DNA of 61,393 nt, the filler included, from Basidiobolus ranarum (lineage: Eukaryota), in assembly GCA_040143965.1 (NCBI GenBank). It is 19 parts of 19 records of this genome, joined end to end, with 100 filler letters (N's around TTAATTAATTAA, not from the genome) between each part and the next. Parts side by side here need not be neighbours in the genome. Positions count along the whole stretch, not along the records: positions 51,818 to 54,945 come from JASJQH010002711.1; 18 more parts are not named here. One strand, written 5' to 3'. The position numbers and the translations under genes are program-made. The notes beneath the pieces were generated by a model, which had not been told where the DNA came from, made no database searches, and worked only from the letters and a program-made list of their open reading frames with translations. Shown here in pieces: positions 1 through 61,393 of this stretch. How positions within the stretch are numbered: position 1 is the first letter of the stretch; the number at the start of each line of letters is the position of its first letter.

Positions 1-2720
1 AAAAATTTTCAGGAGAATATATCAAAGAGACTAGGGATTTTGAAGGTAACCAATTAGTGTTCAAGTGGTAATTGTGTAAAATTTGAGTTACGTTTTTTGC
101 ACATGTATTGATTCATAGTTCTCTGAGATTGCAGCCAATCATGTGCAACTATTTTGCAAGATCTTGAAATTTCACTCCTGAGACTGAAAAAATTGATTAA
201 AATCAAATCTAACTTGACAATTTTATGATGGTAAGTAAACAGTCCATCCAAAATGGATTAAAATTGTGATGGTTTTCCTACAATGACAATCCTCAAATTT
301 CTATTAGGGCATCTACTTGTGGCAGGACATTTGTTGACTGCAAGTTGGGGATATATTGGCTGAATTCTTTATGGAAATTTGCCAAAATCCAAGAGCTTAT
401 TCTCATTTTGAATGGTAACAAGAGTCAGCTATTTGCCAAGTGTCAGTGCCATTCAAAATTTCAGATATTTAGCAATTTTTGCACCATTAGTTTACTGGTA
501 AAGCATATGGATGTGGTTGAGTTATGTCCAATCAGCCAAGTATGTGCATATATAGAAACCACACACAACAAGAATCTTGTATTTTTTGATTCTCTTTATT
601 GCTAGAATACAAAGGCTAAAGTATATAAATAAAGGCATGCATATTAATTCAAATTCCTACAGCGGTAAACCCAGTAATTTGCCATTCAAAAATTTTTTTT
701 GCAAAAATTGCTGAATATTGAATAATGCATGCCAAATTTGAGGGTCAATATTATAACATGTATGAATACTGTCAAAATACCATCAAGAAACCATTGTAAC
801 ACCATCAAAATCCCTGGCAGAATGCAAGCCACCAATATTGTGATGGTTCTCTGACAGTTTTGCTATTTTGGAGGGTGGATCTGGTCTAGATCATATTGAT
901 TTTGTTTTTGTTAGGGGTTCAGGGCTAATTTCAAGACTTTGAATTATACCAGAGAGCCATGAGTGTTATTTGCTAGTGTTTTACCTTGTTGAGAGGTACC
1001 AGGTGCTGGATAAACTTACACCCTTTGCACTATTGAAACTGGTGTATTTGGTGGCATGGTAATATTAAGCCTTTCTGCAGTATATCTATTGGTATATCCA
1101 ACTCTGGAGAAACAGATCTTTGTAATGGTGTGAAGAATTTTATCAGTAGGACAGTTCAGCCCAAACTCACTTGCTCCTTTGCTTTTCCCTTGGTTTACTA
1201 ACTTCTTGCTCCTTAACTACATCTTATCTGCTTTTCCTTCTTAGCCAAATCAATAATTACATACATTTTTGTTATGTTTCAAGAATAGGTCTGTACTAGC
1301 CCAATTGCCATTTGCTTACAAGAACCTAGGATAAGCCATATGAAATAAGTCAACAGTCTTTTGAGTAATGCCTAGTCTTTGATTATTCCATGATTGGCTG
1401 AAATCATGTTGATTTTGGGCAAGATTCTGCAAAGTTTCCAAAATGTTAAACCATTCATCATCAGGGAAAGTGACAGTGGCTCTAAAATTAACTCTTTTAT
1501 GGTTTTCTGCTTTTCTTGTGAGATTTCTACTTCCATGTGCCTAAGCAATTTGGGTTGTTCTGTAGGCCTAATGGTCTGAGACATATTCTTCTCTGTAATG
1601 TTCTCACAGTGATATTTGCATGTATGGTGTGGAATTGATTGAAATCTTGTATGAGAATGGATGGAGGGAGCAGCATATTGCTGTAGCTCAAGTACAGCAT
1701 TCTGAAGGTCTTGTATCATTGTTGAGTGACTCTCTAACTGTTGACTAGTTGCTTCCTAATGCTGTATTAATTGCAATATTGTGGTGTTATTACTTGTCAT
1801 GCCTGTATAGCAACTTCATAGTCTTTACTTATGATTGCATACAAATCATTATGGTGTTCTGCCTGCAATTCCGTTGTTGTAATGATTCAATCCAAATTAC
1901 CTACAATTTTGGGCCGTTGTGTAGGCTTAATAGTCAAACACATATTCTGCTCTGCTAGATTGTCATGATGACATTCATATGTATGGTGTGGGATTGATTG
2001 AAATCCTGCATGAGAATGGATGGAGGGAGCAGCTTATTGCTGTAGATCAAGTACAGCATTCTGAAGGTCTTGTATCAGTGTTTAGTGACTCTCTAACTGT
2101 TGACTAGTTGCTTCCAAACACTGCATTAATTGCAACATTGCGGCATTATTGCTTGTCATGGCCCTTATAGCAACTTCATAGTTTTTACTTATGATTGCAT
2201 GCAAATCATTATGGTGTTCTGCCTGCAATTCCCTTGTTGTAATAATTCTATCCAAATTATCTACAGAGGGTTGTTCAAAAGTGGGCATAGTAGCCATTTT
2301 AGAAGTTGATGGTCTTGATGGTGTTTTGGTTCAACTTTGCTCAACTATTGATTTACTACCTAAATGGGGATTTACAATCTCTTCAATTGCAGTATTGCCA
2401 AAAAGGAGCATATCCGGTAAATTAATTAATGGTTCATCTTACTTGAGTTAGTCCCTGGCATCTTAATGCCTTCCAAAGTGTACATTGAATTGCTGGACAG
2501 CTTGTGAATTAGGTCATGTGTTCTTGCTGGTTTTTTTCCTTTTCTGCCTGCAGGCTTTTGCATGAAAGCCAATTTTGATTTTGATTTCAAATGCTTTTTT
2601 GATGGCATTGAAATTTGCAGATGGTAAACTTGGTGTATTTAAATTGCTTAGAAACAACCTAAAACAAACTGATATTAGCACCCATTACTGGAAATATCTG
2701 GTAAATTCCCTAATGACTCA
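1..2720. mobile_element. Degenerate repeat family, probably a TIR DNA transposon with CCCTAACA termini
   Basis: 1-309 is similar to 13110-13414 and inverse to 3063-3148 and 14960 onward. 654-916 is similar to 13421-13685. Homology ends sharply at ...TTAGGG/CCCTAACA. Internal 1160-1560 is similar to 15690-16120. Only broken ORFs remain. Confidence 0.6.
1620..2265. repeat. Diverged ~359-bp direct duplication inside the repeat
   Basis: tgtatggtgtggaattgattgaaatc at ~1621 recurs at ~1980 and similarity continues for ~290 bp. Confidence 0.85.
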
Positions 2721-3062
2721 TCTGTCACAACATCTCAGATTTGGCTGATCATATTGATGGGATATACCAAAAATAGCACCCTTATGTAGTGTCATGGTTT
2801 GCTCCTCTGATGGAAAATCAATCTCCACTTCTTTGCAACTTCCTTGCCTTCCTTGTTGAGCTGGAAGCCACATTAGGAAATGCTGACAAGGAAAGAACTT
2901 CATTAACCAAGCATTGTGCACTTAAACAAGGGTGAAATCATGCATCAGCATATGCTGGAAAATTTTGCCTTCTGGGCTGTGATCTCAATTGGGAAAGCTT
3001 AGCCCTGAGGAGAAAAATCAATGCTAATAAGAGAATCTATATCTGTATTGTCAAGCTCCTCA

Positions 3063-3148
3063 CCCTAACAGAAATTTGAGGATTGTTATTGTAGGAAAAC
3101 CATGACAATTTTAATCCATTTGGGATTGACCATTTACTTACCGTCATA
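3063..3148 (+). mobile_element. Terminus of the CCCTAACAG repeat family
   Basis: CCCTAACAGAAATTTGAGGATTG... is the reverse complement of 225-309. Confidence 0.7.
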
Positions 3149-3248
3149 NNNNNNNNNNNNNNNNNNNNNNNNNNNNNNNNNNNNNNNNNNNNTTAATTAA
3201 TTAANNNNNNNNNNNNNNNNNNNNNNNNNNNNNNNNNNNNNNNNNNNN
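3149..3248. other. Artificial contig-joining spacer (N44-TTAATTAATTAA-N44); recurs about every 3.2 kb
   Basis: The same N-run/TTAATTAATTAA/N-run linker (stops in all six frames) recurs at ~6397, 9641, 12884, 16127, 19369, 22609, 25848, 29085, 32322, 35558, 38792, 42025, 45257, 48489, 51718, 54946 and 58171; genes are cut abruptly at these points. Confidence 0.97.
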
Positions 3249-4822
3249 AGGGTATCATACTTTTCGGGGAGTGCAGACACAAATTCATGGGCATTAGCTT
3301 GCCTGCTAGCTAGTTCCACTTCATCGCTGGTAGGAATTACTTCATCACTTTTACTACCCCATAGAATGTTTTGGAAGATACTTGCACCGAATAGAATAGG
3401 CTCTTGGCCTACAAGGCCAATATTTCTGCGCAAATCCTTTACATTGAGCTCCTTAATATCAATTCCGTCGATTAGAACTGAGCCCTCGATAGGGTCGTAA
3501 AAGCGCTCGAGCAGCTGTATACAGGTGCTCTTACCACTTCCGCTGGATCCAACAAGGGCAACAGTTTGACCAGGCTTGACTTCCAGATTAAAGCCTTTAA
3601 GTATAGGAACATCTGGTCGACTAGGATAAGAAAAACTAACATTGCGGAACTCGATGAAGCCCTGTGGAGAGCGTTCACCATCCTTTTCAGAGTTAGAATT
3701 CTTAAAACGTTTGCCTTCATCTGATGAGGGATCTATTTTAGATTTGCGCTCAATGATTTCATAAACTTTGGCAGCAGCACCTCTAGCGGAGCTTATTGAG
3801 CTCACATACGGGGAGGCAGTACCAAGAGACATAGCTCCTAGCACTAGAGAGAAAAAGACATTCAAGACTTGGTCTGGTTGCATTGTTCTATCCAATATCA
3901 ATCGTGATCCGTACCAAAAACCAAGAGCGTAAGTAAAGAAAATAACTAAGATCATCAGACCTACACCAATTCCTTCGAATATACCCTTCTTGATGCCGGC
4001 ACTTGTGGCTAGATCAAGTTTGGAGTTATATCGTAGTATTTCCCTTTTTTGACCACCAAAAGCACTAACAGTTTTAATAGAAGACAAAACCTCTTCGGCA
4101 ACACCACCGGCACTAGCATATGCACCTTGCCCATTGGAGGTGTTTGTAGTTACGAATCGAGCCATCAGTGCACCAACTGCGGCCAGCAGTGGCAGAGCAG
4201 CAAGGAGAACAAGAGCCATTTTCCAACCTTTCACAAAGGCTAATACGAAACCACCAATAAAAGTGACAAGATGCTGAACAAACAGACCAACCTTTTGCGA
4301 GATTCCTTCTTGTATCACCGTGACATCACCAGAGATACGACTGGTAAGATCTCCGCTGGAGACAAAATCAAACCAACTGATTTCTTGACGTAAGATAGCT
4401 GCATAGTAGAATTGACGAATACGCAAACACTGACGCTCGCCAGTGATGATCCATAATGAAGTTTGACCATAGGAAAGAATGAACATTGCTACTCCTATGA
4501 TGATAAAGTAAACCGCATATTGAGTTACAAACTCATCTAACTTGTTCTTGGCTGCTTGCTCTCCCATGATCCGCACATCCTCAGAATAGTTAACTAAACC
4601 TCCTATCATATTAGAAAAGACTATAGTCATTACTGGTAGCATTGCACCAGTTGCCATACTACAGACAAAGGCTATGAATACCAGAAACCGATCAACGGGA
4701 GTGGAGTATCGAAATAGCTGGAAAAATCCTACACTTCGGGTGTCTTCTCCATCAATTTCATCGACATTCTCTATATGATCTTTCTTCAAAAAAGAGGACT
4801 TTCCTTCTTTTGTCTCTGACAT
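3249..4822 (-). CDS. ABCB/MDR (P-glycoprotein-like) ABC transporter, N-terminal half; 3' end truncated by gap
   Basis: Six-TM ABC membrane domain followed by an NBD with Walker A GSSGSGKS, FSYPSRP and Q-loop VGQEP; no introns in this part. Confidence 0.95.
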
Positions 4823-6263
4823 GATAATGTGGAAAGAAGAATTTGGATAACCAAGAACTTAACTGCACCACCTTTTTTATACTCTTTACCGCTACAGGAG
4901 CGATGATATTTGATATAACTCGCTCGATCTAACGAGATCTAACTAAGTTGACCGTGTCTCACCCTAGTATCGCATTCTCACTTGAGCAATCGAATGATGA
5001 TTGTCTTAGTCACTTCAGGCTGCAACTTGAATGTAGGATGTATTATACTCCTTTAATAGAAGACCAGTTTTAGTGCTTGTCGCACAGTAGTCAGCCAATT
5101 ATACAACTTACATAGCTAAGAGTAGAACCCATCGGACGTCATTGTTGGAAAGTTTAAAAGTGAATGTCAAGTAAAAGCTAGATGTATACGAAGCACGCAT
5201 CCCAATCACCCCTACCACTAGTTTTAGAAACCAACAATAGACTATAACACATAAGCGATCTAATGCAAATACTCATTAGTGGATGCGCGATACCTAGTGC
5301 ATAATGCGTTGTAATTGTTCTATATATCTGCATTCCTGACCTGAATTTCAGATTTAACATTGTGCGCAGATCCAGCACAATAAATCAATATGTAAAATCA
5401 AAGCATTTTATTCAATCCATGGTCCACAGCAGATGTAAGGAATTTCATTGTACTCACAGCCCGAGCTTTTCCAAGCTATCTAGGTATAACACTATCATTT
5501 AGTTAGTAGTGGCACATCACCATCAATCAGTAAAAGTAACGTTTACTTGCTGAGATTTAGTTTCGAGTTGGATCAATATACTCTAACCCTGGACTGCTTA
5601 ATGTCATGCCTTCTGTAGGTATATGTACTCCATCAAATTGAGAATGATGATCGTGCTGGGTTGAGTTTGGTCCAAATCATCAGATATGCATATGTTTCTA
5701 TTGCATGTGCCGGATCGTGATACCATAATAAAATCACAAACCTACACAAATAAAGGGACTAAGAATAGGGGGGCAGGAGTTAAGTTTTAGTAAAGGATAC
5801 TGGAATAGATAATCAACATTATACTCATCAATCACTAGAGTTTCACAAATTCCTCCTGTTAGTTAGCTAATACGTTGACACTAGTTCATGGTTTTTCAGT
5901 GTTGATCTCGAGTGGATGCTTAATAGTTGTTCAAATGTAGGATTAGGTTTTCAGTAACTTTATTGAGTGACATTTGTACAATGTGATCTTTCAGGCAATC
6001 AAAGAGGCTTGAAAAAAGTTTGTGATTGACATAGTGCATTATCTCAAGTACACTGGAACTATATTCTGTTTGGCAACATTTCACAGTGTTGCCAAATAAC
6101 AGAACAGCTTCATGTTTTTATAGTATTTTAGTAGATGTCTATAGCCTTTTGATTGGCACATAGAGCTTCACTGTTCAGCAACAATATACATGGATTTTGA
6201 TATGATAACTTTTATATTAGTGAAACTATGCTTTGGTTTCCTGGTTCAGCCTTAGTAATTGTT

Positions 6264-6396
6264 GTTGAAATTAGCATTGCCTAAACACCTATATAGTCAT
6301 ATATAGCTTAGTACTTAGTTATCTTATATTGAACTAAGATATTATCCATTATTCTCATAAGGAATTTACTTAGAAGTTTGAAGATATATAGATTTT
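6264..6396 (+). mobile_element. Copia-type LTR fragment (TGTTGAAATTAGCATTGCCTAAACACC family)
   Basis: Same 5' sequence at ~44030, 54817 and 61063; starts with TG. Confidence 0.75.
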
Positions 6397-6496
6397 NNNN
6401 NNNNNNNNNNNNNNNNNNNNNNNNNNNNNNNNNNNNNNNNTTAATTAATTAANNNNNNNNNNNNNNNNNNNNNNNNNNNNNNNNNNNNNNNNNNNN

Positions 6497-6993
6497 ATTT
6501 CAAACCTAAGGAATTGCCCCATCCCAGCAAAACCGACCAAAACGACAATGATAGCAGCCACTGTGCGATTACTACCGTACAGTGGTTTACCACCTGCATA
6601 CCCGGCAGTTTGTTGACCATAAACTCTAGCGTCGTAACCCCACCTTGGGTTTTGTGCTTTAGCATGTTGTCTCCAATGCATAGTGTTATTGACGAAATGG
6701 TTGTAATAAACTTTTCCGTCGTCATAATATTTACGTTGCTGTGGATCAGATAGGATACCGTAAGCATTTTTGATTTGTAAAAAGCGTTCACTACTATCTT
6801 TGGTTTTACCAGCGATATCTGGATGAAAACGTTTACATAAATGTATATATCTACTACGAATCTCCTTAGCAGTCGCTCTTTCGTCAACCCCCAAGACCTG
6901 ATAATGAGTGATACTGGTATTAGATACAGTACTCATGAAGCGCTTCCCAACGTTAGCAACATTTTTTCTACATAGTGGCAAAGGATAAATCAT
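6497..6993 (-). CDS. J-domain (DnaJ) protein, probably mitochondrial, with a C-terminal TM segment; 3' end truncated
   Basis: HYQVLGV...RFHPD (HPD motif)...FLQIKNAYGILSDP..R..YD; basic N-terminal leader; hydrophobic VAAIIVVLVGFAG. Confidence 0.9.
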
Positions 6994-7381
6994 ACTAGTA
7001 GGTTTGTAGAGAGTTAAAGTAAAAGATGAGAATAATCAAACATATGTCATGCTTGAACGCATAATTGAGCACGTTGAAGAAGTCACGAGCTCATCATCAC
7101 TTTACATTAGCCGGTTCAAGGAGGGAGGGATAAACATCGAGGATGTGCTATTGGGCACGTTCGGCAATACTGTATATCAATCAGATCGGATTAAGTATTG
7201 GATTTATCCTAGTGTAATTAAATGCACTTTATTTAAAATTTATTAACTCGATTGCTGGTCTTTTTCAAAATTGATTGACTTCGGTTTTTTTATTTGATAA
7301 CGAATCCCAAGTAATCAAATATGGGCAAAGATACCAATAGTTGCTAGTTTCTATATCCCGTATAAAACCAACAAGCTAGAT

Positions 7382-7919
7382 ATGAAAGGTGACAAACACA
7401 ACTTGAACGGAGTTCCAATTTTGGTGACGGAAAATGTGGACGAATACAGAAAATTAATGAGAGAAAATTTGCAAGCTGAAGATGTGGTTTTAGAGTTAGG
7501 TTCTGCACAGGGAGTAAGTGCCTCAATTATGAGCCAATACTGTAAAGAGGTGAATATTTTTTTTCGTTGCTATACTGAGAGTGTTAACTAGGTACTAAAG
7601 TAAATTAACTGCATGATTCTTCGCTTAGGTCGTTGGAGTTGATAAATCCTTACTTCAACACGCAGCTGCAGTGGAGCGATTCCCCACTTCAGAATATCCA
7701 AATTTGACGTACGTTGTGTTGGATGCTTTTGATGTCTCGGGAGTTCGTAAACTTGGCAAGGAATTCAACAAGATTTTCATTGATATTTCTGGGAATAGAT
7801 GTATAGGAGACATTGCCGAGATCTTAGAGAGATATGAAAAAGTTTTTCAACCTGAACTTTTCGTCGTAAAATGTTTCCCTCTTAAAAGACTCATGAATCA
7901 ATGCACACCTTATCCTTAG
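7382..7919 (+). CDS. Small class I SAM-dependent methyltransferase-like protein (exons 7382-7549 and 7629-7919)
   Basis: Motif I VVLELGSAQG. A GT..AG intron at 7550-7628 splices in frame to VVGVDKS, followed by LDAFD and IFIDISG. Start codon uncertain. Confidence 0.75.
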
Positions 7920-8169
7920 TAACTATATGAATTCATCCTCTCAACTCAATTGAAATAATAGAGAGTGTATACTTTGACATACCACTTCGCCAAGAAGTTG
8001 GCAATATAGAATTAAAGCACACCTAGATACCGAAGTTGCTTTGGAAAGGATCGTATAGCCTCTGACTTTCATTTCTTTATTATCACGGTGCAGTCAAAGA
8101 TGCTCTTTAGTCATGGATGATATATTGTTGATATGGGTATTAAGATGAAATATATGATTGATTATACGC

Positions 8170-9640
8170 TTATAATTCTTCCACCCCAACTTCGAAGATG
8201 GTTTGCATTCCTTGAATCATATGTGAAGTGAGATGGCAATGGAATAGCCACGCCCCAGGGTTATCGGCAACAAACCTGAAAACACGGAAACCACAAGGTT
8301 TACCATAGTCACCGGTGTCTGATTGACCATAGACGTTTACCACATCCCTGAACAACGGATTTGTAATTTGTTGAACAGCAAGACCGTCAATCTCTGGGTT
8401 ATATTTGCCATAGCCCCCTCCAAGATCATAAATTGAGTGACCATGCAGATGAAAAGGATGACTTATACAAGCCCTACTTTCATTCATGTAAGTGTTTTGA
8501 AGCACCACCTGGATAACTTCCCCAAGGCGGATAGGGTAGGTTTCTCTCGTCGCATCGTATCCTCCATTAGCAATAGCAATTTCATAGTCTGGTTGAGTTG
8601 ATCTCTTTCCACTGTAGAGGGCCTGTAGCATATTCCCCTTGGATATTTCATGGGATATACCGTTCAAATAGGATATCTCCTCTGTTTCACGGATTTCAAT
8701 CAGAATCTCTCGATCAAATTCCTTAGGATATGCTATTTCACTATGCGTAGGGAATCCTGGTAGTGGCTTGAAGAGCTCAAATTCCTCTAAAAATGACAAT
8801 CTGCGGACTATAGGTGCCGTTACCACAGGGTTCACGGCTTTGGTATCAGGTACAGAGGCATCTGAATAATGTAGAATTCCCAGGCCATTATTCAAGGCTG
8901 GAGCTGGCTCCATGATTTCCGATTTTAGATAGAAATTCCCAGGTTGTTGATCAGTGTGAACTAATGCGGAGTATCTTTGTCCGGGAGAGATTTGTAAATG
9001 ATTGACCGTTTTATGAGCCAAGTATGAGCCATCTGCTTCAATAATTGTCAATGGATGACTTTCAATAGCGAAGGAAAGGTGGCGATTTAGTGAGGAATTG
9101 ATGATACGGAATCTATAGGTTTTACCAGGATCTACAGTCAATACTTCTCTTTCACAGGTGTCATCACATTTCACATTTGGTTGAGTGCAATTCCACTGAG
9201 CGTAGGTCTTTCCATTGATTATCAGGGAGTCAGGGTTACCAATGGGTATCGGAGTAGGAATTCCCAGCAATCCGTTGACGATCTCATCATCAGACCTATG
9301 GAAGACATCTCCCAGCATTACGATTCTTTCTTCATCATAGTCATATGGTGTACTAGCCTCGTCTGATTCATGAATAATAAGAGCTCCGTAGGCGGTTGAA
9401 GCTGCGGCACCAGTGTGGGCGTGATAAAAGTAGGTGCCTACTTGATTCCCGACATTCATGACATAATGATATCTACTACCAGGGGCGATGGGAAGTTGAG
9501 TCACGTGCGGTACACCGTCAGAAAATGGAGTTCCTTGTTGAGTGATGCCATGGAAATGTAGAGTAAAATCAGATTCTTTCATTGAATTCTTCACGTTAAC
9601 GATCAGTTGATCTCCGGCGTTTACATGAATCTCTGGACCA
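8170..9640 (-). CDS. Multicopper oxidase (laccase/ascorbate-oxidase family); 5' end truncated
   Basis: All four copper motifs are present: HFHG, YFYHAH, HPFHLHGH, HCHLTSHMIQGM (Met axial ligand). The frame stays open to the gap (GPEIHVNAGDQLIVNV). Confidence 0.96.
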
Positions 9641-9979
9641 NNNNNNNNNNNNNNNNNNNNNNNNNNNNNNNNNNNNNNNNNNNNTTAATTAATTAANNNN
9701 NNNNNNNNNNNNNNNNNNNNNNNNNNNNNNNNNNNNNNNNCTTTGTATTGATCCTTCAGTAATTAAACTACCTTCATGTCCAAATGGTTGTTTGGCTTTC
9801 ACCAGTGATCTGAAAAACCTGAAATCATGTACTGTTTGCATACAATTGGCAATCACCATATCAGGTATATATTGTTCATATTTGGCTTACATACCATTGA
9901 TTCCCTGTCTTATAGTTTTGATGAAATCACTCAAATATAGATCATTGATCCAATACCAAAGTACTCACCATAATCTATA

Positions 9980-12620
9980 GACTGAGGTCTGATCAAGGAA
10001 TACATGGGCTTATATAGATATTGCGAGGTGAAACATAAAGTAACAAATAGAGAATATACCATGGTAAGTTCAAAAGTTGGGGTGTTGGGGACTACAAGGA
10101 TCAATACAAAGAGGGATGATGTAAGGATGATCAGGTGACCTTCAATGGAAGGTCTTGGTGGAAGTACACTATGTGTGGGATGACATGATTAGTTAGGTTT
10201 CATGGCATGTTCTAAAGAACATGACTTCCATATGAGGTAATCTGGATGAACTAACACAAGATTGCCAAGAAGGGATGGCACAGCAGATATGATGTCATAG
10301 TCTAATATTATAAGAGTTTTATTTGCAGTGGATCAGCATGCCAAGATCAGAACCATGAAGTGACCCCTTCTTTAGTGATGGCTTCCAGACATTATAGCAC
10401 CAGGTTTCTCTGGGTAGGCTTCATGAAACTCCTGGCAAAGTTCCTTGGAATTGGAAAGATTTCTTGCTGGCTCCCATGATTGATCATTTGTTTAGTGTCC
10501 CTTCAAGTCCACTAAATATTGCAATTTATGTCAATAAATTCTGGAATCTAGAATTTTGCTAACTTCACATTGAGGGTGTTCTTCCACTTGGATTGCTGGG
10601 GGTGGGTCAATGGATTAGCCCTGGAAGGTGTTTCTGGCATGTGGCTCTAGGAGAGACACATGTAATACAGTATGGACTTTGAAATGGGCTGGGAGTTCAA
10701 GGCAGAAACCTATGGAATTGATTGGCTTAATAATCCTAAAAGGCCTTGGTCTTTTATGATCAAGTTTATCAAAAGGTCTAGTGGTTTTGATATTTTTCTG
10801 CAATAGCCAAACATAATCTCCTGGCTTGATAACTGGGTTAGGCTTTCTTTTCGTATCAGCAAAGTCCTTGTGTTGTGATTGAGCATGCTCCAACTCATAT
10901 GTTAATTGTTTATAGATGTCCTTAAGGAAAGTCACATGGTCTGAGGCAGCAGGGTAAGATAGATTGGATAATGGGTGAATTGTGAAACAAGGATGGAATT
11001 CTTAGTTTGCAAAGAAAGGAGTTTGTTTTGTTGAGTTGTGATAAGGGTTGTCATTAGCAAATACAGCAAGAGGCAAGAGTTGTGTCTAATTAGTTGGATT
11101 ATAGTTGTTAGGGCATTGCAAAGTTTGTTCCAAAACTTGATTGACTCATTCTGTTTGGCCATCAGATTGGGGATGGAAGGCAGTGGAGAGATTGTCAGAG
11201 ATACCTAAGGTGTGAAGAAGATGTTTCCAGAATTGCATCAATTGACTTAATGCAAGGCACAAAGTAGGCCTTCTTTGTTAGATGGTTAAAAATTACCAGA
11301 TTTGAATCATATTTGGTAGACAAGGGTAGATCAGTTATGAAATTCAGGGATATGGAATTTAACTGCTGATCAGGAAATAGAAGTGGCTATAGGTGGCCAT
11401 AGGGCTGATGTCTTGGAGCCTTCACTTGAGCACAAGTATCATAGGTGGAAAAATAAGTCTTTGCAAATGCAAATATTTTGGGCAAACAATAATTCCTGGA
11501 TGCCAACATATATGATTTGGCAACACCAAAGTGTCCTGCCAGTGGTGAGTCATGTCTTTCCTGCATCTTTTTGAGTCTGGAAGTGTGGTCTGAAATGTAA
11601 AGGTCCTTCTTATACAATAAGAGATCATTTATCATAGAGAAACAGCAGTACATATTCAAGCTTGAGAGGCCTTTGGGTGTTTCCTGGCTTTCTTGATTGA
11701 TATTACCAATGGGTCTTCATATTCAAGTTTGCAGATGTCTTCATGGAATGTGCTTGAACTAGGTAGAAAAGGGTAGTTGCACTAGTTTGAAGTTGGTGAG
11801 GCTTCAGTAAGGAAGTATTTTGTTGGCCAAAGGCCTCATCCCCCTCTTTAGGCTGATATTCTGCTCTACATGATTAGTCATCAGGTTTACCTTGCTGACA
11901 ACCTGGTCAATATAAAATCACCAAATCAAAACTGGCAAGAAATAACAACTATCTTGGTTGATGCCAGTTGAGGACTTTGGTTGTGCTAATATACTGAAGA
12001 TTCATATAAACACAACAAACTGTGATATTGCAATTTGCTCCATCCAAGTATTGTTGCCATTGTTCAAATGCAGCAATAATAGCTAATAGTTCCTTGTCAT
12101 AGATGTCATAGTTGATTTCTGCTGCAGAGAATTTTCTTGAGTAAAAGGCAACAGGGAGCAGTAAGTTGTCATCATCAAACTGTGGTAGTACTGCTCCTAG
12201 AGCAAAGTTTGATGCATCAGTTTTAACAATAAATGGCTTGTCTAGCTTGGGGTGTGCAACCATTGGTGCTGAGGTAAAAGCATTCTTTAAAGTCACAAAT
12301 GCTTGTTGGCCAGATGGGTTCCAGTGGAATGGGAGTTGTTTCTTTGTAAGGTTTGTAAATGGAGCAGATGGTGTGGAGTAGTGCTTGACAAACCAATGGT
12401 AAAAGTTTGCAAATTGAAGGAACGATTGGACATCCTTCATATTCTTGGGAGTATCTCAAGACAGAACAGATTCAACCTTCTTAGGTTCTTTGGAGATGCC
12501 TGATGGGCTGATGTTATATCCAAGGAATTCAACAGAAGCTTGATCAAATTCACATTTCTCAAGTTTGGCATAGTGACCAGAGGTTTTCACCTTTCAAGGA
12601 CTTGGGAAACATGAATATTT
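9980..12620 (-). mobile_element. Degenerate Ty3/Gypsy chromovirus retrotransposon: end of RT, RNase H, integrase, chromodomain, 3' LTR
   Basis: KTDASNFALGAVL and NYDIYDKELLAI (RNase H); HDSPLAGHFG (integrase zinc finger); VHTVLHVSLLEP; SWEPARNL chromodomain near 10470; polypurine tract at ~10364-10374; many stops and frameshifts. Confidence 0.93.
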
Positions 12621-12780
12621 GTTGAAGTTTATTGTCTTTATCATATTTGTTACCTCTATCTTTATACACCTAACTATTTCATATATCACATATAAGTTAG
12701 TTAATATTACTTAGTCAAATCTCACAAAGCTATTCACAACTCCACTTTTCTAAAGTTCCTCTAAACAGCCCATATGTTGT
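12620..12780 (+). mobile_element. Copia-type LTR, internally deleted (TGTTGAAGTTTATTGTC family)
   Basis: Matches the LTRs at 48926 and 50207. Confidence 0.75.
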
Positions 12781-12983
12781 GTCCAAGAGAAAAGTGGATA
12801 AAAAGTCTTGAACTTTACTGAACCAAAGAAACAGTTAAGTGCAGAATCTTAGAACTGTTTAAGCAGGATATATCAGCAGAGCANNNNNNNNNNNNNNNNN
12901 NNNNNNNNNNNNNNNNNNNNNNNNNNNTTAATTAATTAANNNNNNNNNNNNNNNNNNNNNNNNNNNNNNNNNNNNNNNNNNNN

Positions 12984-13685
12984 TATCCGCCAGATAGCTG
13001 GAAGAATGTTGATTCAGCAACGTTAATACAATGGTGGGCTTTGATGGAGATATTGACACAAACTTGTGTTGGGTATGAGCTAAACCTTGGGTATTAAGAA
13101 CTCTATAAAAGTATTCTGGAGAATATATCAAAGAGACTAGAGATTTTGAAGGTGACAAATTAGCGTTCAAGTGTTAATTGTGTATAATTTGAGTTACGTT
13201 TTTTGCACATGTGCTCATCCATAGTTCTCTGAGATTTTAGCCAATCATTTGCAACTATTTTGAAAGATCTTGAAATTTTCATCCTGAAACTAAAAAAATG
13301 ATTAAAATCAAATCTAACTTGATGATTTTATGATGGTGAGTAAACGGTCAACCCCAAATGGATTAAAATTGTGATGGTTTTCCTACAATAACAATCCTCA
13401 AATTTCTGTTAGGGGATTTGAATTTCTACAAAAGTAAATCCAGTAATTTACCATTCAAAAGATATATTTTGCAGAAATTGCTGGAAATTAATAATTCATG
13501 CCAAGCATGTGGATCAATATTTCAACATATATGAATACCATTATAGCACAGTCGAGAAACTTCCATCAAACCAGCAAAATACCTGGCCAAAAGCAAGTCA
13601 CCAATATTGTGACCGTTCTCTGGCAGTTTTGTAATTTAGAAAGGTGGATACAATCCAGATCATATCCATTTTATTCTTGTTAGGG
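12984..13685. mobile_element. Two termini of the CCCTAACA repeat family
   Basis: Homologous to 1-309 (ends at 13414) and 654-916 (ends at 13685). Confidence 0.7.
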
Positions 13686-14959
13686 CTACACAAGAAGCTA
13701 TGTGGTTACGGAAGTCTTTACAGACTTAGGATAGATGCAAAATAATTATATTTGAAGATAAACAAAGTTGTATTTTATTAGCCAAAAGCCCTACATTTCA
13801 TGCTTGAACAGAACATATCAATTTTAGGCATTGAGTTATTAGTGAAGCATTAAAGAATAATATACATAAATTGGCTATTGCCCTACTGAAGACATGATTG
13901 CTGACATTATAACCAACCTTTAGCTCAAGCACAATTTGAATTATTAGGAGAGAAGTTAAGTTCATGAGAAATTCAAAATAATTGGTTGAGTGGGAGTGTT
14001 GACATTAGTTAAATAGCAACTCATTATTTAGTAAATAGATTATTGCTATTCCAATTATTCAGCACTGAGTTCTGTCATTCAAATATGTGTGTTCATTCCT
14101 CTAATTGATAGAATTAGCAATTAGATCACTTTTATAAATTTTCACTATTTTCTCAAAACATCTCTGAATCATCTCACATTTTCACCCATGCTTCATGGCA
14201 TGTTTGTCATGATCTAAACATTTTTTTTAGACTATAAATAGGTCACATTCAATTCAATAAAACTTGAGTGTATATTACATATAAATTTGCACCTGCTTAA
14301 AATTTCTCCACAATATAGATATTTCATACTTGTTCTAGAAGTCCCAAACCTTGCACACATGTTCCTGTGTCCTCGATTAATGTAATCCATATGTTAGCTT
14401 ACTTACATCATGACAAAAATATATATGTCAACTTTCTAGCTAATAAGTCAATTAATGAAAACCACTAACTTCTTTAATGCTCCAAACCACTTTCATAAGG
14501 CTTTAAAATACTTTTACAGGATATGAACCCCTAGCTTACACTCTCTATAATGTCTACTTCTTAAGTCTCTGCAACTCTTCCCTCTGCTGAAACATTGGAT
14601 GGAACCAATTACCTTGTTTGGAAAATTTAAATGAAATTACTGCTGCAAGAAAGAGGTCTTTGGGACCTTGTTTTAGGAGAAGAAAATAATACAAAACTAT
14701 TGGCTACCAAAGCTATATTTTGGGCAAAAAGAACCAAAAGCCTTTTACACTTTTTGTCTTAATTTTAACCACAAGTTAGTAACTTAATGTTCAAGCACTA
14801 AAGCTACCAAGAAGCTATGGAAAGCCTTGGAAGACACCTACCTAATGTGTTCTGTAGCTAACAAGATGTTTTAAAAAGATAATTCTTTAAGTCAAAAATG
14901 AAATCTGGAAAAGATATAAATTAATAATTTATAAAGTCACTATTTTAGTGGATGACATG
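13686..14959 (+). mobile_element. Degenerate Ty1/Copia pieces: RNase H remnant, PPT, LTR sequence, PBS-like site and start of gag
   Basis: YCPTEDMIAD remnant; TTGAGTGGGAG then TGTTG at ~13996; GGATATGAACCC at ~14519; gag-like LDGTNYLVWK. Confidence 0.8.
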
Positions 14960-16126
14960 CCCTAACAGAAATTTGGGGATTGTTATAGTAGGAAAAGCAT
15001 CACAATTTTAACCCACTTTGGATAGACCACTTGCTCACCTTCATAGAATTATCATGTTAGACTGGATTTAATCAATTTTATCAGTTTCAGGAGTGAAATT
15101 TTGATATCTTGCAAAATAGTTGCACAGGATTAGCTACAATCCCAGAGAACTTTGGTCCAACACATGTGCAAAAAACATAACTCAAGTTTTACTCATTTAT
15201 CACTTGTACACCAATTTGTCACCTTTGAAATTCTTAGTTTCTTTAATATAATCTCCTGGATATTTTTATAGAGTACTTTATAAACAAGTTTTAGTGCATA
15301 TCCAACACATGTTTGTATCAATATCACCATCAAAGCCCATCCTTTTATTAATGTTGCTGCATCAACATTCTTCCAGCTATCTGGCAGATATGTTGGAATA
15401 TTGTGCCACACTGTATTGAGTTCTTCCCAGATATCTGCACAGTCAACACCAGATTGAATGTCAAGCTGAATTTTCTTCTTCTGAAGCCACTTTCTGCATA
15501 CTTGCATTGCATTTTTCCCTTCATACTTTTGAAAATACTCCTCAAGCACTTTTACTATTTTCATATGTCCTTGTAGTGGGACACTACTGAGGGTTCTTTG
15601 TGTTGTTTGTGTGCCTTTTTAATTGCCTTTAACTTTGGGACTAATTGCAACACTTTGAAAAGGACCCGTTGAGGTTGCACAAACCCACTGCTCCTTTGCC
15701 TTTCTCTTTATCTTACTAACTTCCTGCTCCTTTGCCTTTCTCTTTATTTTACTAACTTCCTGCTCTTTGAGCACTTGTTTAGCTGCTTTTCTTTCTTTTC
15801 AAAGTATATAATTGTGTGCATTTTTGAGATGTTTTATGAATAGGCCTACATTGGCTCAATTGCCATTTGCTTGAAAAAACCCATGATAAGCCACATGAAA
15901 TAAGTCAAGAACATTTGGAGTAACACCTGGTTTTTGGTTTTTCCACAATTGTCTCAAATCAAAGTAGTTTTGGGCAACATTCCACATAGTTTCCAAAAGT
16001 TAAACCACTCATCATCAGAACAAGTGATGGCAGCTCTGACATTCAGAATCTTTGGTGTGCTGGTTGTCCTATGCAATTTCTGCTTTCATGTACCCAAGTA
16101 ATTTCCGGTTGTTGTGTATGCTAAAT
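14960..16126. mobile_element. CCCTAACAG-family element inserted into Copia gag
   Basis: Starts CCCTAACAGAAATTTG at 14960; internal sequence is shared with contigs 1 and 5. Confidence 0.65.
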
Positions 16127-16399
16127 NNNNNNNNNNNNNNNNNNNNNNNNNNNNNNNNNNNNNNNNNNNNTTAATTAATTAANNNNNNNNNNNNNNNNNN
16201 NNNNNNNNNNNNNNNNNNNNNNNNNNCAGATACAGCAACTGTGCAAAGATTTTGTAATTGGATGAAAAACTTTATTACAGGTTTAAAGAAAACAGACTAA
16301 ATCTATGCTGGTATTCAATACCTTCCCTACTGCATCTTTCACAATGCCTAGAGATTATAATCCCTTGCTCTACATTCTGGGAGTTCCCAATGAGGCATA

Positions 16400-18567
16400 T
16401 CTGCATTTGAACAATGGTAACAATACTTGGATGGAGCAAATCACAAAATCACAGTTCATTGTTATCATAAGAATTTTCAGCATTTGAGTGCAACCAAAGT
16501 TCTCAACTGCCATCATGCAAGATGGTCGTTATTTCTTGCCAGTTTTGATTTTGTGATTACATATCAACCAGGTAGCCAGCAAGGAAAATCTGATGTCTTA
16601 TCATATAGAGTAGAATATCAGCCATAAGAAGGGGATGAGGTCTTTGGCTAACAAAATACTTCCTTATGGAAGCCCCACCAACTTCAAATTAGTGCAACTG
16701 CTCTTTCTCTGCATAGTTCAAGCATATTCCATGAAGACATCTGCAATCTTCAATCTAAAGACTCATTAGTAGTATCAATAAAGAACACCCAGGATAGACT
16801 TACAGGCCTCTCAAGCTTGAACTTTTATGGCCATTTCTCTATTATCAATGATCTCTTGCTCTATAAGAAGCACTTTTACATTCCTGACCACACTTCCAGA
16901 CTCAAAATCATGCAGGAAAGAGATGACTCAACACTTGTAGGACACTTTGGTGTTGCTAAATTATATATGTTGGCATCCGGGGATTTTTGGTGGCCCCAAT
17001 GTTTGAATTTGTGAAGACTTATGTTTCCACATGTGATACTTGTGCTCAAGTGAAGACTCCAAGACATTAGCCCTATGGCCTCCTACAGTCACTTCCAATT
17101 CCTCCTTAGCAAAATATCCTCCACTACATAGACTCCCTGCAGCTATCATCTCTGACCAAGGACCTCAGTTTGCTTCCAAATTCTGGAGGAGTCTTCTCCA
17201 AACCTTGAGTATTTCTGCCAATATCTCAACTACATTCCATCCCCAATGTAATGGCCAAACAGAAAGAGTCAATCAAGTTTTGGAACAATATTTGTAATTC
17301 ACAATCATCTATAATCAGGATAATTGGACACAACTCTTGCCCATTGCTGAATTTGCTCACTATAACTCTTATCATACCTCAACTAAACAAACTCCTTTCT
17401 TTGCAAATTATGGATTCCATCCTTGTTTCACAAATCACCCACCATCCAATCTACCTCACTCTGCTGCCTTAGACCATCCCGCTTTCCTTAAGGACATCCA
17501 TAAACATTTAATATCCAAGTTGGGGCATGCTTAATCCCAATACAAGAACTTTGCTGCTAAGGAAAGAAAGCCAAGCTCAGAACTCAAGCCAGAAGATTTT
17601 ATATGGCTACTCCAAAAAAATTTCAAAATCACTAGACTTTGTGATAAACTTGATAATAAAAGACCAAGGCCTTTTAAGATTATTAAGCAAATCAATTCTG
17701 TAGCCATCCACCTGGGACTGCCAGTCCCATTTCAAAGTACACAATGTATTTCATGTATTTCTCCTAGCATCACATGCCAGAAACACTTTCCAGGGCTGAT
17801 TGATTGACCTACCCCTATCAATCCAAGTTGAAGAACTTCATGAATATGAGGTTAGCAAAATTCTTGACTCAAAAATTTATTGACATAAATTGTAATATTT
17901 AGTGGACTAGAAGGGATGCTCAACAAATGATCACTCATGGAAGCTAGCAACAAATCTTTCCCATTCCAAGGAACTTGGCCAGGAGTTTCATGAAGCCTAC
18001 CCAGAAAACCTGGCCTTACAATGTCCAGAAGCCATCACTAAAGGAGAGGATATAATCATGATTCCAATCTTGGCATACTCATCCACTGCATATAGAACTC
18101 CTGGATTATTAGATTATGACATCATATCTGCTATGCCATCCCTTCTTGGCATTCTTGTGTTAGTTCATCCATGTTACTCTATATGGAAGTCATGTTCTTT
18201 GGAACATTCCATCAGACCTAACCAATCACCTAATCCCACACATAGTGAATTTCCAACAAGATCATCCATGGAAAGTCACCTGATCATCCTTACATCATCC
18301 TTTTGTCATCCTTCTTTGTATTGGTCCTCATAGTCCCCAACACTCCTACACCTGGATTTGGCCCGGTATATTCCCTAATCAGTATATTATGTTTCACCCT
18401 GCAATATCTATATTTGCTCCATGTACCCCTTGATCTGAACTCAGTCTGATCAATGCAAGTTAACAATAAAGATTCTTGCCAAAGTAACTTTCCTGTCCAG
18501 TCTTGTCTAGTCCTGTCTTGTGATCTACACCCGGGTACTCTCCTGCCTTCTAGCCTCCTGTTGTTGC
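16400..18567 (+). mobile_element. Degenerate Ty3/Gypsy chromovirus (end of RNase H, integrase, chromodomain, 3' LTR ~18054-18567)
   Basis: IISDQGPQFASKFW and FHPQCNGQTERVNQ integrase core; close paralog of 9980-12620; PPT AAAGGAGAGGA at ~18040. Confidence 0.93.
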
Positions 18568-18570
18568 TTC

Positions 18571-19368
18571 TGTTGAAATTAGGTAAATGGCAACTCATTA
18601 TTTAGTAGTTAGTTTATTCATATTCAGATTATTTAGTACTCAATTCTGTTAGTCAAAAACGTGTGTGTATTGCTCTAGTTGATAGAAATATCAATTAGAT
18701 CACTTTTACCAATTTTCACTATTTTCTCAAAACTTCTCCAAATCACCTCAAATTTTGACCCATGCTTAACAGGCATGTTTGTTATGATCTAAGCACGTCC
18801 AATAGTCCTATTTCATAGTAAACTATAAATAGGACATATCAATTCCATAAAATTTAAGTGTCTAATTCACAAATCCAAATCTTGTCCAAAACACTTCTAA
18901 ATCCCCTAAACACTTTTATCAGGTTATGAGCCCCAAGCTAGCTGTTAAAGGAATGTCTACCAGGTACTATTACCAACATTTTTGCATCCACAGAGAAGTT
19001 TGATGGTGAAGACTTTCACCATTAGAAGTTCAAGATGCAAATGGTGCTAGAAGACAAGGACCTTTGGGGATTTTTTACAGGAGAAGAAATAGAGCCAAAG
19101 GGACTACCAGAAGCTATCCTTGCCTTTCACAAGAAGCAGAGGAAAGCACTCTCTACACTTTGTCTACATCTCAGAGAGTCTCAATTAAGGCACATACAAT
19201 CAGCCAAAAACATCCAAAATGCTTGGGAAACACTTGAGGGACTATATGAGACTAAACGTCTGGCTAATAGGCTATATCTTAGGTGAAAATTGTTCTCAAT
19301 TCAGATGAATCCTGATGATTCTATGCTTAATCATATAAATCAGATAAAAACTATGGCAGATCAGCTCT
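18571..19368 (+). mobile_element. Ty1/Copia 5' LTR (~18571-18921), PBS GGTTATGAGCCC and degenerate gag
   Basis: TGTTG...ATCA LTR; Copia-type half-tRNA-Met PBS; gag KMQMVLEDKDLW...AWETLEGLYE. Confidence 0.88.
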
Positions 19369-19448
19369 NNNNNNNNNNNNNNNNNNNNNNNNNNNNNNNN
19401 NNNNNNNNNNNNTTAATTAATTAANNNNNNNNNNNNNNNNNNNNNNNN

Positions 19449-20800
19449 NNNNNNNNNNNNNNNNNNNNTACTATATAAGTCACCATATACTCTTAAGAAT
19501 AAACTAACTAAAACACACTATCATAAGTTGCTTCTAATACTCAAAGTCTACCCCATTATGTCAAGATCCTCCAACAGTTCTTGACTCATAATATCTCTGT
19601 ATTCAAAGGTCATTTATACTCAAGTGGTGGTTGGCCTCCAACAGTCAGCAAATAAGCCAAAAGTCACAAACTTATTGAAAAAGGCTGGCATCTGTAGTTT
19701 TAGGAGATATTTTTTATGCTTGGCATGCAAATCATTCACTGCATTTTTCATATTACCAACAAAATTGTGAAGAGTCCACAAATGGTTGAGTACCAAATGG
19801 CTTGACATGAAACAATTACCTTCACTCATACTTGATTATAATCTGAAATGTATTACATCAGCAATAATAGCCATGCTCATACATTTTCATTAGCTTTGAG
19901 TGGTTTCTCAGTAAGCATATATACCTTTGGAAAGGTGTGCAGACCAATAGTGTGAGTTAACCTGAATATTCTTTATACTGCAAGGTATCAAGATTATACT
20001 TTTGTATTATTATCCAGCATTTTGGAACCTAGTCCCCTATTCTGATTGACCAGATTTTAAGGATATCATTGGATGAATTTAAATGGTTTCAGTGTGGATT
20101 CAAATTGGTTTATGTTTTGTTGTATTGAACTTTATGATATTTGTTAGTTACTCCCTTCCTAGTAATGATCCTGGTGGTTTTTGTGTGCATTAAAATATAC
20201 TCTTATTAATGCTATCATGTTTATTTCATTTCAACATAACTTGGCTGGTTTTTATATTACTTTTAATGATTGAAATCTTGCATACTGACTACTTATTGAG
20301 TCTATGAGTTGGTTTGACAGATATGATTACTAAATCTTGCTACTTTCAAATTAATAACTCATCAGATTGTAATTGGTTTGAAACCATTTTATCAATTTGA
20401 ATTAGTTTATTATTAGTTAGTACAATCTGATTGCATCATTAATGACAGACTTCATCTGCTGTATGATTCACTGGTAGTAGATTCCCTACCCTAATAAGAG
20501 CACATATCTGATGTAATTGGTAATTGATTTTTCCTGGCACTTAATTGTTAAAGTTGCTATCAAATGCTTATACAAAGTTAATTGCACCTTTTGATTTAGT
20601 GTGTGCAACAATAAATTCCCCATTCTCTCATTTTTATTAGAGACTAGTGTATGCAGCATGCACATAGCATCCACCCAAGCTGCCTAATGTATGATTTCTG
20701 TACAATAATGTAGCAAAATCTTTGCTATTCTCAAGACTTTGCTTGGTCCAATTTGCTCTACCAATGTCAAACACTTCCGCAGCTCCAATATTCTGTACTC
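19449..20800 (-). mobile_element. Highly decayed, probably Copia pol remnant
   Basis: CpG-poor with no intact ORF; weak integrase-like (W.DA) and RNase-H-like (ELLEDL) traces. Confidence 0.35.
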
Positions 20801-21865
20801 AACTAGTGCTTTAGCTCCATTACAAGGATGGCTATTGCTAAGAAAATTGGCTCAAATTGTTTATCCGGAAACATATTCATTGTCCGGACAAAAGAACAGA
20901 TACTTAAGTAAGAAAGAAAACTGCTAGTTTAAAGTTCATAATAAAATGTCAGTACTGACTGTCTAAATAACTTGTACTACGTTTCTTGAAATATATTACT
21001 CAAAATATGTACACATGAATGGCACAACTTTACGTAGAGACTATCTACATTGTCAAAACCAACTCCATCTCTAGATATTTGTTTGAAATTACGGGATTTG
21101 CAGTAGATAAATGTTGTTTGAATATACGGTGGTTGGAAGATTACTACTTTGAAATTTACTATGCCTTAATCGTTGCTTAGAAGTCAAATGAAGGGTTGAT
21201 TATTTTATGAAAGAATAAATGAAATGAATCATCCCATCCATTTTGCCTTTCCAGCTCCCAGGAGTAACAGAACAGAGCGCTCCGATGACTCTGACACCTG
21301 TTAACACATCTTATCGTCCCAAATATACCAATTTGTTTGTCTTGTGGCACTCGGAGTAGTCAAAGAAGAAGTACACTTCTCAACCTCTTGTTCCAAGTCA
21401 TTGATTTGATCCTTAATTAAGACAAAGTGCTGATCATATACAATGTCTTTGACTACCATGGCTCTGTTACTAAGCGAGTTAAGATTACCAGCTAGGCCAA
21501 GCAAATAAGAAAATTAAGCTTCAACCATGACCATTCTATCACAATTTGCTAAGAAATCACTTTCCTAAAGTGTCACTTTGTTTAGATGAGTGATTTTCAC
21601 TAAATAAAGATCGCGCTACTTAGTGTTTTTCATACTCCCTAATCTAGTACAATACCATCCTTGGTGAGTCGTTGCAAAACAATTAATGGCAGGTTACAGC
21701 AAGCAATGACTTTATTACTTAGGTATACTTGATATGCTGTCCGAGGATGAAATACTAATGATAAAGCAGAAAGAGTCAACCTAGGCTAGGTATATTATTG
21801 TAAGCGAGCTGCATTTGATATTATTACTATAGCCCCAGTGTATAGGGTAGAAATAAATAATATCA

Positions 21866-22608
21866 TCAATTTGAAGTTGCCGTTGTAAATGCAGTTGTAG
21901 CAAAACCTATGTGGAGTTAGTTAGATGGGAGTATTAGCAAAATGGGCTATATTTCAACATACCAATTCTTTTGTTTGCAGTGTCATACACAGTATAGAAT
22001 CTTTCTAAGAATGCCAAACCCAAAATAAAGTCCAACCCTTGTCCAGACTTGGCTCCTTGGTCTCCAAAAGCCAGATATATATCACCGGCCTTCCCACCTA
22101 TCTGAGTGTTCATCGACCGCGGAATTATACAGGCGTTTGCGGTGAGTTCCAATGTTGTGCCTCCAATGGTGATGAATAGTGACTGTAGAGATTCGAATTG
22201 TGCCGTAGTTAGTTTTGGTAACCCAGTAGCTTGATCCATTACCGCACCTGTGGCTTTTATGAAACTTTGAAAGGCCTCTGTAGGAAGCAACACCAATGTT
22301 GTCCCCGAATCAACTATTCCCGGGGTATTTGGCAGAATTGGAGTGGTGCTTCCGTAGCGGATTGAGCCGTCAATGCCCCAGAATTGACTGGCCGGTGATG
22401 TTGTGGTTATCGGAGCGTAAGTAATACTACCAGTGAACTTGGATGAATCAGTGCCACCAAAGGTAATTTCCCCATTTACTTGAGCCTCCGCCGTAGATGG
22501 CTCAAAGTAAATACTAAAAATGTCACTGGGTATTGTTCCCTGTGCGAAAAGAGTGTCAACGACGGTAGGAATAATGGATGAACTATCAGGTGATAATGTT
22601 CCAAGAGT
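21866..22608 (-). CDS. Pepsin-family (A1) aspartic protease, C-terminal lobe; intron 21907-21962; 5' end truncated
   Basis: GEITFGGTD, YWGID, second catalytic motif GIVDSGTT, FILGLAFLERFYTVYD; spliced end RIGFATTAFTTATSN*. Confidence 0.94.
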
Positions 22609-22708
22609 NNNNNNNNNNNNNNNNNNNNNNNNNNNNNNNNNNNNNNNNNNNNTTAATTAATTAANNNNNNNNNNNNNNNNNNNNNNNNNNNNNNNNNNNN
22701 NNNNNNNN

Positions 22709-22931
<223 letters not shown>

Positions 22932-23642
22932 AGTATTCCGAGCTAAAATTTATGAAATTTGTACTATACAGTAGAAAAATAAATCAATGATTTTCACAAG
23001 CTTTTTTTTGTACTTCGAAAAATTCGTCATTGTTAATATAGTAACCGGCTTCGAGGAAGCAACCACCTGTAGTCAGTTGATGGACCTAATGATTTCGACT
23101 TTTAGAGGATCGTTTACTATTTTACCAATATTGTCAAGAAAACGGCGATTAAGTATACCGGATATTCAAGTTGCTCTTATCACAGGAAATGAAATGTCGA
23201 CGTGTGGACTATAAAATTCAATCTATTCTAGTTATTTTTTATATATAATAAAGTCAAAGAATGATCAAATTCATGGGGTTTGGAATAAAGGAGTTTATCT
23301 ATAAATAGGCACTACAGTATGTATATATAAATTTATACATGCTTTACATTTACTGATTATAATCGAAATTGTGTAAATTGTGGGGCCTTGAAAGGTTTCT
23401 TGACTCTGTGTGAATATTGGTTTGTAAAAGGGCGCAGAATCAAGAAAAGAGGGTGGCTGAAATAAATATATTGATCTTCACAATAAAATGCATTCTTCAC
23501 GCATGCTCCTATTGGCTATTTGGTAATATCGGTGACCCCATAATATCATGAAACCACAATGTAGGTGCTGGAGTTAATGACAATTACAAATCTTGATAAG
23601 GATGAATCGGTATAAATCAAATACCAGGAGGGAAACATATAA

Positions 23643-24845
<1,203 letters not shown>

Positions 24846-25747
24846 AGTATGCACATTCTCAATGAATCCGATATTTCGAGTTGCGTTAACCGTATGACAA
24901 ATACACATGTAAAATAATTCACTTAAAATAAACTTGCACCATTTCGCGCTCATTTATCAATACGCTCGATCTTGTTCATCTACTCAGTTAAGCGATTAAT
25001 TGATCGATGGTAGTTATCAACAGATAACACCCTCCATTATCATGGTAATCAGATACTCTGGGTCCCTTGTTTCGGCTTGATGCAAACAGATCTCAGCTCG
25101 AGGGAAAGGGTTTATCCAAATCTAAATCAGCCAATCATCAAGCACACAGTTGACTTATATTAAAGTTGCATAAGCAAACAACGGAATCCCCACCTGACTG
25201 TCATTGGTGCAGAGCCGAGACTTGCATAATCACTCCTAGTTAAATTCCATTCATATATGTAACCAATCCAAGTAAGTTTAGTTTAGTGTTCCTATTTCTA
25301 TATATACAAAGAAATATTTTTAAGGTACTGATCTTTCAAACGTTTGTCATGATCGATTCTTTTTGGTGAATCACCATCCCAAATATAGAAATGTTGAACG
25401 GTCTTTCCTATTTGAGTTGATAAAATAGTGATGTTTAATGTGTTCTAGCGAAAGAATTTTCTCAAATAAGATTGACTGGTTGGATTAAACGACTAGCGTT
25501 GAAATAGCCTCACGTTACCGATATACATATTGTGGATTGCATGTTTGAAGGGAAATCTCCAAAAAATAATGGTGGTTGACTATTGAAGTTCAAGTTTGGA
25601 GAAACGTCGAGGTTTCTTCCAAGAGAGATTAAAAATGGTACTGACACACGTGTAAAAATAAGAATGGTGTAAAGACAATTAAGAGTAAGAATAAACAAAA
25701 GAAGGTCGCATAATATTGCTATGAAGAAGGATAGAGTAGGAGGTCCG

Positions 25748-25847
25748 TTATTCATCCTCATCTAATGTTGGTAAGACTGCACTGTTCCTTCTAGAGGAGG
25801 GTAAGGGGACATCTATATGATTGACTTGCAGTCGCCTGGCCATGGAG
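25748..25847 (-). CDS. Possible C-terminal end of an unknown gene
   Basis: Frame open from the gap: ...SMARRLQVNHIDVPLPSSRRNSAVLPTLDEDE*. Confidence 0.3.
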
Positions 25848-25947
25848 NNNNNNNNNNNNNNNNNNNNNNNNNNNNNNNNNNNNNNNNNNNNTTAATTAAT
25901 TAANNNNNNNNNNNNNNNNNNNNNNNNNNNNNNNNNNNNNNNNNNNN

Positions 25948-26127
25948 GCCCCTTAACACTATATTTACATCCTCTGAGCTTGATTACATTGGTCATCAGG
26001 TTAAGTATGGATATGATTCAGTATTGTCACAATATCTCAAAAGATTGATGTCTTGATTATCACTTTGTTTAGATTAGTATCTAAGCTAAATAAAGTCTAC
26101 ACCATCTGGTGCTTTTCATCCCCCTCA
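25948..26127 (+). mobile_element. LTR-like repeat end interrupting the polB gene
   Basis: AATAAA...CTGGTGCTTTTCATCCCCCTCA ends in CA; related sequence at ~50730-50767 and ~51330-51360; polB similarity stops exactly here. Confidence 0.65.
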
Positions 26128-27828
26128 AGATATTACGTCAACCATTGCTACCGGTTTGTCGTATGTTCCTCCATGAAAAATTTCTGTTCTGCCTCCTATT
26201 GTACTTTGTCAAATTGCCAAATCTTGTTTGGGATTTAAAATTGGCAATAACTTTTGAACGTCTTCTGTGACATCTATGTGATTTTTCAGAGATTTATATG
26301 CCAAACTGGGAAGAGTTAATTCTTTGTCTATATCCATCTTAAGAATATTAAAAAATATGTTTCTGACTTTGTGATAAACTTTGGCCAATATTTTAGTATC
26401 AGAAGTTGTATACTTTTTTATTTTGTTTTTATTTTTTTCGAGAAAAGCCAATATATTTCCTTCAAGATATGCAGACTGTACTTTGGCGTGATTGAAGTCT
26501 TCCTTTTTGGTAGCACAATTAAATTCTTCTGCAACTTTAGCCAATTTTCTCCGCAAAAATCTAAATAAGTCTTTGACCCTAAACCCTAAAACAGACGTGA
26601 ATAGTATTGCATTATTGGCAAATATTTCTCCCCTGTGCCAACAATTGTGTTTATGGGCTGCATTAATTAATAGATAATTGTCAAACTTAGAATTATTATA
26701 TCCAATGAGATAATTTACTATTTTTTTTTGGGTACCTATACTTTCTAAATAATTCATCAGCTCGCCTTCGACATCATGAATATTTGGATCTCCCATTTTA
26801 AACTTTTCGTCAACAATTTCACCATTTTCGTTGGTAACAGTAATGCTATATGCATAAGGCAGCATTTCCATTGTATCTTTGTGCCATACAGTCTCAAAAT
26901 CAAAAAAGTAATAAAACCTCTGTTCTATTCCTTTGAGATTATTTAATGGAACTTCGTCATCTTCACCATAATTTGGGTTTGGATTTTGATAATCAAATAA
27001 TCGCAGTTTTGTCCTACCCGTAATAACATAATAAAGCTCATCTAATAGTAACAAAGAAATTGGTGATTTACCGACACCCCTCAGAAGTTTGGGAATAAAT
27101 TGGTTTTTTCTTGATCCCGGAACTAACTCGTCGGCATAAACGTTAATTTTGACCTTGAGAAATCTTTCTATATAAAACACGTCTTTGATGGAAATGGGTC
27201 CATTGTAATTTTTAACATGTTCCCGAAGCCTCTTGATATCTAAGGGACCAAGAAAATAACTCAAGGCATCAAAAAAGCAGTCGTTGTTATTAGTATTTGA
27301 TGACATATCCAATATATCAAAGCATTTAGACGATATAACATTTTTGTGAATGTTTTTACAACCCCCAGATAATATTTTTTTTGTATGAATTGTGAATAAT
27401 CCATAATTTAATGCACATGTATTCACAATATCGCCTGCACCATCCGATCCTGGAAATAATTCTTCTCCTAAACCTTGTTCATGGTTGGCAATTTTGTCAA
27501 AAATATACTTCCGACCTTTCTGAAGAATTTTATGCATTTTGATAGATAAAAAACTTGTTTTATTAAAATCGGAAACGAATCCCAGTGTAACATTTGTTAT
27601 AGTATATGTATTCATATTTGATATCATCTGACATGCCTCATTGACATTATCTATAAAATCAGAATCGGTTACTGGCGGAAAACATCCCTCTTTAAGTTTG
27701 AAATTAAATTTGGTGGGTCCTTGAACAGTTTTTCCTACAACATAAATATAAATGTCATTGAATTGATGTATAGGTAAAGGGGGAGGTGTGTAATTAGGTA
27801 AATTTTGGGCCCAAATATCATCTCCCAT
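26128..27828 (-). pseudogene. polB: Protein-primed family B DNA polymerase (Polinton/Maverick- or linear-plasmid-like) with N-terminal OTU-like domain; disrupted
   Basis: ExoI FFDFETV, ExoII IGYNNSKFDNYLL, ExoIII YTTSDTKIL, TLPSLAY. Reading through the TGA at 26209-26211 gives QSTIGGRTEIF...VAMVDVIS (GGRxE motif and start of motif A). NNDCFFDAL lies upstream. Confidence 0.88.
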
Positions 27829-27851
27829 TATTGGCAATCAATAGTTAATAC

Positions 27852-28082
27852 ATGTCTGAAAGATTAAATATAAACAATTCAAAAAGAAAATTGGTGTGCA
27901 AAAGTTATGCAATTAAATATAACAATCCGAATATAGACAATAGAATAACTCTTAGAGAATTTATAGATAAAATTAAATTTGCATGCGAAATAAATTCAAC
28001 AGACAAAATGGCCAAACCTTTACAAAAATATGTCGAAGATTTTGAGAAGCAATACGATTGGTCTAAATATGGCGAAGTATAA
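27852..28082 (+). CDS. Small charged protein of unknown function, divergent from polB
   Basis: 76-aa ATG ORF with protein-like composition in very AT-rich DNA; ATG is 23 bp from the polB ATG. Confidence 0.5.
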   Translation: MSERLNINNSKRKLVCKSYAIKYNNPNIDNRITLREFIDKIKFACEINSTDKMAKPLQKYVEDFEKQYDWSKYGEV

Positions 28083-28279
28083 ATATAGAAATGTATAAAT
28101 ATGTATAACAGTATATTTTTTTTAAAATCATATACTAAAAAAATGCTTTTTAATAAAACATTAATTTGTAGTAAATATATAACAATAACAGTTGTAAGTA
28201 GTAAATTATTTTGTCTATAAATATTTCTTCGTCTGGACCAAATATTATTATCGGACATGTTAAACTGGTTGCATAAATT

Positions 28280-29084
28280 GGGTCAACAAAAAGTTTGGTC
28301 TAATAAAAAAGTTTTGGGTTAAAACAAAGTTTGGTCCAAGAAACAAAGTTTGGCTTGAAAAAAAGTTTGACCCAAGAAAAAGTTTTGGATTAAAAAAAAA
28401 GTTTTGTCCAAGAAACAAAGTATTAGCCAGAGAAAAAATAAATTTTATAAGATCATAAATAAAATATCGCAAAGTTTGAATCAAGGCTAAAAAAATAAAT
28501 TTTAGGGGATTTAAAATAAATTATCGTTAAATCCAAATTAGGATTAAAAAATTAAAATTATAAAATTTGAAAATAAGATATTTTGTAAAGTCCAAATTAG
28601 GATATAAAAAGTTAATTTTATAAAACCATAAATAAATATTTCGTAAAGTTCGAATTAGGATATAAAAAGTTAATTTGGAATAATTAAAAATAATTTCGTA
28701 AAGTCCGAATTAGGGTTTAAGAAGTTAATTTGGAATAATTAAAAATAATTTCGTAAAGTCCGAATTAGGGTTTAAAAAGTTAATTTTATAAAACCATAAA
28801 TAAATATTTCGTAAAGTCCGAATTAGGATATAAAAAGTTAATTTGGAATAATTAAAAATAATTTCGTAAAGTCTGAATTAGGGTTTAAGAAGCTAATTTG
28901 GGATAATTAAAAATAATTTCGTAAAGTTTGAATTAGGGTTTAAAAAGTTAATTTGGAATAATTAAAAATAAATATTTCGTAAAGTCCGAATTAGGGTTTA
29001 AAAAGTTAATTTTATAAAACCATAAATAAATATTTCGTAAAGTCCGAATTAGGATATAAAAAGTTAATTTGGAATAATTAAAAA
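28280..29084. repeat. AT-rich tandem arrays: ~20-bp degenerate units (28280-28425), then 55-58-bp units
   Basis: TTCGTAAAGT(C/T)CGAATTAGG recurs at ~28640, 28695, 28750, 28808, 28863, 28918, 28976 and 29034, with degenerate copies from ~28465. Confidence 0.95.
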
Positions 29085-29195
29085 NNNNNNNNNNNNNNNN
29101 NNNNNNNNNNNNNNNNNNNNNNNNNNNNTTAATTAATTAANNNNNNNNNNNNNNNNNNNNNNNNNNNNNNNNNNNNNNNNNNNNTTTAAAAAATA

Positions 29196-29267
29196 TGCCT
29201 ACTGCCGGGATTGAACTGGCGACCTTCAGTTTACGAGACTGACGCGCTACCACTGCGCTAAGCAGGC
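29196..29267 (-). tRNA. tRNA-Thr (anticodon CGU), intronless
   Basis: GCCTGCT/AGTAGGC acceptor stem, D arm GCGC-AGTGGTA-GCGC, anticodon arm TCAGT-CTCGTAA-ACTGA, GTTCAATC T loop, downstream oligo-T Pol III terminator. Confidence 0.93.
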
Positions 29268-29580
29268 GAACATGAAGCAAAAAAACTAACCTTATTACCA
29301 ACCTATTTATTATCACAGCAAAATACCATAGACAACAATCATTACCAGCATGAATTTTTCGATCTCTCATGTATGAAAATTACACTTCGTTGCATAATGT
29401 CTATTTGTGACTCTCAACAATAATTTTAAAAAATTATCACTTAATGTAGATAGTTTTTTCAATATTGCGGAAGAAAAATTCCAAAGATAACTGACTTTTC
29501 ACGAAATTTATTTTGATAAATTGTTTACCAACATTGCAGCATATTTACTTTAGGTATTAGCACTACTAAAGTGCCCTATA

Positions 29581-31686
29581 ATGTTTCCACACTATTTACA
29601 AAAATTCCCTCCGTTGAGGGCTCTTTTCCCAACAACTGATAGGTTATTTATCAGGAATTTCTATACTAGTACTCTACTTCGACAAGGAGTAACTAAAACT
29701 AGTTTAAAAAAAGCCCCTTCCAAAAGAGTAGCCAAGGTTAAGAATGTGGCCATTGAAGAAGTACCACCTCCAAAGATAAAAGAAAAACTTGAACCAGTTG
29801 AACTTTCAATAGAACAATTAAAAGCCATTGATGAGGCAATGTCTGGTCGCAATGTATTCCTAACAGGCTCAGCTGGTGTGGGTAAAAGTTTTATGTTGCG
29901 TTATCTCATTGAAAAACTTAAGGATTCTGGCAAAAATGTTGCCGTTACTGCGCCAACAGGTTAGCCAGGTATTTTTTTATTGATCAACTCGAATATGATC
30001 AGACTTAATACTTTCGCTCTTAGATAAACCTAATGGCAGTTTTAATACTTAGGTATTGCGGCATTTCATGTTGGTGGACATACAGTACATCACTTTGCGG
30101 GCCTTCCAGTACGTAATATTAGCAATCGTGAGCTTGCCATGATCGTCACTCGTAATCGTCGAGCTGCCCAGCGTTGGAAAGAAACGGATGTACTCATTAT
30201 CGATGAAATTAGTATGGTGGGGAAACAGCTTTTTAGCACATTGGATTATATTGCTCGTTGGGTACGACGAAGTAAAAGCCCCTTTGGAGGGCTTCAGCTA
30301 ATTGTATGCGGCGATTTTTTCCAGCTTCCACCTGGTAATTTCCTTTCTAGCTAACATATATGAAGTAACTTTATTAAACGGTAACTAACTTACTATACAG
30401 TTTCAGACCTCCAAAAGTGTGTCAATTGTGGTCAGGTTTTCCCACAAGAACAAGGCACGAGAATACTTTGTCAAAAGAATAACTGTAAACCAATGCTAAC
30501 TCAGCATTCAGAGTATGCTTTTGAATCGAAATCTTGGGAAGAAATGAATTTTGAAGTAAATGAGTTCACACAACCTTTTCGTCAAACGGATAGTCGGTTT
30601 GTCGATATCCTGAATAGTATACGTATAGGAGAGTGTACTCCATCGGTAATCGAAGTGTTGCAACAGTGCAAGCGAGATTTTGCTCCCACTGCTTCAACAA
30701 GTATTCTTGTAAGTTATAAGAATTCAATCCAAGTAATATGTATATCATTAACTTAATTTTTGTTTCAGCCCACCAAACTTTACACTCTTAGAAAGCAGGT
30801 AGCCGATGAAAATATGTATAACCTTAAGAAACTCCCTGAACACTCTGTTACTTACGCGGCAACACAAGGCCCAGCCAAAGCCAAAGAGGAGCACATCAAT
30901 GCCTTAAATGTAACCCAAGCGGATGAGCAACTTGCTTTAAAGAAAGGGGCACAAGTTATGCTATTAGGTGAGATTTTTTGATTAATGGTTATCAACATAC
31001 AAAGTACTAAATTTATTTGTAATGAAAAGTAAATATTGACGTTGAGCAGGGGCTTGTCAATGGGAGTCGAGGAGTGATTGTTGGATTTCGAAAATCCACT
31101 TCAGCGAAAACCACAATAGAGAACGAACGAAGTGATTTCGCCGAATTAGATAAAGACCATTCGTTCCCTTTGTCATCAGCAAATCTCTATCCAATAGTCA
31201 AATTTCGAAATGGTGTTACAGCTACGATTGGACCTCACACCTGGGAAGTGGAAATACCACAAACTGCAGTTAACGAAAAACTTGGTATCAAACGAGTCTG
31301 GAGAACTCAGCTCCCGCTTAAATTAGCATGGGCTCTTACTGTTCATAAGGTAGATCAAGATTCACTATAGATATACATCTGTAACCAACCTTTAATACTT
31401 CTATTAGTGCCAAGGAATGACTCTTGATTATGCAGAAGTTTCTTTGCAAAATATATTTGCTTGCGGTCAAGCATATGTTGCCTTAAGTCGCGTCCGGTCA
31501 TTGGTAAGTTGTGAAATAGAATAATCCAAACACAATGAAAATTAACCCATGTGCTATTTACAGGAAGGTCTATACTTAAAGCATTTCAAGCCAGATGTTA
31601 TAGTTTCTGATGAGCGAGTTCTTCAGTTTTATAAATCCCTTGGGGCTCCACAAAAGTCCTCGCAGTCAATCGTTCAGCAAATGTAA
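29581..31686 (+). CDS. PIF1: PIF1 5'-3' DNA helicase, multi-exon, with a probable mitochondrial leader
   Basis: TGSAGVGKS, TAPTG/IAA, IIDEISM, FGGLQLIVCGDFFQLPP, FRQ, QLPLKLAWALTVHK/CQGMTL, GQAYVALSR; GT-AG introns. Confidence 0.95.
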
Positions 31687-32030
31687 AATAGGCATATAGA
31701 TTAGTTATTTTTCAAATATGTATTTTATCTCTTGGTAACCTTGTTTTTACCTTCACCATCATATTCTCTTCGATTAGACATTCGCATTTCAAAGTAACAA
31801 TTGAAACAAATCAAATAACAAATGCAAATATAAAACATCGTTCTTGTGAAAACTCTAAAAAAAGCTGTAGCTTGAAAATTCGATCGAATTTATTAACTAT
31901 CTAGTGATTGTTGGTAATTTACTGATTTTTAGAACACGTGCTAGGTACAAATGAAAGCGAACAAGATAATGAAATATATCGAGCTTTTCAACCGTCACAT
32001 TTCTGGAACATTTTACAATATCGAAACAAT

Positions 32031-32321
32031 TTATAATTTATCCAAGAAACGGTCAAGAGGAGGAATTTCCTCACTAAGTCCCTTTCTCTTACGGATATTC
32101 TTTACAATTTCGCTAACAATAGAGCCGGCATCAATAGGGGAGCCGTTCATCAATTGCCAGTGATCAAAGACACATTGAGGGAAGGCTTGTCCACCGGTGT
32201 TGGAGCGATGATCAGCGGTAAATCCGAAAGATTCGTTACCTGGTAAATAGGCCTTGACATTGTAAAGGGGAGTACCAGGACGTGGCTCTTCAGAAATAAC
32301 ATGACCACGACGTCTATTCAA
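32031..32321 (-). CDS. EFT1: Translation elongation factor 2, C-terminus; 5' end truncated
   Basis: [53 protein letters not shown]. Confidence 0.95.
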
Positions 32322-32421
32322 NNNNNNNNNNNNNNNNNNNNNNNNNNNNNNNNNNNNNNNNNNNNTTAATTAATTAANNNNNNNNNNNNNNNNNNNNNNN
32401 NNNNNNNNNNNNNNNNNNNNN

Positions 32422-32936
32422 ACAATGACAAGAGGCTAGAAGGCAGGAGAGTACTTTGGTGTAGACCACAAGACAAGACTGGACAAGGAAGATACTTTGG
32501 CAAGAATCTTTATTGACAACTGGCATTGATCAGACTGAGGTCTGATCAAGGAATACATGGGGCTTATAAAGATATTGCCAGGTGAAGCATAATATACTTA
32601 ATAGGGAATATACTGTGGCAAGTTTGAGAGTTGGGGTGTTGGGGACTACAAGGATCAATACAAAGAGGGATGATGTACAGATGGTGTAAGGATGGTGTAA
32701 GGATGATCAGGTGACCTTCCATGGTTGGTCTTGGCAGAAATACACTATGTGTGGAATGACATAATTAGTTAGGTTTGATGGAATGTTCCATAGAACATGA
32801 TTTTCATATAAGGTAATCTGGATGAACTGACACCAGATTGCTGGGAAGGGATGGCACAGCAGATATGATATCATAATCTAATAATAGAGAGGTTCTATAT
32901 GTAGTGGATCAGTATGCCAAGATCAGAATCATGACA
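32422..32936 (-). mobile_element. Gypsy LTR (same family as 18054-18567) inserted in a Copia LTR
   Basis: Begins TGTCATGATTCTGATCTTGG on the minus strand at 32936; colinear with the LTRs of both Gypsy copies. Confidence 0.85.
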
Positions 32937-35557
32937 GCTTTATTTTGGGACAATATATAATTATCTCACAAAGCTATTCACAACTCCACTATTCTAAAGT
33001 TCCTCCAAACAGCCCATATTTTCCCAATAGGTTATGAGCCCGATGTTCTAACCTGCTCGGCATGACAGAAACCACTACTACCACTTTTATTAACTCAAGT
33101 GTTCTAAAGCTTGATGGAGAAAATTAAAATATCTGGAAGTTCAAGATGCAAATCATGCTGGAAGACAGGGAGCTTTTGGATGTAGTCTCTGGAGATGAAA
33201 ATGAACCTTCTGACCCTTCTTTACTGGACGCTTAAAAGAAAAGAGACAAGACAGCCTTTAAAGTCATTTGTCAAAGTTTGAAGGATTCACAACTTATGAA
33301 TATTCAATATGCAAAGACTTCCCATCAAGCTTGGACTGTATTGGAAGAGTGCTATGAAGCAAAGAGTCTAGCTAACAGACTCTTTCTCAGACAAAAATTC
33401 TTCAATATAAAGATGGAAAAGTCTGAAAGCATGGTTACTCATATTGCAAATGTGATATCTTTGGCAAAATAACTGGAAAATATTGGTGCAACTTTACAGG
33501 AAGAAGATGTCATTATGACTCTTCTAAGTAGTCTACCAGAACAGTATTCAAACTTGGTCACAGCTTGGGAAGCAAGATCTGACAAGTTTTCTTTGGAGTT
33601 TGTGGTGGCAAGGCTAATGGATCAACATCTCAGAAGTAAGAATTTGGAAAAAAAATCTGAGGAAGTAGCCCTTTTTGTAGCTGGAAAATGTAGCTTTGGC
33701 AAGTACAAAGGTTACAAAAGAAGGAAACCAGGTTTATGCTATGGTTGTAACAATCTAGGACAGCAGATAAAAGATTATAAATAAAGAAATTACAATAAAA
33801 ATGAGAAGTCAGAACAAGCAAATCAGGTTTCAGCCAAAGAGGAAGTTTTATTCATTTCTGTCCTATCAATGACCTTTGAATAAGACTGTAGGTCGTGGTA
33901 TATTGAATCTGGAGCCTCTCAACATTTCTCTAATCAAAAAAACTGGTTGAAGACACTCAAAACCAACATAAACAAGAAGGTTTATATGGGAGATGACCGG
34001 CTGCTAGAAGCTCTGGGAGTGGGAGAAATTGAAGTGGATCTTGGTGGCATCTCTGGAGACATGTATTTGACACTGAAAAGTGTGCTATATGTGCCTGGGA
34101 TAGCAAAAAATTTGTTATCAGTGAGTAAAGCTACATCGGAGCAATACAGCTCTAATTTTGATCAAAATGGCGGTACAATCAGGGATCAAAAAGGGAAGAA
34201 CACAGCTTCTGGAGCTAAGTAAAATAACTTATATAAACTTCATTATATTAGGCCAATATATGAACAAGTTAATACTGCCACAGCTAAAGAGATAGACTGG
34301 AAAATCTGGCATAGGAGATTGGGTCATCTAGGAACTGAAAATATGAGATATTTAAGTAAAAACAAGATGGATATGGGACTAAATTTTGTAATTCCACCAG
34401 ATCTGGAGCTATGTGAAGGTTACCTATATGGCAGGCAACATAGACAGCCGTTTGTGGGCTCTGGAATGAGCAAAATGGATCAAAAATTGGGCCTGATACA
34501 TTCAGATCTGTGTGGCCCATTGCAGACAAAGTCCTTAGGTGGAAAAAGGTATTTTATGACCTTTATTGATGATAAGACAAAGTATATTTGGGTGTACCTT
34601 CTGGCCAGTAAGGATGAAGCCCTTGTTACCTTCAAGAAATTCAAAGCAATGGTGGAGACTGAAACAGGTCTAAAGATTAAGATTATCCTTACTAATACTG
34701 TAGGGGAATACACCTCAAAACTCTTCTGTAACTTCTGCTCAATGCAACATATAAAGCAGCAGACTACAGTGCCATATTCTTCACAGCAGAATGGAGTAGC
34801 AGATTGTGCAAACAGATCAATAATGGAAAAAGCAAGATTGATGCTTCATGATCAAGATTTACCAGAACTGCTCTGGGCCAAATTGGTAGCAACTGCAGTA
34901 TATATGAGGAATAAATGTTGTTCTAGGTCTATATTGGCTATCACACCTTATCAAGCTTTGTTTGGAAGTAAACCTGATGTGGCTTATCTCAGAGTTTTTG
35001 GAAGTACCACATATTCAATGATTCCAGACCAGAAGAGATCAACATTAGACCAAAAATAACAGAAATGTCTTTTTTTTGGCTACTGTGATGGAATAAAAGG
35101 GTACAGGCCATAAGACACTGCAAATCAGAGGCTAATCAAGTCAAGTGATGTGCAATTTGTGGAAGAAGAAAAATTTTCAATCACAACAATGCAGGATCAA
35201 GAAAAACAACCAAAAATTGATGAAAATCTACTTTCTTTCACCAGATTTTGATCAGTGAGAAAAACATGGAAAATCTCTCACCTGCATTCTCCTCAAGCAA
35301 GCCTGAGGTAGTTTCATTGCCTAAATTGGTACCTGAAGCTGTAGTGCCAATTTCCCGTCTTAGGAGATCCAATTGGATGAGACCTCCACCTGATTACCAC
35401 TCTCACACCAGCCAAAAGGAACCTAGTGCTATTTAGCCTTTTTTTGATGAGCTCAAACCAGTACAAGAGGCTATGGAGAGTTCTAACACAAAGTTTTGGA
35501 GTGCTGCAATGGCAGAGGAGTATCTGTCACTCATGTTTAACCAAAGTTAGACTTTGG
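32937..35557 (+). mobile_element. Degenerate Ty1/Copia element: LTR end, PBS, gag, protease, integrase
   Basis: PBS GGTTATGAGCCC at ~33030; gag MTLLSSLPEQY; protease WYIESGASQH; integrase LIHSDLCGP, FIDDKTKY, QQNGVAD; stops and frameshifts. Confidence 0.94.
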
Positions 35558-36438
35558 NNNNNNNNNNNNNNNNNNNNNNNNNNNNNNNNNNNNNNNNNNN
35601 NTTAATTAATTAANNNNNNNNNNNNNNNNNNNNNNNNNNNNNNNNNNNNNNNNNNNNTTTAGACTACTTCACCATCTTTTTACTGTAGAATACTTGATAG
35701 ATCATGAGAAGCAGTTCTTGAAGGCTACACTTCTGGGCACCCATTCTAGGATTCATTGGTTAGATATATCACTTCTGCCATTTCTCACCCTTCATTCCTT
35801 GTGATTTATATATTTTATGCTTCAGCATTTAACATTATGACTGACAATATAAATAGTAACTATATATGTAGTTAAATTACTGAAACTTTGTGATTTATAT
35901 CTTTGAAATAAAGATTTCATCATAGTAGAGGCTTTTCTCTCTCTCTAGTACTTAATACGCCAAGTATAAGTATGGCTGGTTCATCTAATCAGAAATAAAT
36001 CAATAAGAACAATGAATCACATAGCATAAAAATACTGCATGCCTTATGATTCTTTTACCGTATATTGTTGAACACTAGTGGGAATAGTCACAACATATAT
36101 ATGTAAATCATATGCCATTTCCGATTTTCCTTGATGCATTTTAAAATGCAAATTACTTGTTGAATGTCAAACCATTAATTGTGTTATTTGATAGACCCGT
36201 GTTGGTAGTGCAAGCCAACAAAATACGAGACATCATGCTGGAGCCTTAGCAATACAATTGACTGATCGAACAATATTCGGGAAACGCACTGGACAGTCAT
36301 TGCATGATTAAATCCCGAGTAAACAAGATTACACCATGCACAACCATAGTTGACATGTGATCCCGTTGATGGTATTACTTGATTGAATAGTGCACTTTTA
36401 TTTTTAGAGACTCAGGTTACTAAATTCATAGGGCTACA

Positions 36439-37682
36439 TTAGGCACTGCTAAATAGCAAGAGGTTGGGTGTAGCTCCTTTCAAGTCGGTCAAAACATCTT
36501 TGGTGGCAGCTGAAGTTAAAGCAGCGTAAACCTGTTGCGGAGTGGATACCTGTCCTTCAGCCAAAAGTAAGGCTGCAACACCAGCGACATGAGGACTGGC
36601 CATACTAGTACCAGAGAGTTTTTTACTAGCATTGACATCGCCAATATAAGCAGAGTTAATCTCTGTTCCAGGTGCGGAAATCTGTACACAGGACCCCCAA
36701 TTACTAGTATGTCTACGAGAGTCAGTAGGGGTAGTGGACCCAACTGCAAAAGCAGAAGGGGCATTTGCGGGAGATACGTTGCAAGCATCTTGACTCTCAT
36801 TTCCGGCAGCAACAATAAAACTAACACCTGCTTTAACGGCTGCTTCCACTGCTGCCGTCAGAGCTGCACTCTTACCACCACCCAATGACAAGTTAGCTAC
36901 ACTCTTGCGGCCACTGGATTTAGCTTGTTCGGCTACCCAGTTAATACCAGAAATTACTCCAGATGTACTTCCGGTACCCTTGCCACTCAAAACTTTAACT
37001 CCAATTAACTTAACTTTCTTGGCGACACCAAATGTTTTTCCACCAACGGTACCAGCAACATGTGTACCATGGCCATTCAAATCTTCAGTCTCCTCACCCT
37101 GAATGAAACTAACCGGAAGACTGGCCCTGCCTTCGAAGTCTGCGTGTGCAGCATAAATACCAGTATCGAGGACGTAAACATCTACACCTTCACCAGCGGA
37201 AGTTGGATAGGTATAGGGAGCGGTTAAGTTCAAAGTTCTCTGAGAAATTCTTGGTAGACCCCAACTAGGAGGATCTGATTGAGATTCACTCAAGGAATAT
37301 TCTTGTTCAGCTTCGATGAAATCAATATCCGAATGACTACTCAACTCAACCACCAAAGCCTCACTCAGTGTCCCAGCGTAAGCTTTGAAATTATTCAAAT
37401 TAAACTTGGTACGAAGTTCGTTACGAATTGCATTTCCTCCACTGCGACCACGATTGTACTGATCCAACTTGGATTTAAGGAAGCGATCGACTAGAATTAG
37501 AGTGAGTAAGAGTTGAATTCTCTAAATCAATTTCAATCAGTTATACCTTGTAAAGTATCAGCTTCACCCTTTAGTTTGATAATGTAGCGATTATCCAATT
37601 TGAGAGTTTGAGCCTCAATAAGCGGAGTTGAGAATAGCACTGCAGCCAAAGTACCAAGAGCGAAAATGCGGAAGTTAACCAT
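36439..37682 (-). CDS. Secreted subtilisin (S8, proteinase K-like) with I9 propeptide; intron 37491-37546
   Basis: Signal peptide MVNFRIFALGTLAAVLF; RYIIKLK; catalytic triad motifs LDTG, HGTHVAG, GTSMASPHVAG. Confidence 0.96.
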
Positions 37683-38891
37683 GATTTGTAAGGCAAGACG
37701 AAGAAGATGTGTATTAAAGAAGGAAATTGGGATGCTTATATACAGTTCGGAAGGATGTTATGCGTGAGATAAATATTTCGTGGGAAGAGATATACAAGAA
37801 TATAGATTTGTTACTTGAACGGCGCTTAGAGGAATAAATCTCGTAAATTCTTGTATAGTATGTTTGTAATTTACACCTTAACTTTCCCATTGACTTCTCT
37901 CACATCAACAAACGGTATTATCAGCATATAAATACTTGACGTGATTCAGGGTAATATCGGTTAGTTAGCAATAATCATGAAGTTAGTATATAGAAAACTG
38001 TCATACGTGAAAGTTCTTTTTCAGTCTTGGGCGAAAGGAAATAAGGAAACTAGGGCGTTGTACACGATGATCAGTTTCCTCGGTAAAAGATCAGCATTTA
38101 CACTCACCCTTTTGAGAACCAAGGTGTGAATTATATCAGGTGCCAATAATAACTCCTTGGTTACAGCTAATGAACAAATTGCATTCCAAAATCCCGAATG
38201 ATAATTCCTCACTTATGCTACTTCCAATATATTCCGATATAACCCGAATATCGATAATATATTTATTCGGTTGGGATTGAGACCATTTAAACCAGTACAA
38301 ACTATATTAGGATATCTTTAAACTAATTTCCAAGTAAATGAGGAACAAAACTATGAAACACTGTTACATATTCCAAGATATTCTAACAAGGAACAGGATG
38401 ACAGCTGAAGATGTGTCAGTCACAACCGAGTATACTCATGAATTTATCGTTACTGTTAATAATAGGTATAATCTATGTTATTCACAGCCATTCATTATCT
38501 TTTTAGGCAAGGAGAAGGTCAACAAAGATAGCGTATCAGTAAGATACTGGAATATAAGCCCTATACCTTTATTGCTCTTAAACCCAATTGGAGAAGGACT
38601 ATGACTAACCGTCGCCCTCATTAATAAGCAGCCAAAATATATGTATTTATCTACGTGATTTTAATGAGGATGATGGACTTTAGCATCTAGTGCTTTCTAT
38701 ATGGTCTAGTGCTTTCTATATGGCTTCCCTTTCCCTCGTTACGTTAGTCTAAACTAAGGGTTTTGTTATGTACACTATGACTTCATAACCANNNNNNNNN
38801 NNNNNNNNNNNNNNNNNNNNNNNNNNNNNNNNNNNTTAATTAATTAANNNNNNNNNNNNNNNNNNNNNNNNNNNNNNNNNNNNNNNNNNNN

Positions 38892-40148
38892 GTTCTCTAA
38901 GCAAATTCTACAAAGCGATACTTACCCATCCTGGCGGTAGGCGATTTAGATCTATTCTTGATAGGTGCTCTACTCCAAGCATAGGTACCGTTAACAAATT
39001 CCAATATCCAAACGTCATTATCATTAGGGGAGTTAATTGTGTCTTGTCCTGTTCCACCGGTGCCTCCTTGAAATAAAACGTATTTGAGTAAACAGTCTAG
39101 TTAAAAAAGAATTTTGAAAAGCTTTACCGAAGACGATCATCTTGTCAGTTAAACAATTTGCAGTATGTCCAATCCTGAGTTATGAAATAATGGCCAACTC
39201 TACGTTAAAATTGGGAGGAGGGAGGGACAAAGGGATATCAAATAAAATGGAAACCTTGCACTGGGTACCGAAGATCCGCCATTTTCACCTGTATATGGCA
39301 CATCTAGCGTCCACCCTCTAGTACTGAGATTGAATAGATGTAACCTATTGACAGCTTGATCCTGAGCACTCCCGCCAAAATATAAAATACTATTTTGTGA
39401 AGCAAGGTAACAAGCTGCTTGAAAGTATATGGCTGGTCCCGGGGAAGCTGAATACCATACTTGCTGAGATGTGTCCTTTATCATATCATTTGCAAAGGAT
39501 CGTTACTCTCTAAAAATACATCTCAATGAAGAATATCGCAGAACTTACAAAATCACTGAGGTCACTTAAAATATTGGCACCATTTAACGCACCATTAGCA
39601 TCCGCTTGAGTCCCACCAAATAGATAAGCCTCTTCATTAGCGATAGTATAGGTAAAAGCCAGTCTCGAGAGTGGCACGGCACCAGCTGTTTGTAGAAGCA
39701 GTTAACCATTAATTACTATTACCTTTGCAAACTATTTCCAATACTTACATGAAGTAACATATGACCAGGACCAACTATTGGTATCAAGCACCGCAACCGG
39801 TCCTTCCCCGTTTTCAGCATATGGCATAAAGGTAAATATTTTGTCAGAAGTAATAGGGCTGATAGATACTTGAAGCTTCTGAGGAGTTTTCGGCGGCCTA
39901 TCTTGTTCAGGTTGAAACCAAATGCGTGTTTTCAAATCCCAAACAAATAGGTCAGTGGTACCCGGAAGTTGTATGGGGTTTTTTCCAGATACAGTATTGT
40001 TAATTCCGCCGAATATTATGAGTTTCCCATTAGCTACAGCAGAAGAGTGAAAAGATCTCCAAGCAGGTGTGGTTGATTGTGCCGTAAGAGCACTTTCTAC
40101 CAGAATAGTTAAAACCAATGAAAAACATGCTTCCAAAGGAAGCATCAT
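38892..40148 (-). CDS. Signal-peptide-bearing kelch-repeat protein, multi-exon; 3' end truncated
   Basis: Repeated GG-containing blades (LIIFGG, AYLFGG, ILYFGG, MIVFGG) with downstream W; hydrophobic N-terminus. Confidence 0.8.
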
Positions 40149-41447
40149 ATTAAACGATGCAAAGAGAGGTGTTACTAATGCAAAACTGGTTTCTATATCT
40201 CTTTACAAAAATAGCCTAGGAAGAGAAATTTAGCAATTGTTGGGAAAGGAAAAGCAGGTTAACGAGAGGTCGCCCTCTAACAAGTTGCGCTTGCGAGATG
40301 GATTAGATTGTTGGGATCACAATGGCGACATAATCTCTCTAAAATTAGCCCATTATATTTAGACGATTCTATACCTTCTTGCAGCATAGTTAATTGTACA
40401 TCCACATTTGATATGATAATTGATTTTACCTTATGTGATCAACTAATTATTACCGATAGGAGACGAGTGGCGGCAATGTTTACTAACTACCAAAAGCCAG
40501 TCCAGGCAGCTTATAATATTGTATTCTCTCAGATGCTTAATTAGGGAAAATAATTAAGCGATTATCCGCCCACATTTCTGAGGCATCTAACAAGAGTGAA
40601 CGAATTTATTGATACCCAGTTGTTTGAGCAACTAAGACTAATCGGCTTGTCCAGAAGTGGCCTTCCTTGAGCCGACATTCCTACCTAGTAGTTGTCTGAT
40701 CAAACTTCATTTACTAGGAACCTCACTCGACAACATACGAAATTCTATCATCATGTAGATCACACAAAGCCTTTTATAAAACATTGAGTCACCTCTGATT
40801 GGCTTTCTATATTTAATCATCAAATTAATGACAAAAGCTCTCTATTTACATATCAATGTCTTAATCGTGACCAAAAGGACTGCGATTATGACAGCATTAA
40901 CAAATCGATTAAAACCAAGTCTCTTTCTGTTTAAGGGTCAAGTGACCCTGAGGTCTCTGTAGGTGGTTATATGCACTGATTGCTTGCCTGACATTTCAGG
41001 TGATACCGATTGTGGATATTCGAATCTACAAACTGTGTAGCGAAGTGGCTAGGCACAGAAAAATCCGGAATTGATTGAACTGATACCGGGCATTCTTAGC
41101 TGGGTTGACCTAAATGGCAGTGGTCATATTTCTTCAAACATCTTGCGGAACTGATGTTACGACTAAATTAATCCGGAGATATTTTAGCTCGTACGAAGGT
41201 GACATCATCATGTACATAGCTCAACGAAAGGTGTTTATTCATAACTCGTACATGATTCTTGAGCTACTTGATTAACAAATGGTGAAAGAATGTAGAGCGC
41301 AGAAATATTCTCTTTGTCGTCAGGAAAGTTGACGGGCATCGAGAATAATATTAAATTTTAACATTTGAAATAAATACAACGAGAATTGACTGATATTGAA
41401 ATACACATGCTCGTGAATGAATGTATGCTTGAATAAAACTTAGAATC

Positions 41448-42024
41448 CTAAGCCTGGCTTTCCAGTTTAAAGCCCCGGCGATTTTTCCACCAAGAAGATA
41501 TACGCTTGCGTGACATATAGATTGCAATGGCGCATACAACGACAAAGACGGCAAAGATGGTAAGGCCGATGATAAGTGCTGTATTACTCTTGTTGGGACG
41601 AGTGGGACGAGGAGTGAAAGGTAATGAAACATATGGTGGATCATTCGTAGCAAACATCACCTGACGGGCCATGCGTGCCTGGAAAGGGGCGTTATAATCC
41701 AAGGCCACTTCTGATTGTTGCCAGTCACTGCGTTCATCGTAGAACTGGTCATCTTTGTTAGGTCCGCCAACCATTGCACCATAGAGAACATGCTGAGTCT
41801 GTGGGGGATTATTTAAATTACCAACATCAGTACCTCCATGGGCACCAGCATGATGTGGGTTTTGTGGAGAATTCGGATGAACTCCTACCATATAAGGTGT
41901 GTTTTGAGGATTCTTGCCCAACAGGTAATCGAGCTGTGTTTGTATAAACGTATCATATTTTGCTTTCTTATTTTTGCCATCATCGGTTGTAGATTTTGAT
42001 AAAACTGCAGTGTTATAAATGCTG
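41448..42024 (-). CDS. Glycoside hydrolase family 9 (endoglucanase) C-terminus with TM anchor; 5' end truncated
   Basis: DYLLGKNP...YMVG...NPHH, LYGAMVGGP..DD.F.D.R.D...SEVALDYNA (catalytic Glu); TM ALIIGLTIFAVFVVVCAIAIY then a basic tail. Confidence 0.92.
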
Positions 42025-42124
42025 NNNNNNNNNNNNNNNNNNNNNNNNNNNNNNNNNNNNNNNNNNNNTTAATTAATTAANNNNNNNNNNNNNNNNNNNN
42101 NNNNNNNNNNNNNNNNNNNNNNNN

Positions 42125-43428
42125 GTGACAATGGTATCGTTAAACATGAGTTTATACCCTTCCATAACAAGTTGATGTGCTCTAGCAATCAGGTCTAAGT
42201 TATTGGCATGCAAGAACTAAACAAGTCAATCGTATGAGTATCTTTTCATGAGACGTAGTTTTACATGAATCACCTACAGATTTCACGATATTTCCACCAA
42301 ACAAATAGCCAGCTCCGCGTGGACTCAGTCCCCAACCTTCAATCTCTATATATAAAGCTATGTTAATAATCCAAATATTTGATGTTTCACGTTACAAGTG
42401 ACATCAACTATACCATCTGGATCGGACCACAAAAGATCACACATTCCACCATCATGAGGGACTTCTTGCTTTCTATCGATAGTACGAATCTACGAGATAG
42501 TTAAGATTTAAATTTCAAGAAGGGTGAATAACAACTACTTCTACCAACAACAAATACCTGATCAACTGTTGTGATTGAAGGAGAGAGCCCTCCATGAACA
42601 CAAAAGATTTTATCATCGATAATGGCGGAGAGACTTAGGTAATCAAATATTTCACAGCAATAACGCCAAACGTTAGGTGATCCATACTTTCGAAGGCATT
42701 CTTCATAAAACCCGTAAACTTGAGTGATTTGACGACTTTCATGATTACCACGAATCAAAGTAATTCGATCAGGGTAGCGAACCTTATTATATTCAATACA
42801 TTAATATCCTCTGGTTGGTACAAAAAAAGGGGAATGCTAGTTACTTTAAGAGCAAGGAGTAGTAAAAAAGTTTCGACACTATAGAAGCCACGGTCAACAA
42901 AATCCCCTACACAGATATAAGGTCAGTGGAAAAAACCCACTTGAAGATTGGTTTGATATTTACCCATGAACAAATAATTCGTGTCTGGACATTTGCCACC
43001 AACTTTGAATAATTCTTTAAGATCGTAAAATTGTCCGTGTATATCTCCACAAATCTAGACAAGCTAAGGGTTACTATCTTGACAAATTTGGCTGGGGTGA
43101 TTTTTCCGCGTTGACTAAATCCAATGTGGTGTGTGTGTGTGTGTGTATGTATATATTAAATCTATAGCCTCTGTAAACGAGCAGAAGTTTCATACCGTAA
43201 CTGGAGCATCTACTCGCTGAACATTACTTTCCTCGATCAGTATTTCACGAGCTTTGTTACATAGCTGCTTCACTTGGTTTTCAGTGATAATCTCACAACG
43301 TCTCAGTTGTTCAATTTGGCTGTTATGAAGTTTTGAGGAAAGAGGTAAGTTTAATAATCTACTTTAGTGAACAACTAATAGTAACGAAAGGGAACCAAAC
43401 AATACCGATCGAGGTCGCTTTGTGTCAT
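42125..43428 (-). CDS. PPH3: Ser/Thr protein phosphatase 4 catalytic subunit, multi-exon; 3' end truncated
   Basis: [74 protein letters not shown]. Confidence 0.93.
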
Positions 43429-43914
43429 GATTGAAGTGAAGGGAAAATTCACCAAGTAATCAAAGAGTATATGTACGTAAACTCGATGTCTACCAAAAAA
43501 CCAATGCAGAAAGTCACATCAAATAATATGCATGATTTAATTTATCTCTCTCGAATATTAGATAAAGTTAAAGATAATTAATCCAGGTGTATAATTGGCT
43601 AATCACTCTCTTCTACTCATCTACTCCATCCTCTACATATTAATACTGACTCTAAGAATCGAATACCTCTATTGATAAAGAATAAAAATATTAAACATAA
43701 TTCTTTAGGGACTAATGGCTCTAGTAGAACCTTTATATTAGCACCTTATTCATCCAAAACTATACTTTGAGCTAGAATGGATAGATGCTCAAAGAGGACA
43801 TGCAATGACATTTCTCAAGGGAATTAGCACCATACAAAACAGCTAACATTCTTACACTATTTCAAGTTGGTGGCTCATTCTTTTGATAACAGATCATTAT
43901 TGAATGCATAAATA

Positions 43915-44560
43915 CTGTTAAAATATTTTGGAAGCCTGTTGGAAGAGGTTTGGAGAACTAGAGAAAATGGTGGTTTTCACTTATTGATTTATTGAGTTGA
44001 AATTTGACATTGATAGTTTTGTCAAGATGTTGTAATTAGCATTGCCTAAACACCTATATTGTCATATATAGTTTAGTATTTAGTTATCTTATATTTCACA
44101 AAGATACTACCCATTATTCTCAATCGGAATTTACTTAGAAGTTCTGAGATATATAGATTTTTCAAACTTGTGCTAGAAGCCCCAAACTTTGCACACAAGT
44201 TCCTGGGACCTTCCTTAACACATTCTACACGTTATTTTATTTACTTCTTGATAAAACTATCAATGTCAAATTTCAACTCAATAAATCAATAAGTGAAAAC
44301 CACCAATTTCTCTAATTCTCCAAACCACTTCCAACAGGCTCCCAAATACTTTAACAGATGTAAGCAAACAAACGTATAGAATGTGTTAAGAAAGGCCCCA
44401 GGAACATGTGTAAAGTTTGGGGCTTCTTTGAAAAATCTATATATGTGAGAGCCTCTAAGTTCCTCTTGAGAATAGTTCATGATATCTTAGTTCAATATAG
44501 GATAGCTAAATACTAAGCTATATATGACTATATAGGTGTTTAGACAATGCTAATTTTAAC
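43915..44560. mobile_element. Copia-type solo LTR nested in an inverted LTR of the same family
   Basis: Forward copy at ~44030-44356 is flanked by the two halves of a reverse-strand copy. Confidence 0.8.
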
Positions 44561-45356
44561 GATTACTTCGTCAAAATACTGCACTTTTCAGGTTGGAGAG
44601 CCTGTTGATTTTTGAAATTTTCAATCCTACTAGCTACCCTGCCAGCTAATTAGCCCCAATAGTACAAACTGTAGAAATGTCATACAGGATTATGAAGAAC
44701 AAGTTTGTTCAAGTTATAGAAACCTGTTTACTGATTATACTTACAGTTGAAGTGGTAAAAATCTGTTACTATTGCGTTTATATTTACACCTCCATGCTGA
44801 TACTTACAGATAATCCGACGCTCAGGTGTCTGTAAGCAATCTATATTCTAGTTGGTAATAAACAAGGAGATGCGTAACATCTTGTACCTTGTTTATTCTA
44901 GATCTCTAGCCTTCATCAAGTGGTAATCAAGTGACATCTACAGGTGACATTTAGAAATCAACACCCTCAAGATGTGGAGGAAGAGTGTAATATCTATACT
45001 GAGTGTATGTGTAACGTGTCCTAATGAACCATTTCGAACAGCAGTTCCTTTCCTAGCAAGATACCTTTTTAGTTCAAGCCCTCTGTTTGCTTTCTTCGCA
45101 TTTGGTGAGTTCAATGATACTGAATATAACTAATCTCATTCCAGAATAGAAGCATCCAATCAAACTGAGAGAATGTTGAACATGGTTACATATCCTAGAT
45201 GATAGGCGTATCTGTTGCTCTAGCCCTTGGTCCGGTATTAGAGTCTTTTTCCCGATNNNNNNNNNNNNNNNNNNNNNNNNNNNNNNNNNNNNNNNNNNNN
45301 TTAATTAATTAANNNNNNNNNNNNNNNNNNNNNNNNNNNNNNNNNNNNNNNNNNNN

Positions 45357-47074
45357 CAAGAACCTGAACTGTAAGCTTGTTCAAGAGCTTAAATCCTATC
45401 ACCGAGCAAATCGGTTATTGCTCACTGGTACCCCACTACAGGTTAGTTCGAACAAGAGAACTTGTATTAAACTGAGTAATAATCTTTTATATTTGACGGT
45501 ATCATGTAGAACAATCTTCTGGAGCTCTGGTCTTTACTCAACTTTCTCCTTCCCGATATTTTTGACAGTGTTGAGATCTTTCAAAGCTGGTTCGACTTTA
45601 ATGATTTAAATGACAAAAAAGGAAAGGATAAAGTCATAAGTGACGAATCTCAACACAACATTGTCTCGAAACTTCATCATATCCTCAAGCCATTCTTGTT
45701 AAGAAGACTAAAATCTGATGGTACAGTCTAATATTCCACATTTATCTAGAGAGCTTCTTGACTTATTGAATGTTCACTTTAAATAGTCGACCTTGATATT
45801 CCCAAAAAGAGAGAGTATGTATTATATGCGCCTATGACTGCCAAGCAAAAGGAGTACTACGATGCAATCCTGAGCAAACAAATTCATGGCTTCCTAAAGA
45901 AACGCATGGGTATTACGGAGGAAACGGCAAGTGAGAGCAATCAGTATGAAGGTACGCTCAATTAGCCATTGTATAGACGGTTGCATATTGTTCATACTGT
46001 TTTCGGAACTATAGATAGGAGCCGTCGTCGATCAACCAAGAAGGATACCAGCTATGCTGAAGTCTCGGATACGGAGTATTTCGACGAAATCGAGAATATG
46101 GATGATTCCGAAACTGAGGAGTCATCTAGTTTAATCCCCGTTAAAGAAAGTAAGCTCATGCCATTGTATATGTCATATAACCTAAAGATTCAAACTGATC
46201 CGCATCTCCAGAACCCAACGCTAGAAACTTGAAGCAAATGAAGTTGCAATCGGCTATGGTTCAATTAACCAAGGTCTGCAATCATCCATATTTATTCGAC
46301 GGTCCATACGATGAAGAGACTGGCTATTTGAATGTAACTGAGGACATCAAGGCATCTAGCGGGAAGATGATTCTCCTGGATCAATTGCTCACGGCGTTAA
46401 TCAGCAGAGGCCATCGTGTTCTGATTTTCTCCCAAATGACGAAAATGCTGGATATTATCGAAGATTGGTTGATGGTTCTAAAGGGTTGGAAATGCTGTCG
46501 TATTGATGGAAACATTCACCAAGAAACCCGTCGTCAGCAAATCCAAGAGTTTAACACTGATCAAGAAATAGAGATCTTTTTACTTAGTACTCGTGCAGGT
46601 GGCTTAGGGATTAATTTAACCGCAGCAGATACAGTGATTTTGTTTGACAACGATTGGAATCCCCAAATGGATCTTCAAGCCCAAGATCGTGTTCATCGTA
46701 TTGGGCAAACCAAACCAGTGATTATCTATCGATTTGTCACCTCAAATTCGATTGAGTCCCATATTTTGGACCGGGCCAACAGTAAGAGAACGCTCGAGAA
46801 ATTAGTCATCCACAAGAGACAGTTCAAAGGGAACAACAGTAAAAATCCAGCCAAATTAAATATCGAAGATCTCATGGAAATTCTCGAGAATGGTGATGAA
46901 ACTACCAAGATTATTCGTAATGGCGAGGCAGTCTTATCTAACGAAGACCTAGAGAAAGTCCTGGATCGCACTCCAGAAGCATACGAGAAATCTACGAAGC
47001 ATGATGTTGGAAGTACTTTCAAACAAGTAAATACCGCCGTGGATGAACAAAATGATGCACTCAGTTCAATGTAA
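45357..47074 (+). CDS. HELLS: SNF2-family remodeler of the HELLS/Lsh/DDM1 subfamily, multi-exon; 5' end truncated
   Basis: [98 protein letters not shown]. Confidence 0.88.
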
Positions 47075-47949
47075 CTGTTTAAGTCTGGTTTTCATTTTAT
47101 CGTTTGATTATGTTTACAAAATATCTCGTAAAGAACTAAACATTTGGACTATGTAATTTTAACCCACAAATATAGAAGAAATAAATCAAAAATTACTTTA
47201 GTACTCCAGTATGCCAACAGGCTCCGAATTTTGCTTCCCAGCATACGGAACCATGTTGTGGTTAATGACCACTGCTGAGCAGGTAATTCAATAAGTGCAT
47301 CTGGATGTAGTAGTTTTTAACGAAGCATAAGCATTGCAGATTGAATATCTAAATCATCGAATTATTGGTAGTTCTTTTCAGTCGGTATCACTCCTACAAT
47401 AGTCGATTTGACAGTATGTGAAATAACCATACAGTTATTTATATAAACATGACAATGTTGACTTTCATGTTGTATTTTTACATTATATTGTACTAGATCA
47501 TTGAGTATGTACTATTTATTGTACTAGATCATTGCGTGTGTACTATTGAAAATATGGTTCAGTTTCACTATCCTATAACTTGGGAAACATTCTGATTCAA
47601 TCAATTTTCCAGTCTGATAGCCCCTAGCCAGAGTAAACAATAACTATTCTCCAAATTTTGTGTTTATAGGAGTTTTTCAGATATGGAATTATGAAAAGAC
47701 TTAGTAACATTGATTTTTCAACCTGAATCTATGTGCATTCTTAGTGTAATTTGATGATGATTCTCAGATAGTTCTTTCCTCAGTTAAATACTTGGAGTGA
47801 TCAATGAAAATTAGTAACATTCATTAATTTGAATATATACTTGGCTCAATACATGAATCTATACTACATTTTTCTCTTCCGCACAAATTACCTAGCAGAT
47901 ACCATGTTTACTGTATCTTGGGCCAGAAGCTACTATCAACTATTCTTTT

Positions 47950-48488
47950 CAGCAAAATGAAATCACTTAAAGAGACAACAGGAATATATTTGAAATGGGA
48001 ATATCTATGATAAATGTACAGAAGTTATCTCTTGATTTTGGGCAGAATCTGTTGCTACAGTTGCATATCTGAAGAATAAGAGTTATAATAGAAGTATGCC
48101 TAATGCTACACCACATCAAGCTTGGTTTGGAGTTAAACATGATGTAAAGTGTTTAAGGATTGCTGCATGCATTGCTTAAGTCAAAATTGTTAAAGAATTT
48201 TTGGAGCCTGTTGGAAGTGGTTTGAAAAATTTGTATATCTGAGAACTACTAAATAGGAGACAGCATTCTAAGTAAATTCCTCATGAGAATACTGGATAAT
48301 ATCTTTGTGAAGTATAGGATAACTAAATACTAAGCTATATCAGACTATATAGGTGTCTAGGCTGTTGAAGTTTGTTATCTTTATCATATTTGTTATCTCT
48401 ATCTTTATACACCTAACTATTTCATATATCACATATAAGTTAGTTAACATTACTTAGTCAAATATCACTTAGCTGAAAATTGGAACAT
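47950..48488. mobile_element. Copia integrase remnant plus LTR fragments
   Basis: WAESVATVAYLKNKS...TPHQAWFG on the + strand; inverted LTR piece at ~48188-48362; new LTR start TGTTGAAG at 48363. Confidence 0.75.
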
Positions 48489-48588
48489 NNNNNNNNNNNN
48501 NNNNNNNNNNNNNNNNNNNNNNNNNNNNNNNNTTAATTAATTAANNNNNNNNNNNNNNNNNNNNNNNNNNNNNNNNNNNNNNNNNNNN

Positions 48589-50578
48589 CATGGCAGCATC
48601 ACATACAACAAAGGAGGCTATGTGGTTAAGGAAACTGTTCAAAGACTTGGGCATTATTCAAAGTTCACCCACCATAATTTTCAAGGATAATCAAAGTTGC
48701 ATTTCTTTAGCTAAAAATCCTAAATTTCATGCTAGAAGTAAGCACATTGATATTCAACATCACTTTGTTAGGGAAGCTATTGAGAATAAGCACATCCAAC
48801 TACAGTACTGTCCAACTGAGGACATGATTGCTGACATCCTTACCAAACCATTACCCAAGCCTAAATTTGAAGAATTAAGATTTAAGTTAGGATTAAGATA
48901 TATGAATATTTAGTTGAGTGGGAGTGTTGAAGTTTATTGTCTTTATCATATTTATTATCTCTATCTTTATACACCTAACTATTTCATATATCACATATAA
49001 GTTAGTTAACATTACTTAGTCAAATATCACTTAGCTGAAAATTGGAACATATATTATATATATATGTGAATAATGTGAGAATTAGCAATTCCATATTGGA
49101 AATTTCAAACTTGTCCAAATAGCCCCAAAGTAACCTCATTTTACTCCCACAGATGTTCTGAACACAACCCCAGTGTTGGTTTTCTGTATTTCCACCAAAA
49201 AGTATAAATGCTTTATATCTGGACAATAAACAGTTATCTCACAAAGCTATTCACAACTCCACTTTTCCAAAGTTCCTCCAAACAGCCCATATTTTTGCAA
49301 TATTTTTTGGGCCTGCAGATCCATACAGATATATTGAGCATATCTATCCCTCTGAATCAATCTAAATATACCTCAGACACTCTCAGACATTACAGGATGG
49401 AGAATAGTAAGCCAGTAGCAACTCCCATGGATCCAGGTGTGGACTAGTCGAAAATCCCATCAAAAATGATGAAAACCAGCCAAATATGGCTCAAAATATG
49501 TCATGTGAAAGCCCTGAATTCCCTTATCAATCTATGGTAGGTAGCTTGATCTATGCTATGACTGGAACCCACCCAGATATCTCTTGTTCAGTAGGAGTAG
49601 TTACCCAACATGTTCAAAACCCAGGATCTGAGCATTATGCAGCAGTTAAGTAGATGTTCAGATATTTGAAGAGGACAATTTAACCTGGGATGAAGATATT
49701 TATATTCTTATGAAAATAAGGATCTACTTGGGTTTAGTGAAGCAGATTGGGGATCTGATATTGATGACAGAAGATCTATCACTGAACATTCCTTTCTCTA
49801 TAGTGAAGCAGCCATATCTTGGAATAGCAAGAAACAACCCACTGTAGCACTTTCAACAAATGAATTAGAGTACATGGCAGCATCACATTCAACAAAGGAG
49901 GCTATGTGGTTAAGGAGACTATTCAAAGACTTGGGCATTTTTCAAAGTTCACCCACAATAAATTTCAAGAATAAACAGAGTTGTATTTCTTTAGCTAAAA
50001 ATCCCAAATTTCATGCTAGAAGTAAGCACATTGACATTCAACATCACTTTGTCAGGGAAGATACTGAGAATAAGCACATCCAATTACAGTACTGTCCAAC
50101 TGGGGACATGATGGCTGATATCTTACCAAAACATTATCAAAGCCAAATTTGAAGAATTAATATTTAACTCAGGATTAAGATATATGAATATTTGGTTGAG
50201 TGGGAGTGTTGAAGTTTATTGTCTTTATCATATTTGTTATCTCTATCTTAATACACCTAAATATTTCATATATCACATATAAGTTAGTTAACAATACTTA
50301 GTCAAATATCACTTAGCTGCAAATTGGAACATGTATTATATATATGTGAATAATGTGAGAATTAGCAATTCCATATTGAAAATTTCAAACTCATCCAAAT
50401 TGCCCCAAAGATAGCCCATTTTACTCCCATAGATTTTCTGAACACAGCCCCAGTGTTAGTTTTCTGTATTTCCACCAAAATGTATAAAGGCTTCATTTCT
50501 GGACAACAAATAATTATCTCACAAAGCTATTTAAAACTCCCCTGTTCTAATGTTCCTCCAAACAACCCATACTTTCTC
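48589..50578 (+). mobile_element. Ty1/Copia 3' ends in tandem: RNase H, LTR (~48926-49295), RT/RNase H, LTR (~50207-50578)
   Basis: DNQSCISLAKNPKFHARSKHIDIQHHFVRE-type motif twice; PPT TTGAGTGGGAG before each TGTTGAAG LTR. Confidence 0.93.
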
Positions 50579-51819
50579 ACTAGTTATGGCTTCTTTGTTT
50601 TGTTTGAAATAAAGATTTCACCTGTTGGTGATTGTCTCCTCCTGGCCTAAACAGGTCTTAGTAAGATCAACCTTTGTGTTTACTTTCATCTTGGCTTCTT
50701 TATTTATTTGTGTTGTATGACTTGAGATAAATAAAGATTAAACCTTCTGGTGCTTTTCATCACCTTAATTCTTTGTTTTGTTTGAAATAAAGATTTCATC
50801 TTTTGGTGACTGTCTCCCCCTAACCATAACTCTGTACTCTCTGTCTCTGACTTCCCTGACCCATGCTGTGATTTTTTTTTCACCTCACCTCAGGGATATT
50901 CATCCATAAGTTGCTGGATTGTGGATGGATGTTCTTTCCTTTACTTTCTCTCTCTGATTTGCCACCCACCCTCCCCATCTTCTCTCTCTTCTTCTATATG
51001 ACTCTTGCTTTGTTTATGCTTACTTGGGAAGGAATAAAAGGAACCTTCCCATCTCTTACTTCTCAGCTTACAGCAACTTATCAATATTAGCAACTCTCAG
51101 GCCTAGCTTACTGGGAACTCTCTACTTTGGCTCTATCCCTTCTGGGAAACTCTACTCTGGCCCCATCACTTCTGGAATACTTAACTCTTAGCTCCATCCT
51201 ATCTGGAATACTGTTAGGCCTAGCTTACTAGGAAACTTAGCTCTGTCAACATCTTGACTTTATCTTTGAATATTATATTCTAACTTGGCTTATTTATTTA
51301 TTGACTTTGTTTAAATCAATAAATATATTTAACACCTTCTGGTGCCTATAATCCCCTAACTCTAAAATATTACTTCAGTGAACAAGCATTTGAACATCAG
51401 TCTCCACTAGACTTTGTGATTGAACATCTATGGGAAATAGCAAACTCTAAGGTTTTCACCATACTCAGTGTTTCCATACTTCATTATTTTCTTTATATTT
51501 CAACTTCAACTTTTATTCCTAGTAACCCATACCTAAGTACATATAAAGAAAAACTCCAGGTTCAGGAGAGTTCTTCGGTCCAGAAAAACATTGATATTGA
51601 GCTATTACATTATACTAATATAATGAATTAGGTCTTTGACTTGGACAACTGAATGAAATCTTGTAAAGATACACCTTGTTGTAACCCTATATATACTAAG
51701 GCACTAGTGATGTGTATNNNNNNNNNNNNNNNNNNNNNNNNNNNNNNNNNNNNNNNNNNNNTTAATTAATTAANNNNNNNNNNNNNNNNNNNNNNNNNNN
51801 NNNNNNNNNNNNNNNNNGT

Positions 51820-52056
51820 GGCTGGGATGAAACTGATCACTCTGATGGTGATGGGCGTCAATACGACCAAGACGAGTATGATAATGAGTACGAAAGAGGA
51901 ATTTCTCACAGAAATGGACAGCAGAACTATCCTCGCTCTCGCTTTGGCCGCCAATATGAGCAAGATGAGTATGATAACGAATACGAAAGAGGAGTTTCCC
52001 GCAGAAACGGGCAACATAACTACCCTCGTTCTCGCTTCGGTCGTCAATATGAATAA
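51820..52056 (+). CDS. C-terminus of a protein with 31-aa tandem repeats (possible peptide precursor); 5' end truncated
   Basis: Frame not in the ORF track: GWDETDHSDGD-GRQYDQDEYDNEYERGISHRNGQQNYPRSRF-GRQYEQDEYDNEYERGVSRRNGQHNYPRSRF-GRQYE*. Differences between the 93-bp units are mostly synonymous in this frame. Confidence 0.8.
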   Translation, partial: GWDETDHSDGDGRQYDQDEYDNEYERGISHRNGQQNYPRSRFGRQYEQDEYDNEYERGVSRRNGQHNYPRSRFGRQYE

Positions 52057-52526
52057 GTTTTCGAAATCAAATGGGCACGATGAATAGTTAAAAAAAGTAT
52101 CTTCAGACTAAATGTCAGACAATCATGTATAACGAAAGTATTTACTAATAAAGTTTATTCTTTACGACATCTACTGAAATCTTGGTAAAGAAAATATTGG
52201 GATCGTTAGCTCCATATGGCTGAGTTGAATTTACACTCAATATATAGCTTCGGGTCATATAGAAGAAATTTCTGTAGTGTATTTATACGACTGTAAATCA
52301 ATTATTGCCTAAATTTTCTTATAGGAGCTTCAACTAAACGTATTTACATTGCTACCTTACTTACTGTACAGCTCTCTATGTCGAGCAAACAATCCAGATT
52401 GCTCTAAACACTTGAGATTCATAAACATTAGCCATGATAATATCAACACAGGGACAAATTGCAAATTCGGATGTTTACTAATAAATTTCTGAATATATAT
52501 GGTTACTATCTAATGAGGGACTTCCA

Positions 52527-53395
52527 CTATATCTTGTAAGCACTAAGGCGTTCCTTAACATAGGCACCAATCACTGGGTCATTTTCGATATTTTTGCACA
52601 GTTTGTTAAAGGGCTCAAGATCGAAAATCTTACGAACGTAAAGGTGAGTAATTTGAATCATGGCATAGGCATGAATATCAACAAGAGATAGCTTGGAGCC
52701 AACATAATAACCATTGGCATTTTTAGTAAGCTGAGCTCCATGATATTTGATGATATGCTCGGCAGCAGTCTCAAAATCTGCTAGGGCAACTTCTTTAATT
52801 TCATCAGTTTTGGCATGTTTGGATTTAATCAGCGCATTGAGCATGGTTTTCCAGCCCTCAGTGAAACTGTCAATTGTACCAGCTTCTCGCTCATTGGAAC
52901 CAAGAAGATCTATTCATGAATTAGTAACGTAAAAAGGATCGGATTCTAAAATTGTTCTAGGGATCTTACCAAATTTACGAGCAAGATAACGTTGAATAGC
53001 ATGACTCTCACAAAGTTGATATTCCTGCTCAGATTAATCGTTAGCTAAATATATTTAAAGTGTCCAATGATATTATAATATATATACTCACCGAACCATC
53101 CTGGTCGCGCTCAGTAAGGACAGGAAGAAAACCGAAAGGAGTGGTGAGCTTCTCCTCTTGCCAGTTCTATAAACAGAGATTATCAATGGGTGTATAGGAT
53201 TATGCATTCAAATAGAGAACTTACAGTAGGATTGCGTTCAGACCATTCAACCTGTAAATCAATCGTTGGTAAGTAAGATTGCAATGTACGTGGACCGTTC
53301 TAAGTCCTTACCTTCCCGTATTCAAGAAGTATACGAATGGTCTCGGAAAGCCCTGGAGAAGGGAAGTAGAATAGTTCGTAATGTGTAGCAGACAT
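52527..53395 (-). CDS. Glutathione S-transferase (sigma-like), multi-exon
   Basis: YELFYF..PGLSETIRILLEY, TPFGFLPVL, LCESHAIQRYLARKF, YYVGSKLSLVDI. Confidence 0.9.
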
Positions 53396-54252
53396 GTGGA
53401 GGATTAATGCTTGTCATTTTAAAGTTTTCTCTTTATTTATATTTGGTAAATTCCCCTTTTCCCCGTCGAAATATTTGCCACTATCGACATATAGCGTAAT
53501 TTATCTTAAAATAGTAGCCAATGAAAATGCATCAATTGTGGATTAGTAAGCAGAAGCAACAGTTTGACAAGACTAGGGGTGATGGATTAGTAAGTAAAGC
53601 TGGCTAGTGATAGGAGTCATTGTTGTGTCCATTCATTAGTGTTACTGGAATGAGTCGAGGTAAGGGTTAGGGTTAGGGCTAATAAGTATACTCATGTCCT
53701 CTCAATGGTCTTGTTATTGAAGAGCATTCATTTCCCTCGTCACACATCTTATAGACGATTTATCTCAAGCCTACGAAATGATTCGTTAAAACCCAACCTT
53801 ATTTCATTTTAGATAAATAGGTTAAGAAAATGAATAACCCGTTTAGAATTCATAAGATTTTGATACTGCAGCCAATGATAGCCATCTTCAGTAAACAAGA
53901 AAAAATATCCATACACTTCCTCTTAATTCGGTGAGATATTCAACATCAAATGGATTCATTGTATTTCACCTCCTTCACTAGGTATCTTAGATTTTAAAGT
54001 CCTCTAAGTAGACTAACCCTACAACTAAAGTACCCTTTTGAAAATTAAACCTAAAATATCCACTTCCAAGGCATAACTTCCTGTTGCGTTATTCTACTCA
54101 TTCATTCGCCAATCTTTGCTAAAATTGTTAACTCGACGTAACGCACACTGACTCCATTTTCAAATACTCTAGCCGTAGTAAGAAAACCAAACGTGAGTTC
54201 TCGAATAGCTTTCTCTACGGCTAAATAACTCTACACTATCAACGTATCTGTT

Positions 54253-54642
54253 ATGGGAAGTGATTTTGAGAAATCCTTAGAAACATTCTATGAAAATTCA
54301 CTTGGTGGTACAGCTGGTAAAGTACTCTTTACTATATTAGTACTCGTTGTTGGAGGACTATGTGAAATTGGAGGAGGCTGGTTAGTATGGCAAGTATTAA
54401 GAGTTGGTATGTCTCCTTGGATTTTAATTCCAGGTAGCGTTATATTAGTAATATATGGACTTCTTATGTCATTACAAATGATGCAGTTTTCTAGAGCATT
54501 TGCGACCTATGGCGGTGTATTCATTTTCTTATCTCTGGTTTGGGGATGGGTTGTAGATAAACAGGTCCCTGATAAATGGGATTGTATAGGTGCTGCCATA
54601 GCATTGGTTGGTGCTGGAGTTATAGCATTTGTACCACGTTAA
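54253..54642 (+). CDS. ynfA: YnfA/UPF0060 family small membrane protein (SMR/DMT superfamily)
   Basis: GLCEIGGGWLVW, F.RAFATYGGVFI, WGWVVD...PD.WD.IGA.I.L.G, terminal PR; four TM helices; intronless. Confidence 0.9.
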   Translation: MGSDFEKSLETFYENSLGGTAGKVLFTILVLVVGGLCEIGGGWLVWQVLRVGMSPWILIPGSVILVIYGLLMSLQMMQFSRAFATYGGVFIFLSLVWGWVVDKQVPDKWDCIGAAIALVGAGVIAFVPR

Positions 54643-54816
54643 TAAATATTTTCCACTAAACCATCATTTTGCTTTCTTTACTTTGCCAAAGCTCAATTTT
54701 GATTCTTTTAAATTATTTCTTTGCCAGTAACTATTTTTTGTCTCTGTATTGTGACAGGTGATCGTGTATGTTGTTCAAATGTGGATAGTCCCTGAACCTT
54801 GGAGTTGCTTGTCTAT

Positions 54817-54945
54817 GTTGAAATTAGCATTGCTTAAACACCTATATAGTCATATATAGCTTAGTACTTAGTTATCTTATAACTCACTAAGATATTATCA
54901 ATTATTCTCAATTGGAATTTACTTTGAATATTTTTACCAACTTAG
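54817..54945 (+). mobile_element. Copia-type LTR fragment
   Basis: Same family as 6264 and 61063. Confidence 0.75.
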
Positions 54946-56871
54946 NNNNNNNNNNNNNNNNNNNNNNNNNNNNNNNNNNNNNNNNNNNNTTAATTAATTA
55001 ANNNNNNNNNNNNNNNNNNNNNNNNNNNNNNNNNNNNNNNNNNNNTAAAAACCCTAGACGACTCACAAATTTAAGCTGCCAATAAATTTTCCATCCTTAA
55101 AAGAGCCACGGTATCGGTTTGAGGTATCCGCTTAATGAGTACATCGTTCCTTGAATTCCTCTAACGAACTTTGTGAAACAGTGGAGCCATTTTGGAATTC
55201 GAAGATTTTTAAAGTGACTTCACTAGCTACGGAGCACTTCTTGAATGGATTCTAATCTTGGCGTAGTGGACTCCAGGTAGTGATTATATTCCAAATAGGT
55301 TACCCACCTGGAAGTTCTTCGCCTATTCAAATGTCATTGTAGGGTTTGCGAGACTGAAGGAGGGACTCATTTTCTAACTGATCCAAGTTATTGAGAATGG
55401 AACTCTCAACTGATATGAAGATAGAAATCTCACGTTTCTATTCTTCCTGTTTATAGAAATTATTCATGGAGAATCTGACAAATCCATCATTCCATATTAC
55501 AAAATATATGCTGCGGTGAATCCGTCTTGATTTCAAATACTGAGCATATTAGTACTGACTTCAAATCAATCCAGCTCTCCAAACTGAGGAGTGCGGGAGA
55601 TCGATTGTTAATGTTGTACCGAAGTGCACTTTGTAGAAACACGCGCAAAATGAGTTGCCTTTTCCGTGAAGAGCAAATTCCAATGCGTTAGTTGTGGTGA
55701 TTTGATACCACTACGCCTCAGGTGCTTAAGAATGCCCTCCCATGTGGTTTGAGCTGAATCTACGGGAGTGAATCGCACATTGATGTAATCTTGGTGCCTT
55801 ATACATGATTCTATTCGTCTTCTGGTTACAACAGAGTGGCAAGGTAATCCCATTCAGATAAGAGTTGTCTTAGTGCCGTTTCGATATGCAGACTTGTCTT
55901 GGCTAGGTATTAATCATGATGAGCCATATCTCTGTATTCATATCGTGCAAGATAGGCGTTGTATCCAGAACGATGTAGTGGACCTAAAGCAATCAAAGCT
56001 CTCAACTACACGTTATTCATCTGCTGGGCAATCTGCTTGACATCACTATGCAGTAAGAAGTCCAGAATGAAATACCTTTTCCCTATCGGAAATACAGGAT
56101 TTTACTTTAAAATTAGACGATGTCAGTACTTTTTTTAGACGAATCAAAATTAATTTCTAGACGCTTTACTTATCCTCTTACACATCGCTAGTGTACGGTT
56201 GTATGTAGTTAATAAAGTTGTAAATTAATGCCAACAATAATGTCTGAAAAAGAACCGAGTTTGTCTCAAAAAAAATCTGATTTTCCAGATCATCGAGAAT
56301 TGGATTTCCAATCGTCTCATTTTAGAGTAAAACACTGTAATATTGACCACAACTCCGAGCAGCTAATAGCCAATCAACAATCGCTGACCTCCTATATATA
56401 TATTACCCAATGCTAGTACACAATGACTCAGTTGGTGAATCTCTGATCTAGGTCATTGGTATATAGTTACTCTTATCTGTATCGACTATATTAATGGTTT
56501 CCTGTGTATATGCTTCAATTGTGAAACCATCTCATATCTCACTTTTTATCGCCCAATACGCTCCGCCAACATTCTGTTCATTTGACTGGTAGGTCATTCA
56601 GGTCGATCTTCATGATCACCAGCATGACCCTGAGGGTTAGCGTACTGGATGGTCACCGGTAGCATTCTAAGTGGATTTATTTCAATGTGGTCGGTTCGTG
56701 AGAGTAAAGGAATATGTGTATACAGTCAAGAAACTCGCGTAAATTAATCGCAGGAGTTCAATAACTAAGCCAAGTATGTATGAGAGTGTGCAAAAATCAA
56801 TGATATATACACCAGCACTCTAGGTACTACTGTATGTGTAGTTATAGAACACAGGTATCGATGGTGTAAAA

Positions 56872-57531
56872 TCAGGATCTTTCCTCTGCGTGATGAGAAG
56901 ATCGAGGGAAATTGAGTATATCACTAAGCCGACAGCCTCTAATTCGGTTGCTGTCTTCGGCATCATTCTTGAGACGCTCATCATCTGTGTCAGATGCACT
57001 AGATATGAAAGAACTGGCTGAAAAGGTAGGACTTGTCGGGCGAGATGATGCTAAGCCATTAATCATGACTTGTCCTCTCAAAGCATTGGTAGTAGAGTGA
57101 AAGAATTGCTCGTGGAAGTATGGGTGGTGCGAATGATTATTTAGGTACATTCTATGTGTAGGCTTGGCTGATGGATTTTCAGCGAAGAGGTATGCATAGG
57201 AGTCCTCGTGATGGTTACCTACGTGGGTGTTATACTTGGGCGCCAGTAAGCCATGTCTGGAGATGTCATAATTCTCATTGCCTTTATGCTGACGGCGATG
57301 TCTTGATAGTTCATCAGAACGAGAAAAGGTTTTTCCACAATGATGAACTGTACATGCATACGGTTTCTCGCCAGTATGAATACGAAGGTGGCGAACTAAA
57401 TGTTCGTTGCGTCGAAATGCTCGATCGCATACAGAGCATTTGTACGGTCTTAGCAGGACAGCCTCTGTTTTGCATTGTGCTCCTTCAGTTTGTAGAATGT
57501 ATGAAAGACTAAAAGCCTTTGGGTTTGACAT
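56872..57531 (-). CDS. Two-finger C2H2 transcription factor, CreA/Mig1-like
   Basis: [33 protein letters not shown]...[18 protein letters not shown]; Ser-rich tail ending in an LSDIL motif. Confidence 0.88.
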
Positions 57532-58373
57532 ATTGAAGTTTGGTAGAAGAGTTGGTAGGTATTTTTATCAAGAAAGGGCAGCAAGGTGGCTATTATATAG
57601 ACAACCGGACGAATTGGCGATAGATCCGGGGGATTCAGTTTCTTCTCAATAGAAATGGTGGACTTGCACAAAAAAGTCACCTACACTCAGGATCCCCAGT
57701 TCTAGCAGTTACATTTGATTAGATCAAAGTCTAGCGAGGGTGAAGCCATCTGTACAATGATCCAGAAGACAATTCCAATGATGTTCACTACATGTCAACC
57801 CCTGGATCTTGAGTCGAACTCGTGCAGCGGACTGGAATGAAAAATGACTCCAATGTAAGGTTTCTTGGATGGCTCTTGATCATTCCATTAACCACTAAGT
57901 CTGAGAGGCCATCATTCTAACATGAGCAGGGACAGTAGTTTGTCTCACATCAAACATCAAGTCATTCCAGCTGTATTAAAATCAATCATAGACATTAGCG
58001 TTGTATTACAAATATACCCTTAGCATATGTATCTTGCTTGATTCATTGTTATTGGTGTTCTGATTGGTATGCGACAGGCGAGTGGCTCTTGATTTTACCA
58101 CGCAAAAGAGAGACGTGTGAAAGCCAGGGTTGGTTTTTAGCTGGTATCTCCTCCCCTTCACAGTTACTTCNNNNNNNNNNNNNNNNNNNNNNNNNNNNNN
58201 NNNNNNNNNNNNNNTTAATTAATTAANNNNNNNNNNNNNNNNNNNNNNNNNNNNNNNNNNNNNNNNNNNNTATCGAAAAAGGAAAATCATATCAGAAAAA
58301 TAAACAAAGGAGATCATTTATTCACAATCGAGTTGAGAAAGAATGGGCGAATGTTCGATACAAAGATTATATT

Positions 58374-60237
58374 TTATAATGGTTCCAAGAGACTGTCGGT
58401 GGGCCACTCTTCATCAGTATGAATTTCGACCACCTTTAAGTTACTTTGCATGTCGAAATCCACAGGAAATTGGCTTTGCATTTTCTTGTGGTATGACTCC
58501 AGTTCCTATCAGATTTTGTATTGTTAGAATAAAGAATAAATTTGCTATTGCATTTATACTTATACGTACCTCAATTGATTCAATATCCTTTAACTCCTCA
58601 AATGCTTTATTAAGAACCTCACCTTCGCTCTTAAATTCGTGGTTTTTGTTGGAATAGTTGGATTTTAATGTTTTGACTTCCTCTACCAGTGTTGACTATA
58701 ATATATAGGTTATTAGTATATGAAACAATGCACCAACAATAAAATTTTACAAACCAGTTGCTCTTGAAGCTCCGAGACACTTTGACTGGAGGCCTTAATA
58801 TCAGGCGGTATAATGGAATCTAATGTTGCGAATCGAATTGTGATTTAGCAAAGAGGTTGAAAAGTGGAATGAAGAGCATTATGATATGAGAAGATACTAA
58901 CTGATATGATGAGGTGAGAACATCTCGGCTAAATAATCATGGTTGCGCTTATATCTGGCCATTGCAATATCTCGCGGTGTTAGCACATCTAACTCATCTA
59001 CATTAAAACGGGTGAGTAAGTGATGCTTTCACTATATCATCAAGGACACCTCTACCTCCAAACTGTTCACCAGCATCCGTACTAGTCATAGGTTGTGGTG
59101 TAGGCTTCTATTTCATTAGTGACAGATTTAAGATCACACCGCTGCAATTATGACATAGAACTATATCATTCTTACCTTGGGTCCTTTTTTTCTACCAGGT
59201 TGACTCTTGACCACGGTTCTGGGTGGTGTCCTGATTGGCGCTTGGTTGATAAAGGTAGTGTTCATCATCTGATGAGGCGTTTGTGGTACTTGTGGGACTT
59301 TTTGTTGAAGGTTGTATGGTGAAGATTGGTGGAGGGTGGCGTTAGACATGTGAGGATTACCAGATACATGAGGTAAGTTAATAGTTCCCATTGAAGAGTT
59401 ATTCATTTGTGAACCAGGTAAACCACTCAAAAAGATTGGTGGTAATGGATAACGTCTAACGGGAACTTTCGATAATGCAATATTTGCAGGAATTTTCACT
59501 AAAGAAGAAAAAAGGTTAACATCGTCAAACACTAGATCTAATGACATTCGAGATATATTACTTGATTCATCAGGTTTGACATAGTGGACGAGTTGAAGTT
59601 GATCGTTTCCTGCCTTTCCTATTCTATAACGTCTTCTCTGCATAGAAACAAATTGTTCTCCAGGTAAAAATCCGCATTTTCTTTCCGCTACATGCATTTC
59701 CTACAATATTCAAAGTATCAAATAAATTTTTCGTTAACAACTACGTATATTTGAAGTTCCTGTAGATTGGCGTGTATTTACTCTAGAATCTGGTAGAGTG
59801 ATCTTTAAAATCTGTTCATCATCCATCCAAAGATATCTAAGAAGCGCGTTTTAGATAAGATTCCGTTAAAGAAAACAAACATGAATCTCACCCATCGTGT
59901 GGTACTTGTTGTGTGAAAGAAGGCAAATAAACCAGAAAAAATTGACCATCTATGAAAAAGCAGTGAGTTGTGAGGGAAAGTTACGACTAAAAGTGCAAAA
60001 CAACAAGTCGCTTTTTTGGAGATAGTATATTGTACTTCATAAGGTATAAAACGTACCGGAAGGTTTGTCGACATATTTCCATTCGAAGGATAGTTGATTA
60101 AATGCGGAGGTTGCTTTTGTTAACAAATCACATGCTTTATCTAAAGGGAAATTACCATACACTGATGGGTATTCCGTATGTGCCACATAAAATAGCTCAG
60201 ATCTAGCTTCGGGATTCAGTTGTTGTGTTGACAACAT
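58374..60237 (-). CDS. ssr4: SWI/SNF-RSC subunit Ssr4-like protein, multi-exon
   Basis: H.EYP, F.W.YVDKP, DDEQ.F, E.KCGFLPGE....RRRYRI; C-terminal DELDVLTPRDIAMARYKRNHDYLAEMFSP. Confidence 0.75.
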
Positions 60238-61062
60238 TTCCTGACTTTCAAGCTGGTGTACGCGTGAAAAATGGTGAGCAATAGACGTACCGGTTCAGTA
60301 ACACCTAAGTTAAAAAATATTGAGGTCGCTAGAATTAAATCTGATTGGTGAAACTAAACAAAATCCATTTGATCATATAGTAACAACAGATATCTATATT
60401 TAAGCAAAATGCGTAACTTGCCAATATAATTTGAACGGTAATATATAAAACAAATAAAAGAACGGTGAGCCAATCAACCTAATCGAGGCTATGCGACTGA
60501 AAGCTATCATCCAAACAGGAATGAAAACAACACTGCACGCTCGGAACAGTCCAAGTATAAAGTAGACATTACAGCTCGGAATAATCTAAGTGAGAAGATT
60601 AACTGACAAACCATTTACTAAGTTCTCTAAGCCTGAGATTTTGCATCACATGTATCGCCAGTGTTGGAAGATTCAAGGCCATTTTTGCCACCAACTGGTA
60701 AAGTTGATGGAATTGTTTGGGTTTCTTAGAAGATGGATAAAGATATTTCATTGGTTTTATAATATAAAATTACGGTACTTAACTCCATAGTAACTTAAAG
60801 TTTGTCCTATTGCAAAGAAGAGTAGTTATCCAAACTTTCAGTATCTCCAAGAACACATATAGAGACATATATAACAGGGACAGGATTGAAATAGTTCCCG
60901 ATAATCTCCTACTCAGAAGGATATCAAATATAAATCATAGTTGATTTTCTACTTACCAGTGTTTGTGTAATGCATGGTGTTCCAACTGACAAACATCCAC
61001 TAATGCAAAAAAATTTTGTGGTAAGAAGTATACATGAGGTAGGTGTCTTCCCAGGCTTTCCA

Positions 61063-61393
61063 TGTTGAAATCAGCTGTGCCTAAACATCTATATAGTCAT
61101 ATATAGCTTAATACTTAGTTATCTCATGATTCACTAAGATATTATCCATTATTCTCAATCAGAATTTACTTCAAATATTTTTACCAACTTGGAAGTTCTC
61201 AGATATATAGATTTTTCAAACTTGTGCTAGGAGCCCTAAACTCTGCACCCATGTTTCTGGGACCTTCCTTAGCACATTGTATATGTTAGTTTGTTTACAT
61301 CTTGACAAAACTATAAATGTCAACTTTCTACTCAATAAATCAATAAGTGAAAAACCACCAATTCCTCTAATTCTCCAAACCACTTCCAACAGG
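61063..61393 (+). mobile_element. Copia-type LTR
   Basis: TGTTGAAATC... colinear with 44030-44340. Confidence 0.8.

Follow-up and report, generated by a model that had tools for sequence, protein, structure and literature searches.

The repeat-coding segment at positions 51,820 to 52,056 of the window, by which we mean the whole stretch of 61,393 nucleotides of Basidiobolus ranarum DNA that was analysed, is the last 78 codons of a B. ranarum gene running off the 5′ end of its contig. Judged by sequence comparison, its translation (P0001) is an unannotated fourth member of an orphan family of proteins with 31-residue units, seen so far only in B. ranarum, and alignment of the units shows that purifying selection holds the whole unit, in both of its halves. 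With a probability of roughly 45%, we favour the explanation that the product is a secreted polyampholyte, which would act intact or loosely trimmed through multivalent binding and would not be a hormone-like precursor cut at fixed sites; this mechanism is proposed from composition alone. The result adds one truncated, unannotated member to a tiny orphan B. ranarum family of repeat proteins that are predicted to be disordered. Taken alone it is modest, because fungi commonly have small repeat proteins restricted to one lineage, many of which are secreted.

The setting of the segment has to be read with the construction of the window in mind. The sequence TTAATTAATTAA occurs 18 times at a spacing of about 3.2 kb (0.05 occurrences expected), and each joint consists of 44 N, this sequence and another 44 N. 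Cutting at the N-runs yielded 19 contigs of 3,148 to 3,123 bp, placed strictly longest first, which are unrelated small pieces of a fragmented assembly. Apparent "upstream" context across any N-run is meaningless, and features spanning one are artefacts of concatenation. The DNA left of 51,718 belongs to another contig and carries no information on the repeat gene. On several contigs, ORFs resembling fragments of retrotransposon pol genes (reverse transcriptase/RNase H, integrase) were recognised from their translations only, at 11,949-12,455 (-), 34,223-35,059 (+) and 49,694-50,152 (+), which is consistent with a repeat-rich genome assembling into short contigs. Furthermore, a 542-aa ORF at 26,209-27,837 (-), on the contig at 25,948-29,084, matches Pfam DNA_pol_B_2 ("organellar and viral" family B polymerase) with an E-value of 4.5e-10. 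This contig drops in part to 26-32% G+C; a linear plasmid, a Polinton-like element and a mitochondrial insert are all candidate explanations.

Tandem Repeats Finder placed the repeat at 51,852-52,052, with a period of 93, 2.2 copies, 82% matches and no indels. Together with the translation, this confirmed the 93-bp units and the residues that had been read from them in the first-pass annotation, with HR in unit 1 and RR in unit 2 (Table 1). That annotation had also taken mostly synonymous differences as the mark of this frame, and the counts agree: comparison of the two full units reveals differences at 17 of their 93 bases, 15 of which fall at codon position 3 (frame from 51,820), and the changes comprise 13 synonymous and 4 non-synonymous ones, the latter all conservative (D/E, I/V, H/R and Q/H). 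A rough Nei-Gojobori estimate for unit 1 against unit 2 gave pS 0.73, pN 0.05 and dN/dS of approximately 0.02. Divergence dominated in this way by synonymous changes establishes a real coding frame under purifying selection and rules out a chance pattern. To judge from the same comparison, the duplication of the unit is old at the DNA level, with the protein sequence of the whole unit held. A six-frame comparison found one other frame rich in synonymous changes, a minus frame with 10 synonymous and 5 non-synonymous changes; it was rejected as the coding frame, being closed by stops, with a sole ORF of 30 aa at 51,927-52,019. Two further frames are open across the repeat region, as had been noted before; both lie on the plus strand, in agreement with the ORF listing.

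The frame itself contains no Met and reaches the first bases of the contig (51,818). No AG dinucleotide occurs between 51,818 and unit 1, which rules out a start restored within the contig through a splice acceptor. Given both absences, the repeat gene must continue past the contig end, and the N-terminus is missing, in line with the earlier reading. Downstream, an AATAAA may serve as a putative polyadenylation signal.

Table 1. Features of the repeat gene, its contig and the joints of the window, with the three related B. ranarum proteins.
Feature	Position	Strand	Description or evidence
Artificial joint	51718..51817	.	44 N, TTAATTAATTAA, 44 N; different contig left of 51718
Further linkers	3193, 6441, ... 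58215		Along 1-61393
Contig with repeat gene	51818-54945		3128 bp; repeat gene at its very start
5′-truncated, unannotated gene, terminal coding part	51820..52056	+	78 codons + TAA; translation P0001; translation, synonymous-dominated divergence, 59-76% identity to three annotated B. ranarum proteins
Non-repeat acidic lead-in	51820..51852	+	11 codons, GWDETDHSDGD; reaches contig start
Repeat unit 1	51853..51945	+	31 aa, GRQYDQDEYDNEYER then GISHRNGQQNYPRSRF; Tandem Repeats Finder, translation
Repeat unit 2	51946..52038	+	31 aa, GRQYEQDEYDNEYER then GVSRRNGQHNYPRSRF; sole dibasic pair (RR, residues 61-62) of fragment
Third-unit start	52039..52056	+	Five codons GRQYE, then TAA 52054-52056; translation
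AATAAA	52147..52152	+	About 90 nt past stop; read from sequence
P0002			K7432_017272; 91 aa; E 8e-21
P0003			K7432_000974; 85 aa; E 4e-14
P0004			K7432_017677; 62 aa, partial, start missing; E 2e-12

Relatives of P0001 were sought with an exhaustive phmmer search of 1.84 billion representative proteins (E ≤ 0.001, no length limit). Four matches were returned, three of which are real; all three are B. ranarum proteins in single-member clusters (P0002, P0003 and P0004), with 59-76% identity to P0001. The fourth match, a 1525-aa protein (E 9e-5), is an unrelated repeat protein and was set aside. The same search contained no protein identical to P0001. A profile search with the four sequences recovered the same three proteins among 1098 candidates and no new member. 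A word-indexed search with P0001 alone gave 9 candidates, none with E ≤ 0.01, although the collection contains the three relatives, and this miss is therefore ascribed to the limited sensitivity of the tool and not to an absence of relatives. In metagenomes, a scan by protein profile produced 592 pattern matches, none of them confirmed, and a scan by a degenerate DNA pattern of the conserved junction produced none. Within the window, the other 18 contigs yielded neither a further copy nor an N-terminal exon in tblastn with all four proteins. In Pfam, P0001 reached only chance matches below threshold (Phage_HCP1, 16.5 bits where 27 are required) and P0002-P0004 had no match at all, so that none of these three is joined to a Pfam domain. 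There were no matches in a PDB sequence search, no usable feature match for P0001 or P0003 in the ESM Atlas, and nothing relevant in a literature search for the junction strings.

We then compared the six full 31-residue units found across P0001-P0004. Nine residues are invariant (G1, R2, Y4, E12, Y13, R20, G22, Q23 and N25); they are spread over both halves of the unit, and both P0001 units carry all of them. Averaged over pairs of units, identity amounts to 0.69 in positions 1-15, 0.57 in 16-31 and 0.63 in 21-31. Conservation is thus at least as high in the "acidic spacer" of the first-pass annotation (1-15) as in the supposed "peptide" (21-31). Each unit has 5-9 acidic residues, which all fall within positions 5-14 in five of the six units, and eight of the nine do so in the sixth (the second unit of P0003). 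The 4-7 basic residues of a unit occupy position 2 and positions from about 14 on, where the first in the P0001 units is R15. The remainder outside the acidic block combines Arg with G/N/Q/P and a Tyr-Pro-Arg-Ser-Arg-aromatic tail. Net charge per unit ranges from -2 to +1; with the acidic block at 5-14 and Arg elsewhere, the unit is near charge-neutral yet strongly charge-segregated.

The putative processing sites are more variable. The four proteins contain 1, 0, 2 and 2 dibasic pairs, in that order (P0002 having none), which lie at four unit positions (19-20, 20-21, 2-3 and 14-15), and the site upstream of the supposed peptide reads HR, RR, GR, RR (shifted), RR (shifted) and CR in the six units. 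The alignment thus shows no conservation of a dibasic site across the family, and the RR upstream of the peptide, earlier taken for a processing site, is not conserved either. The last residue is F in two units, Y in two, Q in one and H in one and is among the least conserved positions; in the relatives, RF is mostly RY or degenerate. Five occurrences of the motif R.R[FY]G[KR] are spread over the four proteins, filling five of nine unit junctions, among them both of those in P0001. It appeared in 0.29% of unit shuffles and was absent from 20,963 other ORF residues of the window; composition alone therefore does not produce it, although the motif was picked post hoc. The first-pass interpretation is partly supported: its frame, its repeat layout and the missing N-terminus stand, whereas RF-G-R, whose lack of conservation had been named there as a refuting condition, varies in the last residue and is kept at only some of the junctions.

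The family proteins are predicted to be disordered. AlphaFold2 run on the four-sequence alignment gave a mean pLDDT of 52 and no secondary structure, and the Atlas model of P0003 has a pLDDT of 0.40, at which structure matches drawn from it are meaningless. As for export, P0003 begins with an Arg or short positive stretch followed by approximately 12-17 hydrophobic residues (Kyte-Doolittle 9-residue means of 0.7-1.4 over the first 13 windows), and its small residues G14 and A16 fit the -3/-1 rule by eye. Its UniRef name is "Secreted protein", which presumably stems from automatic signal prediction. The N-terminus of P0002 is hydrophilic, and the 11-residue lead-in of P0001 is unlike the start of P0003. 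Secretion of the family is plausible, and for P0001 it would follow by likeness to P0003, a single gene model.

Charge-patterned disordered proteins rich in Tyr and Arg are "sticker and spacer" polyampholytes. The B. ranarum units resemble them in keeping acidic and basic blocks apart, in having invariant Tyr and Arg, in being predicted to be disordered and in lacking Cys or hydrophobic residues; the likeness lies in composition only. Under the explanation that we favour, the protein would enter the secretory pathway, by analogy with P0003, and outside the cell would act whole or after no more than loose trimming. Its acidic and basic blocks, together with Tyr and Arg, would make multivalent contacts with other copies of itself or with charged polymers of wall, mucus or surfaces. 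We prefer this polyampholyte reading to that of a peptide precursor because conservation in the supposed spacer matches or exceeds that in the supposed peptide and because the cleavage sites wander. Nevertheless, proteolytic processing would also fit the conserved single Arg residues (R2, R15, R20, R28 and R30) and the aromatic-Gly-Arg sequence that recurs at the junctions.

Cleavage into peptides is possible but lacks support. In its most explicit form, the family would encode a kexin-processed multi-peptide (KEP-like) precursor, in which cuts at basic residues free cationic NGQxNYPRSR[FY] peptides, with or without the Gly, and the acidic Tyr-rich halves are charge-neutralising pro-pieces. 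We regard this as somewhat unlikely, although both P0001 units do show the succession of acidic block, basic site, short basic peptide and aromatic-Gly-Arg, the recurrence of the post hoc junction motif fits it, and an acidic half that masks a cationic peptide would be expected to leave units approximately balanced in charge. Basidiobolus is, moreover, rich in Kex2-processed repeat proteins: B. meristosporus is the fungus richest in KEPs, with 43, and KEPs of type S-3 are Basidiobolus-specific and described as Y- and D-rich (Umemura 2020, PMC7329392), their entries being those of type 158 in Table S2 of that survey (ORX64445.1, ORX75521.1 and ORX75524.1, for example). The B. ranarum family is likewise small, fungal and Tyr/Asp-rich, with tandem short repeats, basic residues at unit borders and one paralogue with a signal-like start; it differs from KEPs in that its dibasic sites vary in position and presence. 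As defined in that survey, a KEP has a SignalP signal and at least three repeats of at least 8 aa between KR, KK, RK or RR, with a unit of no more than 100 aa (PMC7329392). The unit found here measures 31 aa (93 bp), but the visible part of P0001 offers 2.2 units and one dibasic pair and so falls short of three repeats between such sites; its N-terminal part lies beyond the contig end, where further units could be encoded. The complete lack of such pairs in P0002, the shifting upstream site, the identity of the spacer relative to the peptide and the poorly conserved last residue likewise count against this form of processing, and no B. meristosporus protein was found at E ≤ 0.001 in the exhaustive phmmer search. 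A precursor of a dikaritin-type RiPP, another comparison drawn in the first-pass annotation, is unlikely, because none of the 185 Zoopagomycota KEPs has a DUF3328 neighbour in Table 1 of PMC7329392. Precursors of the ustiloxin type are there described as repeat proteins with Tyr-containing cores that take the secretory route (PMC7329392). The B. ranarum family shares with these dikaritins the repeat architecture with Tyr-containing units, but ustiloxin-type precursors need DUF3328/UstYa genes nearby, and the 3.1-kb contig, too short for a judgement on this point, holds only GST and UPF0060 genes besides the repeat gene; their cores are short and KR-flanked, unlike the B. ranarum units. Mimicry of a host neuropeptide of the RFamide kind, on which the first reading had speculated, is very unlikely. 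Here, a gut zygomycete would secrete a pro-protein cut to Pro-Arg-Ser-Arg-Phe/Tyr(-Gly) peptides copying the NPF/NPY/PYY C-terminus, a scenario to which we give hardly any weight, and peptides ending in R-x-R-F/Y(-amide) would engage NPF/NPY/RFamide-type receptors of insect, amphibian or reptile carriers, which we hold to be just as improbable. If true, receptors for feeding or gut motility in the carrier insects, frogs or reptiles would be the targets of these peptides. Defined peptides, if found, would to our knowledge be the first peptide-hormone-like product of this fungal lineage. Receptors of the NPY, NPF and RFamide types generally need the amide. PAM, the amidating enzyme (PHM plus PAL), is missing throughout fungi according to a review (PMC6529398). 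The layout does recall RFamide/NPF/NPY precursors, with a basic residue, a short peptide ending in R-x-R-F/Y, Gly, a basic residue and acidic stretches between copies. PRSRF-G-R in P0001 and PRSRY-G-R in the paralogues match the NPF/NPY C-terminal signature, given as "RxRFamide or GRxRYamide" in PMC4195672, where mouse PYY ends in TRQRYa; the F/Y alternation in the B. ranarum units also mirrors the NPF/NPY family. By sequence, this signature is a closer likeness to the junction than plain "RFamide", over four or five residues only. However, these 4-5 residues lie inside an Arg/Tyr-rich repeat, the motif is kept at only five of nine junctions, and the exhaustive phmmer search (1.84 billion proteins) matched no animal protein, so that no similarity to any animal precursor was detected. 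In the B. ranarum family, unlike in those precursors, the terminal aromatic and the upstream site vary, and conservation of the acidic block equals that of the "peptide"; mimicry would depend, furthermore, on both secretion and cleavage, each of them putative. Whichever way the product is handled, strong selection on the whole unit, the predicted disorder and the R-x-R-F/Y-Gly-Arg junction together make it a well-defined target for peptidomics in an animal-gut fungus.

Two further explanations concern the gene rather than its product's processing. The repeats could form the C-terminal, disordered tail of some larger protein, possibly an intracellular one, the body of which would be encoded past the end of the contig. 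Disorder rich in Tyr, Arg, Gly, Gln and Asn is common in intracellular low-complexity tails, and P0001 has such a composition together with predicted disorder; its frame runs open, without a Met, up to where the contig begins, and the acidic lead-in is neither a repeat unit nor a signal peptide. The three annotated paralogues, however, are only 62-91 aa long and none is attached to a domain, and the exhaustive search contained no longer protein with these units, its 1525-aa match being unrelated. We therefore consider a tail of this kind unlikely. Alternatively, P0001 might be a decaying or non-functional copy of a repeat-bearing gene family. P0002 and P0004 have Cys in place of Arg (GCQY, SCRS and RSCH), as C-to-T decay at CGN codons would produce, and each ends in a unit that is degenerate or truncated; by their sequences, this suggests that both are partly decaying copies. 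The contigs bearing three of the four copies measure only 1.9-3.1 kb, and P0001 itself is unannotated, with no identical protein in the exhaustive search. For P0001, on the other hand, the 78-codon frame has no stop or frameshift, and its units keep 27 of 31 residues at a pS of 0.73, for which long purifying selection is needed, so that decay of this copy appears quite improbable.

Beside the repeat gene, the contig carries two other genes. A sigma-like GST gene at 52,527-53,400 (-), with at least two short introns, is 99% identical to B. ranarum K7432_016439; its C-terminal exon (52,527-52,913, -) matches Pfam GST_C_3. The gene is convergent with the repeat gene, with approximately 470 bp between the two stop codons, and at least three B. 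ranarum paralogues show 52-53% identity to it. Further along, a 137-aa ORF at 54,229-54,642 (+) matches the full profile of Pfam UPF0060 (YnfA family) with an E-value of 5e-33. UPF0060 is a family of small membrane proteins found mainly in bacteria, and the ORF may for this reason belong to the genes of bacterial type known from Basidiobolus.
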